NCBI GenBank assembly: GCA_963812015.1
Contig: CAWETI010000003.1
Location: forward strand, 256,001 to 320,000
DNA from: an uncultured delta proteobacterium
Lineage (GTDB): Bacteria > Desulfobacterota > Desulfobaccia > Desulfobaccales > 0-14-0-80-60-11
DNA length: 64,000 bases
Direction: 5' to 3'
The notes under the pieces are model-generated. The model saw nothing but the letters and a program-made list of their open reading frames with translations, had not been told where the DNA came from and did no database searches. Each line of letters opens with the position of its first letter. The stretch's first letter is position 1. Position numbers and translations under genes: made by a program. Below are positions 1 to 64,000 of the stretch, one piece after another.

Positions 1-736
1 CTACAGCCTGGCCTTGATCGCCGTGGCGGTCTCTTTGTCCTGGTGGGCCCGCTGGCGGGAAATCACCCCGGCCCTGGTACTCCTGTTCACCGGTTACCTG
101 GCGGTAACCCACAGTCGGCACCTGGTCTTGTTTGCCTTGACCTTCGGGGCTTATATACCTGCCTTGCTCACCGCTTATTTCCGGGAATTAAGCACCCGGC
201 CCGGTTGCATGGATTGGGTGCATCGCCTGGGCTGGAAAATCCCCGCCCTGGCGATAATCTCCCTCACCTGCTTGTTCGCCTTCCGGTTAGCCAGTCGCCA
301 TCCCCTGCAACTGGTAGCCACCTCAGAACCGCGTGGGGGAGTTGCAACCGGGATGTATTATCCGGTGGGCGCCATTGATTATTTAGAGCAGCGTCATCTT
401 TCGGGAAAATTATTGGTTGATTTCACTTGGGGAGAATATTGTCTCTGGAAATTATACCCTCGATGCCGTGTGGCTCTTGATGGACGTTACGAGACCGTTT
501 ATCCCGAAAATGTGCATAAGGAATATTTCGATTTTCTCATGGCCCGCAAGGGTTGGCGAAATTTTTTGGACCATTATCCGCCGGACCTGATCTTGATTGA
601 ACTCCGCTCCGAGCTGCATGGCCTTTTGAGCCGCGATCCCGAGTGGCGCCAGGTTTATGCCGATCCCGGCTGTGTTCTGTTCCGGCGACACCGACAGATC
701 CCGCCCGGACCGGCTCAGGCCTCCAGCCAACCGTGA
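1..736 (+). CDS. Integral membrane protein, 5'-truncated by the window; possibly GT-C-like glycosyltransferase family
   Basis: Several hydrophobic segments, then a WGEYCLW...VALDGRYETVY motif typical of uncharacterised polytopic membrane proteins; frame open from window start. Confidence 0.6.
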   Translation, partial: YSLALIAVAVSLSWWARWREITPALVLLFTGYLAVTHSRHLVLFALTFGAYIPALLTAYFRELSTRPGCMDWVHRLGWKIPALAIISLTCLFAFRLASRHPLQLVATSEPRGGVATGMYYPVGAIDYLEQRHLSGKLLVDFTWGEYCLWKLYPRCRVALDGRYETVYPENVHKEYFDFLMARKGWRNFLDHYPPDLILIELRSELHGLLSRDPEWRQVYADPGCVLFRRHRQIPPGPAQASSQP

Positions 737-824
737 GGTCCGGCCTTCGAGGGGGCCGCCGACGTGACCGGCGTTCGTTGGCGACGCAGCCGGATTTTTT
801 TGCCACTAAAGGTTCTGGAACCTC

Positions 825-2165
825 ATGACGTACGATTGCCTGATCCATAATGCCCTGGTCCTGACCCTGGCGCCCGGCGCCAAGCCTCTTTCTCACGGCT
901 ATGCGGCGGTTGAGGGGGGAAAAATCGCCGCGCTGGGGCAGGCCGATGCTATACAAGACCTCCCCCCCGCCCGGGAGCGTCTGGACGTCCATGGGGCCCT
1001 GGTCCTTCCCGGTTTGGTCAATACCCATTGCCACGCTCCCATGGTCTGGTTCCGGGGCCTGGCCGACGACCTCCCCTTGCAGCAATGGCTCACGGAGTGC
1101 ATCTTTCCCGCCGAGGCCGGCTGGCTCGATGCCGACAAGGTCTATTGGGGCGCGCTCCTGGCCGCGGCCGAAATGATCCGGGGAGGCGTCACCACCGTGG
1201 CCGACGGCTATTTTTTTGAGGCCGCGGTGCGCCAGGCCCTGGCTGACGCCGGCCTCCGGGCCGTGGTGGCCCAGGGGGTAGTGGACTTCCCGGCTCCCGG
1301 CGTCCCGGACCCCGCCCGCAACCTCGAGGTGGCCGCAGAATTTCTGGACACGGGCTCGGCCTACCGGGACCGGCTCACTTCGGCCGTCTTCTGCCACTCC
1401 CCCTATACCTGCGGGCCGGAGACCCTGCAAAAGGCCAAGGACCTGACCCGGGCCCGGGGGGTGCCCTTTTTCCTCCACCTGGCCGAGACTCGGCAGGAAG
1501 TCGACGACCTCACGTGCCGGACCGGCCTGTCCCCGGGAGCTTACCTGGACCGTTTGGGCGTCCTGGATGAGCTAACGGTGGCGGTTCACGCCGTGTGGCT
1601 CCCGCCCCCCGACCGGGAACTCCTGGCCCGCCGGGGTGTAAAGGTGAGCCATTGTCCCGAAAGCAATCTGAAGCTGGCGGCCGGTGTCGCCCCCATCCCC
1701 GATCTGCTCAAACTCGGGGTGACGGTGGGGCTGGGGACGGATGGGGCCGCCTCCAACAACAACCTCGACCTCTGGGGCGAAATGAGCCTGGCGGCCCGGC
1801 TCCACAAGGTCTGGGGCCATGACCCCACCCTGCTGCCCGCCGCCCAGGTGGTGGGGCTGGCCACCCGGGAGGGTGCGCAAGTCCTGGGGCTGGGCGAGAT
1901 CACCGGGACCCTGGAGATCGGCAAAGCCGCCGACCTGATTGTGGTGGACGTAAACCAGCCCCACCTCACCCCGCTCTACGACCCTTACTCCCATCTGGTC
2001 TATGCGGCCCGGGCCGCCGACGTGCGGCATGTCATGGTGGGCGGCCGCTGGCTTCTCCATGACCGCCGGTTCACCACCCTGGATTGGCCCGCCCTCGCCG
2101 GTAAAGCCCGGAAGCACCGCCGGGACCTGGCCGCCTTCTGCCGGCAACTCCGGCCCCGCTCCTGA
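825..2165 (+). CDS. mtaD: Amidohydrolase, 5'-methylthioadenosine/S-adenosylhomocysteine deaminase-like
   Basis: PGLVNTHCH (HxH), HLAET, HCPESNLKLA and GLGTDGAASNNNLD motifs. Confidence 0.85.
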   Translation: MTYDCLIHNALVLTLAPGAKPLSHGYAAVEGGKIAALGQADAIQDLPPARERLDVHGALVLPGLVNTHCHAPMVWFRGLADDLPLQQWLTECIFPAEAGWLDADKVYWGALLAAAEMIRGGVTTVADGYFFEAAVRQALADAGLRAVVAQGVVDFPAPGVPDPARNLEVAAEFLDTGSAYRDRLTSAVFCHSPYTCGPETLQKAKDLTRARGVPFFLHLAETRQEVDDLTCRTGLSPGAYLDRLGVLDELTVAVHAVWLPPPDRELLARRGVKVSHCPESNLKLAAGVAPIPDLLKLGVTVGLGTDGAASNNNLDLWGEMSLAARLHKVWGHDPTLLPAAQVVGLATREGAQVLGLGEITGTLEIGKAADLIVVDVNQPHLTPLYDPYSHLVYAARAADVRHVMVGGRWLLHDRRFTTLDWPALAGKARKHRRDLAAFCRQLRPRS

Positions 2166-2261
2166 CCTGACCACTGGCGCTTCGGGAAAAATCTGATAGA
2201 ATTTAACCGGGTTAAGGATCCCGAATCCGGTAATCTCTCTATACAAGGAAAAGCGGCGCCC

Positions 2262-3812
2262 ATGGCCAGAACCCACGTCCAGACCAGGGAATTCCTCGCC
2301 TCCCGACTTGACTTCCTCATTAATACCCCCGAGGTCCTGCGCCTGGTGAATGACATCACCACCTGCACCGTGGAGTGGGAAGACCATCCAGACCTGGAAG
2401 CCCTGGAGCAGGCCGGCGGCCGGGAGCTCTTTCCCTGCTTCACCACCTACCTCCAGCGGCACCCCATGGAAGTCCGGGGGGTCATTTATCCAAACCTGAC
2501 GGAAAATGAGCACGTCATCTCCCATGTGATCCGGCTGGACTTGGCGGATTTCCAATTTTTTTTCCGGCTGCGCACTACCCAGACCGCTTTCCTGCTCTCC
2601 CCCTTCCACTGCCGGTTCCTCAGCATGCTCTTCGGGCGGCTGGTGATCCAGCATTTGTCTCTGGCGGCCCGGGAACAGGAGGGCTTCTACCCCTTTACCC
2701 CCTACTCCCTGGAAGAACAGGTGGTGGCCGACTATCTCCAGAGCCTGACCCAGGCGCCCTGCGCCACCATCAAGCTGGACGCCCAGGACAACCCCTATAT
2801 CGGCTCCATGCTCTACACCGCCGCCGACTTGCGCCGCTGCGGCATGCTGGACAAAGTGCGGGAGGAGGCCATCATCCGGGCTTGGCGCCTGTTCAAGCGT
2901 CTCCTCTATTATTCGGTGGAAGGGGAACGCCTGTTCACCGGGTTTGCCATTTTGACCAACTACCGCCCCTTAGAGTACTACCGCCAGCGGTGGCCTTCCC
3001 TCCTCTGGTTTCATGAAGCCAACTATACCGCCCTGGACCAGGGGCTGCAGGGCCTCCGACAGTTCCTCCTCAACGCCGATGGCCGCTCCACCTTCCTGGC
3101 CTCGTACAACAGCCGGATCGTGGGCCTCCTCAAGTTTACTCAAGGAACCCACCGGCAGCTTGCCACCACCATTGCCTGGCGTACGGTGCTGCCCCTGGCC
3201 ACCATTTCCCACCGGGGCCAGGTAAGCTTTTGGGTCGCCTTGAAGGGCCGCAAAAACCCGCGCATCCGCCTCTCCCTCCTGGAATACCGCCAGGGCCACC
3301 TCCACATCCCCCTGTTCCAGGACATTTTCTGGCAGGAGATGGAGCGCCAGTTAAAGGAGGTCTGCCCCCGCTGCAGTATCGAAGGGGCCGGGACCGTGCC
3401 CCGCCTCAAGTCATTGCTGGAGGTGGTGCGTCGCAGCGGCCACGGCGCCATCTTCCTCCTGGGGATGAGCCAGGACCGGCTCGATGACCCTCACACCCCC
3501 ATTGAAAACCAGGTGCGTCTGGCCCAGCCGGCGCCCCTCGCCGAACCGTGGCTCCAACACTTCATCGGCCTGGCCAAGTCCGACGGCGCCGTGATCTTCA
3601 ACGACCGGCTGGAGGCCTGCCAGTTCCGGGCCCGACTGAAACCCGCCAACATCTGCCTGCTGCCGGACCAGGACGACCTGGGCGGCGGTATGCGCCACCA
3701 GGTAACCCGGGAGTTTACGGCCTATGCCCTGGACGTCTTGGGCATCTGCGTCTCCCAGGACAGTTATATCTCCCTCTACCGCCACGGCAAGCTGGTGAGT
3801 AGGTTGTATTAG
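2262..3812 (+). CDS. Protein with C-terminal diadenylate cyclase (DisA_N/DAC)-like domain and long uncharacterised N-terminal region
   Basis: GHGAIF, AKSDGAVIF (DGA), GGGMRHQ (RHR-like) and CVSQD motifs in the last ~130 aa. Confidence 0.7.
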   Translation: MARTHVQTREFLASRLDFLINTPEVLRLVNDITTCTVEWEDHPDLEALEQAGGRELFPCFTTYLQRHPMEVRGVIYPNLTENEHVISHVIRLDLADFQFFFRLRTTQTAFLLSPFHCRFLSMLFGRLVIQHLSLAAREQEGFYPFTPYSLEEQVVADYLQSLTQAPCATIKLDAQDNPYIGSMLYTAADLRRCGMLDKVREEAIIRAWRLFKRLLYYSVEGERLFTGFAILTNYRPLEYYRQRWPSLLWFHEANYTALDQGLQGLRQFLLNADGRSTFLASYNSRIVGLLKFTQGTHRQLATTIAWRTVLPLATISHRGQVSFWVALKGRKNPRIRLSLLEYRQGHLHIPLFQDIFWQEMERQLKEVCPRCSIEGAGTVPRLKSLLEVVRRSGHGAIFLLGMSQDRLDDPHTPIENQVRLAQPAPLAEPWLQHFIGLAKSDGAVIFNDRLEACQFRARLKPANICLLPDQDDLGGGMRHQVTREFTAYALDVLGICVSQDSYISLYRHGKLVSRLY

Positions 3813-3821
3813 GAAAGAAAA

Positions 3822-3933
3822 TTTGAGGGGAGGGCCGGGGGACGCGAGTCCCCCGCCCTCCCCTCAAGCTCCCCTCCCAACCCCCTTTAAAAGTAGGGGC
3901 GACCCGCTGGGTCGCCCTTGCATGAGGGATTGG
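3822..3933. repeat. G/C-tract palindromic dispersed repeat (family A) with a nested GTAG-REP hairpin at 3893-3919
   Basis: TTTGAGGGGAGGGCCGGGGGA..TCCCCCGCCCTCCCCTCAAGCTCCCCTCCCAACCCCCT core, shared with copies at 7871, 34040 and 45105. Confidence 0.85.
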
Positions 3934-4006
3934 AGACCGAGAGGTATCCCGTTCTCAGGCTCCCCTTGGGAACCAGAAAAAATTGGCTGGCGTTGCCAGA
4001 GACCAT

Positions 4007-4029
4007 GTAGCCGCAGGCTTTAGCCTGCG
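4007..4029. repeat. REP-like hairpin (GTAG class)
   Basis: GTAGCCGCAGGCTTTAGCCTGCG; related hairpin at 4281-4306. Confidence 0.6.
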
Positions 4030-4080
4030 TTTACCAAGGTGGGTGACTGTTCCCAGTTGCTCACGAATCGGAGGATCACC

Positions 4081-4275
4081 ATGACCATGGAGCACTATGT
4101 CCGCGCCATCGCCGGCAGTTTCATCTTGCTGTCTCTGCTTTTGGGCTATGTCTACACCCCCTACTGGCACCTTTTCACCGCCTTTGTGGGCGCCAACCTC
4201 CTCCAGTCGGCCTTCACTAAGTGGTGCCTGATGGAAGACATCTTGCATAAACTGGGCGTGCCCAAGGCTGGCTAA
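4081..4275 (+). CDS. DUF2892/YgaP-family small membrane protein
   Basis: GGAGG RBS before ATG 4081; two TM helices and FVGANLLQSAFTKWC motif. Confidence 0.85.
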   Translation: MTMEHYVRAIAGSFILLSLLLGYVYTPYWHLFTAFVGANLLQSAFTKWCLMEDILHKLGVPKAG

Positions 4276-4345
4276 TCTTTGGTGGCATAGGCTTTCCAAC
4301 CTGTGCAGCCGCAGGCCGAAGGCTAAGATTAAGAGGAGACCACGC

Positions 4346-5218
4346 ATGCGGTTAAAGGACAAGGTCGCGATTATCACCGGCGCCGGCACCGGCATCGGCG
4401 AGGCCATCGCCCATAAGTTCGCCCGGGAAGGGGCCTGCCTGGTTTTGAACGGCCTGCCCACCGATCCGGTGCGGGAGGTGGCGGAGGCCATCGTGGCCGG
4501 CGGCGGCCAGGCGGTCGCATATCTCGGCGATGTGGCCGAAGAAACCGCGGCCCGGGCCTGTGTGGCTCTCGCCCTTCAACACTTCGGTCGCCTCGATGTC
4601 CTGGTGAACAACGCCGGCATCTTCATCGCCAACGCCGAAACCGACGACTACCGGATTGAGGATTTCGACCGCACGGTGCGGCATAATCTCCGCACCGCCT
4701 TTCTCATGACCAAGTTCGCCCTGCCGTATCTCCAGAAAAGCCGCGGCAACATTATTTGCGCCGGCTCCGAGGCGGGATGCAACGGCTCGCCGGGATTCAC
4801 TCCGTATGGCGGCAGCAAGGCTTTTTTACATGCCTTTATGCAGGGGGTGGCATTAGAGCAGGCCAAATATGGCGTGCGGGCCAACTGCGTCTGCCCCGGC
4901 CCCATCGACACCGCCTGGACGCGTCCGGACACCGGTCCCCTGGACGAAGCCATGGCGAAGTCGATTGATGCCGTCGTGCCCCTGGGCCGCCGGGGCACCC
5001 CGGAAGAAATGGCGAATATCTATGCTTTCCTGGCTTCCGATGAGGCCAGCTATGTGACGGGGGCGCTGTGGCTGGCCGACGGGGGTGTCACCCCCGCCAA
5101 GGACAGTATGGGAGCCAACGTGCCGGAGGAGCTTCGCCGGGCCCCGGCGGGGGTATTGCCGCTGCGCCATTCCCATGACGGCGAGAACGGCAAGGAAGTA
5201 TATCGCGCTAAGAAATAG
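4346..5218 (+). CDS. Short-chain dehydrogenase/reductase
   Basis: TGAGTGIG, NNAG, YGGSK (YxxxK) and CPGPIDT motifs. Confidence 0.92.
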   Translation: MRLKDKVAIITGAGTGIGEAIAHKFAREGACLVLNGLPTDPVREVAEAIVAGGGQAVAYLGDVAEETAARACVALALQHFGRLDVLVNNAGIFIANAETDDYRIEDFDRTVRHNLRTAFLMTKFALPYLQKSRGNIICAGSEAGCNGSPGFTPYGGSKAFLHAFMQGVALEQAKYGVRANCVCPGPIDTAWTRPDTGPLDEAMAKSIDAVVPLGRRGTPEEMANIYAFLASDEASYVTGALWLADGGVTPAKDSMGANVPEELRRAPAGVLPLRHSHDGENGKEVYRAKK

Positions 5219-5416
5219 GTCGCCGCGGGGCGATCCGTGAGCGTCATTAGCCTTTATTTGGTCTTTAAGCGGGGTTTGGGAACGATAATAAATTAAAACT
5301 TGAATTATAAGATAGATTGCATTAAGATTTTCTTAAATATTAGCGGATTTAGTAAATAGCAATTATAATATCGGTCAAAACCGAATCAACCTATTTCAAT
5401 AAGCAGGAGAAACATT

Positions 5417-6508
5417 ATGGCGGAAAAGGATTCTTCTGAGATTGAAACTGCCCCAAAGCCAAAACGTACACGGAGGAGCCAGAGTGACGTCCCGCGGCTC
5501 TCATTGCGAGAGGTGCTTACTGTTGCTCAAGCAATCACCGACAATTTCGCAGGCCAACCGACTGCGCCTCATCAAATAGCAATGGCTCTCGGGATTTCGC
5601 CAACTTCATCTGCATGGCGCACACTCACAGGCGCCGCGGTTGCATACGGCCTTACTACAGGAGCTTATAACTCAGCAAAGATTGGACTGCAGGAACTTGG
5701 GCGCCGCGCAACAGCGCCGACAGAAGAGGGTGACGATACAAGGGCGAAAGCAGAGGCAGCTCTAAAACCAAGAATATTCGCCCAGTTCTTCACGAAATAT
5801 AACCGGAATAAGTTCCCCCCAGACAACATTGCGAAAAATGTTCTGCAACTAGATTTTTCGGTTCCATTGGACCGAGTAGAAGATGCGCTGTCAACCCTTA
5901 AGGATAACGGCGCTTTTGTAGGATTTATACATCAGACTAAAACCGGACCTTTTGTCTCCACAGAAGATTTAAAGCCTTCGCCAGTTACCCTGACAACCTC
6001 TGAGCCGGAAATCTTAGAAGAAAAGCCAGCTTCTGCATATATTGAAAACGAGCCACAGTCACCTGCAGGCACACATCCAACAAAGACTGAGGGGAGAACA
6101 TTTAAGGTATTTATCAGCCACGGCAAGAATATGAATATCGTCGACCAAGTTAAAGACGTTCTTGAACTTTACGATATTGATTATGAAGTCGCAGTTGAGG
6201 AAGAAACGACTGCTATTCCTGTACCGCAGAAAGTCTTGGCTGCGATGCGACGTTGTGATAATGGCATCATGATTGTTTCTGCAGATGACGATGCGGCGGC
6301 CGCGGCAGGAACTATAAACAATAATGTGCTAATAGAAATCAGAGCGGCATTTGTGCTTTATGATCAAAAGGTGGTATTGCTTTGGGATAAGCGGATGAAG
6401 GTGCCATCGAATCTACAGGGTTTGTATCGTTGCGAGTTCGAAGGAAATCAACTTTCATTTGCCGCTGGAACTAAGTTAGCGAAGGCAGTCAAAGGATTTC
6501 GGAAGTGA
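5417..6508 (+). CDS. TIR-like nucleotide-binding domain protein (CAP12/Pycsar-type TIR) with putative N-terminal winged-helix region
   Basis: KVFISHG, NNNVLIEI and VPSNLQG TIR motifs; AGGAG RBS; markedly AT-richer than flanks. Confidence 0.8.
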   Translation: MAEKDSSEIETAPKPKRTRRSQSDVPRLSLREVLTVAQAITDNFAGQPTAPHQIAMALGISPTSSAWRTLTGAAVAYGLTTGAYNSAKIGLQELGRRATAPTEEGDDTRAKAEAALKPRIFAQFFTKYNRNKFPPDNIAKNVLQLDFSVPLDRVEDALSTLKDNGAFVGFIHQTKTGPFVSTEDLKPSPVTLTTSEPEILEEKPASAYIENEPQSPAGTHPTKTEGRTFKVFISHGKNMNIVDQVKDVLELYDIDYEVAVEEETTAIPVPQKVLAAMRRCDNGIMIVSADDDAAAAAGTINNNVLIEIRAAFVLYDQKVVLLWDKRMKVPSNLQGLYRCEFEGNQLSFAAGTKLAKAVKGFRK

Positions 6509-6546
6509 GTGCCCCACAATTGCTTATAGCCTCCAACCTAGTGTGG

Positions 6547-8031
6547 TTACACCTCATGAACTCCCATCTTTAACCAGCCATCCAGCGCCCTTAAAGCCCT
6601 TTCCGCATAAGCTGCACCCCGGAGTTTCTTGGGGATGCGGCCCTCTAATGGCGAAAACAGCCCGAAGTTGACGTTCATGGGCTGAAAATTTTTGGTGGCG
6701 GTGTTGGTGAGGTGTCCGATGAGGGCCCCCAGCGCGGTCTCCCGGGGCGGGGTGATGAGCGGGCGGGACGTGGCCTGGCGAGCGGCGTTGATCCCCGCCA
6801 GCAAACCCATGGCCGCGGATTCTACATACCCCTCCACCCCGGAGATCTGCCCCGCCAGAAAGATCTGGGGATAATTGATTAAATTGAGGTGGGCTGACAG
6901 CAAACCCGGGGAGTGGATAAACGTGTTGCGGTGGATGGACCCCAGGCGCACGAACTCGGCTGACTCCAGCCCCGGGATGAGGTGGAAGACCCGTTCCTGC
7001 TCCCCGTACTTCAGCTTGGTCTGGAACCCCACCAGGTTGTACAGGGTGCCTTCCCGGTTCTCGGCCCTGAGCTGGACCACCGCGCAGGGCTGGCGGCCGG
7101 TGTGGGGGTCCACCAGGCCCACGGGCTTTAAGGGGCCGAACAGGAGGGTCCGATAGCCCCGGGCCGCCATGATTTCCACCGGCAGGCAGCCCTCGAAGTA
7201 GCGGGGCTCTTCAAAGGCCCGCAACGGCACCTGCTCGGCGCCCATCAACGCCTCATAAAAGGCGGCGTACTCGGCCTCGGAAAACGGGCAGTTGAGGTAG
7301 TCATCCCCGGCCCTGTAGCGGGAGGCCCGGAAGACTTTTCGTAAGTCGATGGACTCCGCCGCCACGATGGGGGCGATGGCATCATAAAAGTGCAGATGCG
7401 CCTGGCCGGTGAGTTTCCCCAAAGCCTCGGCCAGGGGCTCGGAAGTCAGCGGCCCGGTGGCAATGACCGTGGTCTGCTCCGGGTCCGGGGCCGCAATTTC
7501 TTCCCGGATGATTTCGATAAGAGGCTCGGCTTCCAGGGCCCGGGTGATGAACGCCGCGAACTCCCCCCGGTCCACCGCCAGGGCCTTGCCCGCGGGCACC
7601 CGGGTGGCCAGGGCCGCGGCCATGATCAGGGAATCGAGCCGCCGCATCTCCTCCTTGAGAAGACCCACGGCGCTCTCAACCCCCTCGGCCCGGAGGGAAT
7701 TGCTGCACACCAGCTCCCCCAGTAACGGCGACTGGTGGGCCGGAGAAAATTTCCGGGGCTTCATCTCATAGAGACGGACCTTAACCCCCCGGCGGGCCGC
7801 CTGCCAGGCCGCCTCACTCCCCGCCAGCCCCCCGCCGATGATGGTGATGGCGGGATGATAGTGAGAAGGATTGAGGGGAGGACCGGGGGATTTTTCGTAA
7901 GTCAATTCCCCCGCCCTCCCCTCAAACTCCCCTCCCAACCCCCTGTAAGGGGTTGGGGGAGGGGGCGTGGGGGAGGGGGCAGGGGCTATCCGCCCCTGGC
8001 CCCCTTCCCCACAATATCTCCACTCACTCAT
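6547..8031 (-). CDS. trmFO: Methylenetetrahydrofolate-tRNA (uracil-5)-methyltransferase TrmFO, N-terminus containing a repeat-derived insert
   Basis: [28 protein letters not shown] and [15 protein letters not shown] at 8031 overlaps the end of topA. Confidence 0.93.
7871..8011. repeat. Family A palindromic repeat, full two-hairpin copy, inside the 5' end of trmFO
   Basis: Shared core plus TTTTTCGTAAG in the loop of hairpin 1. Confidence 0.85.
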
Positions 8032-10372
8032 TGACGGCCGCATTGGCGGCGGCGGCCTCCTGGTGGCCGCATTCGTCCCGGGGGCAGAGGATTTTCTTGC
8101 CTTTTTTCATGAGCCAGGGGAACTGGCACTTAGGGCAGGCCTGTTCCTGGGGCGGCTGGTTCATGGTGAAATCGCATTTAGGGTAGTTGCTGCAGCCGTA
8201 AAAAAAACCCCGCCGGGACCGGCGTTTCGTCAGGTGCCCGCCGCAGCCCTCCCGGGGGCAGCGGTGGGCGGCCTCGTCTTCCGGGGACTGGGGGACTACC
8301 TGCCCCTGGGCGTCCCGGGTGAAATTTTGGGTGAATCTGCACTTGGGATAGCCGGAACAGCCGAGGAATTCTCCCAGGCGTCCCCGGCGCACCAGCAGTT
8401 CTTTTTTGCACTTGGGGCAGGAGAGTCCGGTTGGTGTGGGCTTGCCCCGGGTCGCCGGGGCCTGCTCCGGCGCTTCTCCCGGGGCCGGGGGGGAGGCCGG
8501 TTCCATTCCCTGGAGGATGATCTGTCCCCGGGCATCCCGGGAAAAATCGCCCGTGAAGCCGCACTTGGGATAAGCGGAGCACCCCACGAACTCGCCGTTT
8601 TTGCCCCAGCGCACCACGAGGTCGGCGCCGCACTCCGGGCATTTCAGTTCGGTGGGCACGCTCTTCACCCGGCGCATGCCGGTCTTGGCCGCATCCAGAT
8701 TCTGGGCGAAGGCGCCGTAAAAATCCCCCATGAGCTGCTGCCAGGGGATCTTGCCTTCGGCCACCCGGTCCAGGTCGTTCTCCATGCCCGCAGTGAACTT
8801 GGGGTCCATGATATCCGGAAAATTCTCCACCAGGAGATCGCTCACCACCAGCCCCATCTCCGTGGGCTTGAGGGCGGTCTTCTCCTTCACCACATAGAGG
8901 CGGTCCTGGAGGTTGGTGAGGATGGTGGCGTAGGTGCTGGGCCGGCCGATCCCCTGGACCTCCAGTTCCTTGATGAGGGAGGCCTCGGTATAGCGGGCCG
9001 GGGGCTTGGTAAAGTGCTGCTGGGGGTCGAAATCCCGCAGGGTAAGGAGATCCCCCGCGGCCAGGCGGGGAAACTTCGCCGGGCCCGCAGCCTCTTCGGT
9101 TTCCCGGGACTCCTGATAAACCTTGGTGAAGCCGGGGAACTTGAGGACCGAGGCGGTGGCCCGGAAGAGATAATCTCCGGCGCTGATGTCCACGGTGGTC
9201 AGGTCAACGACCGCCGGCGCCATCTGGGAGGTCACGAACCGTCGCCAGATCAGGTCATAGAGGGCCAGCTCATCTTTACTCAGAAAGGCTTTGACGTCCT
9301 GGGGCCGCCGCATCACCCCGGTGGGCCGGATGGCTTCATGGGCCTCCTGGGCCCCCTTGGGGCTTTTGAACCGGTTGGGGGCCGCGGGGAGATACTCGCC
9401 GCCGTAAGTCTGATCGATGAAGCTTCTCAGCGCCTCCAGCGCCTCCGCCGACACCCGGGTGGAGTCACTGCGCATGTAGGTGATGAGGCCCACGGGGCCT
9501 TCGTCCCCCAGATCCTTGCCTTCATAGAGCCGCTGGGCCAGGCTCATGGTCTTTTTGGGGGGGAACCGGAGCTTGCGGTTGGCCTCCATCTGGAGGCTGC
9601 TGGTGATGAAGGGCGGCGCCGGGTTGCGCCGCTGGGGCTTGGTGTCGATTTTGGCGACCCGAAACTCCGCGGTGTCCAGGGCATCCAGGATCTTCTCCAC
9701 CGCCACCACGCTGCCGGGCTTGATATTCTTGTTCTTATGCTTGTAGAGGTAGGCTTGGAACGGCGGGGGCGCGCCCGCCTCCAGACAGGCGTCCAGGGTC
9801 CAGTACTCCTCGGGGACAAAGGCCATGATGGCCCGTTCCCGGTCGCACACCAGGCGCAGGGCCACGGACTGCACCCGGCCGGCGCTTAACCCCGTTTTGA
9901 CCTTCTGCCACAACAGCGGGCTGATCTGGTAGCCCACCAGACGGTCCAGGATGCGCCGGGCCTGCTGGGAATCGTAGCGGGGCCGGTCGAGCTTCACCGG
10001 CTTCGCCAGGGCCGCCTTGATGGCCTTGGGGGTCAACTCCAGGAGCAGCACCCGGTGGAAGCGGTGGTTTTTCTCTCCCAGGACCTCAGCGATGTGCCAG
10101 GCGATGGCTTCCCCTTCCCGGTCCGGGTCCGGCCCCAGGTAGATCTCCGAGATGCCTGCGGCCGCTTCCTTCAAATCCTTGATGACCTTGGCTTTTCCCA
10201 GGATAGTGACGTATTTGGGCGCAAATTCGTGTTCCAGGTCCACCCCCAGCTCGTTTTTGGGCAGGTCCTTGATGTGCCCTTTGCTGGAGACCACCTGGAT
10301 GTCGGCGCCCAGGTATTTTTGCAAGGTTTTCGCCTTGGTGGGTGATTCCACGATGAGTAATGATTTAGGCAT
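8024..10372 (-). CDS. topA: DNA topoisomerase I (type IA) with C-terminal zinc ribbons
   Basis: [35 protein letters not shown] and four C4 zinc-ribbon repeats. Confidence 0.97.
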
Positions 10373-10507
10373 AGGCTAGGTTATATACATTATTTTAAAT
10401 CTGGGTCAATCGGGATGGACCCTTCTCAGCCGCATGGTTGGCGCATGAAGCATTTTTTTAAGCTCTTGCGACCGGCCTTAAGAAGCAGAGAGAAACCGTG
10501 CAGCCCG

Positions 10508-10738
10508 TCAATGAGCAATTTTGCCGTGGCGGCGCCAGGGGTTGTGGGTCGGAATCCGTACCAGGGTCCCGGCCTCCTTGCTCCGGAGGGCAGAGTTCCC
10601 CCCGGTCTTGATAGCCCCTAAAGATCCGGTGGATGGTCTCGGTCCCACCCCCAACGGCGCCGCGGCCCTGCCCATGCCCAGGGAGGCCCCGGTGATGATC
10701 AAGGCTCTGCCGCTCAGTTCGGCTCTTTTGCCGCCCAA
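10508..10738 (-). pseudogene. Internally deleted SDR remnant
   Basis: SDR N-terminal ALIITGASLGMGRA joined almost directly to sequence resembling an SDR C-terminus (IHRIFRGYQDRGEL..PE in another frame); catalytic core missing. Confidence 0.55.
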
Positions 10739-10992
10739 CGTTAATCATTGCCGTCGCAATCCGGTTATGTGCAAAATAATTATTCGAGGCGGATTAGCCA
10801 GGGGGGGGATTGAAAAAGTTCGCAGGAAAAAATAGAGCGCCGAGCGTCAAAATCACGACACTATTTGCCAAAAATTCCGACGGACCCTAGTAACGACAAA
10901 TCACTTTTTTCGTTTTTTTCGTTAATAACCTCCGACATATTTTCGTATACGTTAATTAAAAGCTATCAGCCATCTATGGTTATGAAAAGTTC

Positions 10993-12111
10993 TCACGTAT
11001 CCAACACATAACACTTGCCCGGCAGTTCCTTCACCAGGCCCTGGAGTTCCAGGAGGGTGAGGCGGGCCAGCACGTCCTTGACGGGGAGGCGGGCGGTTTG
11101 GACCAACTCCTCCAACTGTACCGGCTCCGAGCCCAAGAGTGGCAGCAGGGGGTCCTCCGGCGCCGGCCGGAGGGGGCCGGGGGCTTCCGCTACCCGGCCG
11201 GCGGGGGCGGCCGGGGCGAGCCCGGGACCGGGAGCCAGGCGCAGGGCGGGCAACTCCTGGAGGATATCTTCCACGTCCTGGACCAGCTTGGCCCCCTCCT
11301 GGATGAGGCGGTGCGGCCCCAGGCTGGTGGGGGAGTCGATGGGGCCGGGCACCGCAAAGACCTCCCGGCCCTGGTCCAGGGCATAGCGCACCGTGATGGC
11401 GGTGCCGCTGGTGGACCCCGCTTCGATCACCACCACCCCCAAAGCCAGGCCGCTGATGATGCGGTTGCGGATGGGGAAATTCTTGGCATCCGGGGGGGTG
11501 CCCAGGGGAAACTCGCTGACCAGGGCCCCCCGGGCCGGGATTTCCTGGTAAAGTTGGCGGTTTTCCGGCGGGTAGACCACGTCCAGGCCGCAGCCCAAGA
11601 CCGCCAGGGTGCGGCCGCTCATCTCCAAAGCCCCCTGGTGGGCGGCGGTATCGATGCCCCGGGCCAGGCCGCTCACCACCGTCACGCCCCGGGCAGCCAG
11701 GGCCCCGGCCAGGCGGCGGCCGGCCTTGAGCCCGTAATAAGAAGCCCCCCGGGTCCCCACGATGGCCACCGCCAGGCTGTCTTCCGGCGCCAGCGTCCCC
11801 TTGATAAAGAGAAAGGGCGGCGGATAGGGGATCTCCTGGAGCCGGAGGGGGAAGCGGGGATCATCCCGGGTGACCATCTCGGCCCCCAGGGCCGTGAGCC
11901 GGGCCAGCCGCTCCTCCAGCTTATCCCAATCCCGGAAGGTGAGGATGGCCTGGGCCAGGGCGGGAGTGATGCCCTTGACGGCCACCAGGTCCTTAAACGA
12001 GGCTGTAAAGACGGCGGCGGGGCCGCCGAACCGCTGCACCAGGCGCTGGCCCAACACCAGCCCCACCCCGGGGATACTCCGGAGGCCCAGCCAGGGGAGT
12101 TTGTCGGTCAT
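10993..12111 (-). CDS. dprA: DNA-protecting protein DprA/Smf
   Basis: VAIVGTR, VVSGLARGID, FPIRNRIISGL and GREVFAVPG; GGAAGG RBS before ATG 12111. Confidence 0.95.
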   Translation of the reverse strand: MTDKLPWLGLRSIPGVGLVLGQRLVQRFGGPAAVFTASFKDLVAVKGITPALAQAILTFRDWDKLEERLARLTALGAEMVTRDDPRFPLRLQEIPYPPPFLFIKGTLAPEDSLAVAIVGTRGASYYGLKAGRRLAGALAARGVTVVSGLARGIDTAAHQGALEMSGRTLAVLGCGLDVVYPPENRQLYQEIPARGALVSEFPLGTPPDAKNFPIRNRIISGLALGVVVIEAGSTSGTAITVRYALDQGREVFAVPGPIDSPTSLGPHRLIQEGAKLVQDVEDILQELPALRLAPGPGLAPAAPAGRVAEAPGPLRPAPEDPLLPLLGSEPVQLEELVQTARLPVKDVLARLTLLELQGLVKELPGKCYVLDT

Positions 12112-12539
12112 GGCACCTTCCCGTTCAGGATGTCGGCGCCCATGGCGGTGGTTCGCCATGAACCCGCCACGTGAGCATGCTTGATCTCTTGAGGTCAGGT
12201 TGAGCTGAAAGTATGGTTCCGGTTCTAATCGATTTAGGGCTTGAGCACAAGGAAAAAGCCGGTGATGCTCAGCAAAATTTAGGGAGACAGACTCCCCTGC
12301 CGATTTACCATGATCTGCAGGGCCGCAGGTTTGCCGATGGTCGAGTATGGCGAAATTGTCCTAAACAGTGGAATATTAAAGAACCATATACTATCATGCT
12401 GACCAGTTGTAGTTTCCCTGCGGGGAGAGGTGGCTTTTGGGGTTCAACCCGGGAGCAGAGGCTTCGGATACGCTTTGGGCGGGTGAAACTCGGGCTTCCG
12501 GATAATCATGGATTAAATCAATGAGTTGAAGGAATAATT

Positions 12540-14723
12540 ATGTCCGTTGAGGAAGGCCGTACTCTGGGCCGGGATGATTGGGGGCCCGCCAACCCCACCT
12601 GGGCCATTTTTCTGGTGAGCGTCTTGGGGTTGTTTCTGGAAATGCTGCTCATTCGCTGGATTTCCACGGAAATTCGGATATTCGCCTACTTACAGAACAC
12701 GGTGTTGGTGGTCTGCTTCCTGGGTTTGGGTTTGGGTTGCTTTACCAGTCGCCAGCCCATAGTCATGCGGAAGCTTCTCATCCCCTTGTTATTTTTGGTC
12801 ACGATCATGGCTATCCCCATAACGCGCCAAGAGGTCGGGAACATCAGCGAAATGTTGAGCGGTATTGGGGACTATGTGATCTGGTACCAGGCGGCCAGCA
12901 CCAGTTTGGGCAAGATAGTGGTGGGGTCGCTCCTTACCTTGTTGCTCATGGTTCTGCTCCTGGAAATGTTTATACCCTTGGGCCGCCTCTTGGGGCGTTT
13001 ACTGGATGAGCATCCCCGTATTATCTGGGCGTATTCGGTCAATATCGGCGGCAGCTTTGTCGGTACCTGGCTGTTTGTGTTGTTGAGTATCCTGTATCAG
13101 CCTCCGGTAATCTGGTTTGGGGTAATGGCGTGCCTTCTGCTCTATTTCATAGTCAAAAGCCGCCGATGGAAACTTGATACCGCCCTGCTGATCGCCATAG
13201 TGATTATTTCCTGGGCCACCTACGAACCCGCCCTGAAAATCCTGTGGTCCCCCTACCAAAAGTTGGTGGTCACAAAGACCAAGGATGGAGCCAACAAGCA
13301 GATTCTCGTCAACAATGTCGGCTATCAGGTCATGTTGGATTTAAAAAATCCTCCGGTGCAAACCCGCCCAGACCGGTTTCCTCCCGAAATGCTGGGCCTG
13401 AGCCAGTACGATATCCCGTTGCTGGTCCATCCCCATCCCCAGAGCATTCTCATTGTGGGCGCGGGTTCCGGCAATGATGCGGCGGGGGCGCTCCGCAATG
13501 GAGTGCGCCGGATTACGGCGGTGGAGATTGATCCGGCCATCATTGCCCTGGGGCGTCGATATCATCCCGAAAAGCCCTACGACTCTCCCTCGGTTAACCT
13601 GGTCAATGACGATGCCCGTTCCTTTTTTGCCACTTCCAAGGATAGGTACGATGTCATTTCCTTCGGTCTCTTAGATTCACATACGACCACCGCCATGACC
13701 AATGCCCGCCTGGACCATTATGTCTACACCCAGGAGAGTATTGTCCGGGCCAAATCCCTGTTGGCTCCCGGCGGCATTATGGTCTTGAGCTTCGAGGCCC
13801 AAAAAGAGTTTATTGCTGATCGCATGGCCGGCGTCCTGCGGGAGGTCTTCGGTGGGGAACCGATTTGTTTCCGCATACCCGATACGGGCTATGGCTGGGG
13901 CGGGGTGCTCTTCATAACGGGGGACCTGGAGGCGGCGAAAAGCCAGATCGCCCAAAATGAGAGATTGTCGGCCTTCATACAAGCCTGTCAGGCAAAAGAG
14001 CCGGTGCCCCTGACCTATACCACGAAGATCACCACGGATGACTGGCCTTACATCTATCTCCGCAGCCCCGGCATTCCCCTCCTGTATTTTATGCTGGCCG
14101 GGTTGATGGTCCTGTTGGTGATTCGCTGTCGGAGTTACCTCAATCTCGGCCAGCTTATCCGGGCCTGGGATCGTTCTCACTGGCATTTCTTCTTCCTGGG
14201 CGCCGCTTTCCTGTTGCTGGAGGTGCAAAATATCAGCAAAGCCGCGGTGGTGCTGGGTAATACCTGGGACGTCAATGCCGTGATCATCTCCGGGGTCCTG
14301 ACGATGATTCTGCTGGCCAATCTGGTGGCGGCGCGTTTCCCCCACCTGCCCCTGAAAGCCACGTATATCGCCCTGGTCGCCACCTGCCTGCTCCTCTATT
14401 TTGTGGACCTCTCACGGTTTGCCTTTTTACCGTATGCCACCAAGGCGGTAATCATCGGCGCCCTCACCACCTTGCCCATGCTCTTCAGCGGCATCGTGTT
14501 CATCCGCTCCTTTGCGGTAGTGGCCGGGAGAGACGTGGCCTTGGGGGCCAATTTAATCGGCGCCCTGGTGGGCGCTCTGCTCCAATCCGTCACGTTTGTC
14601 ACCGGCATTAAAGCCCTGTTGCTCATGGTGGCCGGGCTCTATCTCCTCTCCATGCTGACCCGGCCCAAAGTTTTGGAGCTGGAGCAGGCGCCGGCCCGGG
14701 AACCTGTCCCAACGGTTCCGTAA
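12540..14723 (+). CDS. Membrane-embedded spermidine synthase-like / class I SAM-dependent methyltransferase fusion
   Basis: N- and C-terminal TM blocks around ILIVGAGSGND, VEIDP, DDARSF and TTDDWPY. Confidence 0.8.
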   Translation: MSVEEGRTLGRDDWGPANPTWAIFLVSVLGLFLEMLLIRWISTEIRIFAYLQNTVLVVCFLGLGLGCFTSRQPIVMRKLLIPLLFLVTIMAIPITRQEVGNISEMLSGIGDYVIWYQAASTSLGKIVVGSLLTLLLMVLLLEMFIPLGRLLGRLLDEHPRIIWAYSVNIGGSFVGTWLFVLLSILYQPPVIWFGVMACLLLYFIVKSRRWKLDTALLIAIVIISWATYEPALKILWSPYQKLVVTKTKDGANKQILVNNVGYQVMLDLKNPPVQTRPDRFPPEMLGLSQYDIPLLVHPHPQSILIVGAGSGNDAAGALRNGVRRITAVEIDPAIIALGRRYHPEKPYDSPSVNLVNDDARSFFATSKDRYDVISFGLLDSHTTTAMTNARLDHYVYTQESIVRAKSLLAPGGIMVLSFEAQKEFIADRMAGVLREVFGGEPICFRIPDTGYGWGGVLFITGDLEAAKSQIAQNERLSAFIQACQAKEPVPLTYTTKITTDDWPYIYLRSPGIPLLYFMLAGLMVLLVIRCRSYLNLGQLIRAWDRSHWHFFFLGAAFLLLEVQNISKAAVVLGNTWDVNAVIISGVLTMILLANLVAARFPHLPLKATYIALVATCLLLYFVDLSRFAFLPYATKAVIIGALTTLPMLFSGIVFIRSFAVVAGRDVALGANLIGALVGALLQSVTFVTGIKALLLMVAGLYLLSMLTRPKVLELEQAPAREPVPTVP

Positions 14724-14807
14724 ACCTTACCGAGATACTTTGTTTGCGGCTAGTGTCATGTCCCGGGAGTATCTTGCAATTGCCGACTTCCATTCCCGGA
14801 GGCTGTT

Positions 14808-14832
14808 GTAGGGGCGGTTCGCGAACCGCCCC
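14808..14832. repeat. REP-like hairpin (GTAG class)
   Basis: GTAGGGGCGGTTCGCGAACCGCCCC. Confidence 0.7.
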
Positions 14833-15001
14833 GACGAAAATCTCCCAAACAAGGGGAAATTTTTTTGAAAGATATATCTGGGACGCAACACGAGAGTTAT
14901 TTTTTAAGAGAAGCGAGGGTCTTTCGGACAACCGGTATCGGGTGAAGTGAGGGGCGGATGCGGTGTGGTTTTGGCAGGCAACTGCACCGGCGAGATTGCC
15001 T

Positions 15002-17227
15002 CTAGGGCTGACCTTCTTTGGCCTCTAAGCGGGCCTCGATGCGCCGGGCCAGGGGGATCAACTCCTCCAGGCGCTGGCGGCGTTTGGCGCGCTCTGCCTC
15101 CGCCAGATGCATGGCTTCCGCCGCGCCTTTGAGGCTGCCCAGGAGGGACCTCAGGGTATCGTCCAGGCTGGCTTCCTGCTGTTTCAACCATTGGTCCACC
15201 AGGGGGAAGAAGTACTGGAACTTCAGGCCCTCCCGGTAATTGAGGAGCTGGGCCGCCACCTCTTCCTGGAGCCAATTCTTGAGGGCGGCCAGGGCCCGCT
15301 CCAGGTCCCGGAGGAGTTGTTGGCGGGGGTCGACTTTCCCGGCCCGGCCCAGGCGGCGCTTAACGGCGTCCCAGGCCCGGCCCAAAAACCCCATGCCGGA
15401 ACGCACCCACACCTCCCGGGCAAAGCGCCAGTCGGGGGCCACCTCCAGGTTCAGGAGGGGCACCTCCAGGCCCTGGGGCCGGTGGCTGGCCGCGGCTTTT
15501 AGGGTGGGGGCCACAGCCGGCAGGCCCAGGTCCGCAATCTCCCGGTAATAGAGCGTCAGGGATTCCTGGAGGGTCAGGAACAGCGGCTGCCACAAGTGGT
15601 CCAGTTCCTGGCGCAGCCACTCTTCCTGCCCCCGGATGAATTCCACCAGGGCGATGTTGACCTCGGCGGTGACATGGTGGGCCGATGCCTTGGCAAAGTC
15701 CTGAAATAGTTGATAAAGGGCCGGGCGAAAGGCGGGCGCCCCTCCCGGCGGCGCCAGCTGGTCCCAGTCCGGGGCAAAATTCCGAATAAATTCGTAGAGG
15801 TCTTTCCCCACCTGGCCGGAATGCCGGTCCAGCAGGCTGTCCACCCGGGAGTGCAGGACCTTTTTCAGGCGGTTGCCGGCGCCCTCCAGGGTCTGGCTCA
15901 CCGTGGCCATGGTGGCGTGCAATGGCTGACGCCGGGCCTCCAGGCGGGTTTCCAACTCCTTGATGGCGCTAAGCCCCCGAGTCAGGAGATCGGCGGTGAG
16001 TTCCAACTGCTCCCTCAGACCCCGGGCCACCATCTTCACCTGGGCCAGGCTCCCCCCGGCCAGGCGGCGGGTCCGCAGGTCTCCCAGGGCGGCCTTCAGG
16101 TCGTGCTCGAACCGGGCCGCTTCCGCATCGGAAAAGGCGGCGGAGTCCGGATTCGTGGCCCACACCTTGAGGACCGCGGCCTCCCGGGGGTCCAGACTCT
16201 CGCCCCGGGCCTGTCGGCGGTCCAGGAGCAGCTTCAGGGCGGAAAAGGCATAGATCCGGGGGTCCGGCCCCCAGGAGGACAGCTCCTGGGCCACCCGGTC
16301 CCTGATCTTGATCACCTCCGCATAGGAGGTGTGCTCCCCCAGGTCCAGGTTGAGGAGGGCCAGGATATGGGGCATCAGCCCCATTCTCTTCAACTCCGCC
16401 AGAAACTGGAAGTCCGCCTGGCGCAGCCCCACCCGGGAGCTGACGACATAGAGCACCAGGTCGCTCTTGATGAGATACGCCAGGACTTGGGAAAGGTGTT
16501 GGGGGAAGGGTGAATCGCTCCCCTGGCAGTCCCCCAACTCCACCCCCTCCGCCCCCCAGGGAAAAGGGATGGTGAGGAGCACGTCCTTGAGGTAGACCGC
16601 GGTGGCCTCCCCGGTGACCAAGTCCCGGTGGCGGGCCAGATCCGGGCCGGCCAGGGGCAGCAACCCGGTGGCGGGCATGAGGTCCTTGAGAAGATCGTAA
16701 CCCTCCAGGTAGGACCTGAGGAGCAGGTAGTTCTGATCCAGGCTGCCTCCGGTCCAGAGATCGGCCTCCTGGGCCTCGGCCAGGACCTGGGCCAGGAGTT
16801 CCCGGTCCGGGGCCTCCTTCAGGTCCAGGGGGGTGGCCCGGTCCACCAGGCGGGGGTTGGGTAAGAGCCCCAGGGCCCGGTTGATCTCCCCGTTGATTTC
16901 CTCCCAGCCTTTGAACCTGAGCTCCGCCCGGGGTTCCGGGCCGGGCTGGACCCGGGTGATCATGGCCGTGAGAATCCCGGCGCCCCGGCGCAACAGGTCT
17001 TGGCCCACCAGGGCGTTGATCATGGTGCTCTTGCCGGACTTGACCGTCCCCACCACCGCCAGGCGGCAGCTATCCTCCGCCGCATGGGCCTCTACCTGGG
17101 ACAGCACCTTCTGCCAGTGCTGGCCCTGGACCGCGGCCTGGGGAAAGAGACCGGTCCATTCCCGGGCCATTTCCTCCAGGCGGCCGATCTCCTCCCTGAA
17201 GGCCTGGTGGGCTTGGGTCTCCGGCAT
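15002..17227 (-). CDS. Bacterial dynamin-like GTPase
   Basis: LAVVGTVKSGKSTMINALVG P-loop, G2 Thr (ILTA) and long helical/coiled-coil C-terminus. Confidence 0.8.
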   Translation of the reverse strand: MPETQAHQAFREEIGRLEEMAREWTGLFPQAAVQGQHWQKVLSQVEAHAAEDSCRLAVVGTVKSGKSTMINALVGQDLLRRGAGILTAMITRVQPGPEPRAELRFKGWEEINGEINRALGLLPNPRLVDRATPLDLKEAPDRELLAQVLAEAQEADLWTGGSLDQNYLLLRSYLEGYDLLKDLMPATGLLPLAGPDLARHRDLVTGEATAVYLKDVLLTIPFPWGAEGVELGDCQGSDSPFPQHLSQVLAYLIKSDLVLYVVSSRVGLRQADFQFLAELKRMGLMPHILALLNLDLGEHTSYAEVIKIRDRVAQELSSWGPDPRIYAFSALKLLLDRRQARGESLDPREAAVLKVWATNPDSAAFSDAEAARFEHDLKAALGDLRTRRLAGGSLAQVKMVARGLREQLELTADLLTRGLSAIKELETRLEARRQPLHATMATVSQTLEGAGNRLKKVLHSRVDSLLDRHSGQVGKDLYEFIRNFAPDWDQLAPPGGAPAFRPALYQLFQDFAKASAHHVTAEVNIALVEFIRGQEEWLRQELDHLWQPLFLTLQESLTLYYREIADLGLPAVAPTLKAAASHRPQGLEVPLLNLEVAPDWRFAREVWVRSGMGFLGRAWDAVKRRLGRAGKVDPRQQLLRDLERALAALKNWLQEEVAAQLLNYREGLKFQYFFPLVDQWLKQQEASLDDTLRSLLGSLKGAAEAMHLAEAERAKRRQRLEELIPLARRIEARLEAKEGQP

Positions 17228-17271
17228 GCTAAGGTTCCTGGGTGATACGGGTGAAGTGCATTAACGCCGGC

Positions 17272-18801
<1,530 letters not shown>

Positions 18802-18816
18802 CCCGTAAGTTTTAAG

Positions 18817-19866
18817 TTATAAAATCAACATACAATCGCCATAACTATAAAACCGATAACCTTTTTTCACCGCCGCCGCATAGGCCCCCAAGATCAGCTC
18901 CCGGCTGGCGAAGGCGCTCACCAGGAGCAGCAGCGTGGATTTGGGCAGGTGAAAGTTGGTGAGCATCCGTTCCACGGCCTTGAATTGATACCCGGGATAG
19001 ATAAAGAGGTCGCACCAGCCCTGCTGGGCCGTGAAACCCTGGGGCGAGGCGCAGGCCTCCAGCACCCGGACGCTGGTGGTGCCCACCGCCACCAGGCGTT
19101 TTCCGGCCGCCCGGGCCGCGTTGAGGCGGGCGGCCGCGGCTTCGGATAAGGCAAAATATTCCGGCAGCATCCGGTGCCGGGTATAGTCCTCCACGCGCAC
19201 CGGCATGAACGTCCCCGGCCCCACGTGGAGGGTGAGGCGCACGATTTCGACCCCCCGCCGGGCCAGGTCTTGTAACGCCGTCTCGGTGAAGTGGAGCCCG
19301 GCGGTGGGACAGGCCACGGCCCCGGCCTGGGCGGCAAAGACCGTCTGGTAGGTGTCCCGGTCAGCCGCCGCCGCAGCGCGGTGGATATATGGCGGCAGGG
19401 GCACTTTCCCCGTCCCCAGCACCGCCCCTACCACATCGCCGCCGGGGGCGCTGAAGCGTACTTCCGCCACCCCAGGTTGAGGCAGGGCGACGATTTCCGC
19501 GGCCAGGTCCGCCCCGAAATTCAGGATTTGGCCGATCTTCAAATGCCCCCGGTGCGTGGCCCGGGCCCGGGCCGCCTGGGGGACGGCGCCGTTGCCCTCG
19601 GGCTCCGGCAGGTGGTGGAGCAGGAGTTCCACCTTGCCGCCGCTGTCTTTATGGCCCGAAAGGCGGGCCGGGAAGACCCGGGTGTCGTTGACCACCAAAA
19701 CGTCGTTTTCATCCAGGCAGGCGGGCAGCTCCTTAAAGTCGGCATGGCGGATCTCGCCCCCGTCCCGCCGGAGCACCAGGAGTCGGGACGCGTCCCGCCG
19801 GGCCAGGGGGTATTGGGCCACCAGCTCCGGCGGCAGACAGTAATCGTAATCCTCGATCCGCGGCAT
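18817..19866 (-). CDS. queA: S-adenosylmethionine:tRNA ribosyltransferase-isomerase
   Basis: VNDTRVFPARL, PLPPYI, PTAGLHF, TNFHLPKSTL and YRFYSYGDCM. Confidence 0.96.
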   Translation of the reverse strand: MPRIEDYDYCLPPELVAQYPLARRDASRLLVLRRDGGEIRHADFKELPACLDENDVLVVNDTRVFPARLSGHKDSGGKVELLLHHLPEPEGNGAVPQAARARATHRGHLKIGQILNFGADLAAEIVALPQPGVAEVRFSAPGGDVVGAVLGTGKVPLPPYIHRAAAAADRDTYQTVFAAQAGAVACPTAGLHFTETALQDLARRGVEIVRLTLHVGPGTFMPVRVEDYTRHRMLPEYFALSEAAAARLNAARAAGKRLVAVGTTSVRVLEACASPQGFTAQQGWCDLFIYPGYQFKAVERMLTNFHLPKSTLLLLVSAFASRELILGAYAAAVKKGYRFYSYGDCMLIL

Positions 19867-19937
19867 GTCAGGGCTACCTGGAATTATTACCCGGAGCAGC
19901 AAATGGGTTGCACCAGGTTTTTATAACCTGAATGAAT

Positions 19938-20027
19938 ATCCCCCTAAATCCCTCTTTTTCAAAGGGGGACTTTCTAAGCGATTCCGCAAAATCCCCCCGT
20001 TTGACAAAGGGGGGATAGGGGGGATTT
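19938..20027. repeat. Short dispersed palindromic repeat (family B, CCCCCTAAATCCC..AAGGGGGACTT)
   Basis: Two hairpins; second copy at 36709-36803. Confidence 0.7.
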
Positions 20028-20175
20028 GTCTTAGGGTTCAGGTTTTAAGAGAAGTAATCTATATAAATGCTCCAATTAATAATCTCCAAGGCCGGGTCCG
20101 TCGCGGCGCCGCCGGGGAGACGGCGCAATTGACGGCGGGAGGCGCATTTGATAAGTTTAACCCAGCCATTTTTTC

Positions 20176-20868
20176 GTGCAAGGACCGAGACCTACCGTGA
20201 CCCTTAAAATAGTGCTGACGACCATGGCGTTGCTGGCCTGCCTCTGGCCGCTCTCGGCCACCGGGGAGATCACCCCGGAAGCCGTGATGACTCGGGTGCA
20301 GGCTCAATATGACAAAGCCGGGGGCTTCCAGGCCCGCTTTCTCCAGGATTCGCGCCTCAAGGCGGCCGGCGCCTCGGATTCCGCCGCCGGGTGGATGTAT
20401 TTTAAGAAACCGAGCCGCATGCGCTGGCAGTACGAGACCCCGCCGGAACAGAAAAAGGAGATCGTTTCCGACGGCCGGCTGGTGTGGATGTATATGCCCG
20501 CCGACAGCCTGGTCATGGTCTATAAGCTGGACCAGGTCATGCGCTCGGACCTGGTGATGCGGTTTTTTTCGGGGATGGGCCAATTCCAAAAAGACTTCAC
20601 CATCTCCTGGCAACGCCCGCCCCAACCGGGCGCCAGCTTCGTCATCGACCTGTTTCCCAAAAAAGAGCAGCCGGAGCTCAAGCGCCTCACCCTGACCATC
20701 AACCCGGACAGCTATCTGGTGGAGAAGCTGGATTTCACCAATGCCCTGGGAGAGGAGAGCCGTTTCACCTTTACCCAGGTGAAGCTGGAAGTCCCCTCGG
20801 GTCCCGACTTTTTCACCTTTAAGCCGCCCCCGGGGGTTCAGGTGGTTCGGGAGACTCCGGGCTCGTAA
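20176..20868 (+). CDS. lolA: Outer-membrane lipoprotein carrier LolA family
   Basis: Signal peptide; FQARFLQ, FKKPSRMRWQY, IVSDG and C-terminal FTFKPPPGV; start uncertain. Confidence 0.85.
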   Translation: MQGPRPTVTLKIVLTTMALLACLWPLSATGEITPEAVMTRVQAQYDKAGGFQARFLQDSRLKAAGASDSAAGWMYFKKPSRMRWQYETPPEQKKEIVSDGRLVWMYMPADSLVMVYKLDQVMRSDLVMRFFSGMGQFQKDFTISWQRPPQPGASFVIDLFPKKEQPELKRLTLTINPDSYLVEKLDFTNALGEESRFTFTQVKLEVPSGPDFFTFKPPPGVQVVRETPGS

Positions 20869-20970
20869 CCCGGCTGGATGGCTTAGGCCCTTGAAGGCGT
20901 CAGGCCTTGCGCCCCTCGGTGGCATTGATCTTACGTCCACCGCGGAAGTCTAGACTTCAAAAAGCGAACC

Positions 20971-21885
20971 ATGGAATATTCCGAATCGCAACAAGAGGTG
21001 CGGCGCTGGCTGGAACGGCGCCGGGGAATTCTCCTGGCCCACAACTACCAGCCGGGAGAAATTCAGGATGTGGCCGATTTTCTGGGGGACTCCCTGGCCT
21101 TATCCATGACCGCGGCCAAGACCCCGGCTGAGGTCATCGTGTTTTGCGGGGTCCATTTCATGGCGGAGACCGCGGCCATCCTGTGCCCGGACAAGACGGT
21201 CCTCCTGCCCCGGCAAGATGTGGGCTGCTACATGGCCGCCACCATCACCCCGGAGCAGCTTAAGGCCCGAAAAGCCGAGCTTCCCGGGGTGCCGGTGGTC
21301 ACGTATGTTAATTCCACCGCCGCGGTCAAAGCCGAGAGCGATATTTGCTGCACGTCGGCCAATGCCATCCAGGTTGTCAATTCTTTGACAGCCTCCCGGG
21401 TCTTGATGGTCCCGGACCGCAACCTGGCCCTCTATACGGCCCGGCGCACCACCAAGGAAGTGCTCTACTGGGAGGGTTGCTGCAACGTTCACGACGCCCT
21501 GACCTCCGCCGAAGTCCAGGCCTGCCGGGCCACGCATCCCAACGCGGTCTTTTTGGCCCATCCCGAATGCCGTCCCGAGGTCCTGGAACTGGCCGAGGCG
21601 ATCCGCAGCACCAGCGGCATCCTCGAGTACGTGCGCCGGTCAGAGGCCCGGGAATTCATCATCGGCACGGAAATGGGCATTCTCCATACCTTGCGGAAAG
21701 AAAACCCGGATAAACTTTTTTATTCCCCTTCCTCCCGCCTCGTCTGCCCGGATATGAAGCGCATCACTTTGGCGGACGTCATTGCCGCCCTCAAGGACAA
21801 CCGCTACCAGGTCACCGTGCCGGAGGAAGTCCGCCGGCCCGCCTTGCTGGCGGTGGAGCGCATGCTGGCCGTCCCCCGGGATTAG
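20971..21885 (+). CDS. nadA: Quinolinate synthase
   Basis: LAHNYQ, FCGVHFMAET, YVNS, CCTSANA, AHPEC and CPDMK. Confidence 0.96.
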   Translation: MEYSESQQEVRRWLERRRGILLAHNYQPGEIQDVADFLGDSLALSMTAAKTPAEVIVFCGVHFMAETAAILCPDKTVLLPRQDVGCYMAATITPEQLKARKAELPGVPVVTYVNSTAAVKAESDICCTSANAIQVVNSLTASRVLMVPDRNLALYTARRTTKEVLYWEGCCNVHDALTSAEVQACRATHPNAVFLAHPECRPEVLELAEAIRSTSGILEYVRRSEAREFIIGTEMGILHTLRKENPDKLFYSPSSRLVCPDMKRITLADVIAALKDNRYQVTVPEEVRRPALLAVERMLAVPRD

Positions 21886-22031
21886 CGGTTATTCCGGCGG
21901 TGAGGCGCTCTGCTCTGCCCCCGCACCCCTTTGCCCTCCTCCGGCCGGGAAAGTCTCGCCTTGCTGACCAATTGGCCCGTTTCTTGCTCATTAGCCAATC
22001 AATTACTCGCGCCCAACCGGGAAGCATTGGC

Positions 22032-22304
22032 ATGCACAGGCAAGAGGCGGGATTGTCTCCCTACTACGATAACCTCAGGCATTTCCTCCATGATCTGGCC
22101 CAGCCCCTGTCCACCGTCGCCGGCCTGGTGGATCTTTTGCTGCTGGAGCTGGATGAACGGGACAAGGTATTCCAGGAAATTCAGTTGATCAGCCAGCAAC
22201 TGGAGAAGGCGATGCAGATTATCGGCGAGATTCGCCGGCTCGCCCAGGAGGCCGCCGAACATGAGACGAGAACCCTAAACTCTCCCCAGGCCCCCCTGTC
22301 TTGA
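22032..22304 (+). CDS. Stand-alone histidine-kinase dimerisation/phosphoacceptor (HisKA/DHp)-like protein
   Basis: H-box-like FLHDLAQPLSTVAG followed by an amphipathic second helix; no ATPase domain. Confidence 0.65.
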   Translation: MHRQEAGLSPYYDNLRHFLHDLAQPLSTVAGLVDLLLLELDERDKVFQEIQLISQQLEKAMQIIGEIRRLAQEAAEHETRTLNSPQAPLS

Positions 22305-22423
22305 AGTTCTTGTAGGCTGACCTGGCTCCGGCCGGTCTCTTAAATTAGAGCAATTGCCAAAAGTTCTTTCCACTTATCCCCTCTCCCCTTCACCATGGCT
22401 TCCGGCCCCGGAGCCTTTGGCCC

Positions 22424-22452
22424 TTGCTAATCCCGCCAAAACTCCCTATCAT
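22424..22452 (+). promoter_or_regulatory. Sigma70-type promoter upstream of ligA
   Basis: TTGCTA-N17-TATCAT. Confidence 0.55.
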
Positions 22453-22492
22453 GGTAACCATGGGACCAGCGGCACGGGTTCCGGCCGGGTAA

Positions 22493-24936
<2,444 letters not shown>

Positions 24937-24967
24937 AGGGAGATGAATGAGAAGTGGAGGAACCGGC

Positions 24968-25009
24968 TTGACAGTCAACCTCTATCAACTATAATGGTCA
25001 TATCAGCCA
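24968..25009 (+). promoter_or_regulatory. Sigma70 promoter with imperfect operator palindrome for the toxin-antitoxin operon
   Basis: TTGACA-N16-TATAAT, overlapped by ATGGTCATATCAGCCAT. Confidence 0.65.
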
Positions 25010-25030
25010 TAACAATTAAACGAGAAGGCG

Positions 25031-25474
25031 ATGGCCATGCTTAAAAAAATTTCCGCCATGAAGGCCCGGCAGAATTTGGGTCAACTCTTAAATGAAGTCT
25101 CGATCCGGGGAGACTCGTTTATCATCGAACGGGCCGGTAAACCTTTGGCGGCCCTGGTTGACATGGAAAGATTCCAACAATTACAAGAGGACCAAGACGC
25201 CGCTCTCCAGGCGCTGAAAAAGGTGTGGGAGAAAATGGCCGGAGCGGAAGCTCAGGATATCCAGGCAGCCTTAGAGGAGGCCGAGATGATTGCCAAGGAT
25301 GAGAATCGCCCTAGGAGCGAACTCATTCGAGAAGCACTCCGGCGTTATGTTGCCGAAAGGGAACTCATGCGTCTGCAACGCTACGGCATGAAAAAGGCCA
25401 AAGAGCTTGGCTTAAAAATGGAGGACGTTCAGCGCTTAATCGATGAGTATCGAGCCGAACAAACCTATGCTTAA
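25031..25474 (+). CDS. Antitoxin: Phd/YefM N-terminal domain fused to a CopG/RHH-type C-terminal half
   Basis: KISAMKARQNLGQLLNEV..IERAGKPLAALV (Phd) plus ENRPRSELIREALRRY (RHH helix). Confidence 0.75.
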   Translation: MAMLKKISAMKARQNLGQLLNEVSIRGDSFIIERAGKPLAALVDMERFQQLQEDQDAALQALKKVWEKMAGAEAQDIQAALEEAEMIAKDENRPRSELIREALRRYVAERELMRLQRYGMKKAKELGLKMEDVQRLIDEYRAEQTYA

Positions 25475-25883
25475 AGTAGTGCTTGATACCAATGTTATCG
25501 TTTTTGGCTTAAACTTTCAAAAGAGCAATCCTGCCAAAATTTTGCTTTTGATGGCTTCGGGAGAGATAGCCAACCTTACTTCTGGACATATACTCAATGA
25601 AACGAAACGTATTCTGGTCGATAAGTTTTTCTGGACACTGGAAGAAGCTGGCGCGGCTGAGGTTTGGCTAAATAATTTCTCTACGTCAGTCAACCCCAAA
25701 AACCGAATTGCAGTTATTGCTGATGATCCGGACAACCGAATTCTGGAATGTGCCATAGAAGGTCAGGCTGACTTTATCATTTCGGGGGACCATCATCTTA
25801 CCGACCTGGAAAATTATCAAGGAGTCAAGATCGTTGAGCCGGCTACTTTTTTGGCATTCATGACCAGGCTCGATGAAGCATAA
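25467..25883 (+). CDS. PIN-domain (VapC-like) toxin
   Basis: VVLDTNV, DNRILECA and IISGDHHL; overlaps antitoxin stop; AT-rich. Confidence 0.88.
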   Translation: MLKVVLDTNVIVFGLNFQKSNPAKILLLMASGEIANLTSGHILNETKRILVDKFFWTLEEAGAAEVWLNNFSTSVNPKNRIAVIADDPDNRILECAIEGQADFIISGDHHLTDLENYQGVKIVEPATFLAFMTRLDEA

Positions 25884-25891
25884 CCCCTTTT

Positions 25892-25959
25892 TCATCCTGA
25901 AGGAGTGAAGGCTCTCAACTTATTTAATACAATAGATTCTTCGCTGCGCTCAGAATGAC
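25892..25959. repeat. Palindromic repeat family C (TCATTCTGA..GAAG..//..CTTCGC.GCGCTCAGAATGAC)
   Basis: Related copies at 45933-45989 and 47164-47235. Confidence 0.7.
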
Positions 25960-26036
25960 CATGCTTCTACAAAAAGAGGTTTTGTACCAGCTTCTCAGCA
26001 TACATCGTTTGGTGAAATCCATTCGGGAGGAACTTC

Positions 26037-26471
26037 ATGGCGGCAACGGAACCGGCGACTTCCGGCGACCTGGTGTTCAAACCCTGCGGTCGCGCGTTTT
26101 TTGTCTATTACGTGGCCTTGATTCTGGTGGTTCTGGGCCCCCGGCTCAACCCCGCGGTGGGACTGCCCGTCTGGTTGGGGACCCTGTTGGGGGTCATCAT
26201 CCTGGCCGCGGTGGTTTACCAGAAATACGGCCATGAGTACCGGGTCACTTCCCTGGGGGTGGCCAAGGTCAGGCGCTGGCCTTCTCCCCGGCTCCAGGAG
26301 ATCGCCTGGGAGAACCTGGGGGAGATTCTGGTGCTCCGGGGCTTGACCCAGACCATGCTCCAGGTGGGTAATCTCGCCTTCGAGGATAAAGCCGGGGAGC
26401 CCGAGATGTTCTGGTACGGGTTGCTCAACCCCAAAGATATTAAAGACCTGATCGACGGGAAGCGGCCGTGA
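26037..26471 (+). CDS. Membrane protein with bacterial PH (bPH_2-like) domain
   Basis: Two TM helices, then YRVTS..I.V.RGL.Q.ML.VG.L pattern. Confidence 0.65.
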   Translation: MAATEPATSGDLVFKPCGRAFFVYYVALILVVLGPRLNPAVGLPVWLGTLLGVIILAAVVYQKYGHEYRVTSLGVAKVRRWPSPRLQEIAWENLGEILVLRGLTQTMLQVGNLAFEDKAGEPEMFWYGLLNPKDIKDLIDGKRP

Positions 26472-27160
26472 TGGAACTGGAAGAGGGGTGGGGGGCGGAA
26501 GCGGCTGTGGCCGAACCGGACTCAACGCTTCCGGTGCCCTGGGAAGATCCGGGGTTATCCGGGATGGTGGGGTTTTTTCGCACTCTCCGGGACGTCCTGT
26601 TTCATCCGCAGGAATTTTTTGGGAACCTGGGTCGGGAAGGCTGGGCCGAACCGTTGGCCTTTGCCCTCATCGTGTCCAGCGCCGGGTTGCTGTGCGCCCT
26701 CTTTTGGCACCTCTTGGCCCTGGCCCCGGCTGGCCTGAACCCGGAGGACGCTGCCGGCCTGTCTCCTGCCCTGGGTCTGGGGCCGGGCGCGCTGGTGGCC
26801 ATGATGGCCGGCGCACCGCTCCTGGTGCTAGTTAACCTAGGAGTGGGCGGCCTTTGCTGGTGGGGGAGTGTGGCCCTGGTGGGCGCCGGCCGGGATTTTA
26901 TCCCGACCTGGCGGATATTCTGCTATGCCCAGGGGGGTATGGCCCTGGCCTTCATTCCGTTCTTCGGCATGTTCGTGGCGGGAATCTGGGTCCTGGTCCT
27001 GATGTATCACGGGGTGAAGCAAGTCTACGGCCTCTCCGCCTGGGGCTCTTTGGGCGCTCTGGCCGCCTTTCTGTCGCTGCAAGCCTTGCTGGCGATGACC
27101 CTCTTACTGGGCCTGGCGGCCGGCTTGGCCTTCCTGGGATGCCTGCTGCTGCTGGGCTGA
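26468..27160 (+). CDS. Yip1-family membrane protein
   Basis: VPWED..GFFRTL..VLFHP.EFF and five TM segments with IPFFG. Confidence 0.75.
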   Translation: MMELEEGWGAEAAVAEPDSTLPVPWEDPGLSGMVGFFRTLRDVLFHPQEFFGNLGREGWAEPLAFALIVSSAGLLCALFWHLLALAPAGLNPEDAAGLSPALGLGPGALVAMMAGAPLLVLVNLGVGGLCWWGSVALVGAGRDFIPTWRIFCYAQGGMALAFIPFFGMFVAGIWVLVLMYHGVKQVYGLSAWGSLGALAAFLSLQALLAMTLLLGLAAGLAFLGCLLLLG

Positions 27161-27394
27161 AGCGGCCTGGGCCGCCTGGGCTTCCCGCCGCTTCCGCCTT
27201 ATTCTCAAGCCGTGGGCGACCCAACCGATGGCCAATCCCACCGTCAGGCTGATGTAAGCCAACAAGAACGTGGGCAGCTCGCCCAAGAGAAATTTAAAGA
27301 CCTTGATCGGCGGCGCCGGCTGGGAGTTTTCAAAGGCAAAGTCCACCAGCACCACGGCCAGGATGATCAACAATACCACCTTGATCTTACTCAT
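27104..27394 (-). CDS. LapA/DUF1049-family membrane protein
   Basis: TM-FAFENSQP-TM then basic tail. Confidence 0.7.
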   Translation of the reverse strand: MSKIKVVLLIILAVVLVDFAFENSQPAPPIKVFKFLLGELPTFLLAYISLTVGLAIGWVAHGLRIRRKRREAQAAQAASAQQQQASQEGQAGRQAQ

Positions 27395-27413
27395 GGGCGC
27401 CTCTCTTGTGCAC

Positions 27414-27767
27414 TCACTCTTTCAGGTAACGTTTCACCACGGCCTTGAGATCCTCCAGATCCGAGGACTTGACCAGGTACTCGTCTGAGGCCCAGGTGGC
27501 AAAATCCTGCTTATACTCTCCATAGGCGGTACTCAGGACTACGGGCAAATCCGGCCGCTTTTCCTTGATCTGTCTCAGGGCCTCGATGCCGTCCATTTCC
27601 GGCATTTTGATGTCCAGGATGACCAGGTCCAGGGGAATTTTATCCACGACTTCCAGGGCTTCCCGCCCGTTGGCAGCCTGATAGACTTCGTAACCCTCTT
27701 CTTTCAGTTCTTCGCTATAGAGGAGGCGAATGCTCATTTCGTCGTCCGCCACCAAAATCTTCTTCAT
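27414..27767 (-). CDS. Single-domain response regulator
   Basis: ILVADDE, LDIKMPEMDG, STAY and conserved Lys. Confidence 0.93.
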   Translation of the reverse strand: MKKILVADDEMSIRLLYSEELKEEGYEVYQAANGREALEVVDKIPLDLVILDIKMPEMDGIEALRQIKEKRPDLPVVLSTAYGEYKQDFATWASDEYLVKSSDLEDLKAVVKRYLKE

Positions 27768-30124
27768 TAGCGTCCTCCTGTAGGGGCCTTGAGCACGCTG
27801 GCGGGAACGGCGCCCTGGCCCACATCTTTAACGAGACAATATTTAGCCACCGGCAGGGTGACGATGAAAGTCACGCCTTTGCCTATTTCGTTGTTGACTT
27901 CGATCTGACCATAGTGGCGGGAAACGATCCGTTGGGCAATGGCCAGACCCAGGCCGGTGCCATAATCCTTGGTGGAAAAAAACGGGTTGAAGATATTGTG
28001 CAGCACTTCCATGGGGATGCCGGCCCCGGTGTCGGAGATCGCCGCGGCGGCATAGAGACCGTCCGGCCTCTCCACCGGGTAGGTGCGAATGGTCAGGGTG
28101 CCCCCGTGGACCATGGCCTGCATGGCGTTCTGAAAGAGGTTGTAAAAGACCTGCTTCATCTGCCGGTCGTCGCAATGGAGCCGGGGCAACTGGGCAAATT
28201 CCCTTACCACCTTGATTTTATAGGCATCCAGGTCTCGCTGGACCAGAATCAGGGTATCATCGATGAGCTTGGCCAGCTCGTGGTCGCCGTAGTAGGACAG
28301 ATTTTCCCCGGTGAAGTCCAGGATCTCACGGAGGAGCTTTTCCAGCCGGGTCACTTCCTCCTGGATGACTTCCACGTATCCCCGGAGGGGCGAATTCGGT
28401 TCCACCAATTTGGCGATGCGCCGGGCGAAGCCGCCGATGGAGACCAGGGGGTTGCGGATTTCGTGGGCCATGCCCGAAGCCAGGCTGCTCAAGGCGGCCA
28501 GGCGGTCCGACTCCAGCATCCGCTCCCGGATGAGGAGTAATTCCCGGTTGTTGGTTTCGATGGTGGAGTAGAGGTGGGCATTCTCCAGCACCAGGGCGGC
28601 CTGGGTGGCAAACATCTGGAGGGCGTGGAGGCGCTCCGACTCCAGGGGCCGCCCGGAAGCCTGGTTGTCCACCAGAATCACCCCGGTGGCCCGGTCTTTC
28701 ACCACCAGGGGCACCACAAAAAATTCCTGGGCCGCGTACCTGCTCGAGAGGACGGCGGGCACTCCCGGCTCCTTGTTCGTCTGATGATGATAGGGGAGCT
28801 TCCGCAGGACTGCCAGGGCCAGGGGGCCCTGATCCACCCGGAGGGGGATTTCCCACTCATCCATCGGGATCATCTCCGCTGGCGGCAGCTGCAGGGCCTT
28901 GAGGGTGGGAAGGTCCCGGGTGACGGGACTGCGACAGGCGCCTTTCGCGCCTCTCAAGGTTTGCGTGGCTTCATCCACCATCAACACCACCGCTCGATCA
29001 AATCCCAGGCCGTGCTCCAGGGTGAGGCCCTGGAGGATGATCTCCTGGAGCCGCACCTCCTGCACCGACGTCAGCATAATCTCGGAGATCTCTTGCAAGG
29101 CGGTGAGATTTCGGACCATGCGTTCGTTCTTTTCCGCCAGGTCCTCTACCTGTTGATAGGTGAGGGCATTTTCGATGGCGTTGATGATGACGCCGGCCAT
29201 GGTGAAGAGCAACTGGCGGTTTTCCGGATCAAAGGGGAGGTATTCGCCGTTGGGGTTGAACTTGTCGTACACCCCCAGAGTCCCCGTCAACTGCCCCTTG
29301 AAGGTGAGGGGCACCGCCAGGCAGTAGTGGGTGTGGCCGGCCGCATCCGTCGATTCTCCTTCAAAATAGGGGGGTTCTCCGGAACCGGCGCCGGGGGGCA
29401 TCGTGGGCAGGGCCGGGCATGCCGGGGGAATCTGCCCATAGCGGGACGAGACCCGGGGCTCACCGGTGGTGGCATCAACAATGTGGAGGGCTGCACCCCG
29501 GGCGGTGATGACCTTGGCGGTGGTGCCCACGATGCGCTCCAGGAGTTCATCCAACTCCACGGTGGAAGTGAGGGCTTTGCCCACCTCGAACAGCACCGAC
29601 AACTCGGCGATGCGCTTCTTGGCTTCTTCCTGGACGATGGCCTGTCGCAGGGCGGCAGCCAGCATCAGGCAGGTCAACTCGATGTTCTGGCGCTCGGCGG
29701 GGGTGAAGGATCGGTCCTGCCGATCCACCAGGATCAAGACCCCGTAGAGAAAATTATCATCGGCCACCGGAAAGGCGGCCAGGGTCTGATAGGCGGGATG
29801 GAGTTTTTCCAGGGGGGCATTGGCCTCCACCACTCCCGGTTGCTGGCGGTGGACGACGGCAATCTTGCGGGTGCTGGCCGTTTCACCCACCAGCCCCTGA
29901 CCCACGGGAAATTCCAGGCGCAGGTGGGGCGGGACGGGCCCCTGGCTGCTCACGTTGAGGAACAGGGTCTCCCGGGCTTTGTCCAGGCCGAAATAGAGAG
30001 CCAGGTCCACCTTCAGGTGGCGGCCCAGGAGGTGAACCATGTTGTTGAGCCGTTCCCCAAAGCTGACGGTAGAGGTGAGCACCTCCACCATTTGGGTCAA
30101 GAACGCGGCACGATCCGAAGCCAT
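27767..30124 (-). CDS. Cytoplasmic multi-GAF sensor histidine kinase
   Basis: Three GAF-like segments, MAHEIRNPL H-box, N box (NLFQNA), DTGAG, FNPFFSTK and GTGLGL. Confidence 0.93.
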   Translation of the reverse strand: MASDRAAFLTQMVEVLTSTVSFGERLNNMVHLLGRHLKVDLALYFGLDKARETLFLNVSSQGPVPPHLRLEFPVGQGLVGETASTRKIAVVHRQQPGVVEANAPLEKLHPAYQTLAAFPVADDNFLYGVLILVDRQDRSFTPAERQNIELTCLMLAAALRQAIVQEEAKKRIAELSVLFEVGKALTSTVELDELLERIVGTTAKVITARGAALHIVDATTGEPRVSSRYGQIPPACPALPTMPPGAGSGEPPYFEGESTDAAGHTHYCLAVPLTFKGQLTGTLGVYDKFNPNGEYLPFDPENRQLLFTMAGVIINAIENALTYQQVEDLAEKNERMVRNLTALQEISEIMLTSVQEVRLQEIILQGLTLEHGLGFDRAVVLMVDEATQTLRGAKGACRSPVTRDLPTLKALQLPPAEMIPMDEWEIPLRVDQGPLALAVLRKLPYHHQTNKEPGVPAVLSSRYAAQEFFVVPLVVKDRATGVILVDNQASGRPLESERLHALQMFATQAALVLENAHLYSTIETNNRELLLIRERMLESDRLAALSSLASGMAHEIRNPLVSIGGFARRIAKLVEPNSPLRGYVEVIQEEVTRLEKLLREILDFTGENLSYYGDHELAKLIDDTLILVQRDLDAYKIKVVREFAQLPRLHCDDRQMKQVFYNLFQNAMQAMVHGGTLTIRTYPVERPDGLYAAAAISDTGAGIPMEVLHNIFNPFFSTKDYGTGLGLAIAQRIVSRHYGQIEVNNEIGKGVTFIVTLPVAKYCLVKDVGQGAVPASVLKAPTGGR

Positions 30125-30130
30125 GAAATC

Positions 30131-31603
30131 TCACCCGCCCAACAGGCGCTGCCGTTTTTCCGCGGCCAACCGGTAGAGGTCCACGTATTTGGGGCCCGCG
30201 GTCTTGGTCCAGGAATAATCCAGGGCCATGTTGTGCTTCATCAGGGCTTCCCAGACCGGGGGCTGTTGATAAACCGCCAGGGCTCGCTGCACCGCGCCCA
30301 GAAGTTCGGCCGGGGTGTAACCGGCGAACTTGAACCCGGTGCCTTGGCCGGTGGCGGGGTCGAATTCCTGCACGGTCTCATCCAACCCGCCGGTGGCCCG
30401 GACCACCGGAATTGTGCCGTAGCGCAGGCAGTATAGCTGGTCCAGGCCGCAGGGCTCATAACGGGAGGGCATGAGGAAGATGTCGGCCCCGGCGATAATC
30501 TGGTGAGCCAGTTCCTCGGTGTAGCCGATCATGAGGCCCATGTGCTCCGGATATTTAAGGCTGAATTCCTGGAGCAGAAAGTGGTGGCGCTCTTCTCCGG
30601 TGCCCTGGATGATGAAACCCACGTCCAGGCGCATCAGGTCATCGAGGATGTTTTCCACCAGGTCGATCCCTTTACGCTCAAAGAACCGGGTGGTCATGGC
30701 GATGAGAGGCCGCGCCGGGGACAGCTTTAAGGTGAAGCGCTCCAACAGGGCCAGTTTGCAGGTCTTTTTGCCGGCAAGGTTATCCTGGTCATAGGGCGCG
30801 GCCAGGAAGGCATCCCGGTTGGGGTCCCAGCGGTGATAATCAACCCCTTCCAGGACGCCGTAGAGCTCAGAGGCCCGTTCCCGGAACAGCCCCTCCAGCC
30901 CGAAGCCAAATTCCGGGGTGAGAATCTCTTCCCGGTATTTGGTGGATACGGTGGTCAGGAGGTCGGCAAAGACCAGGCCGCCTTTCATAAAGTTGAGCTT
31001 ACCGTAAAATTCCAGGGCCTTGGGAGAGAGCAATTCCCACCCCAGGCCGGTAAGGGGCAGGTCATAGGAAGAAAAGAGCCCCTGGTAACCCACGTTGTGA
31101 ACCGTGTACACCACCGGCAGGCGCTGCAAGCGGGGGCGTTCGCGATAGAGGGTCCTGAGATAAACGGGGACCAGGCCGGTCTGCCACTCGTGGGCGTGGC
31201 AGACGTCGAAATCCAGCTGCAAGGCGTCGATCATCTCCACCACCGACCGGGAAAAGAAGATGAAGCGCTCGCCATTGTCGTCAAAATCCCCGTACGACGT
31301 GCCGTAGAGACCTTCCCGGTTAAACAGGCTGTCCTGGCCGATAAAGTAAAAATCCAGGTTGGGGTCGACCTGGGCGGTAAAGATTTCGGCCGGCAGGGTC
31401 TTCAAGGAGAGGGGAATGGAAAGCTTTTGCCCGGTGGAGGTCAGGGGGCGGCCCGATTCCCGCACCTGGCGGTACAGGGGCAAAACCACCGATACTTGGT
31501 GGCCCAGCTTGACCAGAGCCCAGGCCAGGGCGTAGATCACCTCTGCGAGCCCGCCGCTGCGGGCAAAGGGATTAGATTCAGGGGTTACCATCAGGATACG
31601 CAT
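30131..31603 (-). CDS. glgA: Glycogen synthase (GT5)
   Basis: PFARSGGLAEV, HAHEWQTG, TVHNVGYQG and MPSRYEPCGL. Confidence 0.93.
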   Translation of the reverse strand: MRILMVTPESNPFARSGGLAEVIYALAWALVKLGHQVSVVLPLYRQVRESGRPLTSTGQKLSIPLSLKTLPAEIFTAQVDPNLDFYFIGQDSLFNREGLYGTSYGDFDDNGERFIFFSRSVVEMIDALQLDFDVCHAHEWQTGLVPVYLRTLYRERPRLQRLPVVYTVHNVGYQGLFSSYDLPLTGLGWELLSPKALEFYGKLNFMKGGLVFADLLTTVSTKYREEILTPEFGFGLEGLFRERASELYGVLEGVDYHRWDPNRDAFLAAPYDQDNLAGKKTCKLALLERFTLKLSPARPLIAMTTRFFERKGIDLVENILDDLMRLDVGFIIQGTGEERHHFLLQEFSLKYPEHMGLMIGYTEELAHQIIAGADIFLMPSRYEPCGLDQLYCLRYGTIPVVRATGGLDETVQEFDPATGQGTGFKFAGYTPAELLGAVQRALAVYQQPPVWEALMKHNMALDYSWTKTAGPKYVDLYRLAAEKRQRLLGG

Positions 31604-31620
31604 CTGTCATCCCTCGAGGA

Positions 31621-32619
31621 TTACAGCGTCAACTCCCGAAGATATTTAGCCGCATCTTCCGGAGGCGTCGGATTGATATAGAAGCCCGAGCCCCACTCGA
31701 ATCCAGCAATCAGAGTCAGCTTGGGCACAATCTCAAAATGCCAGTGGTAATAATTGAGTTGTGATTCCCGGATGGGCGCGGTGTGCAGGATGAAATTGTA
31801 CGGGACCTGGCCCAGGGCTTTCACCAGGCGCTTCAGGGTTTCCGAGAAGAGCTCGGCCAGTAGCTGGAAAGACCCTTCCTTTAAATCCACGTAGGATGAA
31901 AAGTGCTGCTTGGGCAGGATCCAGATTTCAAAAGGAGAGCGGGGCGCAAAGGGACAAATCGCCAGAAATTCTTCGTTCTGCAGCACCACCCGGCTCTCCT
32001 GCTGGAGTTCCTGGCGGATCATATCGCAAAAGACGCAGCGCTCTTTGTAGTTGTAATAAAACTTGCCGCCGCTCAATTCCTCCTGGACCAGCTCCGGCAC
32101 GATGGGCAGGGCGATGAGCTGGCAGTGGCTGTGCTCTAAAGAGGCGCCGGCGGCCCGGCCCTGATTTTTAAAGATCAGGACGTATCTAAACCGGGGGTCT
32201 TCGCTGAGGGTGACAATCCGGTCACGGTAGGCCTTCAGCACCCGGACAAACCCTTCCAGGGAAATAGTGGACAGGGTGAGCTGGTGGTCGGGGCTTTCGA
32301 TGATGACCTCATGGGACCCCACCCCGTTCATCTTGTCGAACATCCCTTCGCCGGCCCGGTCCAACTCCCCTCCCGTGGCCAGGGCCGGAAATTTGTTGTT
32401 CACCACCCGGAGCTGCCAGCCGGGGGTATTGGGTTCGGTCCCGGGGTCCCGGAAGGCCAGGACCTCCGGCGGCGTGGTATGTTCGTTGCCTGCATCGAAG
32501 GGGCAGAACCCCCCCTTGGTGACCTCCGGTTCCACGACAAAGTCATGGGGCCGCTTGCCCCGCTCCGTAGAGATAATCACCCAACGGCCGATGATGGGAT
32601 CTTTGCGTAGCTCAGGCAT
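31621..32619 (-). CDS. galT: Galactose-1-phosphate uridylyltransferase-like (GalT/HIT) protein
   Basis: ELRKDP, CPF, GASLEHSHCQ (HxHxQ) and AGFEWGSG. Confidence 0.88.
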   Translation of the reverse strand: MPELRKDPIIGRWVIISTERGKRPHDFVVEPEVTKGGFCPFDAGNEHTTPPEVLAFRDPGTEPNTPGWQLRVVNNKFPALATGGELDRAGEGMFDKMNGVGSHEVIIESPDHQLTLSTISLEGFVRVLKAYRDRIVTLSEDPRFRYVLIFKNQGRAAGASLEHSHCQLIALPIVPELVQEELSGGKFYYNYKERCVFCDMIRQELQQESRVVLQNEEFLAICPFAPRSPFEIWILPKQHFSSYVDLKEGSFQLLAELFSETLKRLVKALGQVPYNFILHTAPIRESQLNYYHWHFEIVPKLTLIAGFEWGSGFYINPTPPEDAAKYLRELTL

Positions 32620-32919
32620 CTGTCTCCATTCCTGGCCCCCTCACCACCAAGGGGCGCTGGTCCCCGTTGCGGCGTCGCCACAGGGATAGTCAATCATTCT
32701 CAGTATACTGTCCTGGGGATATTTTGCAAGGGATTCGGCGGACATGGGCTCCCCAGGGCTCGAGCCCGGCGCCGGCTTCGGGTGAGGTTCAGGCGCCGCC
32801 TCTCGCCTTGCCACCGGCTATTATCCCCTATTATAAGACGGAACCGGAGATAATCCAGCCCCGCCCCGCCTGTCACGATGGGTGCGCTTGGGCTCACTGC
32901 TTACTGCTCACTCGTAAAA

Positions 32920-33132
32920 CTACCGGCGAAACAGGTACATGATCAGGGTGAGGATAATGCTGATGAGGATGCAGGTCCCCAGCGGGAAAGAGAAGGAAAA
33001 ATTACCCCGCTTGAAGCTGATATCCCCCGGCAGCCGCCCCAGCCAGGGTATCTTGGGGGCCAACAACAACACCGCCCCCACGATCACCAGGATCACGCCC
33101 AGCACGATCAATAAACGGCCCAGGTCAGACAT
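32920..33132 (-). CDS. DUF2905-family small membrane protein
   Basis: LGRLPGDI..F.FPLGTCILIS. Confidence 0.88.
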   Translation of the reverse strand: MSDLGRLLIVLGVILVIVGAVLLLAPKIPWLGRLPGDISFKRGNFSFSFPLGTCILISIILTLIMYLFRR

Positions 33133-33307
33133 CGTCTTGCCACGCCAGCCAATTTTCGGGAGATTGTGGAGCCAGGGGCCGGAGCCCGCTCTGCTTCATA
33201 ATAATATGACGGGAACCAAGCGAATTTTCAAGGGGAATCCCTTTAGCGGTGAATTATCTCGCCCCGGAGATTGGCAGGGAAGCATATTTCAGGTTAAAAT
33301 ATTTATT

Positions 33308-34033
33308 ATGTTGATTATTCCGGCCATTGACCTCAAAGACGGCAAGTGCGTGCGGCTACGCCAGGGGCGGGCCCAGGACCTCACCGTCTTCGGCGACGAC
33401 CCGGTGGCCATGGGCCTTAAGTGGCAGGAGGCGGGGGCCCAACTCCTCCACGTGGTGGACCTGGACGGCGCCTTCAGCTCCCGGCCCGGGAACCTCGAGT
33501 CCATCCGGCGCCTGCGTCAGGCCCTGGCCATCCCCATCGAGCTGGGGGGCGGCATCCGCAGCCTGGACACCATCGATTTTTACCTCCAATTGGGCATCGA
33601 CCGCCTCATTTTGGGCACCGTCATCCTCAAGGACCCCGACCTGGCGGCCCGGGCCTGCGCCGACTATCCCGGCCGCATCAATTTCGGCCTGGATGCCCGA
33701 GACGGCCTCCTGGCCGTAGAGGGCTGGACCGAGACCAGCCAAAAGACCGCCCTGGAAGCGGCCCGGACCCTGGCGCCCCTTAAGCCCGCTGCCATCATCT
33801 ACACCGACATCGCCCGGGACGGGGTCAAACGCGGGGTGAATATCCCGGCCACCCAAGCCCTGGCCGAGGCGGTGGACGTCCCGGTGATCGCCTCCGGTGG
33901 GGTGAGTTCTCTCGACGATATACGGGCCCTCCTGCCCCTGGAACCCCTGGGGGTGATGGGAGTCATCACCGGCCGGGCCTTATACGACGGCAGCCTGGAC
34001 CTCAAGGAGGCCATCCGCCTGGCCCAGGGCTGA
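33308..34033 (+). CDS. hisA: ProFAR isomerase (histidine biosynthesis)
   Basis: MLIIPAIDLKDGKCVRLRQG, HVVDLDGA, GGGIR, TDIARDG and ASGGV. Confidence 0.96.
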   Translation: MLIIPAIDLKDGKCVRLRQGRAQDLTVFGDDPVAMGLKWQEAGAQLLHVVDLDGAFSSRPGNLESIRRLRQALAIPIELGGGIRSLDTIDFYLQLGIDRLILGTVILKDPDLAARACADYPGRINFGLDARDGLLAVEGWTETSQKTALEAARTLAPLKPAAIIYTDIARDGVKRGVNIPATQALAEAVDVPVIASGGVSSLDDIRALLPLEPLGVMGVITGRALYDGSLDLKEAIRLAQG

Positions 34034-34039
34034 TTTTTC

Positions 34040-34168
34040 TGAGGGAGGGGACCATGGGGCGGCCCCTGTCCTTGTCCCCCAAACCCCCTTTCCCAACCCC
34101 TTACAGGGGGCTGGGAGGGGAGTTTGAGGGGAGGGTGGGGGACTTTTCGTCCCCCAGTCCTCCCCTCA
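34040..34168. repeat. Family A palindromic repeat, reverse orientation
   Basis: CCCAACCCCTTACAGGGGGCTGGGAGGGGAGTTTGAGGGGAGGG is the reverse complement of the core. Confidence 0.85.
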
Positions 34169-34186
34169 CATACCCTTTAAGGAAAC

Positions 34187-36679
34187 ATGACCTTTTCCGA
34201 TAACCATGACTTTCTCTCCCGGGTCCAGCGCCCCACCCGCTATCTGGGCCGGGAGATCAACACCGTCTTCAAAGACCCCCGGGCCGTGGCCCTGCGGGTG
34301 GCTTTGCTGTTCCCCGACCTCTACGAAGTAGGCATGTCCCACCTGGGGTTGGGCCTGCTCTACGGCATCTTGAACCGGGAGGACCACATCTGGGCCGAGC
34401 GGGCCTACGCCCCGGCCCCGGACCTGGAGGCTGACCTGCGGGCCCGGCGCCGGCCCCTGACCAGCCTGGAGTCCGGCACGCCTCTCAGCCGCTTTGACCT
34501 GTTGGGGGTGAGCCTCCAGTACGAGTTGGGCTACACCAATCTTTTGAATATGCTGGACCTGGGGGGAGTGCCGCTTTTGGCTGCGGACCGGGACCCCGGC
34601 CACCCGGTGGTCATCGCCGGCGGCCCCGCCTGTTTCAACCCCGAGCCGGTGGCGCCCTTCTTTGACGCCCTGGTGCTGGGGGATGGGGAAGAAGTGATCC
34701 TGGAGCTGGCCGCCTTGGTTGCGAATTGGAAGGCGAACCGGGGCAGCCGCCAGGAGTTGTGGCAGGCCCTGGAGGAGCTGGAGGGCGTCTACGTTCCGGC
34801 GATGTTTGCCATGGACTTCGACGAGGCTGGCAGGCTCAAGGCCATCATCCCGACAGGGCGCCGGACCACGGTGACCAAGCGGGTCCTGGATGATCTCAAC
34901 CGGGTGGCCATCCCGGCCTTGCCTCTGGTGCCTTCCTGTCAGATTATCCACGACCGCCTCAACGTCGAGATTTCCCGGGGCTGCACCCGGGGCTGCCGTT
35001 ACTGCCAGGCCGGCATGATTTATCGGCCGGTGCGGGAGCGGGACCCGGCCGCCGCCCTGGCCTGGGTGGAGGAGGCCCTGGCCGCCACCGGCTTTGAAGA
35101 AGTTTCCCTCTTGAGCCTCAGCATCGGCGACTACGGGCCCCTGGCCGGCCTGCTCCAGGCGTTGATGGACCGCCTCTCCCCGGACCAGGTGGCGGTCTCG
35201 CTCCCCTCCATGCGGGCCGACACCCTCACCCCTGAGATGATGGCCCAGATTAAGCGGGTGCGGCGCACCGGGCTGACCCTGGCGCCGGAAGCGGGCACCC
35301 AGCGCCTGCGTCAGGTGATCAACAAGAACCTCACCGAGGCGGACATCATGGACTCGGCCCGGCGGGCCTTTGCGGCGGGCTGGCAGCTCCTCAAGCTCTA
35401 TTTTATGATCGGCCTGCCCCGGGAGACCCGGGAAGACCGGCAGGGCATTGCGGCCCTGGCCCGGCAGATCCTCGCCGCCGCCCCCAAAGGGAGCCGCCCC
35501 CGGCTCAACGTCAGCCTCTCCAGCTTCATCCCCAAGCCCCACACCCCGTTTCAGTGGGAGCGCCAGGAGGACCTGGAGGAGTGCCGCCGCCGGCTTCACG
35601 AAGTCAAGGACAGCCTGCGCCAGAAAAATATTCAGACCAAGTGGAACTCTGCGGCCCAGACCTGGCTGGAGGGGGTCTTTTCCCGGGGGGACCGGCGCCT
35701 GGCGCCAGTGTTGGTGGAGGCCCACCGCCGGGGGTGCCGCCTGGACGCCTGGAGCGAGCATATGCGGCTGGAACCGTGGCGCGAGGCCTTTCAGGAGGCT
35801 GGGGTGGCCCCGGATATTTATCTAAGGGAACGGGGCCTGGATGAGCTCTTGCCCTGGGACCACGTGCAGTGCGGGGTGAGCCGGGAGTTTTTGCTGGCGG
35901 AGCGGGCCCGGGCCGACCAGGGGCTGGAGACCCCGGACTGCCGTCGGGAGGGCTGCCAGGACTGCGGGGTCTGCGACCAGGACCGGATCAGCCTCAGGCT
36001 CCAGGACTCCGGCCCCCTGCCGCCGGCGCCGCCGCGGCCGGCCGCCGGGCCGCCTGTGCCCTGCCGCTACCGGTTGACCTACGCCAAGCTGGAGGAAGGC
36101 CGCTGGCTGGGCCACCTCGAGATGGTGGCCTCCCTGTATCGCAGCCTGCGCCGCTCCGGTTTGCCCCTGGCGTTTTCCGCCGGATTTCATCCCCTGCCCC
36201 GGGTCTCCTTTTATGACGCCCTGCCCCTGGGGGTGGAGAGCCTGGCCGAGACCATGGACGTGGAACTGGCCCAGCCGGTGCCCGAGGACACCCTGGTGGC
36301 CACCCTGAACCGGGTGCTGCCCCGGGGCTTGAAGGTCCTCCAGGCAGTCCGCCTGACCCAACGCCAGGACCCCCCCGGTCGGCTGGGCGCGGTCTATCAG
36401 GTGGAAAGCCCGGCACCGGTGTTTGAGGCCGAGACCGCGGCGCAGTTCCTGGCTCAAGGGGAATTCATGGTGACCCGGCACCGGCCTAAAGGGGACCAGC
36501 GCCTGGACCTGCGCCGCCTGGTGGGCGACTTGACGGTCCTGGACCCGCTGCACCTGGAGGTGGGGCTCTGCCGCCAGGAAAAAGGCAACCTCAAGGTGAC
36601 CGATGCCCTGGCCGCCATTTTTCATTTACGCGACGACCAGACCCTGGACCTGCGGATTGTGAAGACGAAAAGCACTTAG
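34187..36679 (+). CDS. TIGR03960-type B12-binding radical SAM protein fused to a TIGR03936 (DUF2344)-type domain
   Basis: FPDLYEVGMSHLG, RGCTRGCRYCQAG and APEAG; C-terminal FSAGFHPLPRVSF..ALPLGVES. Confidence 0.88.
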   Translation: MTFSDNHDFLSRVQRPTRYLGREINTVFKDPRAVALRVALLFPDLYEVGMSHLGLGLLYGILNREDHIWAERAYAPAPDLEADLRARRRPLTSLESGTPLSRFDLLGVSLQYELGYTNLLNMLDLGGVPLLAADRDPGHPVVIAGGPACFNPEPVAPFFDALVLGDGEEVILELAALVANWKANRGSRQELWQALEELEGVYVPAMFAMDFDEAGRLKAIIPTGRRTTVTKRVLDDLNRVAIPALPLVPSCQIIHDRLNVEISRGCTRGCRYCQAGMIYRPVRERDPAAALAWVEEALAATGFEEVSLLSLSIGDYGPLAGLLQALMDRLSPDQVAVSLPSMRADTLTPEMMAQIKRVRRTGLTLAPEAGTQRLRQVINKNLTEADIMDSARRAFAAGWQLLKLYFMIGLPRETREDRQGIAALARQILAAAPKGSRPRLNVSLSSFIPKPHTPFQWERQEDLEECRRRLHEVKDSLRQKNIQTKWNSAAQTWLEGVFSRGDRRLAPVLVEAHRRGCRLDAWSEHMRLEPWREAFQEAGVAPDIYLRERGLDELLPWDHVQCGVSREFLLAERARADQGLETPDCRREGCQDCGVCDQDRISLRLQDSGPLPPAPPRPAAGPPVPCRYRLTYAKLEEGRWLGHLEMVASLYRSLRRSGLPLAFSAGFHPLPRVSFYDALPLGVESLAETMDVELAQPVPEDTLVATLNRVLPRGLKVLQAVRLTQRQDPPGRLGAVYQVESPAPVFEAETAAQFLAQGEFMVTRHRPKGDQRLDLRRLVGDLTVLDPLHLEVGLCRQEKGNLKVTDALAAIFHLRDDQTLDLRIVKTKST

Positions 36680-36708
36680 TGATTTCCCATCCGGGAACTC
36701 CTTCACAT

Positions 36709-36803
36709 TCCCCCCTTTGCAAAAGGGGGGCAAGGGGGGATTTAAGCAACTCCCTGAAAATCCCCCTAAATCCCCCTTTATGAAAGTATGAAAGGGGGAC
36801 TTT
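36709..36803. repeat. Family B palindromic repeat
   Basis: CCCCCTTTGCAAAAGGGGGG and TCCCCCTAAATCCCCCTTT..AAGGGGGACTTT; internal TATGAAAG tandem duplication. Confidence 0.7.
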
Positions 36804-36877
36804 AAAGACTGTTTTGCCGGCTCTGAAAGCTGACCGCTAAAAGCTGAGAGCTTTCTTATATAAAACTAGAAAACCCT

Positions 36878-38389
36878 ATGGTCAACTTGCTCCTCATCAG
36901 CGTTACGGACTGCGACACCCGGGTGGCCTTTCTCGAAGACGGCCGCCTGGCGGAGTTCTATGTGGAAGGCCGGGCCCAAAACGGTCCCGTGGGCAACATC
37001 TACAAAGGCAGGGTGACCCGGCTCCTGCCCGGCATGGCCGCGGCCTTTGTGGATGTCGGCCTGGAGCGGCCCGCCTACCTGTTTGCCGAAGATGTCATTG
37101 CCCAGGAGGATGAATTTTTTCAGGTGTGGCTCAAGGGGGAGATGGACGAGACCCCTGAAGCCCGGCGGCTGCCCCGGGCCACCATCGGCGACCTGCTCCA
37201 TGAGGGCCAGGAGGTGCTGGTCCAGGTGCTCCGGGGACCGGCGGCCAATAAAGGCGCTCGCTTGACCACTCATATCAGCCTGGCCGGACACTACCTGGTC
37301 TATATGCCCACCCTGTCCCAACTGGGGGTCTCCCGCCGCATCCCCGACGAGCCGGAGCGCCTGAGAATCAAGGCCCTCCTGGAGGAATTGCGGCCCGGGG
37401 AAGGGGGGCTCATCGCCCGCACCGCCAGCCGGGGGCAGAATCAGGACAAACTGGCCCGGGAACGGGACCTGCTCATCCGGGGCTGGCAGCGCATCCTGGG
37501 CAAAAAGGCGGCGGCCCCCTGCCCCGGCCTGCTCCACCAGGAACTGGAGGCCGCCCGGCGGGTGGTCCGGGAACTCTTCGCCCCCGAGGTGGACCGGGTC
37601 CTGGTGGACGACCCCGGGGCTTTTGAGCGCATCGCCGATTATCTGGAATCCCTCAATCCCCTGGATAAATACCGGGTGGAACTCCATGCCGGGCCCGAGC
37701 CCCTCTTCAGCCATTTCGGCCTGGAAATCGATTGGGGCAAACTCCTGGCCCCCCGGGTGTGGCTCAAAAGCGGCGGCTACCTGCTCATCGACCCCACTGA
37801 GGCCCTCACCGCCATTGACGTCAATACGGGGCGCTTCGTGGGCCGCAATCACCTGGAGGAAACCATCCTCAAGACCAATCTGGAGGCCGCCAAGGAAATC
37901 GCCCGGCAGCTTAGACTCCGGAACATCGGGGGCCTCATTGTCATCGATTTCATCGACCAGGAAAAGGCGGCGAACCGGGACCTGATTTACCAGACCTTTT
38001 GTGAAGCCCTCAGCCGGGACCGGGCCAAGACCACGGCGCTGCCCATATCCCCCCTGGGACTGGTGGAGATGACCCGGCAAAGAGTCCGGGACAGTCTGGC
38101 CCAGACCATCACGGAGCCCTGCGGCGCCTGCGGCGGCCGGGGCGCAGTGTTGACCCCCCGGACCGTGGCCTGTGACATTATGCGCCAGTTGAGCGACGAG
38201 GCCCGGGAATTCTCCGGTTACCACCTGAATCTTTCGGCGCATCCGTCGGTCACGGCCATCCTGGAAGGGGACGGGGCCCGGCTCCTGGACCGGTTGGCCA
38301 AAGAACACCAGGTGCAGGTGACCCTGAGCCCCCAGCCCCAATTCGCCCGGGACAACTTTGTCATAAGCCACGAATGGCCGGGGGGGTGA
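36878..38389 (+). CDS. rng: Ribonuclease G/E family
   Basis: GNIYKGRV S1 domain, AIDVNTG, TNLEAA and RLRNIGGLIVIDFID. Confidence 0.93.
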   Translation: MVNLLLISVTDCDTRVAFLEDGRLAEFYVEGRAQNGPVGNIYKGRVTRLLPGMAAAFVDVGLERPAYLFAEDVIAQEDEFFQVWLKGEMDETPEARRLPRATIGDLLHEGQEVLVQVLRGPAANKGARLTTHISLAGHYLVYMPTLSQLGVSRRIPDEPERLRIKALLEELRPGEGGLIARTASRGQNQDKLARERDLLIRGWQRILGKKAAAPCPGLLHQELEAARRVVRELFAPEVDRVLVDDPGAFERIADYLESLNPLDKYRVELHAGPEPLFSHFGLEIDWGKLLAPRVWLKSGGYLLIDPTEALTAIDVNTGRFVGRNHLEETILKTNLEAAKEIARQLRLRNIGGLIVIDFIDQEKAANRDLIYQTFCEALSRDRAKTTALPISPLGLVEMTRQRVRDSLAQTITEPCGACGGRGAVLTPRTVACDIMRQLSDEAREFSGYHLNLSAHPSVTAILEGDGARLLDRLAKEHQVQVTLSPQPQFARDNFVISHEWPGG

Positions 38390-38391
38390 AG

Positions 38392-38424
38392 CAGTTATCA
38401 GTTGCCAGGGGTCAGTGGTCAGTG
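38392..38424 (+). repeat. Heptamer tandem array (CAGTNRN)n, left arm
   Basis: CAGTTAT CAGTTGC CAGGGGT CAGTGGT CAGTG. Confidence 0.7.
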
Positions 38425-38464
38425 ATATTAATTACTTGAAAGTTTTATATGACTTAGGAGAACG

Positions 38465-39151
38465 ATGAGTACTTCGGTCCCCATCAATTCTTTTGATAGA
38501 GGTAAGCCTTTCTACCCTCTGATAATGAATTACTTGGTTCTGCTCATTGGGTTCAAGGACCTTGCAGCACGAGGAGGCATTAAAGATATAGAAAAAAGTA
38601 CTGGTATAAATGCATGGTTAAATCTATCTGCAATCAAAAGTGATATTTTAAAAAGATTCTCTGCTTCTAATACTGGTACAATTAAACTTGAGCGACAGCT
38701 TACTGAGCTCAGTAATGGTTTATCTAAACTATTAGGGCCACTTGAGCTTAAGTCAGAGTTCGGGGGGAACCACATCAAGGTGGAAGTTGACGATATTGCC
38801 AACGACTTGCTGTATAATGGCCCCTACGTGCTCCGATTAACCATGCTTTCCGCAGGAAGTTTGCTAATTTTAGCGCACGAGTGCAGTAAGGGTAAACCCT
38901 GGCATGATAGGAAGGCACCGCTATGGGAATTCCTTCGGCATTGCAGAAATGCAGCGGCTCATGGTGGCCTCTTCACGTTCCAAGGCAAAGAACCGTGTAA
39001 CCTTGCAGAGTGGGGACATTTTCGAATCGAACGCGCCCTGCTCGGCACAATGTTATTCAAAGATGAGAAAGGTTTTGGCTTGTTGTCGCCTGGCGACCCG
39101 ATACGCCTTCTTTGGGATATTGAACAAGCATACCCAAGTATGAGTGCTTGA
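38465..39151 (+). CDS. AT-rich hypothetical protein with HEPN-like RxxxxH motif
   Basis: FLRHCRNAAAHGG; AGGAG RBS; composition differs from flanks. Confidence 0.65.
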   Translation: MSTSVPINSFDRGKPFYPLIMNYLVLLIGFKDLAARGGIKDIEKSTGINAWLNLSAIKSDILKRFSASNTGTIKLERQLTELSNGLSKLLGPLELKSEFGGNHIKVEVDDIANDLLYNGPYVLRLTMLSAGSLLILAHECSKGKPWHDRKAPLWEFLRHCRNAAAHGGLFTFQGKEPCNLAEWGHFRIERALLGTMLFKDEKGFGLLSPGDPIRLLWDIEQAYPSMSA

Positions 39152-39160
39152 TTAAGCTTA

Positions 39161-39188
39161 ATAACTGACAACTGACCACTGGCAACTA
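39161..39188 (-). repeat. Heptamer tandem array, right arm (inverted relative to 38392-38424)
   Basis: Reverse complement reads TAGTTGC CAGTGGT CAGTTGT CAGTTAT. Confidence 0.7.
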
Positions 39189-39191
39189 CCC

Positions 39192-41111
39192 ATGACAACC
39201 GCCCCCATCATTTTAGGTACCGCCGGCCACATTGACCATGGCAAGAGCGCGCTTATAAAAGCCCTCACCGGGACCGACCCGGACCGCCTCAAGGAAGAAA
39301 AACTCCGGGGCATCACCATCGAGCTGGGCTTTGCCGAGCTGGAACTGCCCTCCGGCCAGCACCTGGGCATCGTGGACGTGCCGGGGCACGAGCGCTTCGT
39401 GCGCCACATGGTGGCCGGCGCCTCCGGCATGGACCTGGTGGCCCTGGTCATCGCCGCGGACGAAGGCGTCATGCCCCAGACCCGGGAGCATTTGGAGATC
39501 TGCCAACTCCTCCAGGTCAAGCAAGGCCTGGTGGTCCTCACCAAGGTGGACCTGGTGGAGGAGGACTGGCTGGACCTGGTGGAAGAGGAAGTGCGGGAGG
39601 CCCTCAAGGGCACTTTTCTGGAGGGCGCCCCCATCGAGCGGTTTTCCGCGGTCACCGGGGCCGGCACGGAGCACCTCCTGGCCACCCTGGCGGACCTGGC
39701 GGCTAAAGTGCCCCCCAAGCCGGTCACCGGTATCTTTCGTCTGCCCATCGACCGGGTCTTTACCATCAAGGGCTTCGGCACCGTGGTCACCGGCACCGCC
39801 ATTTCCGGCCGGGTGAAGGTGGCCGAGGCCGTGGCCATTTATCCCCCGGGCTTCAAGGCCAAGGTGCGGGGTCTCCAGGTCCACGGGCAGGCCGTGGAGG
39901 TGGCCCTGGCCGGCAACCGCACCGCGGTCAACCTCCAGGGATTGGAAAAGGAGGAGTTGGAGCGGGGCATGGTGGTGGCGCCGCCGGGGGCCCTGATCTC
40001 CAGCCGCCGCCTGGACGCCTATCTGGAGATTCTCCCCAGCGCCCCCCGCCCGTTAAAGCACCGCCAGGCGGTGCGCCTCCATACCGGCACCAGCGAGCGG
40101 GTCGCCATGCCCCTCATCCTGGATGCCGATGAGATGCCCCCCGGGGCCTCGGGCTACGTGCAGTTTTTCCTCAGGGAGCCGTTGGCCTTGAAACCCGGCG
40201 ACCGCCTGGTGATCCGAAGCTTTTCCCCGGCCTTCACCTGGGGCGGCGGCCTGGTCCTCCACGTCAACCCCACCCGGCACAAACGGCGCCAGCCCGAGGT
40301 GCTGGCCCGCTTTAAGATCCTGGAGCAGGGCACCCCGGAGGACATCCTGCGCCTGTACCTTTCCGAGGCCGGGGCCGCGGGGCGCTCCCGGTCCGAACTG
40401 ACGGCCCTGCTGCCCTGGGACCCGGTGGACCTGGCCAACCTGCTGAACGCCCAGACCCGCCAGGGCCAGGTGCTTTATTATGACCAGGAAAATCAGCGCT
40501 ATCTCCTCACCATCACCGCCCAGGAGCTGGAACGCCAGAGTCTGCAAATCCTGGCCGACTACCACCGCAAATTTCCTTTAAAGCCCGGCCTCTCCAAGGA
40601 GGAACTGCGGCGGCAATTGCCCCCGGCCATGGAGGTGCGCCTGTTTAATTATCTGCTGGGCGACATGGCCCAAAAGAAACAGGTCGTCTCGGAGAAGGAT
40701 TTGGTGCGACTGAGCACCCATAAAGTGACCCTGGCCCAGGATCAGGAGGACCTCTCCCGCCGCCTGGAAGAGCTGTACCGCCGGGGCCATTTCTCACCGC
40801 CGACCTTCAAGGAGGCCACCGAGGCGTCCAAAATCGCCGGGGATAAAGTCAAACAGCTCCTCCAGGTGCTGGTCAACCAGGGCCGGCTGGTGAAGGTGAA
40901 AGAAGACCTCTATTTCCACCAGGCCGCCATCGAGCAACTGAAGGCCGCGCTCATCGATTTTCTTAAGAAAAACCGGGAAATTACCGTGGTGCAGTTCAAG
41001 GACCTGACCCAAACCAGCCGGAAATTCACCATCCCCCTCCTGGAATACTTCGACTCCGTCCGCACCACGGTCCGGGTGGGAGAGGCCCGGCGGCTGCGGG
41101 AGGGGGCGTAA
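39192..41111 (+). CDS. selB: Selenocysteine-specific elongation factor
   Basis: [28 protein letters not shown] and C-terminal wHTH with [13 protein letters not shown]. Confidence 0.96.
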
Positions 41112-41312
41112 GGCTTGGTTTATTTATCCTATCCGCCTGAAGACCACCAGAAAACCGGACTTTCCCTCCCACATTGCCAAGGGCAGGCCCATGGAGTAAA
41201 ATAGCACGATGGATAGGTGGCGCCGTTTCTTAAGGTCCCGGTTGACCGGGCGATTCCGGGCAGCCGGGGGCAACCTGGTTTTCCCGGGGGGCCCGCCGGA
41301 GAGGTATCGGCT

Positions 41313-42185
41313 GTGACCACCATGTCCTTTATGGAACATCTGGAGGAGCTGCGCCACCGTCTCATTGTCAGCGTAGTGGCCGTCCTCATCTGTATGGGCA
41401 TCGCCTGGCCCCTGGTCCCCACGGTGCAGCAATACATCACCCGGCCCTTGCAGGAGCCGTCGGTCACCCAGAAATGGTCTTATGTCCTGGATACCTGGGT
41501 CATCCAGAAATTCCCCGACCTCGCCCACCGGTTGGGGGTTAAGCCGGAGCCTCCCAAAGTCAATCCCCACCGGCTGAACTACATGGCGCCCCTGGAGCCG
41601 TTTTTCGTCCAGATGAAGATTGCGATGATCACCGGGCTGGCCCTGGGTTTCCCCATCATCTTCTACCAGATGTGGCTGTTTTTTTCGCCGGCCCTCTATC
41701 CCAAAGAGAAGAAGATCATTTATTATTTTCTGCCCGTCGGCACCGTTGCCTTTATCCTGGGGGATCTCTTCTTTCTCAAAATGGTGTGGCCCCTGATCAT
41801 CTCCTTTTCTCTGCGCTTTGAGAGCGAGTTTTTGTTTTCCATGCTCAACCTGACCCAATTTGTCAATTTCTGCCTGCGCCTGCTGCTGCTGTTCGGGTTG
41901 ATCTTTGAACTGCCCCTGATCCTGTTGATCCTGGCCCGGGTGGGGATCGTCCGGGTGGACTTTTTGTGCCAACAGCGGCGGGTGGCAATCCTGCTCAGTG
42001 CCGTGGTGGCGGCCTTTCATGCCGATCTGCTCACCATGGCGGCCATCGCCGTCCCCCTCTATGCCATGTATGAAATTTCCATCCTGACCGTCAGGCTGTT
42101 CGGCGGACCTTATAGCCGGGGCCAGGCCCCGGAGCCGGCCGCGATGCCGGCGGAAACCGGCCTGGGATCGCCACCTGCCCCATAA
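41313..42185 (+). CDS. tatC: Twin-arginine translocase subunit TatC
   Basis: MSFMEHLEELRHRL, F.PALYPKEK and FGLIFELP; GTG after GGAGAGG. Confidence 0.93.
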   Translation: MTTMSFMEHLEELRHRLIVSVVAVLICMGIAWPLVPTVQQYITRPLQEPSVTQKWSYVLDTWVIQKFPDLAHRLGVKPEPPKVNPHRLNYMAPLEPFFVQMKIAMITGLALGFPIIFYQMWLFFSPALYPKEKKIIYYFLPVGTVAFILGDLFFLKMVWPLIISFSLRFESEFLFSMLNLTQFVNFCLRLLLLFGLIFELPLILLILARVGIVRVDFLCQQRRVAILLSAVVAAFHADLLTMAAIAVPLYAMYEISILTVRLFGGPYSRGQAPEPAAMPAETGLGSPPAP

Positions 42186-42397
42186 TCTCCGAGTGAACCG
42201 GCCGATCCGGTGGAAAGGGCAGGGGGAGCCAATTAGATTGACATATTCGTATGCTGAATTATATATTCACTATTTCAGAACAGTAATTTATCGATCTTTG
42301 CCCCATCGTTAAATTATGAAAAGCCCATGATGGGCCTACCCCTGACTTTGAACCTTGAACCTGGAACTTTTCGGAACAGAACAGTAAAAGGTTGCTG

Positions 42398-45100
42398 ATG
42401 AGCACTGACTTGCAGAAACCGGGCCCCGGCGAGCCTGGCGCGCTTGAGGCCGACAAGCCCAGATCCTGGCTGGGACGGATCCTCAGCCGCCTGGCCGGCT
42501 GGCTGGGGGGGCATGATTTTCATTACTCCGGCTACCTGCCCAGCCGCCCGGGATTCTTGTTGCGCTATACCCTGGACCCGTTCTTCAAACGGGTGACGGT
42601 GCAGCCGCGCTATCTGGAGCGGTTGCAGAACCTGGCCAGCCAGGGAGCAGTGGTCTATGCCCTGAAATACCGCAGCCACCTGGACTTCCTTTTTTTTAAC
42701 CGACGCTACCAGAAGTTGGGGGTTATCGCCCCGGAGGTGGCCTTCGACCTGAACCTCTGGATGTGGCAACCCTTGTCCCACCTGGTGCAGATCGTCTCCG
42801 CCTCGGTCAATTATTTTACCCGGCGCCGGTCCTGGCCCAACCCCTTCCAGGACGGCTATTTCACCAAGACTCTTCAGGAAAAACGCGGCTCTCTCCTCTT
42901 CCTGGTGGACCAGGTGGGGTTCCGCCAACGCTTCCTCAAACCCCGGGAGGATCCCATCCGCCATCTCCTGGAGATCCAGGAACAGGTGGATTTCCCCATC
43001 TTCCTGGTGCCCCAGATGGTGATGTATGAAAAGGTCCCCTTTCGGGAAAGCAAGGGGCTGTGGCAACTCTTTTTCGGGGACAGCGAAAACCCCGGCAGGT
43101 TGCGGAAGCTGGGCCTGTGCCTCCTCAAGGCCAAGAGCGCCGTGGTGGAGGTGGTGGAGCCGGTGAACCTCAAAGAGGCCCTGGCCACCGCGGCTCCGGA
43201 CGTCCGCCTGCGGGACCTGGCCCAGGAGATCCGCCGGGATTTGATTCAACGCCTCGATGTCCAGAGGCGGGTGATTACCGGGCCGGTGATGAAGTCCCGG
43301 GAGGAAGTCATGGAACTTACCCTCACCGATCCGGCCCTGACCCGTTCCATGGAGCATCTGGCCGAAACCGAAAAAAAGAAGCTGGCCAAGATCAAAACGA
43401 CGGCCCAGGATTACTTCTGGGAGATCTCCGCCGACCCTCACGCTTTTTACATCAGCGCCATGCAACGGATGGTAACGTGGCTGTCCCGGCACCTGTTTGA
43501 CGGTATCGTCTTTGATAGCCTGGGGTTCGAAAAAGTGCGGCAGGCCAGCCAGCGGGGCAGCCTGATCTTTGTGCCCTGTCACAAAAGCCACCTGGACTAC
43601 CTCATTCTCAACAACCTCATCTTTCAGCATCATATGCAGTCCCCCCGCATCGCCGCGGGCAAGAACCTCTCCTTTTGGCCCCTGGGCCCGATCTTCCGAG
43701 GCTCCGGGGCGTTTTTCATCCGGCGCCGGTTCTTGGGCGGTAAACTTTATGCCGAGGTCCTTTACACCTACATCAAGACCCTGATCAAAACCGGCTATAA
43801 TCTGGAGTTTTTCATTGAGGGCGGGCGCAGCCGCACCGGTAAACTGGTGCTGCCCAAGTTGGGGCTCCTCAATATGATCCTCCGGGCCTACGACGAAGGG
43901 GCCGCGCCCGACGTCCTCTTTGTCCCTACTTTCATCGGCTATGATCAGGTGCTGGAGGAAAAGGCCTACCTCAAGGAACTGGAGGGCGGGAAAAAGGAAG
44001 CGGAATCCATGGGCCAGCTGGTCCATGCCAGGAAATTTTTAAAGAAACGCTACGGCCGGGCCTATATTCAGTTCAGCGAACCCATTTCCCTGAATGACTA
44101 CCTGACCGAGCTCCACCAGACGGAGGCCGCCGACCTCCAGCAGGCCCGCCAACACGGCCAGGACCTGTCCTACCGCATTATCCAGGCCATTAACCACGTT
44201 TCGGTGGTCACGCCCTTCTCCCTGGTGTGCGCGGCGCTGCTCACCTATCCCCGCAAAGGCGTCTACCGCCGGGAGTTGCTGCAAATCATCCAGGTGCTCT
44301 ACGATTACGTCAAGGCCCAGGGGGTGCCCGAGGCCGATTCCCTGGAAGACCTCAACCAGGCGGTGGAGGAAACCCTGACTCTGTGCGAGGCTCGCAAGCT
44401 CGTCACCCCCATCGAGAAGGAAGAGGGCCTCACCGATGAGCTGGGTCTGGGCGGCTACAGCATCGATGAGACCAAACGCCCCCTGTTGGAATATTACAAG
44501 AACAACATCCTCCACTTCTTCCTCCCCGCAGCCATGGTCTCGCTGAGCATCCTGGCCCGCCAGGGCTTCGAGTTCAACCGGACCCAAATCATGGAGGATT
44601 ATGGCTTCCTCCGGGATTTTTTCCGGAACGAATTCATTTTCGACAACCAGGACCCGGAGATCCAGGTTAAACAAACCCTGGACTACTTCGGTTCCCGGGG
44701 GGTGGTGATCAATCTCGACCCCCAGGAAGCTTCCTATACCCTGTCGGCTTCCGGCCTCAAGGAGCTGGCCTATTTCGCCAACCTGCTGTTCAATTACCTG
44801 GAGTCCTACTGGATCGTGTTTCGCTCCATCAAGTACCTCCAGAAAAAGCCCCGGAGCGAGAAGGAATTTTTGAAGCGCATCCAGTCCATCGGCGCAAAAC
44901 TCCACAAGCTGGGGGAAGTGGAACGGAGCGAAGCCCTGTCGGAAGCTACCTTCCAAAACGCCGTGAAGATTTTCGGGGAAAAGGGGATCGTCCTGAAGAA
45001 GGCCCCGGAAGGCAAAGGCGCCACCACCTTCAGCCGGCCCGCCGACGAAGACGCCAAAGATTTCTACGGCCGCCAACTGGCAAGGTTTATGCGGCGCTAG
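42398..45100 (+). CDS. plsB: Glycerol-3-phosphate acyltransferase (PlsB-like)
   Basis: PCHKSHLDY (HxxxxD), GAFFIRR and FFIEGGRSRTGK. Confidence 0.88.
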   Translation: MSTDLQKPGPGEPGALEADKPRSWLGRILSRLAGWLGGHDFHYSGYLPSRPGFLLRYTLDPFFKRVTVQPRYLERLQNLASQGAVVYALKYRSHLDFLFFNRRYQKLGVIAPEVAFDLNLWMWQPLSHLVQIVSASVNYFTRRRSWPNPFQDGYFTKTLQEKRGSLLFLVDQVGFRQRFLKPREDPIRHLLEIQEQVDFPIFLVPQMVMYEKVPFRESKGLWQLFFGDSENPGRLRKLGLCLLKAKSAVVEVVEPVNLKEALATAAPDVRLRDLAQEIRRDLIQRLDVQRRVITGPVMKSREEVMELTLTDPALTRSMEHLAETEKKKLAKIKTTAQDYFWEISADPHAFYISAMQRMVTWLSRHLFDGIVFDSLGFEKVRQASQRGSLIFVPCHKSHLDYLILNNLIFQHHMQSPRIAAGKNLSFWPLGPIFRGSGAFFIRRRFLGGKLYAEVLYTYIKTLIKTGYNLEFFIEGGRSRTGKLVLPKLGLLNMILRAYDEGAAPDVLFVPTFIGYDQVLEEKAYLKELEGGKKEAESMGQLVHARKFLKKRYGRAYIQFSEPISLNDYLTELHQTEAADLQQARQHGQDLSYRIIQAINHVSVVTPFSLVCAALLTYPRKGVYRRELLQIIQVLYDYVKAQGVPEADSLEDLNQAVEETLTLCEARKLVTPIEKEEGLTDELGLGGYSIDETKRPLLEYYKNNILHFFLPAAMVSLSILARQGFEFNRTQIMEDYGFLRDFFRNEFIFDNQDPEIQVKQTLDYFGSRGVVINLDPQEASYTLSASGLKELAYFANLLFNYLESYWIVFRSIKYLQKKPRSEKEFLKRIQSIGAKLHKLGEVERSEALSEATFQNAVKIFGEKGIVLKKAPEGKGATTFSRPADEDAKDFYGRQLARFMRR

Positions 45101-45104
45101 CGTA

Positions 45105-45292
45105 TTTGAGGAGAGGGCCGGGGGGCGCCCTTACGAAAAATTCCCCCGCCCTCCCCTCAAACTCCCCTCCCAGCCCCCCGTAAGGGGAAAGGCGGGCACA
45201 GCCCGCCTTTTTTGATTCTTGAATTAAGGGGTTGGGGATAGGGGTTTGGGGGAAGGGGTAGGGGCCTCGGCCCCTAGCCCCTTCCCCCAAAA
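45105..45292. repeat. Family A palindromic repeat with a nested hairpin insertion
   Basis: Core plus CTTACGAAAAA; AAAGGCGGGCACAGCCCGCCTTT insert between TAAGGGG direct repeats; lies between convergent genes. Confidence 0.85.
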
Positions 45293-45760
45293 TTATTTTA
45301 CGTCTTCCAACGCCTCCCAGGCCAGGGCCACGGCTTCCGCGGGGGTGCCGGCCCGTTGCAGTCCCGGCAGGTCCCAGGACACGTTCAGGGCGATCACCGG
45401 TTTGCCCAGCTTCAGGGCGATAGCCGCTTCGGACACGGTGCCGTAGCTGCCGTCCACCGCGATGAGGGCGTCGGCGCTGTGGGCCATAAGGACGTTCCGG
45501 GCATGTCCCAGGTTGGTGGCGATGGTATAGGTAAGGTGGGGGTTGGCCCGTCGGCGGTCCCCATCGGGTAAGATCCCCAGGCTGACGCCCCCCGCCTCCC
45601 GGGCCCCCTGGGCCGCCGCGGCCATCACCCCGCCCAGGCCGCCGCACAGGAGCACCGCCCCTCGTTCCGCCACCTGCCGGCCGACTTCCCGGGCGAGACC
45701 GGCGGTCTCGGGGCCGGTCTCGCTCCCGCCGATTACCGCGATATATACCGGTTGGGCCAT
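45293..45760 (-). CDS. TIGR00725/LOG-family protein
   Basis: IAVIGG, CGGLGGVM, ARN and GSYGTVSE. Confidence 0.85.
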   Translation of the reverse strand: MAQPVYIAVIGGSETGPETAGLAREVGRQVAERGAVLLCGGLGGVMAAAAQGAREAGGVSLGILPDGDRRRANPHLTYTIATNLGHARNVLMAHSADALIAVDGSYGTVSEAAIALKLGKPVIALNVSWDLPGLQRAGTPAEAVALAWEALEDVK

Positions 45761-45858
45761 TTCTTCCCCTCTTTGCCGCCGTGATGATTAAACGATTTTT
45801 CGCGTTAATATCAGGTTGCGGTCACACCCGTGAACCTAACATGAAAAGCCTATGGGCG

Positions 45859-45989
45859 GGTGGGGCGGCCGTCCCTGGCCGCCTTTGGTTGGCGGGCACG
45901 GAGGCCCGCCCCACCGGGTTATCTTCATATAAAGTGAAGGATCTTAACTTATTAAAAATACAAGCTTCTTCTCCATGCTCAGAATGACA
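45859..45989. repeat. REP doublet (45859-45915) followed by a partial family C repeat
   Basis: GGTGGGGCGGCCGTCCCTGGCCGCC..GGCGGGCACGGAGGCCCGCCCCACC; GCTCAGAATGACA. Confidence 0.65.
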
Positions 45990-46168
45990 ATTCTCTCTCA
46001 AGCCAGGTTTTGCAATGGCCGGTAGTATAACCGCCACGGGGCTTGAAATGGCGGCGCATAAACTTTTTGCATTTGCCGGCCGACATGACTACATTATAAG
46101 AAACCCGGGGGTTAGCGGATAGGTAAATCATCCCCGGCCCCCGGACTTTTCCGGATGACGGGGCCGCC

Positions 46169-47023
46169 ATGCTCCCGATGCCAAAAACGTTGATCCTCTC
46201 CCTTTCACTGGGGCTCGCCTTGCTGGCGACGGCGTGCGCCACCGCGCCCTTTACCGGCCGGCATCAGGTCCTCATCACCTCCGAAGGCAGCGAGACCAGG
46301 ATGGGTTTGCAAGCTTTCCAGCAGGTAAAACGGCAATATCGGGTCTCTCATGACCCGGAAATCAACGCGATGGTAAACCGGGTGGGGCAGCGCATCGCCG
46401 CCGCGGCCCAGCGCCCCGACTACCGCTGGGAGTTTGTGGTCTTTGAAAACCAGGATGCCAACGCCTTCTGCTTGCCCGGGGGCAAGGTGGGCATCTTCAC
46501 CGGCATTTTGCAGTACACCCAGGACGAGGCCGGTCTGGCCACGGTGATCTCCCACGAAGTGGCCCACGCCCTGGCCCGCCATGCCGGGGAGCGCATGAGC
46601 CAGTCCATGCTGGCCCAGGCTGGGGGCATCGGTTTGGGGGCGGCCGTGGGGGGGATGGGCTCCCTCGCCGGCACGGCCATCATGCAGGGCTACAGCCTGG
46701 GCACCCAGTTGGGCATCTTGCTGCCTTACAGCCGGACTCAGGAGTACGAGGCGGACCACATCGGGGTCATCCTCATGGCCAAGGCGGGATACGACCCGGC
46801 CCAGGCCCTGGAGTTCTGGCGGCGCATGATGGCCATGGACAAGAAGGCCAAGCCGCCGCAGTTCATGGCCACTCACCCCAGCGACGCCAGCCGGCTCCGG
46901 GAACTCCAGGATTTTCTGCCCGAGGCCGAAAAATACTACGTCCCCGCCCCTGAGGCGGAAACCCCGCCCCCGTGCCAACCCGGGGCCCCGGAGGCCGGGC
47001 GCTGGCTGCCCGCGCCCAGATAA
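46169..47023 (+). CDS. M48 family zinc metallopeptidase, lipoprotein
   Basis: Lipobox-like ATAC, NAFCLPGG, SHEVAH (HExxH), EYEAD and ATHP. Confidence 0.92.
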   Translation: MLPMPKTLILSLSLGLALLATACATAPFTGRHQVLITSEGSETRMGLQAFQQVKRQYRVSHDPEINAMVNRVGQRIAAAAQRPDYRWEFVVFENQDANAFCLPGGKVGIFTGILQYTQDEAGLATVISHEVAHALARHAGERMSQSMLAQAGGIGLGAAVGGMGSLAGTAIMQGYSLGTQLGILLPYSRTQEYEADHIGVILMAKAGYDPAQALEFWRRMMAMDKKAKPPQFMATHPSDASRLRELQDFLPEAEKYYVPAPEAETPPPCQPGAPEAGRWLPAPR

Positions 47024-47128
47024 GTCTCTCCTCAGGGGAAGTCCGTTCTCCCCATGCAGGGGCGCAGCCAGAGCCTCCACCTACGAAAAACCAAAAACAA
47101 AAAACTGATTGAGGGCGAATTGGCAGAT

Positions 47129-47262
47129 TAGCAGGCTGTTAAAAAAGCACAATTTCCCCAGGTTGTCATTCTGACCGAAGGGAAGAATCTCGTATTTTCA
47201 AGTAGATGAGATCCTTCGCGGCGCTCAGGATGACAAAAAAGCCGATTTTTCAACATCTGTTA
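47129..47262. mobile_element. MITE-like element with imperfect terminal inverted repeats enclosing a family C palindrome
   Basis: TAGCAGGCTGTTAAAAAA ... TTTTTCAACATCTGTTA; internal TGTCATTCTGA..TCAGGATGACA. Confidence 0.5.
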
Positions 47263-47344
47263 TGTATCGAATTCCCCAGGAGGGGGAGACTGGCGGTGGG
47301 ACACGCGGGATGGCGTGAAAGTTTTTGGGTGATGTTCCAAAAGC

Positions 47345-47589
47345 TTACGGTTCGCGGACGGGGTCCCCGGCCTCGGCCATGGCGGCCAGGATTTCTTTGG
47401 CCCGGGCCTCGTCTTCCGCGGCCACCATGAGGTGCACCCCCCGGATGAACTGGAGGGGGGAAAAGTCCCGCTGGCGTCATCGGCCATGACCATGGCCTCG
47501 ATGCCCTCGGACTCCAGCAGCCCCGCGGCCATCTCGGCCTCGATGCGGTTGGAAAAGGTTTCCAGGACGATGGCGTCGTCGCGGTTCAA
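47345..47589 (-). pseudogene. DUF2007-family protein with a frameshift in a C6 tract
   Basis: N-terminus FSNRIEAEMAAGLLESEGI; adding one C at 47455-47460 restores LQFIRGVHLMVAAEDEARAKEIL to TAA 47345. Confidence 0.75.
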
Positions 47590-47623
47590 TATTGAGCCCC
47601 TCTTTTGGAAGTAAGAGAAGATG

Positions 47624-48070
47624 TTAGTGGTTGACTATCGGTAATCTTGATCGTCCAGGAATATTATCCATGAGTTGAAGGAGCTTTGTTGTTGTTATTG
47701 GGCGCTGGCCATTTTTTTGCATTTTCCCAGCATGTTCCCATGCTATCTCCCCTGGCCCATTAAAAATCTCTTTAATAGCCCCCTCCTTGGTAATCAATAT
47801 AACAATCAAGTGCTGTGGATTAGAACGTAGCCCGACTTTTGACCCTTGGGTTGCTTTTATTTGAATAAGAATGCCATTTGGTGCCTTAGCATCATGCCCC
47901 TCGACAGAACAATTCAAAAGCTCTAATCCATAACGATGCGCTGCTAAGACTTCTCCTAAGCTTCCAACAAGATGTCCGTCAAGCGTAAAAGGTCTACCTG
48001 GGAACAGCGCTTCTAACTCAGATACAACCGCGTATAATCGTTTAATCAGACTTGGTATCTTTCTAACCAT
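47624..48070 (-). CDS. AT-rich DUF6998-like protein, putative PD-(D/E)xK nuclease fold
   Basis: FTLDGHLVGSLGEV, GHDA and IQIKAT. Confidence 0.65.
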   Translation of the reverse strand: MVRKIPSLIKRLYAVVSELEALFPGRPFTLDGHLVGSLGEVLAAHRYGLELLNCSVEGHDAKAPNGILIQIKATQGSKVGLRSNPQHLIVILITKEGAIKEIFNGPGEIAWEHAGKMQKNGQRPITTTKLLQLMDNIPGRSRLPIVNH

Positions 48071-48083
48071 TTAGTTCCTTCAT

Positions 48084-48162
48084 CCCCTTTAAGGGATTGG
48101 GGTGGGGGTCTGGCGGAGGGGGTAAGGGTTACTTACGAAAAAGCCCTTAGCCCCTTCCCCCA
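48084..48162. repeat. Family A repeat, partial copy
   Basis: GGGGGTAAGGG-TTACTTACGAAAAAG-CCCTTAGCCCC. Confidence 0.65.
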
Positions 48163-48176
48163 GCGGCCTCACCCCT

Positions 48177-49334
48177 TTAACTCTCCTCCCGCGGTTCTTC
48201 GGACTCCGGGAAGATCACCAGGTTATCCCGGTGGATGACTTCGTCGTAGCCCTTATGGCCCAGGGATTGGGCGATTTCTTGCGATTGGCGCCCCTTGATC
48301 TGGCCGATTTCTCTCGCCGAGTAGTTGGTGAGGCCCACCGCGAAGGGTTTGCCTTCGGAGTCCATGAGGTGGACCGCGTCGCCCTTGCGGAAGCCCCCGA
48401 AGACCTCCAGGATGCCCGCCGGGAGCAGGCTTTTGTGGCGCTGCACCAGGGCCGCCCGGGCCCCGTGATCCACCAGGATGGCCCCCTTGGGGGTGACGTT
48501 GTAGGCCAGCCAGCACTGGCGGCTGGTGAGTTTCTGCTCCTGGGGCAGGAACAGGGTTCCCATGGCTTCGCCGCCAAAGATTTTTTCCAGGATGCCCGGG
48601 GTCAGGCCGTTGGCGATGAGGGTGGGGATGCCCGCGGCCCCGGCCTTCTTGGCGGCTTGGAGCTTGGTCACCATGCCGCCCCGGCCCAGGGCACCGGGCC
48701 GTTTGCCCGCGGCCTTCTCCACCTTGGCGTCGATGGTGGGAACCAGGGCAACCAGCCGGGCGTCGGGGTGTTCCCGGGGGTCTTTATCATAGAGGCCGTC
48801 GATATCGGTGAGGATCACCAGGAGGTCGGCCCCCACCAGGTTGCAGATCAGGGCGGCCAGGTTGTCGTTGTCCCCGAACTTCAGCTCGTCCGTGGCCACG
48901 GTGTCGTTTTCGTTGATGATGGGGACCACCTGCCAGCCGAGCAGTGTTAAGAGGGTGTTGCGGGCGTTCAAGAAGCGGATGCGGGATTCCAGGTCGTCGT
49001 GGGTGAGGAGGATCTGGGCCACCTTGAGGCCGAATTCGGCAAAGGCCTCCTCGTAGGTGAGGATCAGGGCGCTTTGGCCGGCGGCGGCCACCGCCTGGGC
49101 CTGGGGGATGCCGGTGGGGCGGGACGTGAGCCCCAGCTTGCGGCAGCCCGCGGCCACGGCCCCGGAAGATACCAGGATGAACTCCCGTTCCCCGGAGCTG
49201 AGACGCCCGATCTCCCCCACCAGGCGCTGGATGAGGCACTGGTTGAGGCCGTCGTCGGCGGTGAGGACCGCGCTCCCCAGTTTGAGGACGACCCGCTTGG
49301 CTTTATTCAGATAGTTCTGTCGTGAGGAATCCAT
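48177..49334 (-). CDS. proB: Glutamate 5-kinase with PUA domain
   Basis: VLKLGS, VSSGA, INENDTV, FGDND and GGMVTKL. Confidence 0.96.
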   Translation of the reverse strand: MDSSRQNYLNKAKRVVLKLGSAVLTADDGLNQCLIQRLVGEIGRLSSGEREFILVSSGAVAAGCRKLGLTSRPTGIPQAQAVAAAGQSALILTYEEAFAEFGLKVAQILLTHDDLESRIRFLNARNTLLTLLGWQVVPIINENDTVATDELKFGDNDNLAALICNLVGADLLVILTDIDGLYDKDPREHPDARLVALVPTIDAKVEKAAGKRPGALGRGGMVTKLQAAKKAGAAGIPTLIANGLTPGILEKIFGGEAMGTLFLPQEQKLTSRQCWLAYNVTPKGAILVDHGARAALVQRHKSLLPAGILEVFGGFRKGDAVHLMDSEGKPFAVGLTNYSAREIGQIKGRQSQEIAQSLGHKGYDEVIHRDNLVIFPESEEPREES

Positions 49335-49377
49335 GGCCGTTGTGCCTGGTGTCTCGTCGCGCAACTTTTATGACCAA

Positions 49378-50421
49378 TCATGAGATTGCCACAGGCATTG
49401 AACACGCTAAATCCTGAGACCTTACAAAAGATTCCCAGATGGCCTCCCGCAAGGGGGAGAGCCCGTCGCCGGTGTAGGCCGATAGGGCGAACACCCGGCA
49501 GCCGGTTTTTTTATAAGCCAGGATTATCTGGGCCAGGGGAAAGTCCGGGGCCAGCGCATCTATCTTATTTAACGCCACCAGGCGTGGTTTGTCCAGCAGA
49601 GAGGGGTCAAAGGCGCGCATTTCTTCTTCCAACATCTGAAGGGGCGCCAGGGGGTCGGCCGGGTCCACAAAGCTTATGTCGATGACCTGGACGAGGAGCC
49701 GGGTGCGCGTCAGATGCCGCAAAAATCGGTGGCCCAGACCTTTGCCCAGGTGGGCGCCGGTGATGAGGCCGGGGATTTCGGCCAGGATCAGGGGTTCCCG
49801 GTCATACTCCGGGGGCATAACCCCCAACTGGGGGGTCAGGGTGGTGAAGGGAAAGGCGCCGACCCGGGCCGAGGAGGCGGTGAGGGCCTTGAGCAGGGTG
49901 GTTTTGCCCGCATTGGGGGCCCCCATCAGTCCCACATCCGCCAGGATCTGGAGTTCCAGGTGAATCTGGCGCTCCCGTCCCGGTTCGCCGGGTTGGCAGA
50001 AGCGGGGAGAGCGCATCCGGGAAGAAACGAAGTGGGCGTTGCCCTTGCCGCCCCGGCCGCCTTTGGCCAGGATCAGGCGCTCCCCGGGGGTCATGAGGTC
50101 AGCTATGAGCCTGCCGGTGTCGCCGTCAAAGACCCGGGTGCCCAGGGGCACCGGCACGATCACCGTGGCGCCATTTTTGCCGTGACGGTCCTGGCCCTGG
50201 CCCCGGCGGCCGTTTTCAGCCAGAAGGACGCGCCGGCGCCGAAAATGGCTCAGGGTGCGCAGAGCAGGGGAGACTTCGAGGATGACATCGCCGCCGGACC
50301 CGCCATCACCGCCGTTGGGTCGGCCCCGGGCTTGGAAGCGGGCTCGGAGGAAGCTGACACAGCCCGGGCCGCCGTTGCCGGCCCGGACCGTGATATCGAC
50401 TTCGTCAGGAAAGGACTTCAA
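49378..50421 (-). CDS. obgE: GTPase Obg/CgtA
   Basis: Gly-rich Obg fold, [13 protein letters not shown] and NKID. Confidence 0.95.
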
Positions 50422-50675
50422 GTTGGAGGATAGACGCTGACCCGCTTGCGATCTTTACCAAAGGCCTCGAATTTTACCACGCCGTCGATCTTGGTGAACA
50501 GGGTGAAATCACGGCCCATGCCCACGTTGGTCCCCGGGTGGATGCGGGTGCCCACCTGACGCACCAGGATCGTGCCTGCCTTTACCGTCTGCCCGGCGAA
50601 CCTTTTCACCCCGCGACGTTTCCCGGCGCTATCCCGACCGTTGCGTGAGCTGCCGCCAGCTTTTTTGTGTGCCAT
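50418..50675 (-). CDS. rpmA: 50S ribosomal protein L27
   Basis: [16 protein letters not shown]. Confidence 0.98.
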
Positions 50676-50771
50676 GGTTGATCTCCTGCGCCACTCGCCA
50701 CCGAATTATGCATCGGGCCCCCCCTTGCGGGCCGGGTCGCCCCGAGATGGCGTGGCGGTAATCTGGCTTAA

Positions 50772-51083
50772 TTATAAAATAATTTCATCAATTTTCAAGG
50801 CGGTGAACAATTGCCGGTGGCCCTGTTTGCGGCGATAATTCTTCCGGCGCTTCTTTTTGAAGATCAGAACCTTCTTGCCTTTGCCCTGGCGCACAATCTG
50901 GGTGCGCACGGTGGCGTTGGGCACCAGGGGTTGGCCCACCTGGACCGCGACCCCATCAGTCACCAGAAGCACCTGGTCCAGAACCACTTCATCGCCGCGC
51001 TCGCCGGGGAGGTGTTCCACCCGGAGCACATCTCCGGGAGAGACGCGATATTGTTTCCCGCCGGTTTTAATAATGGCGTACAC
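50772..51083 (-). CDS. rplU: 50S ribosomal protein L21
   Basis: YAIIKTGGKQYRV..KKKRRKNYRRKQGHRQ; GTG start after GGAGG. Confidence 0.97.
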   Translation of the reverse strand: MYAIIKTGGKQYRVSPGDVLRVEHLPGERGDEVVLDQVLLVTDGVAVQVGQPLVPNATVRTQIVRQGKGKKVLIFKKKRRKNYRRKQGHRQLFTALKIDEIIL

Positions 51084-51365
51084 TATAGCCTCCACAAGAA
51101 TCAGGACTTTAGACAATTAATTTTACCGGGTTTTGCCATCTTGTCAACCCATGGGCGTGATTCATTTACCGAAAGGACCTCTTTTTTAGGGCGTTAAGAA
51201 AGTTGGCAATTTATCCGACCCCTCCAACAGCCTGCGATTGACTCGACTCTTTGCCCGGATTATTATGACGGAAACTCAGCTTTTTGCCACCGCAAATTTT
51301 CTGGCCTCCCGGGCCGCAACGGGACGGGCATTGCGGGGGGATCGCCTTCCCCTCACGGAGCAGAT

Positions 51366-53882
51366 ATGGATAGCTTACCGGCGAAAATCTCACCCCAGGG
51401 ATACGTGGTAATCCACGGCCATTTTTATCAACCCCCCCGGGAAAATCCCTGGATCGAGCAGATCGAAGTGGAGCCCAGCGCCTTTCCCTTCCACGACTGG
51501 AATGCCCGCATCACTGCCGAGTGTTATCGCCCCAACGGCGTGGCCCGGGTCTACGACGGCCAGGGCCGTATCCTGGATATTGTCAATAACTATCAGCATG
51601 TTAGCTTTAATTTCGGCCCCACCCTGATCAGTTGGCTCAAGGGGCAGGCGTCGAACACCTATGCCAAGATCCTGGAGGCCGATGCCCAGAGTCTGGCGGC
51701 CCTGGGGCACGGCAACGCCATCGCCCAGGCCTACAACCATGCCATCCTGCCCCTGTCCAAGCCCCGGGACCGGGAGACCCAGGTCATCTGGGGCCTCAAG
51801 GACTTCGAGCACCGGTTCCGGCGGCCGGCCGCGGCTATGTGGCTACCGGAGACCGCGGTGAATTATCCCACCCTGGCCACCCTGGTGGATCACGGCATGA
51901 AGTTCGTGCTCCTGTCCCCTTACCAGGCCAAGCGGGTGCGCCCCCTGGCCGGCGGGGAGTGGACTCCGGTAGCGGGGAGCCTGGATACCACCCAGGCATA
52001 CCGCTGTTATTTGCCCGAGAGCGCCGGTGACATCAGGAAGCGGCGCTTTATTGACGTCTTTTTCTATAACGGCGAAGTGGCCGCGGATATCAGTTTCGGG
52101 GACCTGCTCACCGACAGCCACCGCCTGACGGCCCGGCTGGTGGACGGTTTTGTCCCGGCCCGCCAGCGTCCGCAGCTCCTGCACGTGGCCACCGACGGGG
52201 AGAATTACGGGCACCACAAGAAATTCGGCGAGCTGGCCCTGGCCCATGCCCTGACCCAGGTGCTGCCCCAGAAGGGGTTTCAGGTCACCAATTACGCCGC
52301 GTTTTTGGAGCTGGCGCCGCCCAAAATGGAGGTGGAACTCTCCCTGGGGGCCCAGGGCGAAGGCAGTTCCTGGAGCTGCGCCCACGGGGTGGGGCGCTGG
52401 AAGGAGAACTGCGGCTGTTCCACCGGGGGCCAACCCACCTGGAATCAGCGCTGGCGGGCCCCACTGCGGGAGTCCTTTGATTTTTTGAATGAGAAACTGG
52501 CGGGCATCTTCGAGGACCAGGGCCAGAAGTACTTCCAGGACCCCTGGCAGGCCCGCAACGCTTACGTGGACGTCTTTTTCGACCGCAGCGCCGATGTGCT
52601 GGAGGGCTTTTTCGCCAAGCAGGGCAGGCCCAACCTGACGGAAGACGACCGGGTGGCGGCCTTAAAACTCCTGGAAATGGAGCGCCACTCCCTGCTCATG
52701 TATACCAGTTGCGGCTGGTTCTTTGCCGATATCTCAGGGCTGGAGTCCTTGCAGGTAATCAAGTACGCCGCCAGGGCCCTGCAATTGGGCCAGCATTTTA
52801 CCTCCGAGTCCCTGGAGCCCCCCTTTCTGAAAATCCTGGAGCGGGCGGTGAGCAATATTCCCAAGGAGGGGAACGGCCTCACCATTTATCAGCAGCGGAT
52901 CAAACCCGCGGTGGTGGACTATCCCAAGGTGGCCAACCAGTGGGTGATTTCCTGGCTCAAAGACCGGAAGCGCCAGTGTCCCCACCACATTTACCAATAC
53001 CGGGCTGAAGCCATGGACCTGGAGGAGAAGACCCAGGGCTCGCTCCTGTTCGCCGCCGGGCGTTTGCACCTGACGTCGGGCATCACCCGGGAAAAGCGGA
53101 CTCTGGCGTTTTTCACCGCGTTTTTGGGCAGCTATCTCTACCGCACCCAGGTACAGACCCACCCTGCCCCCCAGGAGTTTCTCACCTTGCGTAATGAATT
53201 CTTCCGGGTCCTGGAAGAGACCCCGGAGGATTTGATCCCCCTTATGGTCCGGCGTCTGGGGGAAACCTATTACAGCATCCATGATGTGTTCCAGGAAGAG
53301 AAACTCCAGGTCTTTCACGACTTGTTGCGCCACAACCGGGAAGAGGCGGTGGAACAGGTGGCCCATAGTTTTGAAGAAACTCGGCCCTTGCTCAAGGCCA
53401 TGGCGGTTGAAGGCCTGCCGGTGCCGCGCCTGTACCGGGCCCTGGGCGAAATTACCCTGAACCGGCGGCTGGTGGAGCTCTTGCGCCGCATGGAGCCGGA
53501 GCCGGCTTCTTTGGCCACCTCCGAGGAGATTCTGGCGGTAATCCAGGATGCCCAGCTTATGGGGTTGAAACTGGAGACCCATGAGGGGGCCGAAATCCTG
53601 GGGCGCATCCTCCACCAACACCTCCTGGACCTGGCCGACGCCTTCCAGACGGAAACCGTGACCCGCCTGGACGACTTTTTGAGTTTCGTGGGGCGGATAC
53701 CCCTTACCCTGGAACTCACCGAGGCCCAGAATTTCCTCTTTGCCCTGATGCAGGACCGTTTCCCGGCGGTGGCGGCCCGGGCGGGCCAGGACCCGACCGC
53801 CCAGAACCTGGCCAAACAGCTGGTGGCCTTGATGGAGACCGTGCACTTCAGTCCGATGCGCTATCTGAAATTGTTGGCGTAA
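51366..53882 (+). CDS. GH57-family glycoside hydrolase with DUF3536
   Basis: HGHFYQPPRENPW, WLPETAV, ATDGENYGHH, SWSCAHGV.RW and MYTSCGWFF. Confidence 0.9.
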   Translation: MDSLPAKISPQGYVVIHGHFYQPPRENPWIEQIEVEPSAFPFHDWNARITAECYRPNGVARVYDGQGRILDIVNNYQHVSFNFGPTLISWLKGQASNTYAKILEADAQSLAALGHGNAIAQAYNHAILPLSKPRDRETQVIWGLKDFEHRFRRPAAAMWLPETAVNYPTLATLVDHGMKFVLLSPYQAKRVRPLAGGEWTPVAGSLDTTQAYRCYLPESAGDIRKRRFIDVFFYNGEVAADISFGDLLTDSHRLTARLVDGFVPARQRPQLLHVATDGENYGHHKKFGELALAHALTQVLPQKGFQVTNYAAFLELAPPKMEVELSLGAQGEGSSWSCAHGVGRWKENCGCSTGGQPTWNQRWRAPLRESFDFLNEKLAGIFEDQGQKYFQDPWQARNAYVDVFFDRSADVLEGFFAKQGRPNLTEDDRVAALKLLEMERHSLLMYTSCGWFFADISGLESLQVIKYAARALQLGQHFTSESLEPPFLKILERAVSNIPKEGNGLTIYQQRIKPAVVDYPKVANQWVISWLKDRKRQCPHHIYQYRAEAMDLEEKTQGSLLFAAGRLHLTSGITREKRTLAFFTAFLGSYLYRTQVQTHPAPQEFLTLRNEFFRVLEETPEDLIPLMVRRLGETYYSIHDVFQEEKLQVFHDLLRHNREEAVEQVAHSFEETRPLLKAMAVEGLPVPRLYRALGEITLNRRLVELLRRMEPEPASLATSEEILAVIQDAQLMGLKLETHEGAEILGRILHQHLLDLADAFQTETVTRLDDFLSFVGRIPLTLELTEAQNFLFALMQDRFPAVAARAGQDPTAQNLAKQLVALMETVHFSPMRYLKLLA

Positions 53883-54067
53883 GCCTGGGTGAGCCTGGCG
53901 GAAGCGTCACCTTTTCCCCAGGCCCGGGGCCGGTGCCGCTCAATGAGATTTTTTTGTTAAATCTAAACCAATTCTGGTTGTTGATCTGATCCTTAGGATA
54001 TTTCAAGCTGTTATCGCAAACTGAGCCGGATTAAAGTTTAATTTCAGGATTTCCCATGGGAGGCAGT

Positions 54068-54661
54068 ATGAGTCCGCTGGCGCGACTTGGGAGGATGGTT
54101 GAGGAATCCATACGCCTCAAAGACCGGTTTTTTACCGAGCACGGGGAAAAAGTTTTGGTGGCAGCCCAATTGCTGGTCGAGGTGTTCCAGACCGGAGGCC
54201 GGGTGCTGATTTTCGGCAACGGCGGCTCCGCCGCGGACGCCCAGCACCTGGCGGCGGAGTTCGTCAACCGGTTCCAGGTGGAGCGGCCGCCCCTGGCCGC
54301 CCTGGCCCTGACCACCGACACCTCGATCCTCACCGCGGTGGGCAACGACTATGATTTCCGGGAGATTTTCGCCAAGCAGGTGAGGGCCTTGGGAAGGCTC
54401 GGCGACCTGGCCTGGGGCATCAGCACCAGCGGCAACTCTCCCAACGTGGTGGCGGGGCTTACTACGGCCCGGGAGTTGGGTTTGAGAACCCTGGCCTTGA
54501 GCGGCGGTGAGGGCGGGCCGGTGGCCGCCGCCGCGGAGATGGCCCTCATCGTGCCCTCCCGCACCACCCCCCGGGTCCAGGAAGTCCATATCACCCTGGG
54601 CCACGCGCTCTGCGACCTGGTTGATTACCTGTTGTTCCCGGAAAAATTCGCGGGAGAGTAA
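54068..54661 (+). CDS. gmhA: Phosphoheptose isomerase
   Basis: GNGGSAADAQH, NDY, ISTSGNS and RVQEVH. Confidence 0.94.
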   Translation: MSPLARLGRMVEESIRLKDRFFTEHGEKVLVAAQLLVEVFQTGGRVLIFGNGGSAADAQHLAAEFVNRFQVERPPLAALALTTDTSILTAVGNDYDFREIFAKQVRALGRLGDLAWGISTSGNSPNVVAGLTTARELGLRTLALSGGEGGPVAAAAEMALIVPSRTTPRVQEVHITLGHALCDLVDYLLFPEKFAGE

Positions 54662-54748
54662 TTCAATGGAAGGCAGGCGCCCCCGCCTGTCGAGGAACCG
54701 CCGGGGGCGGCGATTCTCCATTTCTTCTCAGGAAATGCCGGAGGCCGG

Positions 54749-55699
54749 ATGAAAAAGCTCGAGCCCCTTTCCCTGGATGGCATCAAGACGTATAGTTTGA
54801 CTGAGCGGCATTCCAAGGTAAGCCGCCAGGACTTCGGCCAGCCCTGGGCGCCGGGGGGCAGCCTCCGGGAGTTCGTGGCCCGTTTGCCCCGGATCCTGGC
54901 CGGCGAGGCCTTGCGGGAGGTAGCCGCGGCCTGGGTGAAGGCCAGGAAGCATGGCCGCCCGGTGCTCCTGGGCATGGGGGCCCATCCCATCAAGGTGGGG
55001 TTGAGTCCCATTCTCATCGACCTCTTGAAACGGGGCCTCCTCACCGGCCTGGCCTTAAACGGTGCCGGCATCATTCACGACGCCGAGGTGGCCATGGTGG
55101 GCCGCACCTCCGAAGACGTGGACGAGGTCCTGGGTTGCGGGCAGTTCGGCATGGCCCGGGAGACCGCCGAATTTTTGAACGGCGCCATTGCCTGGGGGGC
55201 CAAGCAAGGTTTGGGCCTGGGGCAGGCGGTGGGCCGCCGGCTGTTGGAGAGCAATTTCCCCCACCAGGACCTGAGCCTGGTGGCCGCGGCCGCGGCCCTG
55301 GAAGTCCCCCTGACGGTGCACGTGGCGGTGGGGACCGACATTATCCACCTCCACCCCTCGATTGACCCGGAAGCCCTGGGGGCCGCCACCCACCGAGACT
55401 TTCGCCTCTTTGCGGCCCTGGTCAGCGAGCTCGACGACGGGGTCTTTGTCAACCTGGGCTCCGCGGTGATCATCCCGGAGGTCTTCCTGAAGGCCCTGAC
55501 CCTGGCCCGCAACCTGGGGCATCCGGTCGCGCCCCTGACCACGGTGAACCTGGACTTCGTGCAGCATTACCGGCCGCTCACCAATGTGGTGCGGCGCCCC
55601 ACCGCCGGGGTGGGGCGTGGGTTTGCCTTGACCGGCCACCACGAGCTGCTGTTCCCGATGCTTGCGGCCCTGGTGGCGGAAGAGATGGAGGAGGCGTGA
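54749..55699 (+). CDS. Conserved hypothetical protein (GSU2086-like, DHS-like fold)
   Basis: GAHPIKVG, NGAGIIHD, GTDIIH and GSAVIIPEVFLKA. Confidence 0.7.
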   Translation: MKKLEPLSLDGIKTYSLTERHSKVSRQDFGQPWAPGGSLREFVARLPRILAGEALREVAAAWVKARKHGRPVLLGMGAHPIKVGLSPILIDLLKRGLLTGLALNGAGIIHDAEVAMVGRTSEDVDEVLGCGQFGMARETAEFLNGAIAWGAKQGLGLGQAVGRRLLESNFPHQDLSLVAAAAALEVPLTVHVAVGTDIIHLHPSIDPEALGAATHRDFRLFAALVSELDDGVFVNLGSAVIIPEVFLKALTLARNLGHPVAPLTTVNLDFVQHYRPLTNVVRRPTAGVGRGFALTGHHELLFPMLAALVAEEMEEA

Positions 55700-56076
55700 T
55701 GTCCACGGAAATTGTGGTCGTGGTTGACGATATGCGGCTCAACGGTTACCTGGATGATTCCCCCACCGCCCAGGCCCTGGCGGACGCCCTGCCCATTGAG
55801 GGCCAGGCCCAGCTTTGGGGCGACGAGATCTATTTTCCGGTCCCCCGGATGGTGGCGGAGCTGGATGACACCGCGGCAGTGGTGGTGAACGTCGGAGACC
55901 TGGGCTACTGGCCCAGGGGAAGGGCATTGTGCCTGTTCTTCGGCTTGACCCCCAACAGCATCCCCGGGGAAATTCGCCCGGCCAGCGCCGTGAACCTGGT
56001 GGGGCGGGTCACGGATGATCCCTGCTGCCTCAAGCTGGTGAAAGAGGGCGCGCCGGTGCGGATTGAAAAAAAATAG
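55696..56076 (+). CDS. Cyclophilin-like fold protein
   Basis: WGDEIYF, GDLGYWP and CLFFG.TP. Confidence 0.85.
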   Translation: MMSTEIVVVVDDMRLNGYLDDSPTAQALADALPIEGQAQLWGDEIYFPVPRMVAELDDTAAVVVNVGDLGYWPRGRALCLFFGLTPNSIPGEIRPASAVNLVGRVTDDPCCLKLVKEGAPVRIEKK

Positions 56077-56090
56077 GGTAAAATAATTAT

Positions 56091-56183
56091 TGGGAGAGGG
56101 GGGCAAGGATTTTTCGTAAGCGCATTTTCCCCCTCCCCCAAACCCTTACCGGGGGTTGGGGAGAGGAATTTGAGGCGAGGGCA
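56091..56183. repeat. Family A repeat, degenerate reverse copy
   Basis: TTTTTCGTAAG in hairpin loop; CCCTTACCGGGGGTTGGGGAGAGGAATTTGAGG. Confidence 0.65.
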
Positions 56184-56250
56184 AAGCAATCACGCACAAC
56201 CAATTCTTCCGGCCCGCTCCTCACCATGACTATCAAGGAGACTTTTGGTA

Positions 56251-56475
56251 ATGCCCATTTTTGAATTTCACTGCAATAGCTGTAACCAGGATTTCGAGAA
56301 GCTGGTCTTCGGGGCCGACCCTGGGGTGGAGTGTCCCCATTGCGGCCAAACCAAGGTGGAAAAGTTAATGAGCGCCTGTACCGCCAAGGTGGGGGGCAAG
56401 TTAACCTCCACCTCCAGCGGCAGTCAAAGTTCCTGCGCCGGCTGTTCCTCGGGTTCCTGCAGCACCTGCGGTTAA
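56251..56475 (+). CDS. FmdB-family zinc-ribbon protein
   Basis: MPIFEFHCNSC..CPHCG..KLMS and Cys-rich tail. Confidence 0.88.
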   Translation: MPIFEFHCNSCNQDFEKLVFGADPGVECPHCGQTKVEKLMSACTAKVGGKLTSTSSGSQSSCAGCSSGSCSTCG

Positions 56476-56481
56476 GCGATC

Positions 56482-57414
56482 TTGCCCACGGATATCAAAA
56501 TCGGCACCCGGGGCAGCGCCCTGGCACTGGCCCAGTCCCGGTGGGTGGCGGCTCAGCTCTCCGGGAGCGATCCCGGCTGCCGGGTGGAATTGATCATCAT
56601 CAAGACCACCGGGGATAAGGTGCAAGACGTCCCCTTGGCCCAGATCGGGGGCAAGGGTCTGTTCATCAAGGAGATTGAAGAAGCGCTCCTGAGGGGCCAG
56701 GTGGATCTGGCGGTGCACAGCCTCAAGGATATGCCGGCGGAGGTGCCGGCAGGCCTGATGCTGGGGGCGGTGCCGCCCCGGGAAGATTGCCGGGATGCCT
56801 TCATCTCTTCCCGCTATGCCAGCCTGGTGGAAATTCCCTCCGGGGGCCGGGTCGGCACCGGCAGTCTCCGGCGTCGGGTGCAACTGCTGCATCGGCGGCC
56901 CGACCTGGAAGTAGTGCCCCTGAGAGGCAACGTGGATACCCGCCTGAAAAAGATGGAGGACTTAAATCTGGATGGACTTATCCTGGCCGCAGCCGGGCTT
57001 AATCGGCTGGGGTTGGGTCATATTTACCGCGGGTGCGTGCCCGAATCGGACATGCTGCCGGCCGTGGGCCAGGGAGCCCTGGGCCTGGAGGTGCGCACCG
57101 AGGACCATGGCCTCCGGGAACGGCTGGCGTTTCTGGATGATGCGCCCACCCGCCTGGCGGTGACCGCAGAGCGGGCCTTTCTGGCCCGGCTGGAGGGGGG
57201 GTGCGTGGTGCCGGTGGCGGCCCTGGGGCGGGTGGCAGGGGACTCTCTCCATCTGGAGGCCCTGATCAGCGATCTGGAAGGACGCCGCCTCCTGAAGGAT
57301 CAAAGGTCCGGCCCCGTGGCTGAAGCGGTCAGTTTGGGAATCAGCCTGGCCGAAACTTTGTTGGCCCAGGGCGGGGCGGAAATCTTATCCGCACTGTATG
57401 GGAGGCCGGTTTAA
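56482..57414 (+). CDS. hemC: Hydroxymethylbilane synthase
   Basis: IGTRGSALALAQ, GGKGLF.KE, HSLKD, RGNVDTR and LEGGC. Confidence 0.96.
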   Translation: MPTDIKIGTRGSALALAQSRWVAAQLSGSDPGCRVELIIIKTTGDKVQDVPLAQIGGKGLFIKEIEEALLRGQVDLAVHSLKDMPAEVPAGLMLGAVPPREDCRDAFISSRYASLVEIPSGGRVGTGSLRRRVQLLHRRPDLEVVPLRGNVDTRLKKMEDLNLDGLILAAAGLNRLGLGHIYRGCVPESDMLPAVGQGALGLEVRTEDHGLRERLAFLDDAPTRLAVTAERAFLARLEGGCVVPVAALGRVAGDSLHLEALISDLEGRRLLKDQRSGPVAEAVSLGISLAETLLAQGGAEILSALYGRPV

Positions 57415-57428
57415 CTTTAAGAATTACC

Positions 57429-57457
57429 TTGACATTCTTGATATTCTGCTATATAGT
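57429..57457 (+). promoter_or_regulatory. Sigma70 promoter
   Basis: TTGACA-N17-TATAGT. Confidence 0.65.
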
Positions 57458-57502
57458 AACTCAACGAAAATGGTCAGTTGGTGAAATCGGGGGATTCCAG
57501 CA

Positions 57503-58102
57503 ATGCGGGCGAGAAGGGGGATAGCCTGGCTGGCGGCAGCTTTTTGGCTGGTCGTGGGGATATGCGCCCCGATGACTGGGCTGGCTGCCGTTGATAATCC
57601 TTATACCCTCCCCATTCTTAACGTAGGGGCGCCGGGTTCCCTCGAAACCCAGATGCTGGGTGAACAACCTCTTAAGCCCGCCACCCCTCGTCTTCCCGGC
57701 GCTCAAGGGCTGCCGTCTTTGCAGCTTTATCAAAATGGTGGAGACGCCCGAGTCAGTCTGCCTCTCAACACGGAGATGCATATCTCCATTCGCTATAATC
57801 GAGACCCAAACCCGGCAGAACCGCAGCGGCTCAACGACTCACCGCTTTACATGAAATATGCCGTGGACTACCGCCTGCTGTCTAACCTCCGGGTGGGGCT
57901 GAACAGCTATCTGTACCGTCCTGCCGAAGATGGCTTTGCCTTCCAACGCCCCATGGCTAATCAGCTCCTGGGGGTTGGTCCGGAAATCAAATACGACCTG
58001 GGACGGTGGAGTTTCCTCTTAAAGAGCCAGATGGAGGCCGGCAGTAATCGGGACCAGGGCAAAGACCTGCAAAACTGGTTCCGGGTTTGGTACGCCTTCT
58101 AG
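57503..58102 (+). CDS. Exported hypothetical protein, possible small outer-membrane beta-barrel
   Basis: Signal peptide, alternating beta-strand pattern and C-terminal WFRVWYAF. Confidence 0.6.
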   Translation: MRARRGIAWLAAAFWLVVGICAPMTGLAAVDNPYTLPILNVGAPGSLETQMLGEQPLKPATPRLPGAQGLPSLQLYQNGGDARVSLPLNTEMHISIRYNRDPNPAEPQRLNDSPLYMKYAVDYRLLSNLRVGLNSYLYRPAEDGFAFQRPMANQLLGVGPEIKYDLGRWSFLLKSQMEAGSNRDQGKDLQNWFRVWYAF

Positions 58103-58210
58103 TGGATTGTTCCGCAATCAGCTCCCCTCATAAAACGGCCTTTTGATAGTTAAAATGCGGTTAATTAAGAACCATACAAATAATTTCTGCCCGCTGATCC
58201 CCCTGTCTTC

Positions 58211-58909
58211 GTGCGTTTTTTTGCGTCTTTGATCCCCGCCCGCTTTCTGGAGCGCCGCCAACGTTTCCTGGCCCTGGTGGAGTTGCCGGACCACCGGCGC
58301 GTCTGGGTCCATGTGCCGAATACCGGCGCCTTAACCGGCTGTGCCGATCCCGGCCAGGAGATCTTGCTTACCTTTGACCCGCGCCCGGGGCGCAAAACCG
58401 ACTATACCTGGCGCTTTGTCCGGGGTCCCGAGGGGTGGATTTGTATCGATACCCTGGTCCCCAACCGCCTGGTGGCGGAGGCCCTGGCCGGCGACGGCCT
58501 GCCGGGCTTGCCTGCGGCCCACCAGGTGCGGGCCGAAGTTTCCATCTCCCAGGGCAGCCGCCTGGATTTTGTCCTGAAGGTGAAAGGTGGGCTCCTATTC
58601 ATGGAGGTCAAGAGCGTCACCTGGGTGGAAGACGGGGTGGCTCTCTTTCCTGACGGGGTGACGAGCCGGGGGCGGCGCCATCTGGAGCACCTGAGCGACC
58701 TGGCGCGCCAGGGGCACCAGGCCTGGAACGTCTTCGTGGTCCAGCGCCAAGACGCCCACCGGTTGCGCCCCGCCGCGGCCATCGATCCGGCCTATGCTCG
58801 GCAACTGGCCGCCGTGGCCGCTCAAGGCGTGAATATCCTGGTGCTCCAAGAAAAAGTTCAGCCCCCGGAAATTACCCTTGCATCCATCCTCCCCTTTGAT
58901 TTAACATAA
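58211..58909 (+). CDS. sfsA: DNA/RNA nuclease SfsA
   Basis: HVPNTG, SRLDF, MEVKSVT and FPDGVTSRGRRHL. Confidence 0.92.
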   Translation: MRFFASLIPARFLERRQRFLALVELPDHRRVWVHVPNTGALTGCADPGQEILLTFDPRPGRKTDYTWRFVRGPEGWICIDTLVPNRLVAEALAGDGLPGLPAAHQVRAEVSISQGSRLDFVLKVKGGLLFMEVKSVTWVEDGVALFPDGVTSRGRRHLEHLSDLARQGHQAWNVFVVQRQDAHRLRPAAAIDPAYARQLAAVAAQGVNILVLQEKVQPPEITLASILPFDLT

Positions 58910-58965
58910 ATTGCTTGAAACAAATCTCTCACAGAATCCTCACGAGACCTGAATCGAGTTGATCT

Positions 58966-59928
58966 ATGAATGCGGCGCTTAATAACAATATCCGGATCTT
59001 TTCGGGCAACTCCACCCCCGAGCTGGCCCACAAAATCTGCGACCACCTCTCCCTGCCCCTGGGGCAGGCCATGGTCAGCACCTTCAGCGACGGGGAAATC
59101 CGGGTGGAAATTGCCGATAATGTCAGGGGCCGGGACGTTTTCCTGATCCAGTCCACCTGTCCTCCCACCAACCACAACCTGATGGAATTGCTGATTATGA
59201 TCGACGCGGTGAAGCGGGCTTCGGCCCGGCGCATCACCGCAGTCATCCCCTATTTCGGCTATGCCCGCCAGGACCGCAAGGTGGCTCCCCGGGTGCCTAT
59301 CACCGCCAAGCTGGTGGCCGACCTCCTGTCCACCGCCGGGGCCCAGCGCGTTCTCACCATGGACCTGCACGTCGGGCAGATCCAGGGTTTTTTCGATATC
59401 CCGGTGGACAACCTCTACGCCTCTCCCGTCATGATTCCCTATATCCGGGAAAATTTTCAGGACGATCTGGCCATTGTGTCGCCGGATGCCGGGGGGGTGC
59501 CCCGGGCCCGGGCCTATGCCAAACGCCTGACCGCCACCTTGGGGTTGATCGATAAGCGCCGGGACGCCCCGGGCAAGGCCAAGGCCATGAATCTCATCGG
59601 CGAGGTCATGGGCAAGGACGTGGTCATTTTGGACGATATCATCGACACCGGCGGCACCTTGAGCGAAGCGGCCGGGGTCATCATCCAGCAGGGCGCCCGC
59701 AACGTCAACGCCTGCTGCACCCATGCCGTGCTCTCCGGGCCGGCGGTGGATCGGGTGGCAAATTCTCCCCTGCACCGCCTGGTGGTCACCGATACCATTC
59801 CCTTGAGCGAGGCGGCCAAAAAGTGCCCCAAGATCGTGCCACTCCCGGTGGCGCCCCTCCTGGCCCAGGCCATTGTGCGCATCCACCAGGAAGACTCCGT
59901 CAGCTCCCTGTTTGAGATTCAATTCTGA
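58966..59928 (+). CDS. prs: Ribose-phosphate pyrophosphokinase
   Basis: [23 protein letters not shown] and DDIIDTGGT. Confidence 0.97.
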
Positions 59929-59984
59929 GGATAGTGGGGGAAGGAAGGGCCAGGGACCGTCTAAGGCGTGAACCCGATAAAGGA

Positions 59985-60016
59985 AAGAGGGGCCAACGGC
60001 CCCTCTTCGTTTTTTT
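59985..60016 (+). terminator. Intrinsic terminator after prs
   Basis: AAGAGGGGCC-AAC-GGCCCCTCTT followed by a T-tract. Confidence 0.75.
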
Positions 60017-60111
60017 CGTGCCGCGTCTGGGGAAGGCAACGGCTAACCCCGGTACGCGAGATTTTTTACGACTACTTCACTGTTTCAGGAGTTGAGGCCC
60101 CCTGGTTCCTG

Positions 60112-60762
60112 TCACGCCGGTTTCGGTTCCTCTCCCTCCGGTTCCTTCGGTTCCTCTTCCTCCGGTTCCCGCGGTTTCGGCGCCTTTCCCTCTTTGCCCT
60201 TTTCTTCCGCACTTCGCCCGCCAAAGTAAAACCCGGTGATGGAGGCTAAGGTTGCACCGAGCATACTCAGGACATTACTGATAATTTTCATGGATTCCTG
60301 GTCTTTGCAAAAAGTTAATAAATGAAACATGGCGATGCCCAATATGATGATGACCGCAAAGGCCATCAAGGACCGGGACATCCCGGCAATCCCCGGAGGC
60401 CCTCCTGAGGTTGCCTTGATTAAGCCCTGGAATTCATCTTTGTCCAAACCGTTTAGACTTGCTTTCTCAATCAAGATTCGCCAATTTTTATTGCGGGAGC
60501 GATATGCCAGGATGACGTCGATAATGGTGGGAATCGCAATAAAGAGCGCCAAAATGAGGGCATAGTAAAATATGACGTCGGGATCCTTTTTGGGAACGGG
60601 GGGTGTCTGCCCGGTCTGCCCTTGCTTCTCACCCTGGGTCTGAACTTGAGTTCCCGTTTCCCCTGGATTAGCACTAAAAGCTTGATTCGCACTGGAAACC
60701 GCCAGTACCGCCACCATGGCCAGACACAAGAACAGCCAATAGGATTTCTTCCTCAACTTCAT
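60112..60762 (-). CDS. Hypothetical membrane protein (signal peptide, three TM helices, E/K/P-rich tail)
   Basis: AAGGAGG RBS; hydrophobic segments ending ITGFYFG. Confidence 0.7.
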   Translation of the reverse strand: MKLRKKSYWLFLCLAMVAVLAVSSANQAFSANPGETGTQVQTQGEKQGQTGQTPPVPKKDPDVIFYYALILALFIAIPTIIDVILAYRSRNKNWRILIEKASLNGLDKDEFQGLIKATSGGPPGIAGMSRSLMAFAVIIILGIAMFHLLTFCKDQESMKIISNVLSMLGATLASITGFYFGGRSAEEKGKEGKAPKPREPEEEEPKEPEGEEPKPA

Positions 60763-61094
60763 GGCATTTTCCTCCTTGAGTATGCTTTCCTCGACTCCGG
60801 CTCTCCTGAGCCGGTCCCTGCGGCATGGCAGGGAGTGCGGCCTGCCACCGTTGTCAGCAATACTAATGAAAAAACTGCATAGATTTTTCTATGGAATACT
60901 TTACAGTAAAAGTCAAGGGAATTATGGCCGGTATTTGGGGGCAGTGCCAGGGGGCATCAATCTTTGGCAGGGGCGAGGGTCACCAGGCCCGCAGGGGGAA
61001 AAGGGAAAACTCCCGGATAGGGGATGGGTAGACCCCTAGTAAGATAAGACTGGGGGATGGGGCGGCCTGAGCCTGAAGCCCCTCCCCCCGAACT

Positions 61095-62493
61095 CTACAT
61101 CACTACGATCGGTTCCAGCCCGTCCTTCCAGCCGTCCCACAGATAGGCGTCCAGGCGGCCCATCGCGATAACCCGAAAGGCGTAGCGGGCCTGGGCGGTG
61201 TAGAAGTCGCACAGGGGCGCCGGCGCGTCCAGGCGCCCGTTCATGGCATAGACCTCCGCCGGGCAGGGCGCCCCACAGAAGTGGCGCACCGCGCAGCGGT
61301 TGCAGGGCGCGAAGCCCTCCGTCACCCGGGTGGTTATCTGTTTGAATTGCGGGGTCGCCAGCAACTCCGGCACCGACTGCTCCCAGAGGTTGCCGCCGTG
61401 AAACTCGGTCAGGCCCAGGAATTCGCTGCACGGAGCCACCTCGCCTTTGGCGCCCACCGCAAAGAAACAGCGCCCGCCGCCGCAGGGGGAGATGTCGCAC
61501 ATCAGCCGCCGGGCTCCCGGGGCCACCAGCCCCAACAGCAGGTTGGCAAAGTTGCCGATGACCATTTTGCGCCCGGTCTCCTGAGCTCAGCGCGTAAGTC
61601 CGGTCCAGGGCCGCAAAGAAGAAGTGGGCCAACTCCGTCTGGTCCGGCATCAGGTTCCGGCCGCCCAACTGGGTGCCCCTGACCGGGTTGAGCAGGGCGT
61701 TGGTCACCCCCCGGGCATGGAAAAACTCCACCAGTTCCGGCAGGACCCGGACGTTCTCTTTGGTCACCGTGGCAATGACGTTGAGGCCGGGGTAGTCAAC
61801 CAGCTCCTCCAGGACCTTCACCGTCTGGGCGAAAACCCCGGCGCCGCCCCAGGTGCGGCGGGTGCGGTCGGCCACCTCCGGGGTGGGGCCGTCCAGGGAG
61901 AGCCCGATGCCGACGTTATGGGCCACCAGGAAGTCTTTGGCCTCTTGATCCAGCAGGGTGGCGTTGGTCTGCACCCCGAAGCGGAAGTAGTCGCCATGCT
62001 TCTCGATGCCCTGGAAGACCGCCTCCTTCGCCAGCAGGGGTTCGCTGCCGTGGAACACCAACTGGGGCCGCGCCCCCTCCGGCAGGGTGCCTTTGAAGAA
62101 ATCCTCGAGGAGGGCCAGGGACTCCATCAGGCGGGCCGGCGCCATGTGGGTCCCGGCTTTCCGGGCCTCCCGGGGCAGGTAACAGTAGCCGCAGTCCAGG
62201 TTGCAGCGTTCCGTGGGGTTAAAGTAGACCGCCGACGGCAGCAATCCGAACCGCACGTTGTTAAGGTCCGCAGCCAGACGGGCTTCTTGGGCAAGAAACA
62301 CCTGGGGCAACTCCGGCCCCAGGAGATAGTCCAGGGCCTGGTCCCGGGGGGCCAGCACCCAGAAGGCGGTGTCTGCGTTAATCAGGGCCACAAAGTCCTC
62401 GTGGCCGATCTCCAGCACGTCGAAATGGGGCCCGGCCCCGGCATTCACCGGGACTCCCGCCGGACCCCACAGAGGTGAAACTTCCTGCGCCAT
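61095..62493 (-). pseudogene. cbpB: Peptide-modifying radical SAM/SPASM enzyme (CbpB-like) with a +1 frameshift near 61585
   Basis: CNLDCGYC, FHGSEP and QTN in ORF 62493-61036; SPASM motifs (CDISPCGGGRCF, C..C..RHFCGAPCP) in overlapping ORF 61565-61095; may be a sequencing error. Confidence 0.82.
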
Positions 62494-62495
62494 GC

Positions 62496-62615
62496 CTACT
62501 TGGCCTTCTTGGCGTCGGCCATGAGGTAATGGGACAGGCCCACCTGATCGCCGTTGGGGGCGCAGGTGTAGCGGATGCTGATGGGTTTCACCTTACTACT
62601 CTTAGATTTCTGCAT
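62496..62615 (-). CDS. cbpA: Short RiPP precursor peptide (CbpA-like), 39 aa
   Basis: MQKSKSSKVKPISIRYTCAPNGDQVGLSHYLMADAKKAK; AGGAGG RBS; R..C....GLSHY.M motif; ends 2 nt before the radical SAM gene. Confidence 0.82.
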   Translation of the reverse strand: MQKSKSSKVKPISIRYTCAPNGDQVGLSHYLMADAKKAK

Positions 62616-62690
62616 ATACATGTCCTCCTTCCTCGTGTGGTTTGCCGGGGTCAAGCGAAAACCGCGACCACCGGGGTGTAAGCTCTGTGT

Positions 62691-62754
62691 CTCACGCCAA
62701 GGCGCTAAGCTCGCCAAGAATTTTTGCCTTTGCGCCTCAGCGTCTTTGCGTGAG
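62691..62754. repeat. Palindromic repeat (CACGC.AAG.CGC type)
   Basis: CTCACGCCAAGGCGCTAAG..CTCAGCGTCTTTGCGTGAG. Confidence 0.55.
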
Positions 62755-62784
62755 CAAAATGTAGTGTGGGCACTGCCCCCCAAC

Positions 62785-62816
62785 AAAAAAAGAGTCCCAT
62801 CCCTCGGATGGAACTC
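62785..62816 (-). terminator. Intrinsic terminator, probable riboswitch expression platform
   Basis: Minus strand GAGTTCCATCC-GAG-GGATGGGACTC then T7. Confidence 0.75.
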
Positions 62817-62860
62817 CCTTTACCATCAGGAGTAGCCGTTCATACAAACTTACAAAAACA

Positions 62861-63023
62861 CCAGGCAGGTCTTCTGGCTCTCGGATCAGCCGGAGAACGT
62901 CAGCCTTCCCACCGGGGTTTTTCCTCAGTCCCCGGCAGTGGCCGGCTTGCGCCTTAACTTTCTCCGTCCCCGATTACAGCGGCGGGACCGCCCCGGATTC
63001 ACACCGGGTTCCGGATTGCCTGG
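62861..63023 (-). ncRNA. Cobalamin (B12) riboswitch
   Basis: Minus strand GGAA-CCCGGTGTGAATCCGGG-GCGGTCCCGCCGCTGTAA..GCCACTG..GGGAAGG..AGCCAGAAGACCTGCC (B12 box); P1 CCAGGCA/TGCCTGG. Confidence 0.92.
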
Positions 63024-63044
63024 AGGTTTAATTTTCTGACTGAA

Positions 63045-63073
63045 TGATTAACACGATGGTCCCGGTTTGTCAA
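63045..63073 (-). promoter_or_regulatory. Sigma70-type promoter upstream of the riboswitch
   Basis: TTGACA-N17-TAATCA on the minus strand. Confidence 0.5.
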
Positions 63074-63201
63074 GCCGGTGGCCTGAGCGCTCATGCTTCC
63101 CCCGGAGAGATCCGTCTCGCCGCAAATCACCTTGACAGCTCAGCCCCTTAAAGGTTATTTTTATCTTTTTAACTATATAAGCAAGATTCTGAGATTAACC
63201 T

Positions 63202-64000
63202 ATGATCAAAGCGATTCGCGGCATGCGGGATATTCTGCCGCCGGACACCGCCCGGTGGCAGTGGGTGGAGGCCGTGGCCCGGGAGGTTTTTGACCTCTAC
63301 GGCTACAAGGAGGTCCGCCTGCCCCTGCTCGAGCGCACCGAGCTCTTCGCCCGGTCCATCGGCGTCGAGACCGACATTGTGGCCAAGGAGATGTACACCT
63401 TCCCCGACCGCAAGGGCGAGTTCCTGACCCTCAGGCCCGAGGCCACCGCCTCGGTGCTCCGGGCCGTCCTGGAAAACCGCCTGGACAAAGGCGCCGGGGT
63501 CAAGAAATTCTATACCCTGGGGCCCATGTTCCGCTACGAGCGGCCCCAAAAGGGACGCTTTCGCCAGTTTTTTCAGATCAACTGCGAGGCCTACGGGGTG
63601 GAGGCGCCGGAACTGGACGTGGAAGTCATCCTGCTCCTCATGCATATCCTCAAACGGCTGCTGCCGGGGGAGATCCGCCTGCTCGTCAATTCCCTGGGCT
63701 GCCCCGACTGCCAGGTGAAGTTCAAGGCGGCCCTGGGGTTGTTCCTGATTAACAAAGAAGACCTGTGCGAGGACTGCCTGCGGCGCCGAACCACCAACCC
63801 CCTCAGGGTCCTGGACTGCAAGAGCGCCAACTGCCAGGCGATTTTGCAGAATGCTCCCGTGATCCGGGATTATCTCTGTCCCGATTGCGCCGCCCATTTT
63901 AGCCGGGTGCTGGAGCTGTTGGACCGGTTCAACGTGGCTTACGTGGTCCAGCCCAAGCTGGTCCGGGGTCTGGATTACTACACCCGCACCGCCTTCGAAG
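63202..64000 (+). CDS. hisS: Histidine-tRNA ligase, 3'-truncated by the window
   Basis: Manual translation: MIKAIRGMRDILP, KEMYTF, LRPEATAS, MFRYERPQKGRFRQF and LVRGLDYYT. Confidence 0.96.
   Translation, partial: MIKAIRGMRDILPPDTARWQWVEAVAREVFDLYGYKEVRLPLLERTELFARSIGVETDIVAKEMYTFPDRKGEFLTLRPEATASVLRAVLENRLDKGAGVKKFYTLGPMFRYERPQKGRFRQFFQINCEAYGVEAPELDVEVILLLMHILKRLLPGEIRLLVNSLGCPDCQVKFKAALGLFLINKEDLCEDCLRRRTTNPLRVLDCKSANCQAILQNAPVIRDYLCPDCAAHFSRVLELLDRFNVAYVVQPKLVRGLDYYTRTAFE

Follow-up and report, generated by a model that had tools for sequence, protein, structure and literature searches.

Peptide-derived cofactors such as PQQ and mycofactocin are made with the help of radical SAM enzymes of the SPASM type. 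In both systems (PqqA/PqqE and MftA/MftC), a short precursor is encoded adjoining a radical SAM/SPASM enzyme, the product is intracellular, and no exporter is known. The clusters also include peptidases and further tailoring genes. The CbpA/CbpB pair resembles these systems in having a short precursor beside a radical SAM/SPASM enzyme, a probably intracellular product and no conserved exporter, but differs in that no peptidase or tailoring gene is conserved beside cbpAB.

The pair is already catalogued and named. The locus analysed here matches over their whole length two equivalog models, TIGR04164 (cobo_pep, "modified peptide precursor CbpA") and TIGR04163 (rSAM_cobopep, "peptide-modifying radical SAM enzyme CbpB"), and close homologues carry the NCBI name CbpB. 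A preliminary description of this DNA had given these family names, which HMM searches bore out, and had called the chemistry and function of the pair uncharacterised, in agreement with a literature search that found no paper on CbpA/CbpB. Among solved structures, the best sequence match to CbpB is CteB (PDB 5wgg/5why, E 2.7e-16), a thioether-forming radical SAM/SPASM maturase that has an RRE at its N-terminus, although the identity is only 18-19%.

A cobalamin riboswitch in the leader would link expression of the pair to corrinoids. Corrinoid riboswitches of both signs have been described. Procknow and coworkers (Procknow et al. 2023, mBio, PMC10653944) report that the P. megaterium metE riboswitch is repressing while the A. 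halodurans cobT riboswitch is activating, the latter being activated 8-fold with cobinamide.

The cbpAB cassette and its distribution

The cassette lies on the minus strand of the window, the whole 64-kb stretch of DNA that was analysed. All of the elements named in the preliminary description are present, and in the order that it gave:

63044..63073, minus strand: promoter-like site, TTGACA / 18 nt / AATCAT (known from a consensus scan alone, with matches at 10 of 12 positions)
62847..63038, minus strand: Cobalamin riboswitch aptamer, Rfam RF00174, with L5 loop UCCCG (80.6 bits, E 2.9e-18)
62810..62837, minus strand: P13-like hairpin of the expression platform, 6-8 bp stem with the 9-nt loop GAUGGUAAA at 62827-62819 (folding and covariation)
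62785..62821, minus strand: intrinsic terminator, 16-bp hairpin with a 3-nt loop and U7 (RNAfold, about -21 kcal/mol)
62631..62784, minus strand: leader spacer, a palindromic variable stretch followed by a conserved block some 60 nt long (22 close loci aligned)
62624..62629, minus strand: Shine-Dalgarno sequence AGGAGG, 8 nt before the second ATG of cbpA (conserved in close loci)
62496..62615, minus strand: cbpA, precursor peptide of 39 aa plus stop (TIGR04164 match)
61588..62493, minus strand: first frame of cbpB, RRE-like N-terminal domain and radical SAM core (TIGR04163, 360.4 bits; PF04055)
61587..61587, minus strand: extra base shifting the cbpB frame (contigs of runs X2, X3 and X15 are without it)
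61095..61586, minus strand: second frame of cbpB, bridging region and SPASM domain with seven motif cysteines (TIGR04163, 218.7 bits; listed as an ORF at 61095-61565)

The promoter-like site ends 6 nt 5' of the riboswitch match; the consensus scan found three such sites in 60700-63250, where shuffled sequence would lead one to expect 0.6. Only 2 nt separate cbpA from cbpB (TAG, GC, ATG). From 51.4 kb to the end of the window, the neighbouring genes are GH57, SIS, hemC, an unknown gene, sfsA, prs and a 216-aa membrane protein to which no family was assigned, and hisS is the neighbour on the other side of cbpAB. As the preliminary description had observed, no transporter, protease or chelatase is among these neighbours. 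RNA-run contigs of a relative extend from cbpA into the 5' part of cbpB (X15 record 15, 62335-62635), which is not proof of transcription.

Relatives of cbpB are numerous, with at least 503 confirmed among the 596 matched stretches listed from a collection of species genomes. The best 80 of these relatives, from many phyla, were compared as loci. Candidate cultured carriers with homologues of the pair are Desulfacinum hydrothermale DSM 13146 (L091), Hydrosulfovibrio ferrireducens CB1MN (L071) and Desulfobacca acetoxidans. A peptide gene stands before cbpB in all 77 loci with upstream DNA, and TIGR04164 is matched by 50 of 50 sampled peptides beside CbpB homologues (E <= 0.001). The conservation of the peptide that the preliminary description expected beside CbpB homologues is therefore found. 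Gene order, peptide motif and upstream cobalamin riboswitch in the window are as in at least 75 related loci, and conservation of riboswitch, peptide and enzyme as a trio extends over many phyla. No gene family besides cbpB recurs in both close and distant loci when 3719 ORFs are clustered all-against-all. An FMN_red gene follows cbpB in one lineage only (12 loci). Among 41 related genomes, cbpB exceeds the TIGR04163 cut-off in 29.

The preliminary description implied a frameshift in cbpB, and the assembly does contain one. Its single extra base, at 61587, puts the SPASM domain out of frame with the radical SAM core, so this copy of cbpB is probably inactive unless the base is a sequencing error. 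The split is also what sets the window copy apart from NCBIfam CbpB: scored separately, the two frames cover profile positions 2-280 and 287-428 of TIGR04163 and neither alone reaches the 375-bit cut-off, intact relatives scoring 577-673 bits. No cbpB is split at this site in the 41 related genomes. The base is kept in the contig of X1, the run that is probably the source, and missing from those of X2, X3 and X15; the runs were compared as contigs, and uncovered bins in X2, X3 and X15 carry no meaning. An assembly or read error, with cbpB intact in the organism, is possible if on balance improbable. Apart from the shift, neither half of cbpB shows damage (360 and 219 bits) and no cysteine is missing, the assembly has only six contigs, and G014, another few-contig relative, has a split CbiC and truncated cbpB matches. 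Additionally, the X1 contig and the window differ by one indel of unplaced position within 61458-63100, which leaves room for an assembly error near the frameshift. However, the X1 contig covers 61587 at a depth of about 8 without the deletion seen in X2, X3 and X15, the extra base lies outside any homopolymer, and the other neighbouring gene families followed from the window into related loci (hisS, prs, sfsA and hemC) are single open frames in the window. The cassette is an ordinary copy of the curated CbpA/CbpB pair that has probably been disabled in this genome; as a typical member of the family, it adds nothing new to it.

The CbpA core and the CbpB enzyme

The CbpA peptide matches the whole TIGR04164 profile (1-25 of 25, E 1.8e-8) with 33.7 bits as a 39-residue peptide, which is 1.3 bits under the curated cut-off of 35, or with 33.5 bits when read as 41 aa. 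Only the second Met of cbpA is conserved in relatives, and a peptide identical to that of the window is present in L021. The residues R15, C18, G26-L27-S28-H29-Y30, L31 and M32 follow the core motif, in which R-x-x-C is followed after 5-7 residues by G-L-S-H-Y and two aliphatic residues. Within the TIGR04164 family, the window peptide belongs to a Desulfobaccales-type subgroup distinguished by a 7-residue spacer. All 78 core units keep Arg(-3), Cys, Gly, Leu and His, while the core Ser is replaced by Ala in two units and Tyr by Phe in one, and Met is Leu in most lineages. The preliminary description had stressed a core of Cys, His, Tyr and Met; the first two are indeed invariant, but Tyr and Met are not. 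A single cysteine is present in 68 of 77 peptides (two in eight and five in one), and the window core lacks the several Cys donors that characterise a sactipeptide or ranthipeptide (SCIFF-type). CbpA differs in this from the CteB system, as it does not have a Cys-rich core.

CbpB contains the CX3CX2C motif (62205-62182) and the full SPASM cysteine motif, and these cysteines are invariant in an alignment of homologues. The Pfam models Radical_SAM (PF04055, 55.1 bits) and SPASM (PF13186, 29.9 bits, in the second frame) are matched, as is the TIGR04085 SPASM model (50.7 bits). The next curated families are AmcB (92 bits) and PapB (85 bits), and the nearest ones include both thioether-forming and cyclophane-forming enzymes. 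Fold and complex predictions used the intact homologue P0004. In the AlphaFold model (pLDDT 76), residues 25-81 form three strands and two helices, and the top structural matches of the model are CteB, TigE, anSME, ChlB and SuiB, with PqqE also among the fold matches. The model aligns with CteB over the full length, N-terminal domain included (TM 0.65-0.72).

The predicted CbpB-CbpA complex scores 0.75 against 0.01 for the best control. Of 157 solved complexes, 116 reach this mark, as do 2 of 215 mismatched pairs; since like complexes are already solved (CteB, SuiB, ChlB), this pass may reflect likeness. At least 73% of the contacts are shared between runs, with a partner pLDDT of at least 49, and peptide residues 9-19 are placed on enzyme residues 45-49. 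The models suggest that CbpB holds CbpA via the N-terminal RRE-like domain and that the conserved strand leading up to the Cys ([IV]-x-[YIF]-R-x-x-C) joins the third beta strand of this domain, a predicted docking on an N-terminal beta sheet of the same kind as in CteB. CbpB would then perform one radical-SAM modification, most likely an intramolecular cross-link from the single invariant Cys to the G-L-[S/A]-H-[Y/F] segment 5-7 residues further; which CbpA residues are linked is a guess.

The riboswitch leader and the sign of B12 control

The leader of cbpAB carries a Cobalamin riboswitch with an intrinsic terminator as its expression platform. The RF00174 match, which upholds the riboswitch call of the preliminary description, spans the full model (1-189 of 189), exceeds the gathering score of 31.5 bits at 80.6 and is the sole Rfam match in the window; no Rfam family matches the leader spacer at 62631-62784. 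A riboswitch was found upstream of cbpA in 18 of 19 loci tested with Rfam and, with a home-made nhmmer profile, directly upstream in 72 of 80 loci. In L075, L078 and L100, the same profile places it before the first gene of a cob operon, and cbpAB belongs to that operon. Directly or via a cob operon, a riboswitch heads cbpAB in 75 of 76 loci (the 80 minus 4 ended by a contig end), L098 being the only one without. The main terminator (62821-62785) was missed by a simple terminator scan and was shown by RNAfold, and related loci have a hairpin and U-run at the equivalent position. The palindromic part of the leader spacer differs among close relatives while the block of about 60 nt before the ribosome-binding site is kept; in the X2 contig, 103 nt of the spacer are replaced by 78 others.

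The preliminary description took cbpAB to be repressed by B12. This was an assumption, as the expression platform does not reveal the sign. An activating riboswitch deserves tentative consideration, though as the minority view: a corrinoid, perhaps an incomplete one (cobinamide), would stabilise the P13-like hairpin, block the terminator and switch cbpAB on to help finish the cofactor. This reading concerns the sign of control only and is compatible with a role in corrinoid supply. The 3' strand of the hairpin doubles as the 5' arm of the terminator at this locus, and hairpin and terminator overlap in 55 of 73 leaders by minimum-energy folding. The hairpin is backed by covariation, with 79.1% of cells paired versus 63.1% in shuffles and changes on both sides in seven of seven pairs (65 distinct sequences). 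In the close group, the hairpin alone has -6 to -9 kcal/mol compared with -19 to -25 kcal/mol for the terminator, and this far weaker hairpin means that termination should be the default state. The A. halodurans cobT switch provides a precedent, since according to PMC10653944 a P13 that excludes the terminator gives activation. The cbpA hairpin is similarly located between aptamer and intrinsic terminator, its 3' strand lying inside the terminator.

However, the same overlap is present in all four other cobalamin riboswitches of the source genome, which stand ahead of genes for a TonB receptor, CbiK, an HMA protein and a FecCD permease, functions that B12 classically represses. Five of six non-cbpA riboswitches of the loci show the overlap as well, heads of cob operons included. 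With 9 of 10 control riboswitches of uptake and biosynthesis genes having it, the overlap cannot separate activation from repression here, and it was dropped as evidence of an ON switch. That it also occurs before uptake and ring-synthesis genes is a difference from the cobT case. In L075, L078 and L100, moreover, cbpAB shares a transcript, and its single riboswitch, with ring-synthesis genes, which argues against activation. An L5-L13 kissing pair is not established either: the GNRA-like loop NAUGGNAAN, unlike the loops of the riboswitches of Procknow and coworkers, makes no clear kissing pair of 4-5 bp with L5 UCCCG. Covariation between L5 (recovered in 53 of 73 leaders) and the hairpin loop gave no clear rule; the L5 variant UCCCA co-occurs with loop CAUGG in three loci, and ACCCG occurs with loops GAAGG, GACGG and GAUGG. 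Numerous coupling mechanisms are likely to exist according to PMC10653944 itself. A second candidate for P13 (GAUGG/CCAUC, its loop containing GGGA) was rejected, being confined to the close group and not conserved elsewhere. The RNA itself does not reveal whether B12 turns cbpAB off or on.

Candidate roles in corrinoid metabolism

Most cassettes stand alone, and none of the 26 close loci has cbpAB in a cob operon. In 7 of 54 distant loci (L075, L078, L081, L089, L090, L094 and L100), cbpAB lies inside cob/cbi operons, with CbiC, CbiA, CbiB, CobQ, CobU, CobT, CobS, BtuR or BtuF-like genes as partners. L089, L090 and L094 combine it with cobU-cobT-cobS and a BtuF-like gene (salvage and nucleotide-loop steps). 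Among 30 carriers chosen for diversity, eight do not have CbiC, and the same eight are also without CbiD (0/8) and CbiJ (0/8); these "salvage-only" genomes were counted irrespective of completeness. CbiJ is present in 3 of 4 CbiC-positive controls. The missing CbiC, CbiD and CbiJ indicate that the eight carriers are without ring synthesis or the cobalt-insertion step, and CobS is kept in seven of them. In the 41 related genomes, which are not independent counts, cbpB and CbiC occur together in 28 and are both absent from 6, with cbpB only in 3 (all 73-86% complete) and CbiC only in 4. G031 (99% complete) and G034 (93%) have CbiC and no cbpB. Such co-occurrence would likewise be compatible with a function in de novo synthesis or in supplying cobalt.

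The explanation that we favour, with moderate confidence, is that of a probably disabled CbpA/CbpB cassette whose peptide receives one cross-link and serves corrinoid supply inside the cell. The modified CbpA would be neither cut out nor exported, and the product would act in late assembly, salvage or handling and not in cobalt capture. The lack of a conserved exporter, protease or chelatase, the cob/cbi operon loci, and the carriers that keep CobS without corrin-ring markers favour such an intracellular corrinoid-linked role over cobalt. The preliminary description had suggested a cobalt-scavenging or corrinoid-handling peptide; its corrinoid part is plausible given the seven cob/cbi-operon loci, while its cobalt part is disfavoured by the eight carriers described above. 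A bolder version, which we regard as doubtful, is that CbpA/CbpB is an unrecognised component of cobamide metabolism in both salvagers and producers, a cytoplasmic cross-linked peptide that handles corrinoids directly. Its His or Cys might be an axial ligand to incomplete corrinoids, or the peptide might deliver them to nucleotide-loop enzymes, and it could be switched on by incomplete corrinoids via an activating riboswitch.

A cross-linked Cys/His/Tyr peptide could instead bind Co2+ and feed a cobaltochelatase at low B12, as a cobalt scavenger or chaperone. The invariant Cys and His of the core are consistent with this, as is the presence of CbiC in 28 of 31 cbpB-positive relatives, and the other cobalamin riboswitches of the source genome before CbiK and a 67-aa HMA metallochaperone-like gene put cobalt handling in the local B12 regulon. 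It is nevertheless unlikely in view of the carriers without ring synthesis or cobalt insertion, the pairing with salvage and nucleotide-loop genes in L089, L090 and L094, the CbiC-positive G031 and G034, and the absence of a chelatase or cobalt transporter as a conserved neighbour of cbpAB in the 80 loci. Quite unlikely is a B12-sparing device, in which the modified peptide or a cofactor derived from it would substitute for or bypass a B12-dependent function and be B12-repressed like metE or nrd. Most cassettes do stand alone behind their own riboswitch, like B12-independent isozymes, and PQQ and mycofactocin are precedents for such a cofactor. The pair is, however, found inside cob/cbi or salvage operons in seven loci, its presence follows B12 pathway genes and not their absence, and the conserved peptidase or further tailoring gene of those precedents is missing.

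The combination of a precursor with a maturase that has a leader-binding domain is the architecture of RiPP natural products, and the L090 precursor contains two tandem core units. Even so, a secreted corrinoid scavenger or antimicrobial peptide is very unlikely. The cluster contains neither a leader protease nor an exporter, and no exporter, protease or immunity gene is conserved beside cbpB within 7 kb on either side in the 80 loci and the window, although genes for an exporter or protease could lie in other parts of the genome. The CbpA peptides show neither a signal peptide nor a double-glycine leader, and their flanks are short, Lys-rich and variable. The RRE-docked strand is modelled immediately before the Cys, which would leave little separate leader to remove.

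The CbpA/CbpB pair is present in at least 503 species genomes, which belong to many anaerobic phyla and to some others, almost always with a B12 riboswitch. What is new here is comparative, namely the occurrence of the pair in genomes without ring synthesis and its placement inside cob operons in several phyla, together with a caution against reading the regulatory sign from hairpin/terminator overlap. If the proposed role in corrinoid salvage or assembly is true, a ribosomal peptide would be added to a pathway thought to be fully mapped, and this would bear on predictions of whether an uncultured microbe makes B12, finishes it or only consumes it.

Organization of the cbpAB cassette

The cassette lies on the minus strand and contains the following features.

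63073-63044, minus: promoter-like site TTGACA-18-AATCAT, from a sequence scan
63038-62847, minus: Cobalamin riboswitch (Rfam RF00174), full-length match, 80.6 bits (gathering 31.5), E 2.9e-18
62821-62785, minus: terminator, a 16-bp hairpin followed by U7, from folding (~-21 kcal/mol)
62631-62784, minus: leader of ~155 nt from terminator to AGGAGG, from the sequence
62629-62624, minus: Shine-Dalgarno AGGAGG, from the sequence
62615-62496, minus: cbpA ORF, 39 codons (TIGR04164)
62493 to ~61588 in the first frame, then in another frame to a stop at 61095, minus: cbpB (TIGR04163)

The riboswitch is the sole Rfam match within the 64-kb window. The leader following the terminator is palindromic and varies strongly among close relatives, with its final ~60 nt conserved. 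After the TAG of cbpA, 2 bases precede the start of the radical SAM gene at 62493. The preliminary description gave the peptide 39 residues, and this length is right because, of the two cbpA ATGs, only the second is kept in relatives and lies at a good distance from the Shine-Dalgarno sequence.

CbpA matches TIGR04164 (cobo_pep) over the whole 25-position profile (33.7 bits, E 1.8e-8; curated cut-off 35). The two frames of the enzyme match TIGR04163 (rSAM_cobopep; cut-off 375) at 360.4 bits over profile positions 2-280 and at 218.7 bits over positions 287-428. Pfam detects Radical_SAM and SPASM in the enzyme, and the next-best curated families are far weaker (AmcB, 92 bits; PapB, 85 bits). Thus, the names CbpA and CbpB and the cobalamin riboswitch, both given in the preliminary description, are confirmed by database search. 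The family assignment is correct and the family is already catalogued; to judge from the short name "cobo", the curators of the models seem to have known of the riboswitch link. A full-text literature search returned no paper on the CbpA/CbpB pair, and supplements of radical SAM surveys (e.g., PMC10288494) may list the family.

The genome (3.96 Mb in 6 contigs, the window being C3:256001-320000) carries a single cbpAB copy, flanked by hisS on one side and by a gene for a 216-aa membrane protein, prs, sfsA, an unknown gene, hemC, SIS and GH57 on the other. These gene families agree with the earlier statement that no transporter, protease or chelatase is encoded nearby. The 216-aa predicted membrane protein (60112-60762, minus strand) has a signal-like N-terminus and lacks a Pfam or NCBIfam match, and a related ORF sits after cbpB in 16 close loci. 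Its gene is probably a separate transcription unit since a hairpin and a 333-nt spacer precede it. hemC (56482-57414, plus strand), 3.7 kb away from cbpB, encodes porphobilinogen deaminase of the tetrapyrrole pathway and is syntenic in 13 close loci; its proximity probably reflects lineage synteny with no functional link.

The cbpB gene contains one extra base at 61587, outside any homopolymer. CbpB scores over the cut-off in 29 of 41 related genomes and is split at the window's site in none (in G002 and G006 the match ends at contig ends). Three public sequencing runs, X2, X3 and X15 (an RNA run), each provide one contig across 61587 that is one base shorter there, giving the reading ...ALAQETGRKMVIGNF... 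as in relatives. The contig from X1, the probable source sample, retains the base at a depth of ~8. We consider a real, recent disruption of cbpB to be the probable explanation. An error at 61587 is the less likely one, with the caveat that the X1 contig is 1 letter shorter than the window somewhere within 61458-63100. A real insertion would part the SPASM domain from the radical SAM core and probably leave the cassette here inactive. The window's copy is thus probably broken and, given that the family is already catalogued, ordinary. In three related assemblies the CbiC match is split into adjoining pieces (G014:C3:106080-106665, G011:C21:55916-56499 and G002:C149:5582-6061), probably through frameshifts or errors of assembly, which has a bearing on the trust placed in single-base indels of such MAGs.

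Conservation and recognition of the peptide

A protein search yielded 1460 matches at E <= 1e-20 among 8000 candidates scored, with a typical length of 465 aa; NCBI gives the name CbpB to several of them, in Desulfobaccales, Syntrophobacterales and Thermodesulfobacteriota MAGs. When one genome per species was scanned, at least 596 stretches matched and at least 503 encode a CbpB relative. The best 80 of these relatives (L021-L100) comprise close loci (L021-L046), with 70-92% identity to the intact homologue P0004 (first sequence in the query alignment), and distant loci (L047-L100), with 50-60% identity. The distant loci are labeled Planctomycetota, Nitrospinota, Acidobacteriota, Chloroflexota/Dehalococcoidia, Kiritimatiellota, Elusimicrobiales, Actinomycetota, Poribacteria, Desulfobulbales and Syntrophobacterales.

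A CbpA-type peptide precedes cbpB in all 77 of these loci with upstream DNA (L038, L066 and L083 start inside or at cbpB), so the peptide is conserved beside CbpB homologues. TIGR04164 is matched by 50 of 50 sampled peptides. Arg at -3 from Cys, Cys, Gly, Leu and His are invariant among 78 units from the window and 76 loci (77 sequences; L062 falls outside the units by pattern). Between Cys and Gly lie 5 residues in 19 units, 6 in 6 units and 7 in 53 units, and 68 of the 77 peptides have a single Cys. Core variants include GLAHY upstream of cbpB in L076 and L078 and GLSHF in L062:384-482, in which Tyr is replaced by Phe; these suggest that the Ser and Tyr hydroxyls may be dispensable. One ORF (L090:9765-9947) encodes two complete tandem units, each with a recognition strand, Cys and GLSHY.

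The riboswitch is similarly conserved. Rfam, run on 19 loci, places a Cobalamin riboswitch just upstream on the same strand in 18, and an nhmmer profile, built from the Rfam matches and biased to the cbpA-type riboswitch, shows that 72 of the 80 loci have one no more than 900 nt upstream. Four loci (L038, L066, L070 and L083) are cut by a contig end, and in three others (L075, L078 and L100) cbpAB is internal to a cob operon that has the riboswitch at its head. The association therefore holds in 75 of 76 usable loci (72 direct and 3 at an operon head); in the exception, L098, neither Rfam nor nhmmer found a riboswitch upstream. In L041 and L046 the riboswitch is 830-890 nt from cbpB versus the usual 350-490 nt or so, which suggests insertions in these leaders. 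A contig from the X15 wetland metatranscriptome (record 15) extends across cbpA into the beginning of cbpB (62335-62635). It derives from a relative (22 letters differ, with 2 gaps, over 301 window bases) and is compatible with cbpA-cbpB co-transcription, short of proof.

In an AlphaFold2 model of P0004 (13-sequence alignment, mean pLDDT 76), residues 25-81 contain three strands and two helices; beyond them come the radical SAM barrel and then the SPASM region. Foldseek ranks CteB (5why/5wgg) at the top over the full length, followed by TigE, anSME, ChlB, SuiB and SkfB; CteB is the nearest solved chain by sequence as well. The predicted CbpB-CbpA complex scored 0.75 versus 0.01 for the best control, a mark that 116 of 157 solved complexes reached, as did 2 of 215 mismatched pairs (rough counts, with own alignments used). 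This pass may reflect likeness since such complexes are already solved. At least 73% of contacts agree between runs, with a partner pLDDT of at least 49. CbpA residues 9-19 are modeled on CbpB residues 33-34, 45-49, 52, 56 and 69-79, and residues 26-28 near the barrel and bridging region, a docking that agrees with the CbpA conservation pattern. The [IV]-x-[YIF]-R strand just before the Cys, present once in each L090 unit, would be the recognition element. Our tentative first guess is that CbpB would join the single Cys in a thioether; the second is that it would build a cyclophane on His or Tyr/Phe.

Regulation by the riboswitch

According to Procknow et al. (2023, PMC10653944), a separate antiterminator of the repressing metE switch forms when the P13 hairpin does not, and the activating cobT switch uses P13 itself to keep the terminator from forming. 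The cbpA leaders contain a covarying hairpin between aptamer and terminator (62837-62810 in the window) with a conserved 9-nt loop whose A, G, G, A and A are invariant (NAUGGNAAN). Pairing holds in 79.1% of cells across 65 distinct sequences compared to 63.1% when shuffled, and double changes number 72 compared to 27; the observed values were matched by 0 of 500 shuffles, and slid controls reached 55% pairing at most.

The 3' strand of this hairpin overlaps the 5' arm of the terminator in 55 of 73 leaders, which taken alone is the activating layout of the cobT switch. However, the same kind of overlap is found in all four other cobalamin riboswitches of the window's genome (preceding a TonB-receptor gene, cbiK, a 67-aa HMA gene and a FecCD permease gene) and in five of six non-cbpA riboswitches in the fetched loci, cob operon heads included. 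The overlap is general to these riboswitches, so the regulatory sign is not readable from it, and it was discarded as evidence of activation. A search of the cbpA leaders for an L5-L13 kissing pair also gave no convincing candidate. Repression of cbpAB by B12 is the moderately favored hypothesis, being the classical expectation and agreeing with the shared transcripts that L075, L078 and L100 have for cbpAB and ring-synthesis genes. Activation is the less likely sign.

Two of these four other riboswitch loci of the genome show further features. In the TonB-receptor leader (L101, G000:C2:1646551-1646738 and downstream), a hairpin whose GAUGGCAAA loop also occurs in the cbpA leaders is followed by a second hairpin and a terminator, indicating that the loop motif is not specific to cbpA. 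The gene for the 67-aa HMA, CopZ-like protein (L103:876-1076, on G000:C2) lies ~420 nt downstream of the riboswitch at 282304-282489; this protein may be a B12-regulated cobalt chaperone.

Gene context and phyletic distribution

The 3719 ORFs within 7 kb either side of cbpB were clustered, and Pfam was run on 89 cluster representatives. No partner family is common to close and distant loci apart from cbpB and antisense shadows. The close loci share housekeeping synteny (hisS, aspS, prs, sfsA and hemC), and B12 genes surround cbpAB in 7 of 54 distant loci. L075, L078 and L100 have the one-strand order cobD/cobQ, (cbiB, btuR), cbiA, cbiC, cbpA, cbpB. L089 reads riboswitch, cbpA, cbpB, cobU, cobT, cobS ... 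cobQ, btuF-like, btuR; cobU-cobT-cobS adjoins cbpAB in L090 and L094, and a divergent cbi operon lies near cbpAB in L081. The latter locus has four cobalamin riboswitch matches in 4.3 kb (L081:2995-7233), one for cbpAB, one for the cbi operon and two downstream. In 12 Desulfurivibrionaceae-type loci, a gene of the NADPH-dependent FMN reductase family (FMN_red, PF03358; e.g., L060:11307-12104) sits downstream of cbpB in the same orientation, with a median distance of 73 nt. This gene is restricted to one lineage, and its product may supply reductant to the radical SAM enzyme.

CbiC (PF02570) is present in 22 of 30 cbpB carriers, picked for diversity and hence non-random. The other eight (G041, G046, G049, G051, G052, G053, G055 and G058, two being of 9.3 and 9.6 Mb) lack CbiD and CbiJ as well, and seven of them have CobS; CbiJ was found in 3 of 4 CbiC-positive controls. 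The joint absence of three ring-synthesis markers with retention of a late gene is unlike random gaps (completeness of these genomes was not given), and these carriers look like corrinoid salvagers. Such carriers would insert no cobalt, which leaves little room for cobalt capture as a general role of cbpAB and argues against the cobalt-scavenging role first put forward.

The 41 relatives of the window's genome show a different pattern: 28 have both cbpB and CbiC, 6 have neither, 3 have cbpB alone (all 73-86% complete) and 4 have CbiC alone, including G031 (99% complete) and G034 (93%). Since CbiC is present, the window's genome is probably that of a B12 producer. This distribution indicates that cbpAB is an accessory in B12 metabolism, neither needed for nor confined to ring synthesis. 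The functional reading of cbpAB should move from cobalt to corrinoids, and the CbpA/CbpB cassette as a class is a good, cheap experimental target.
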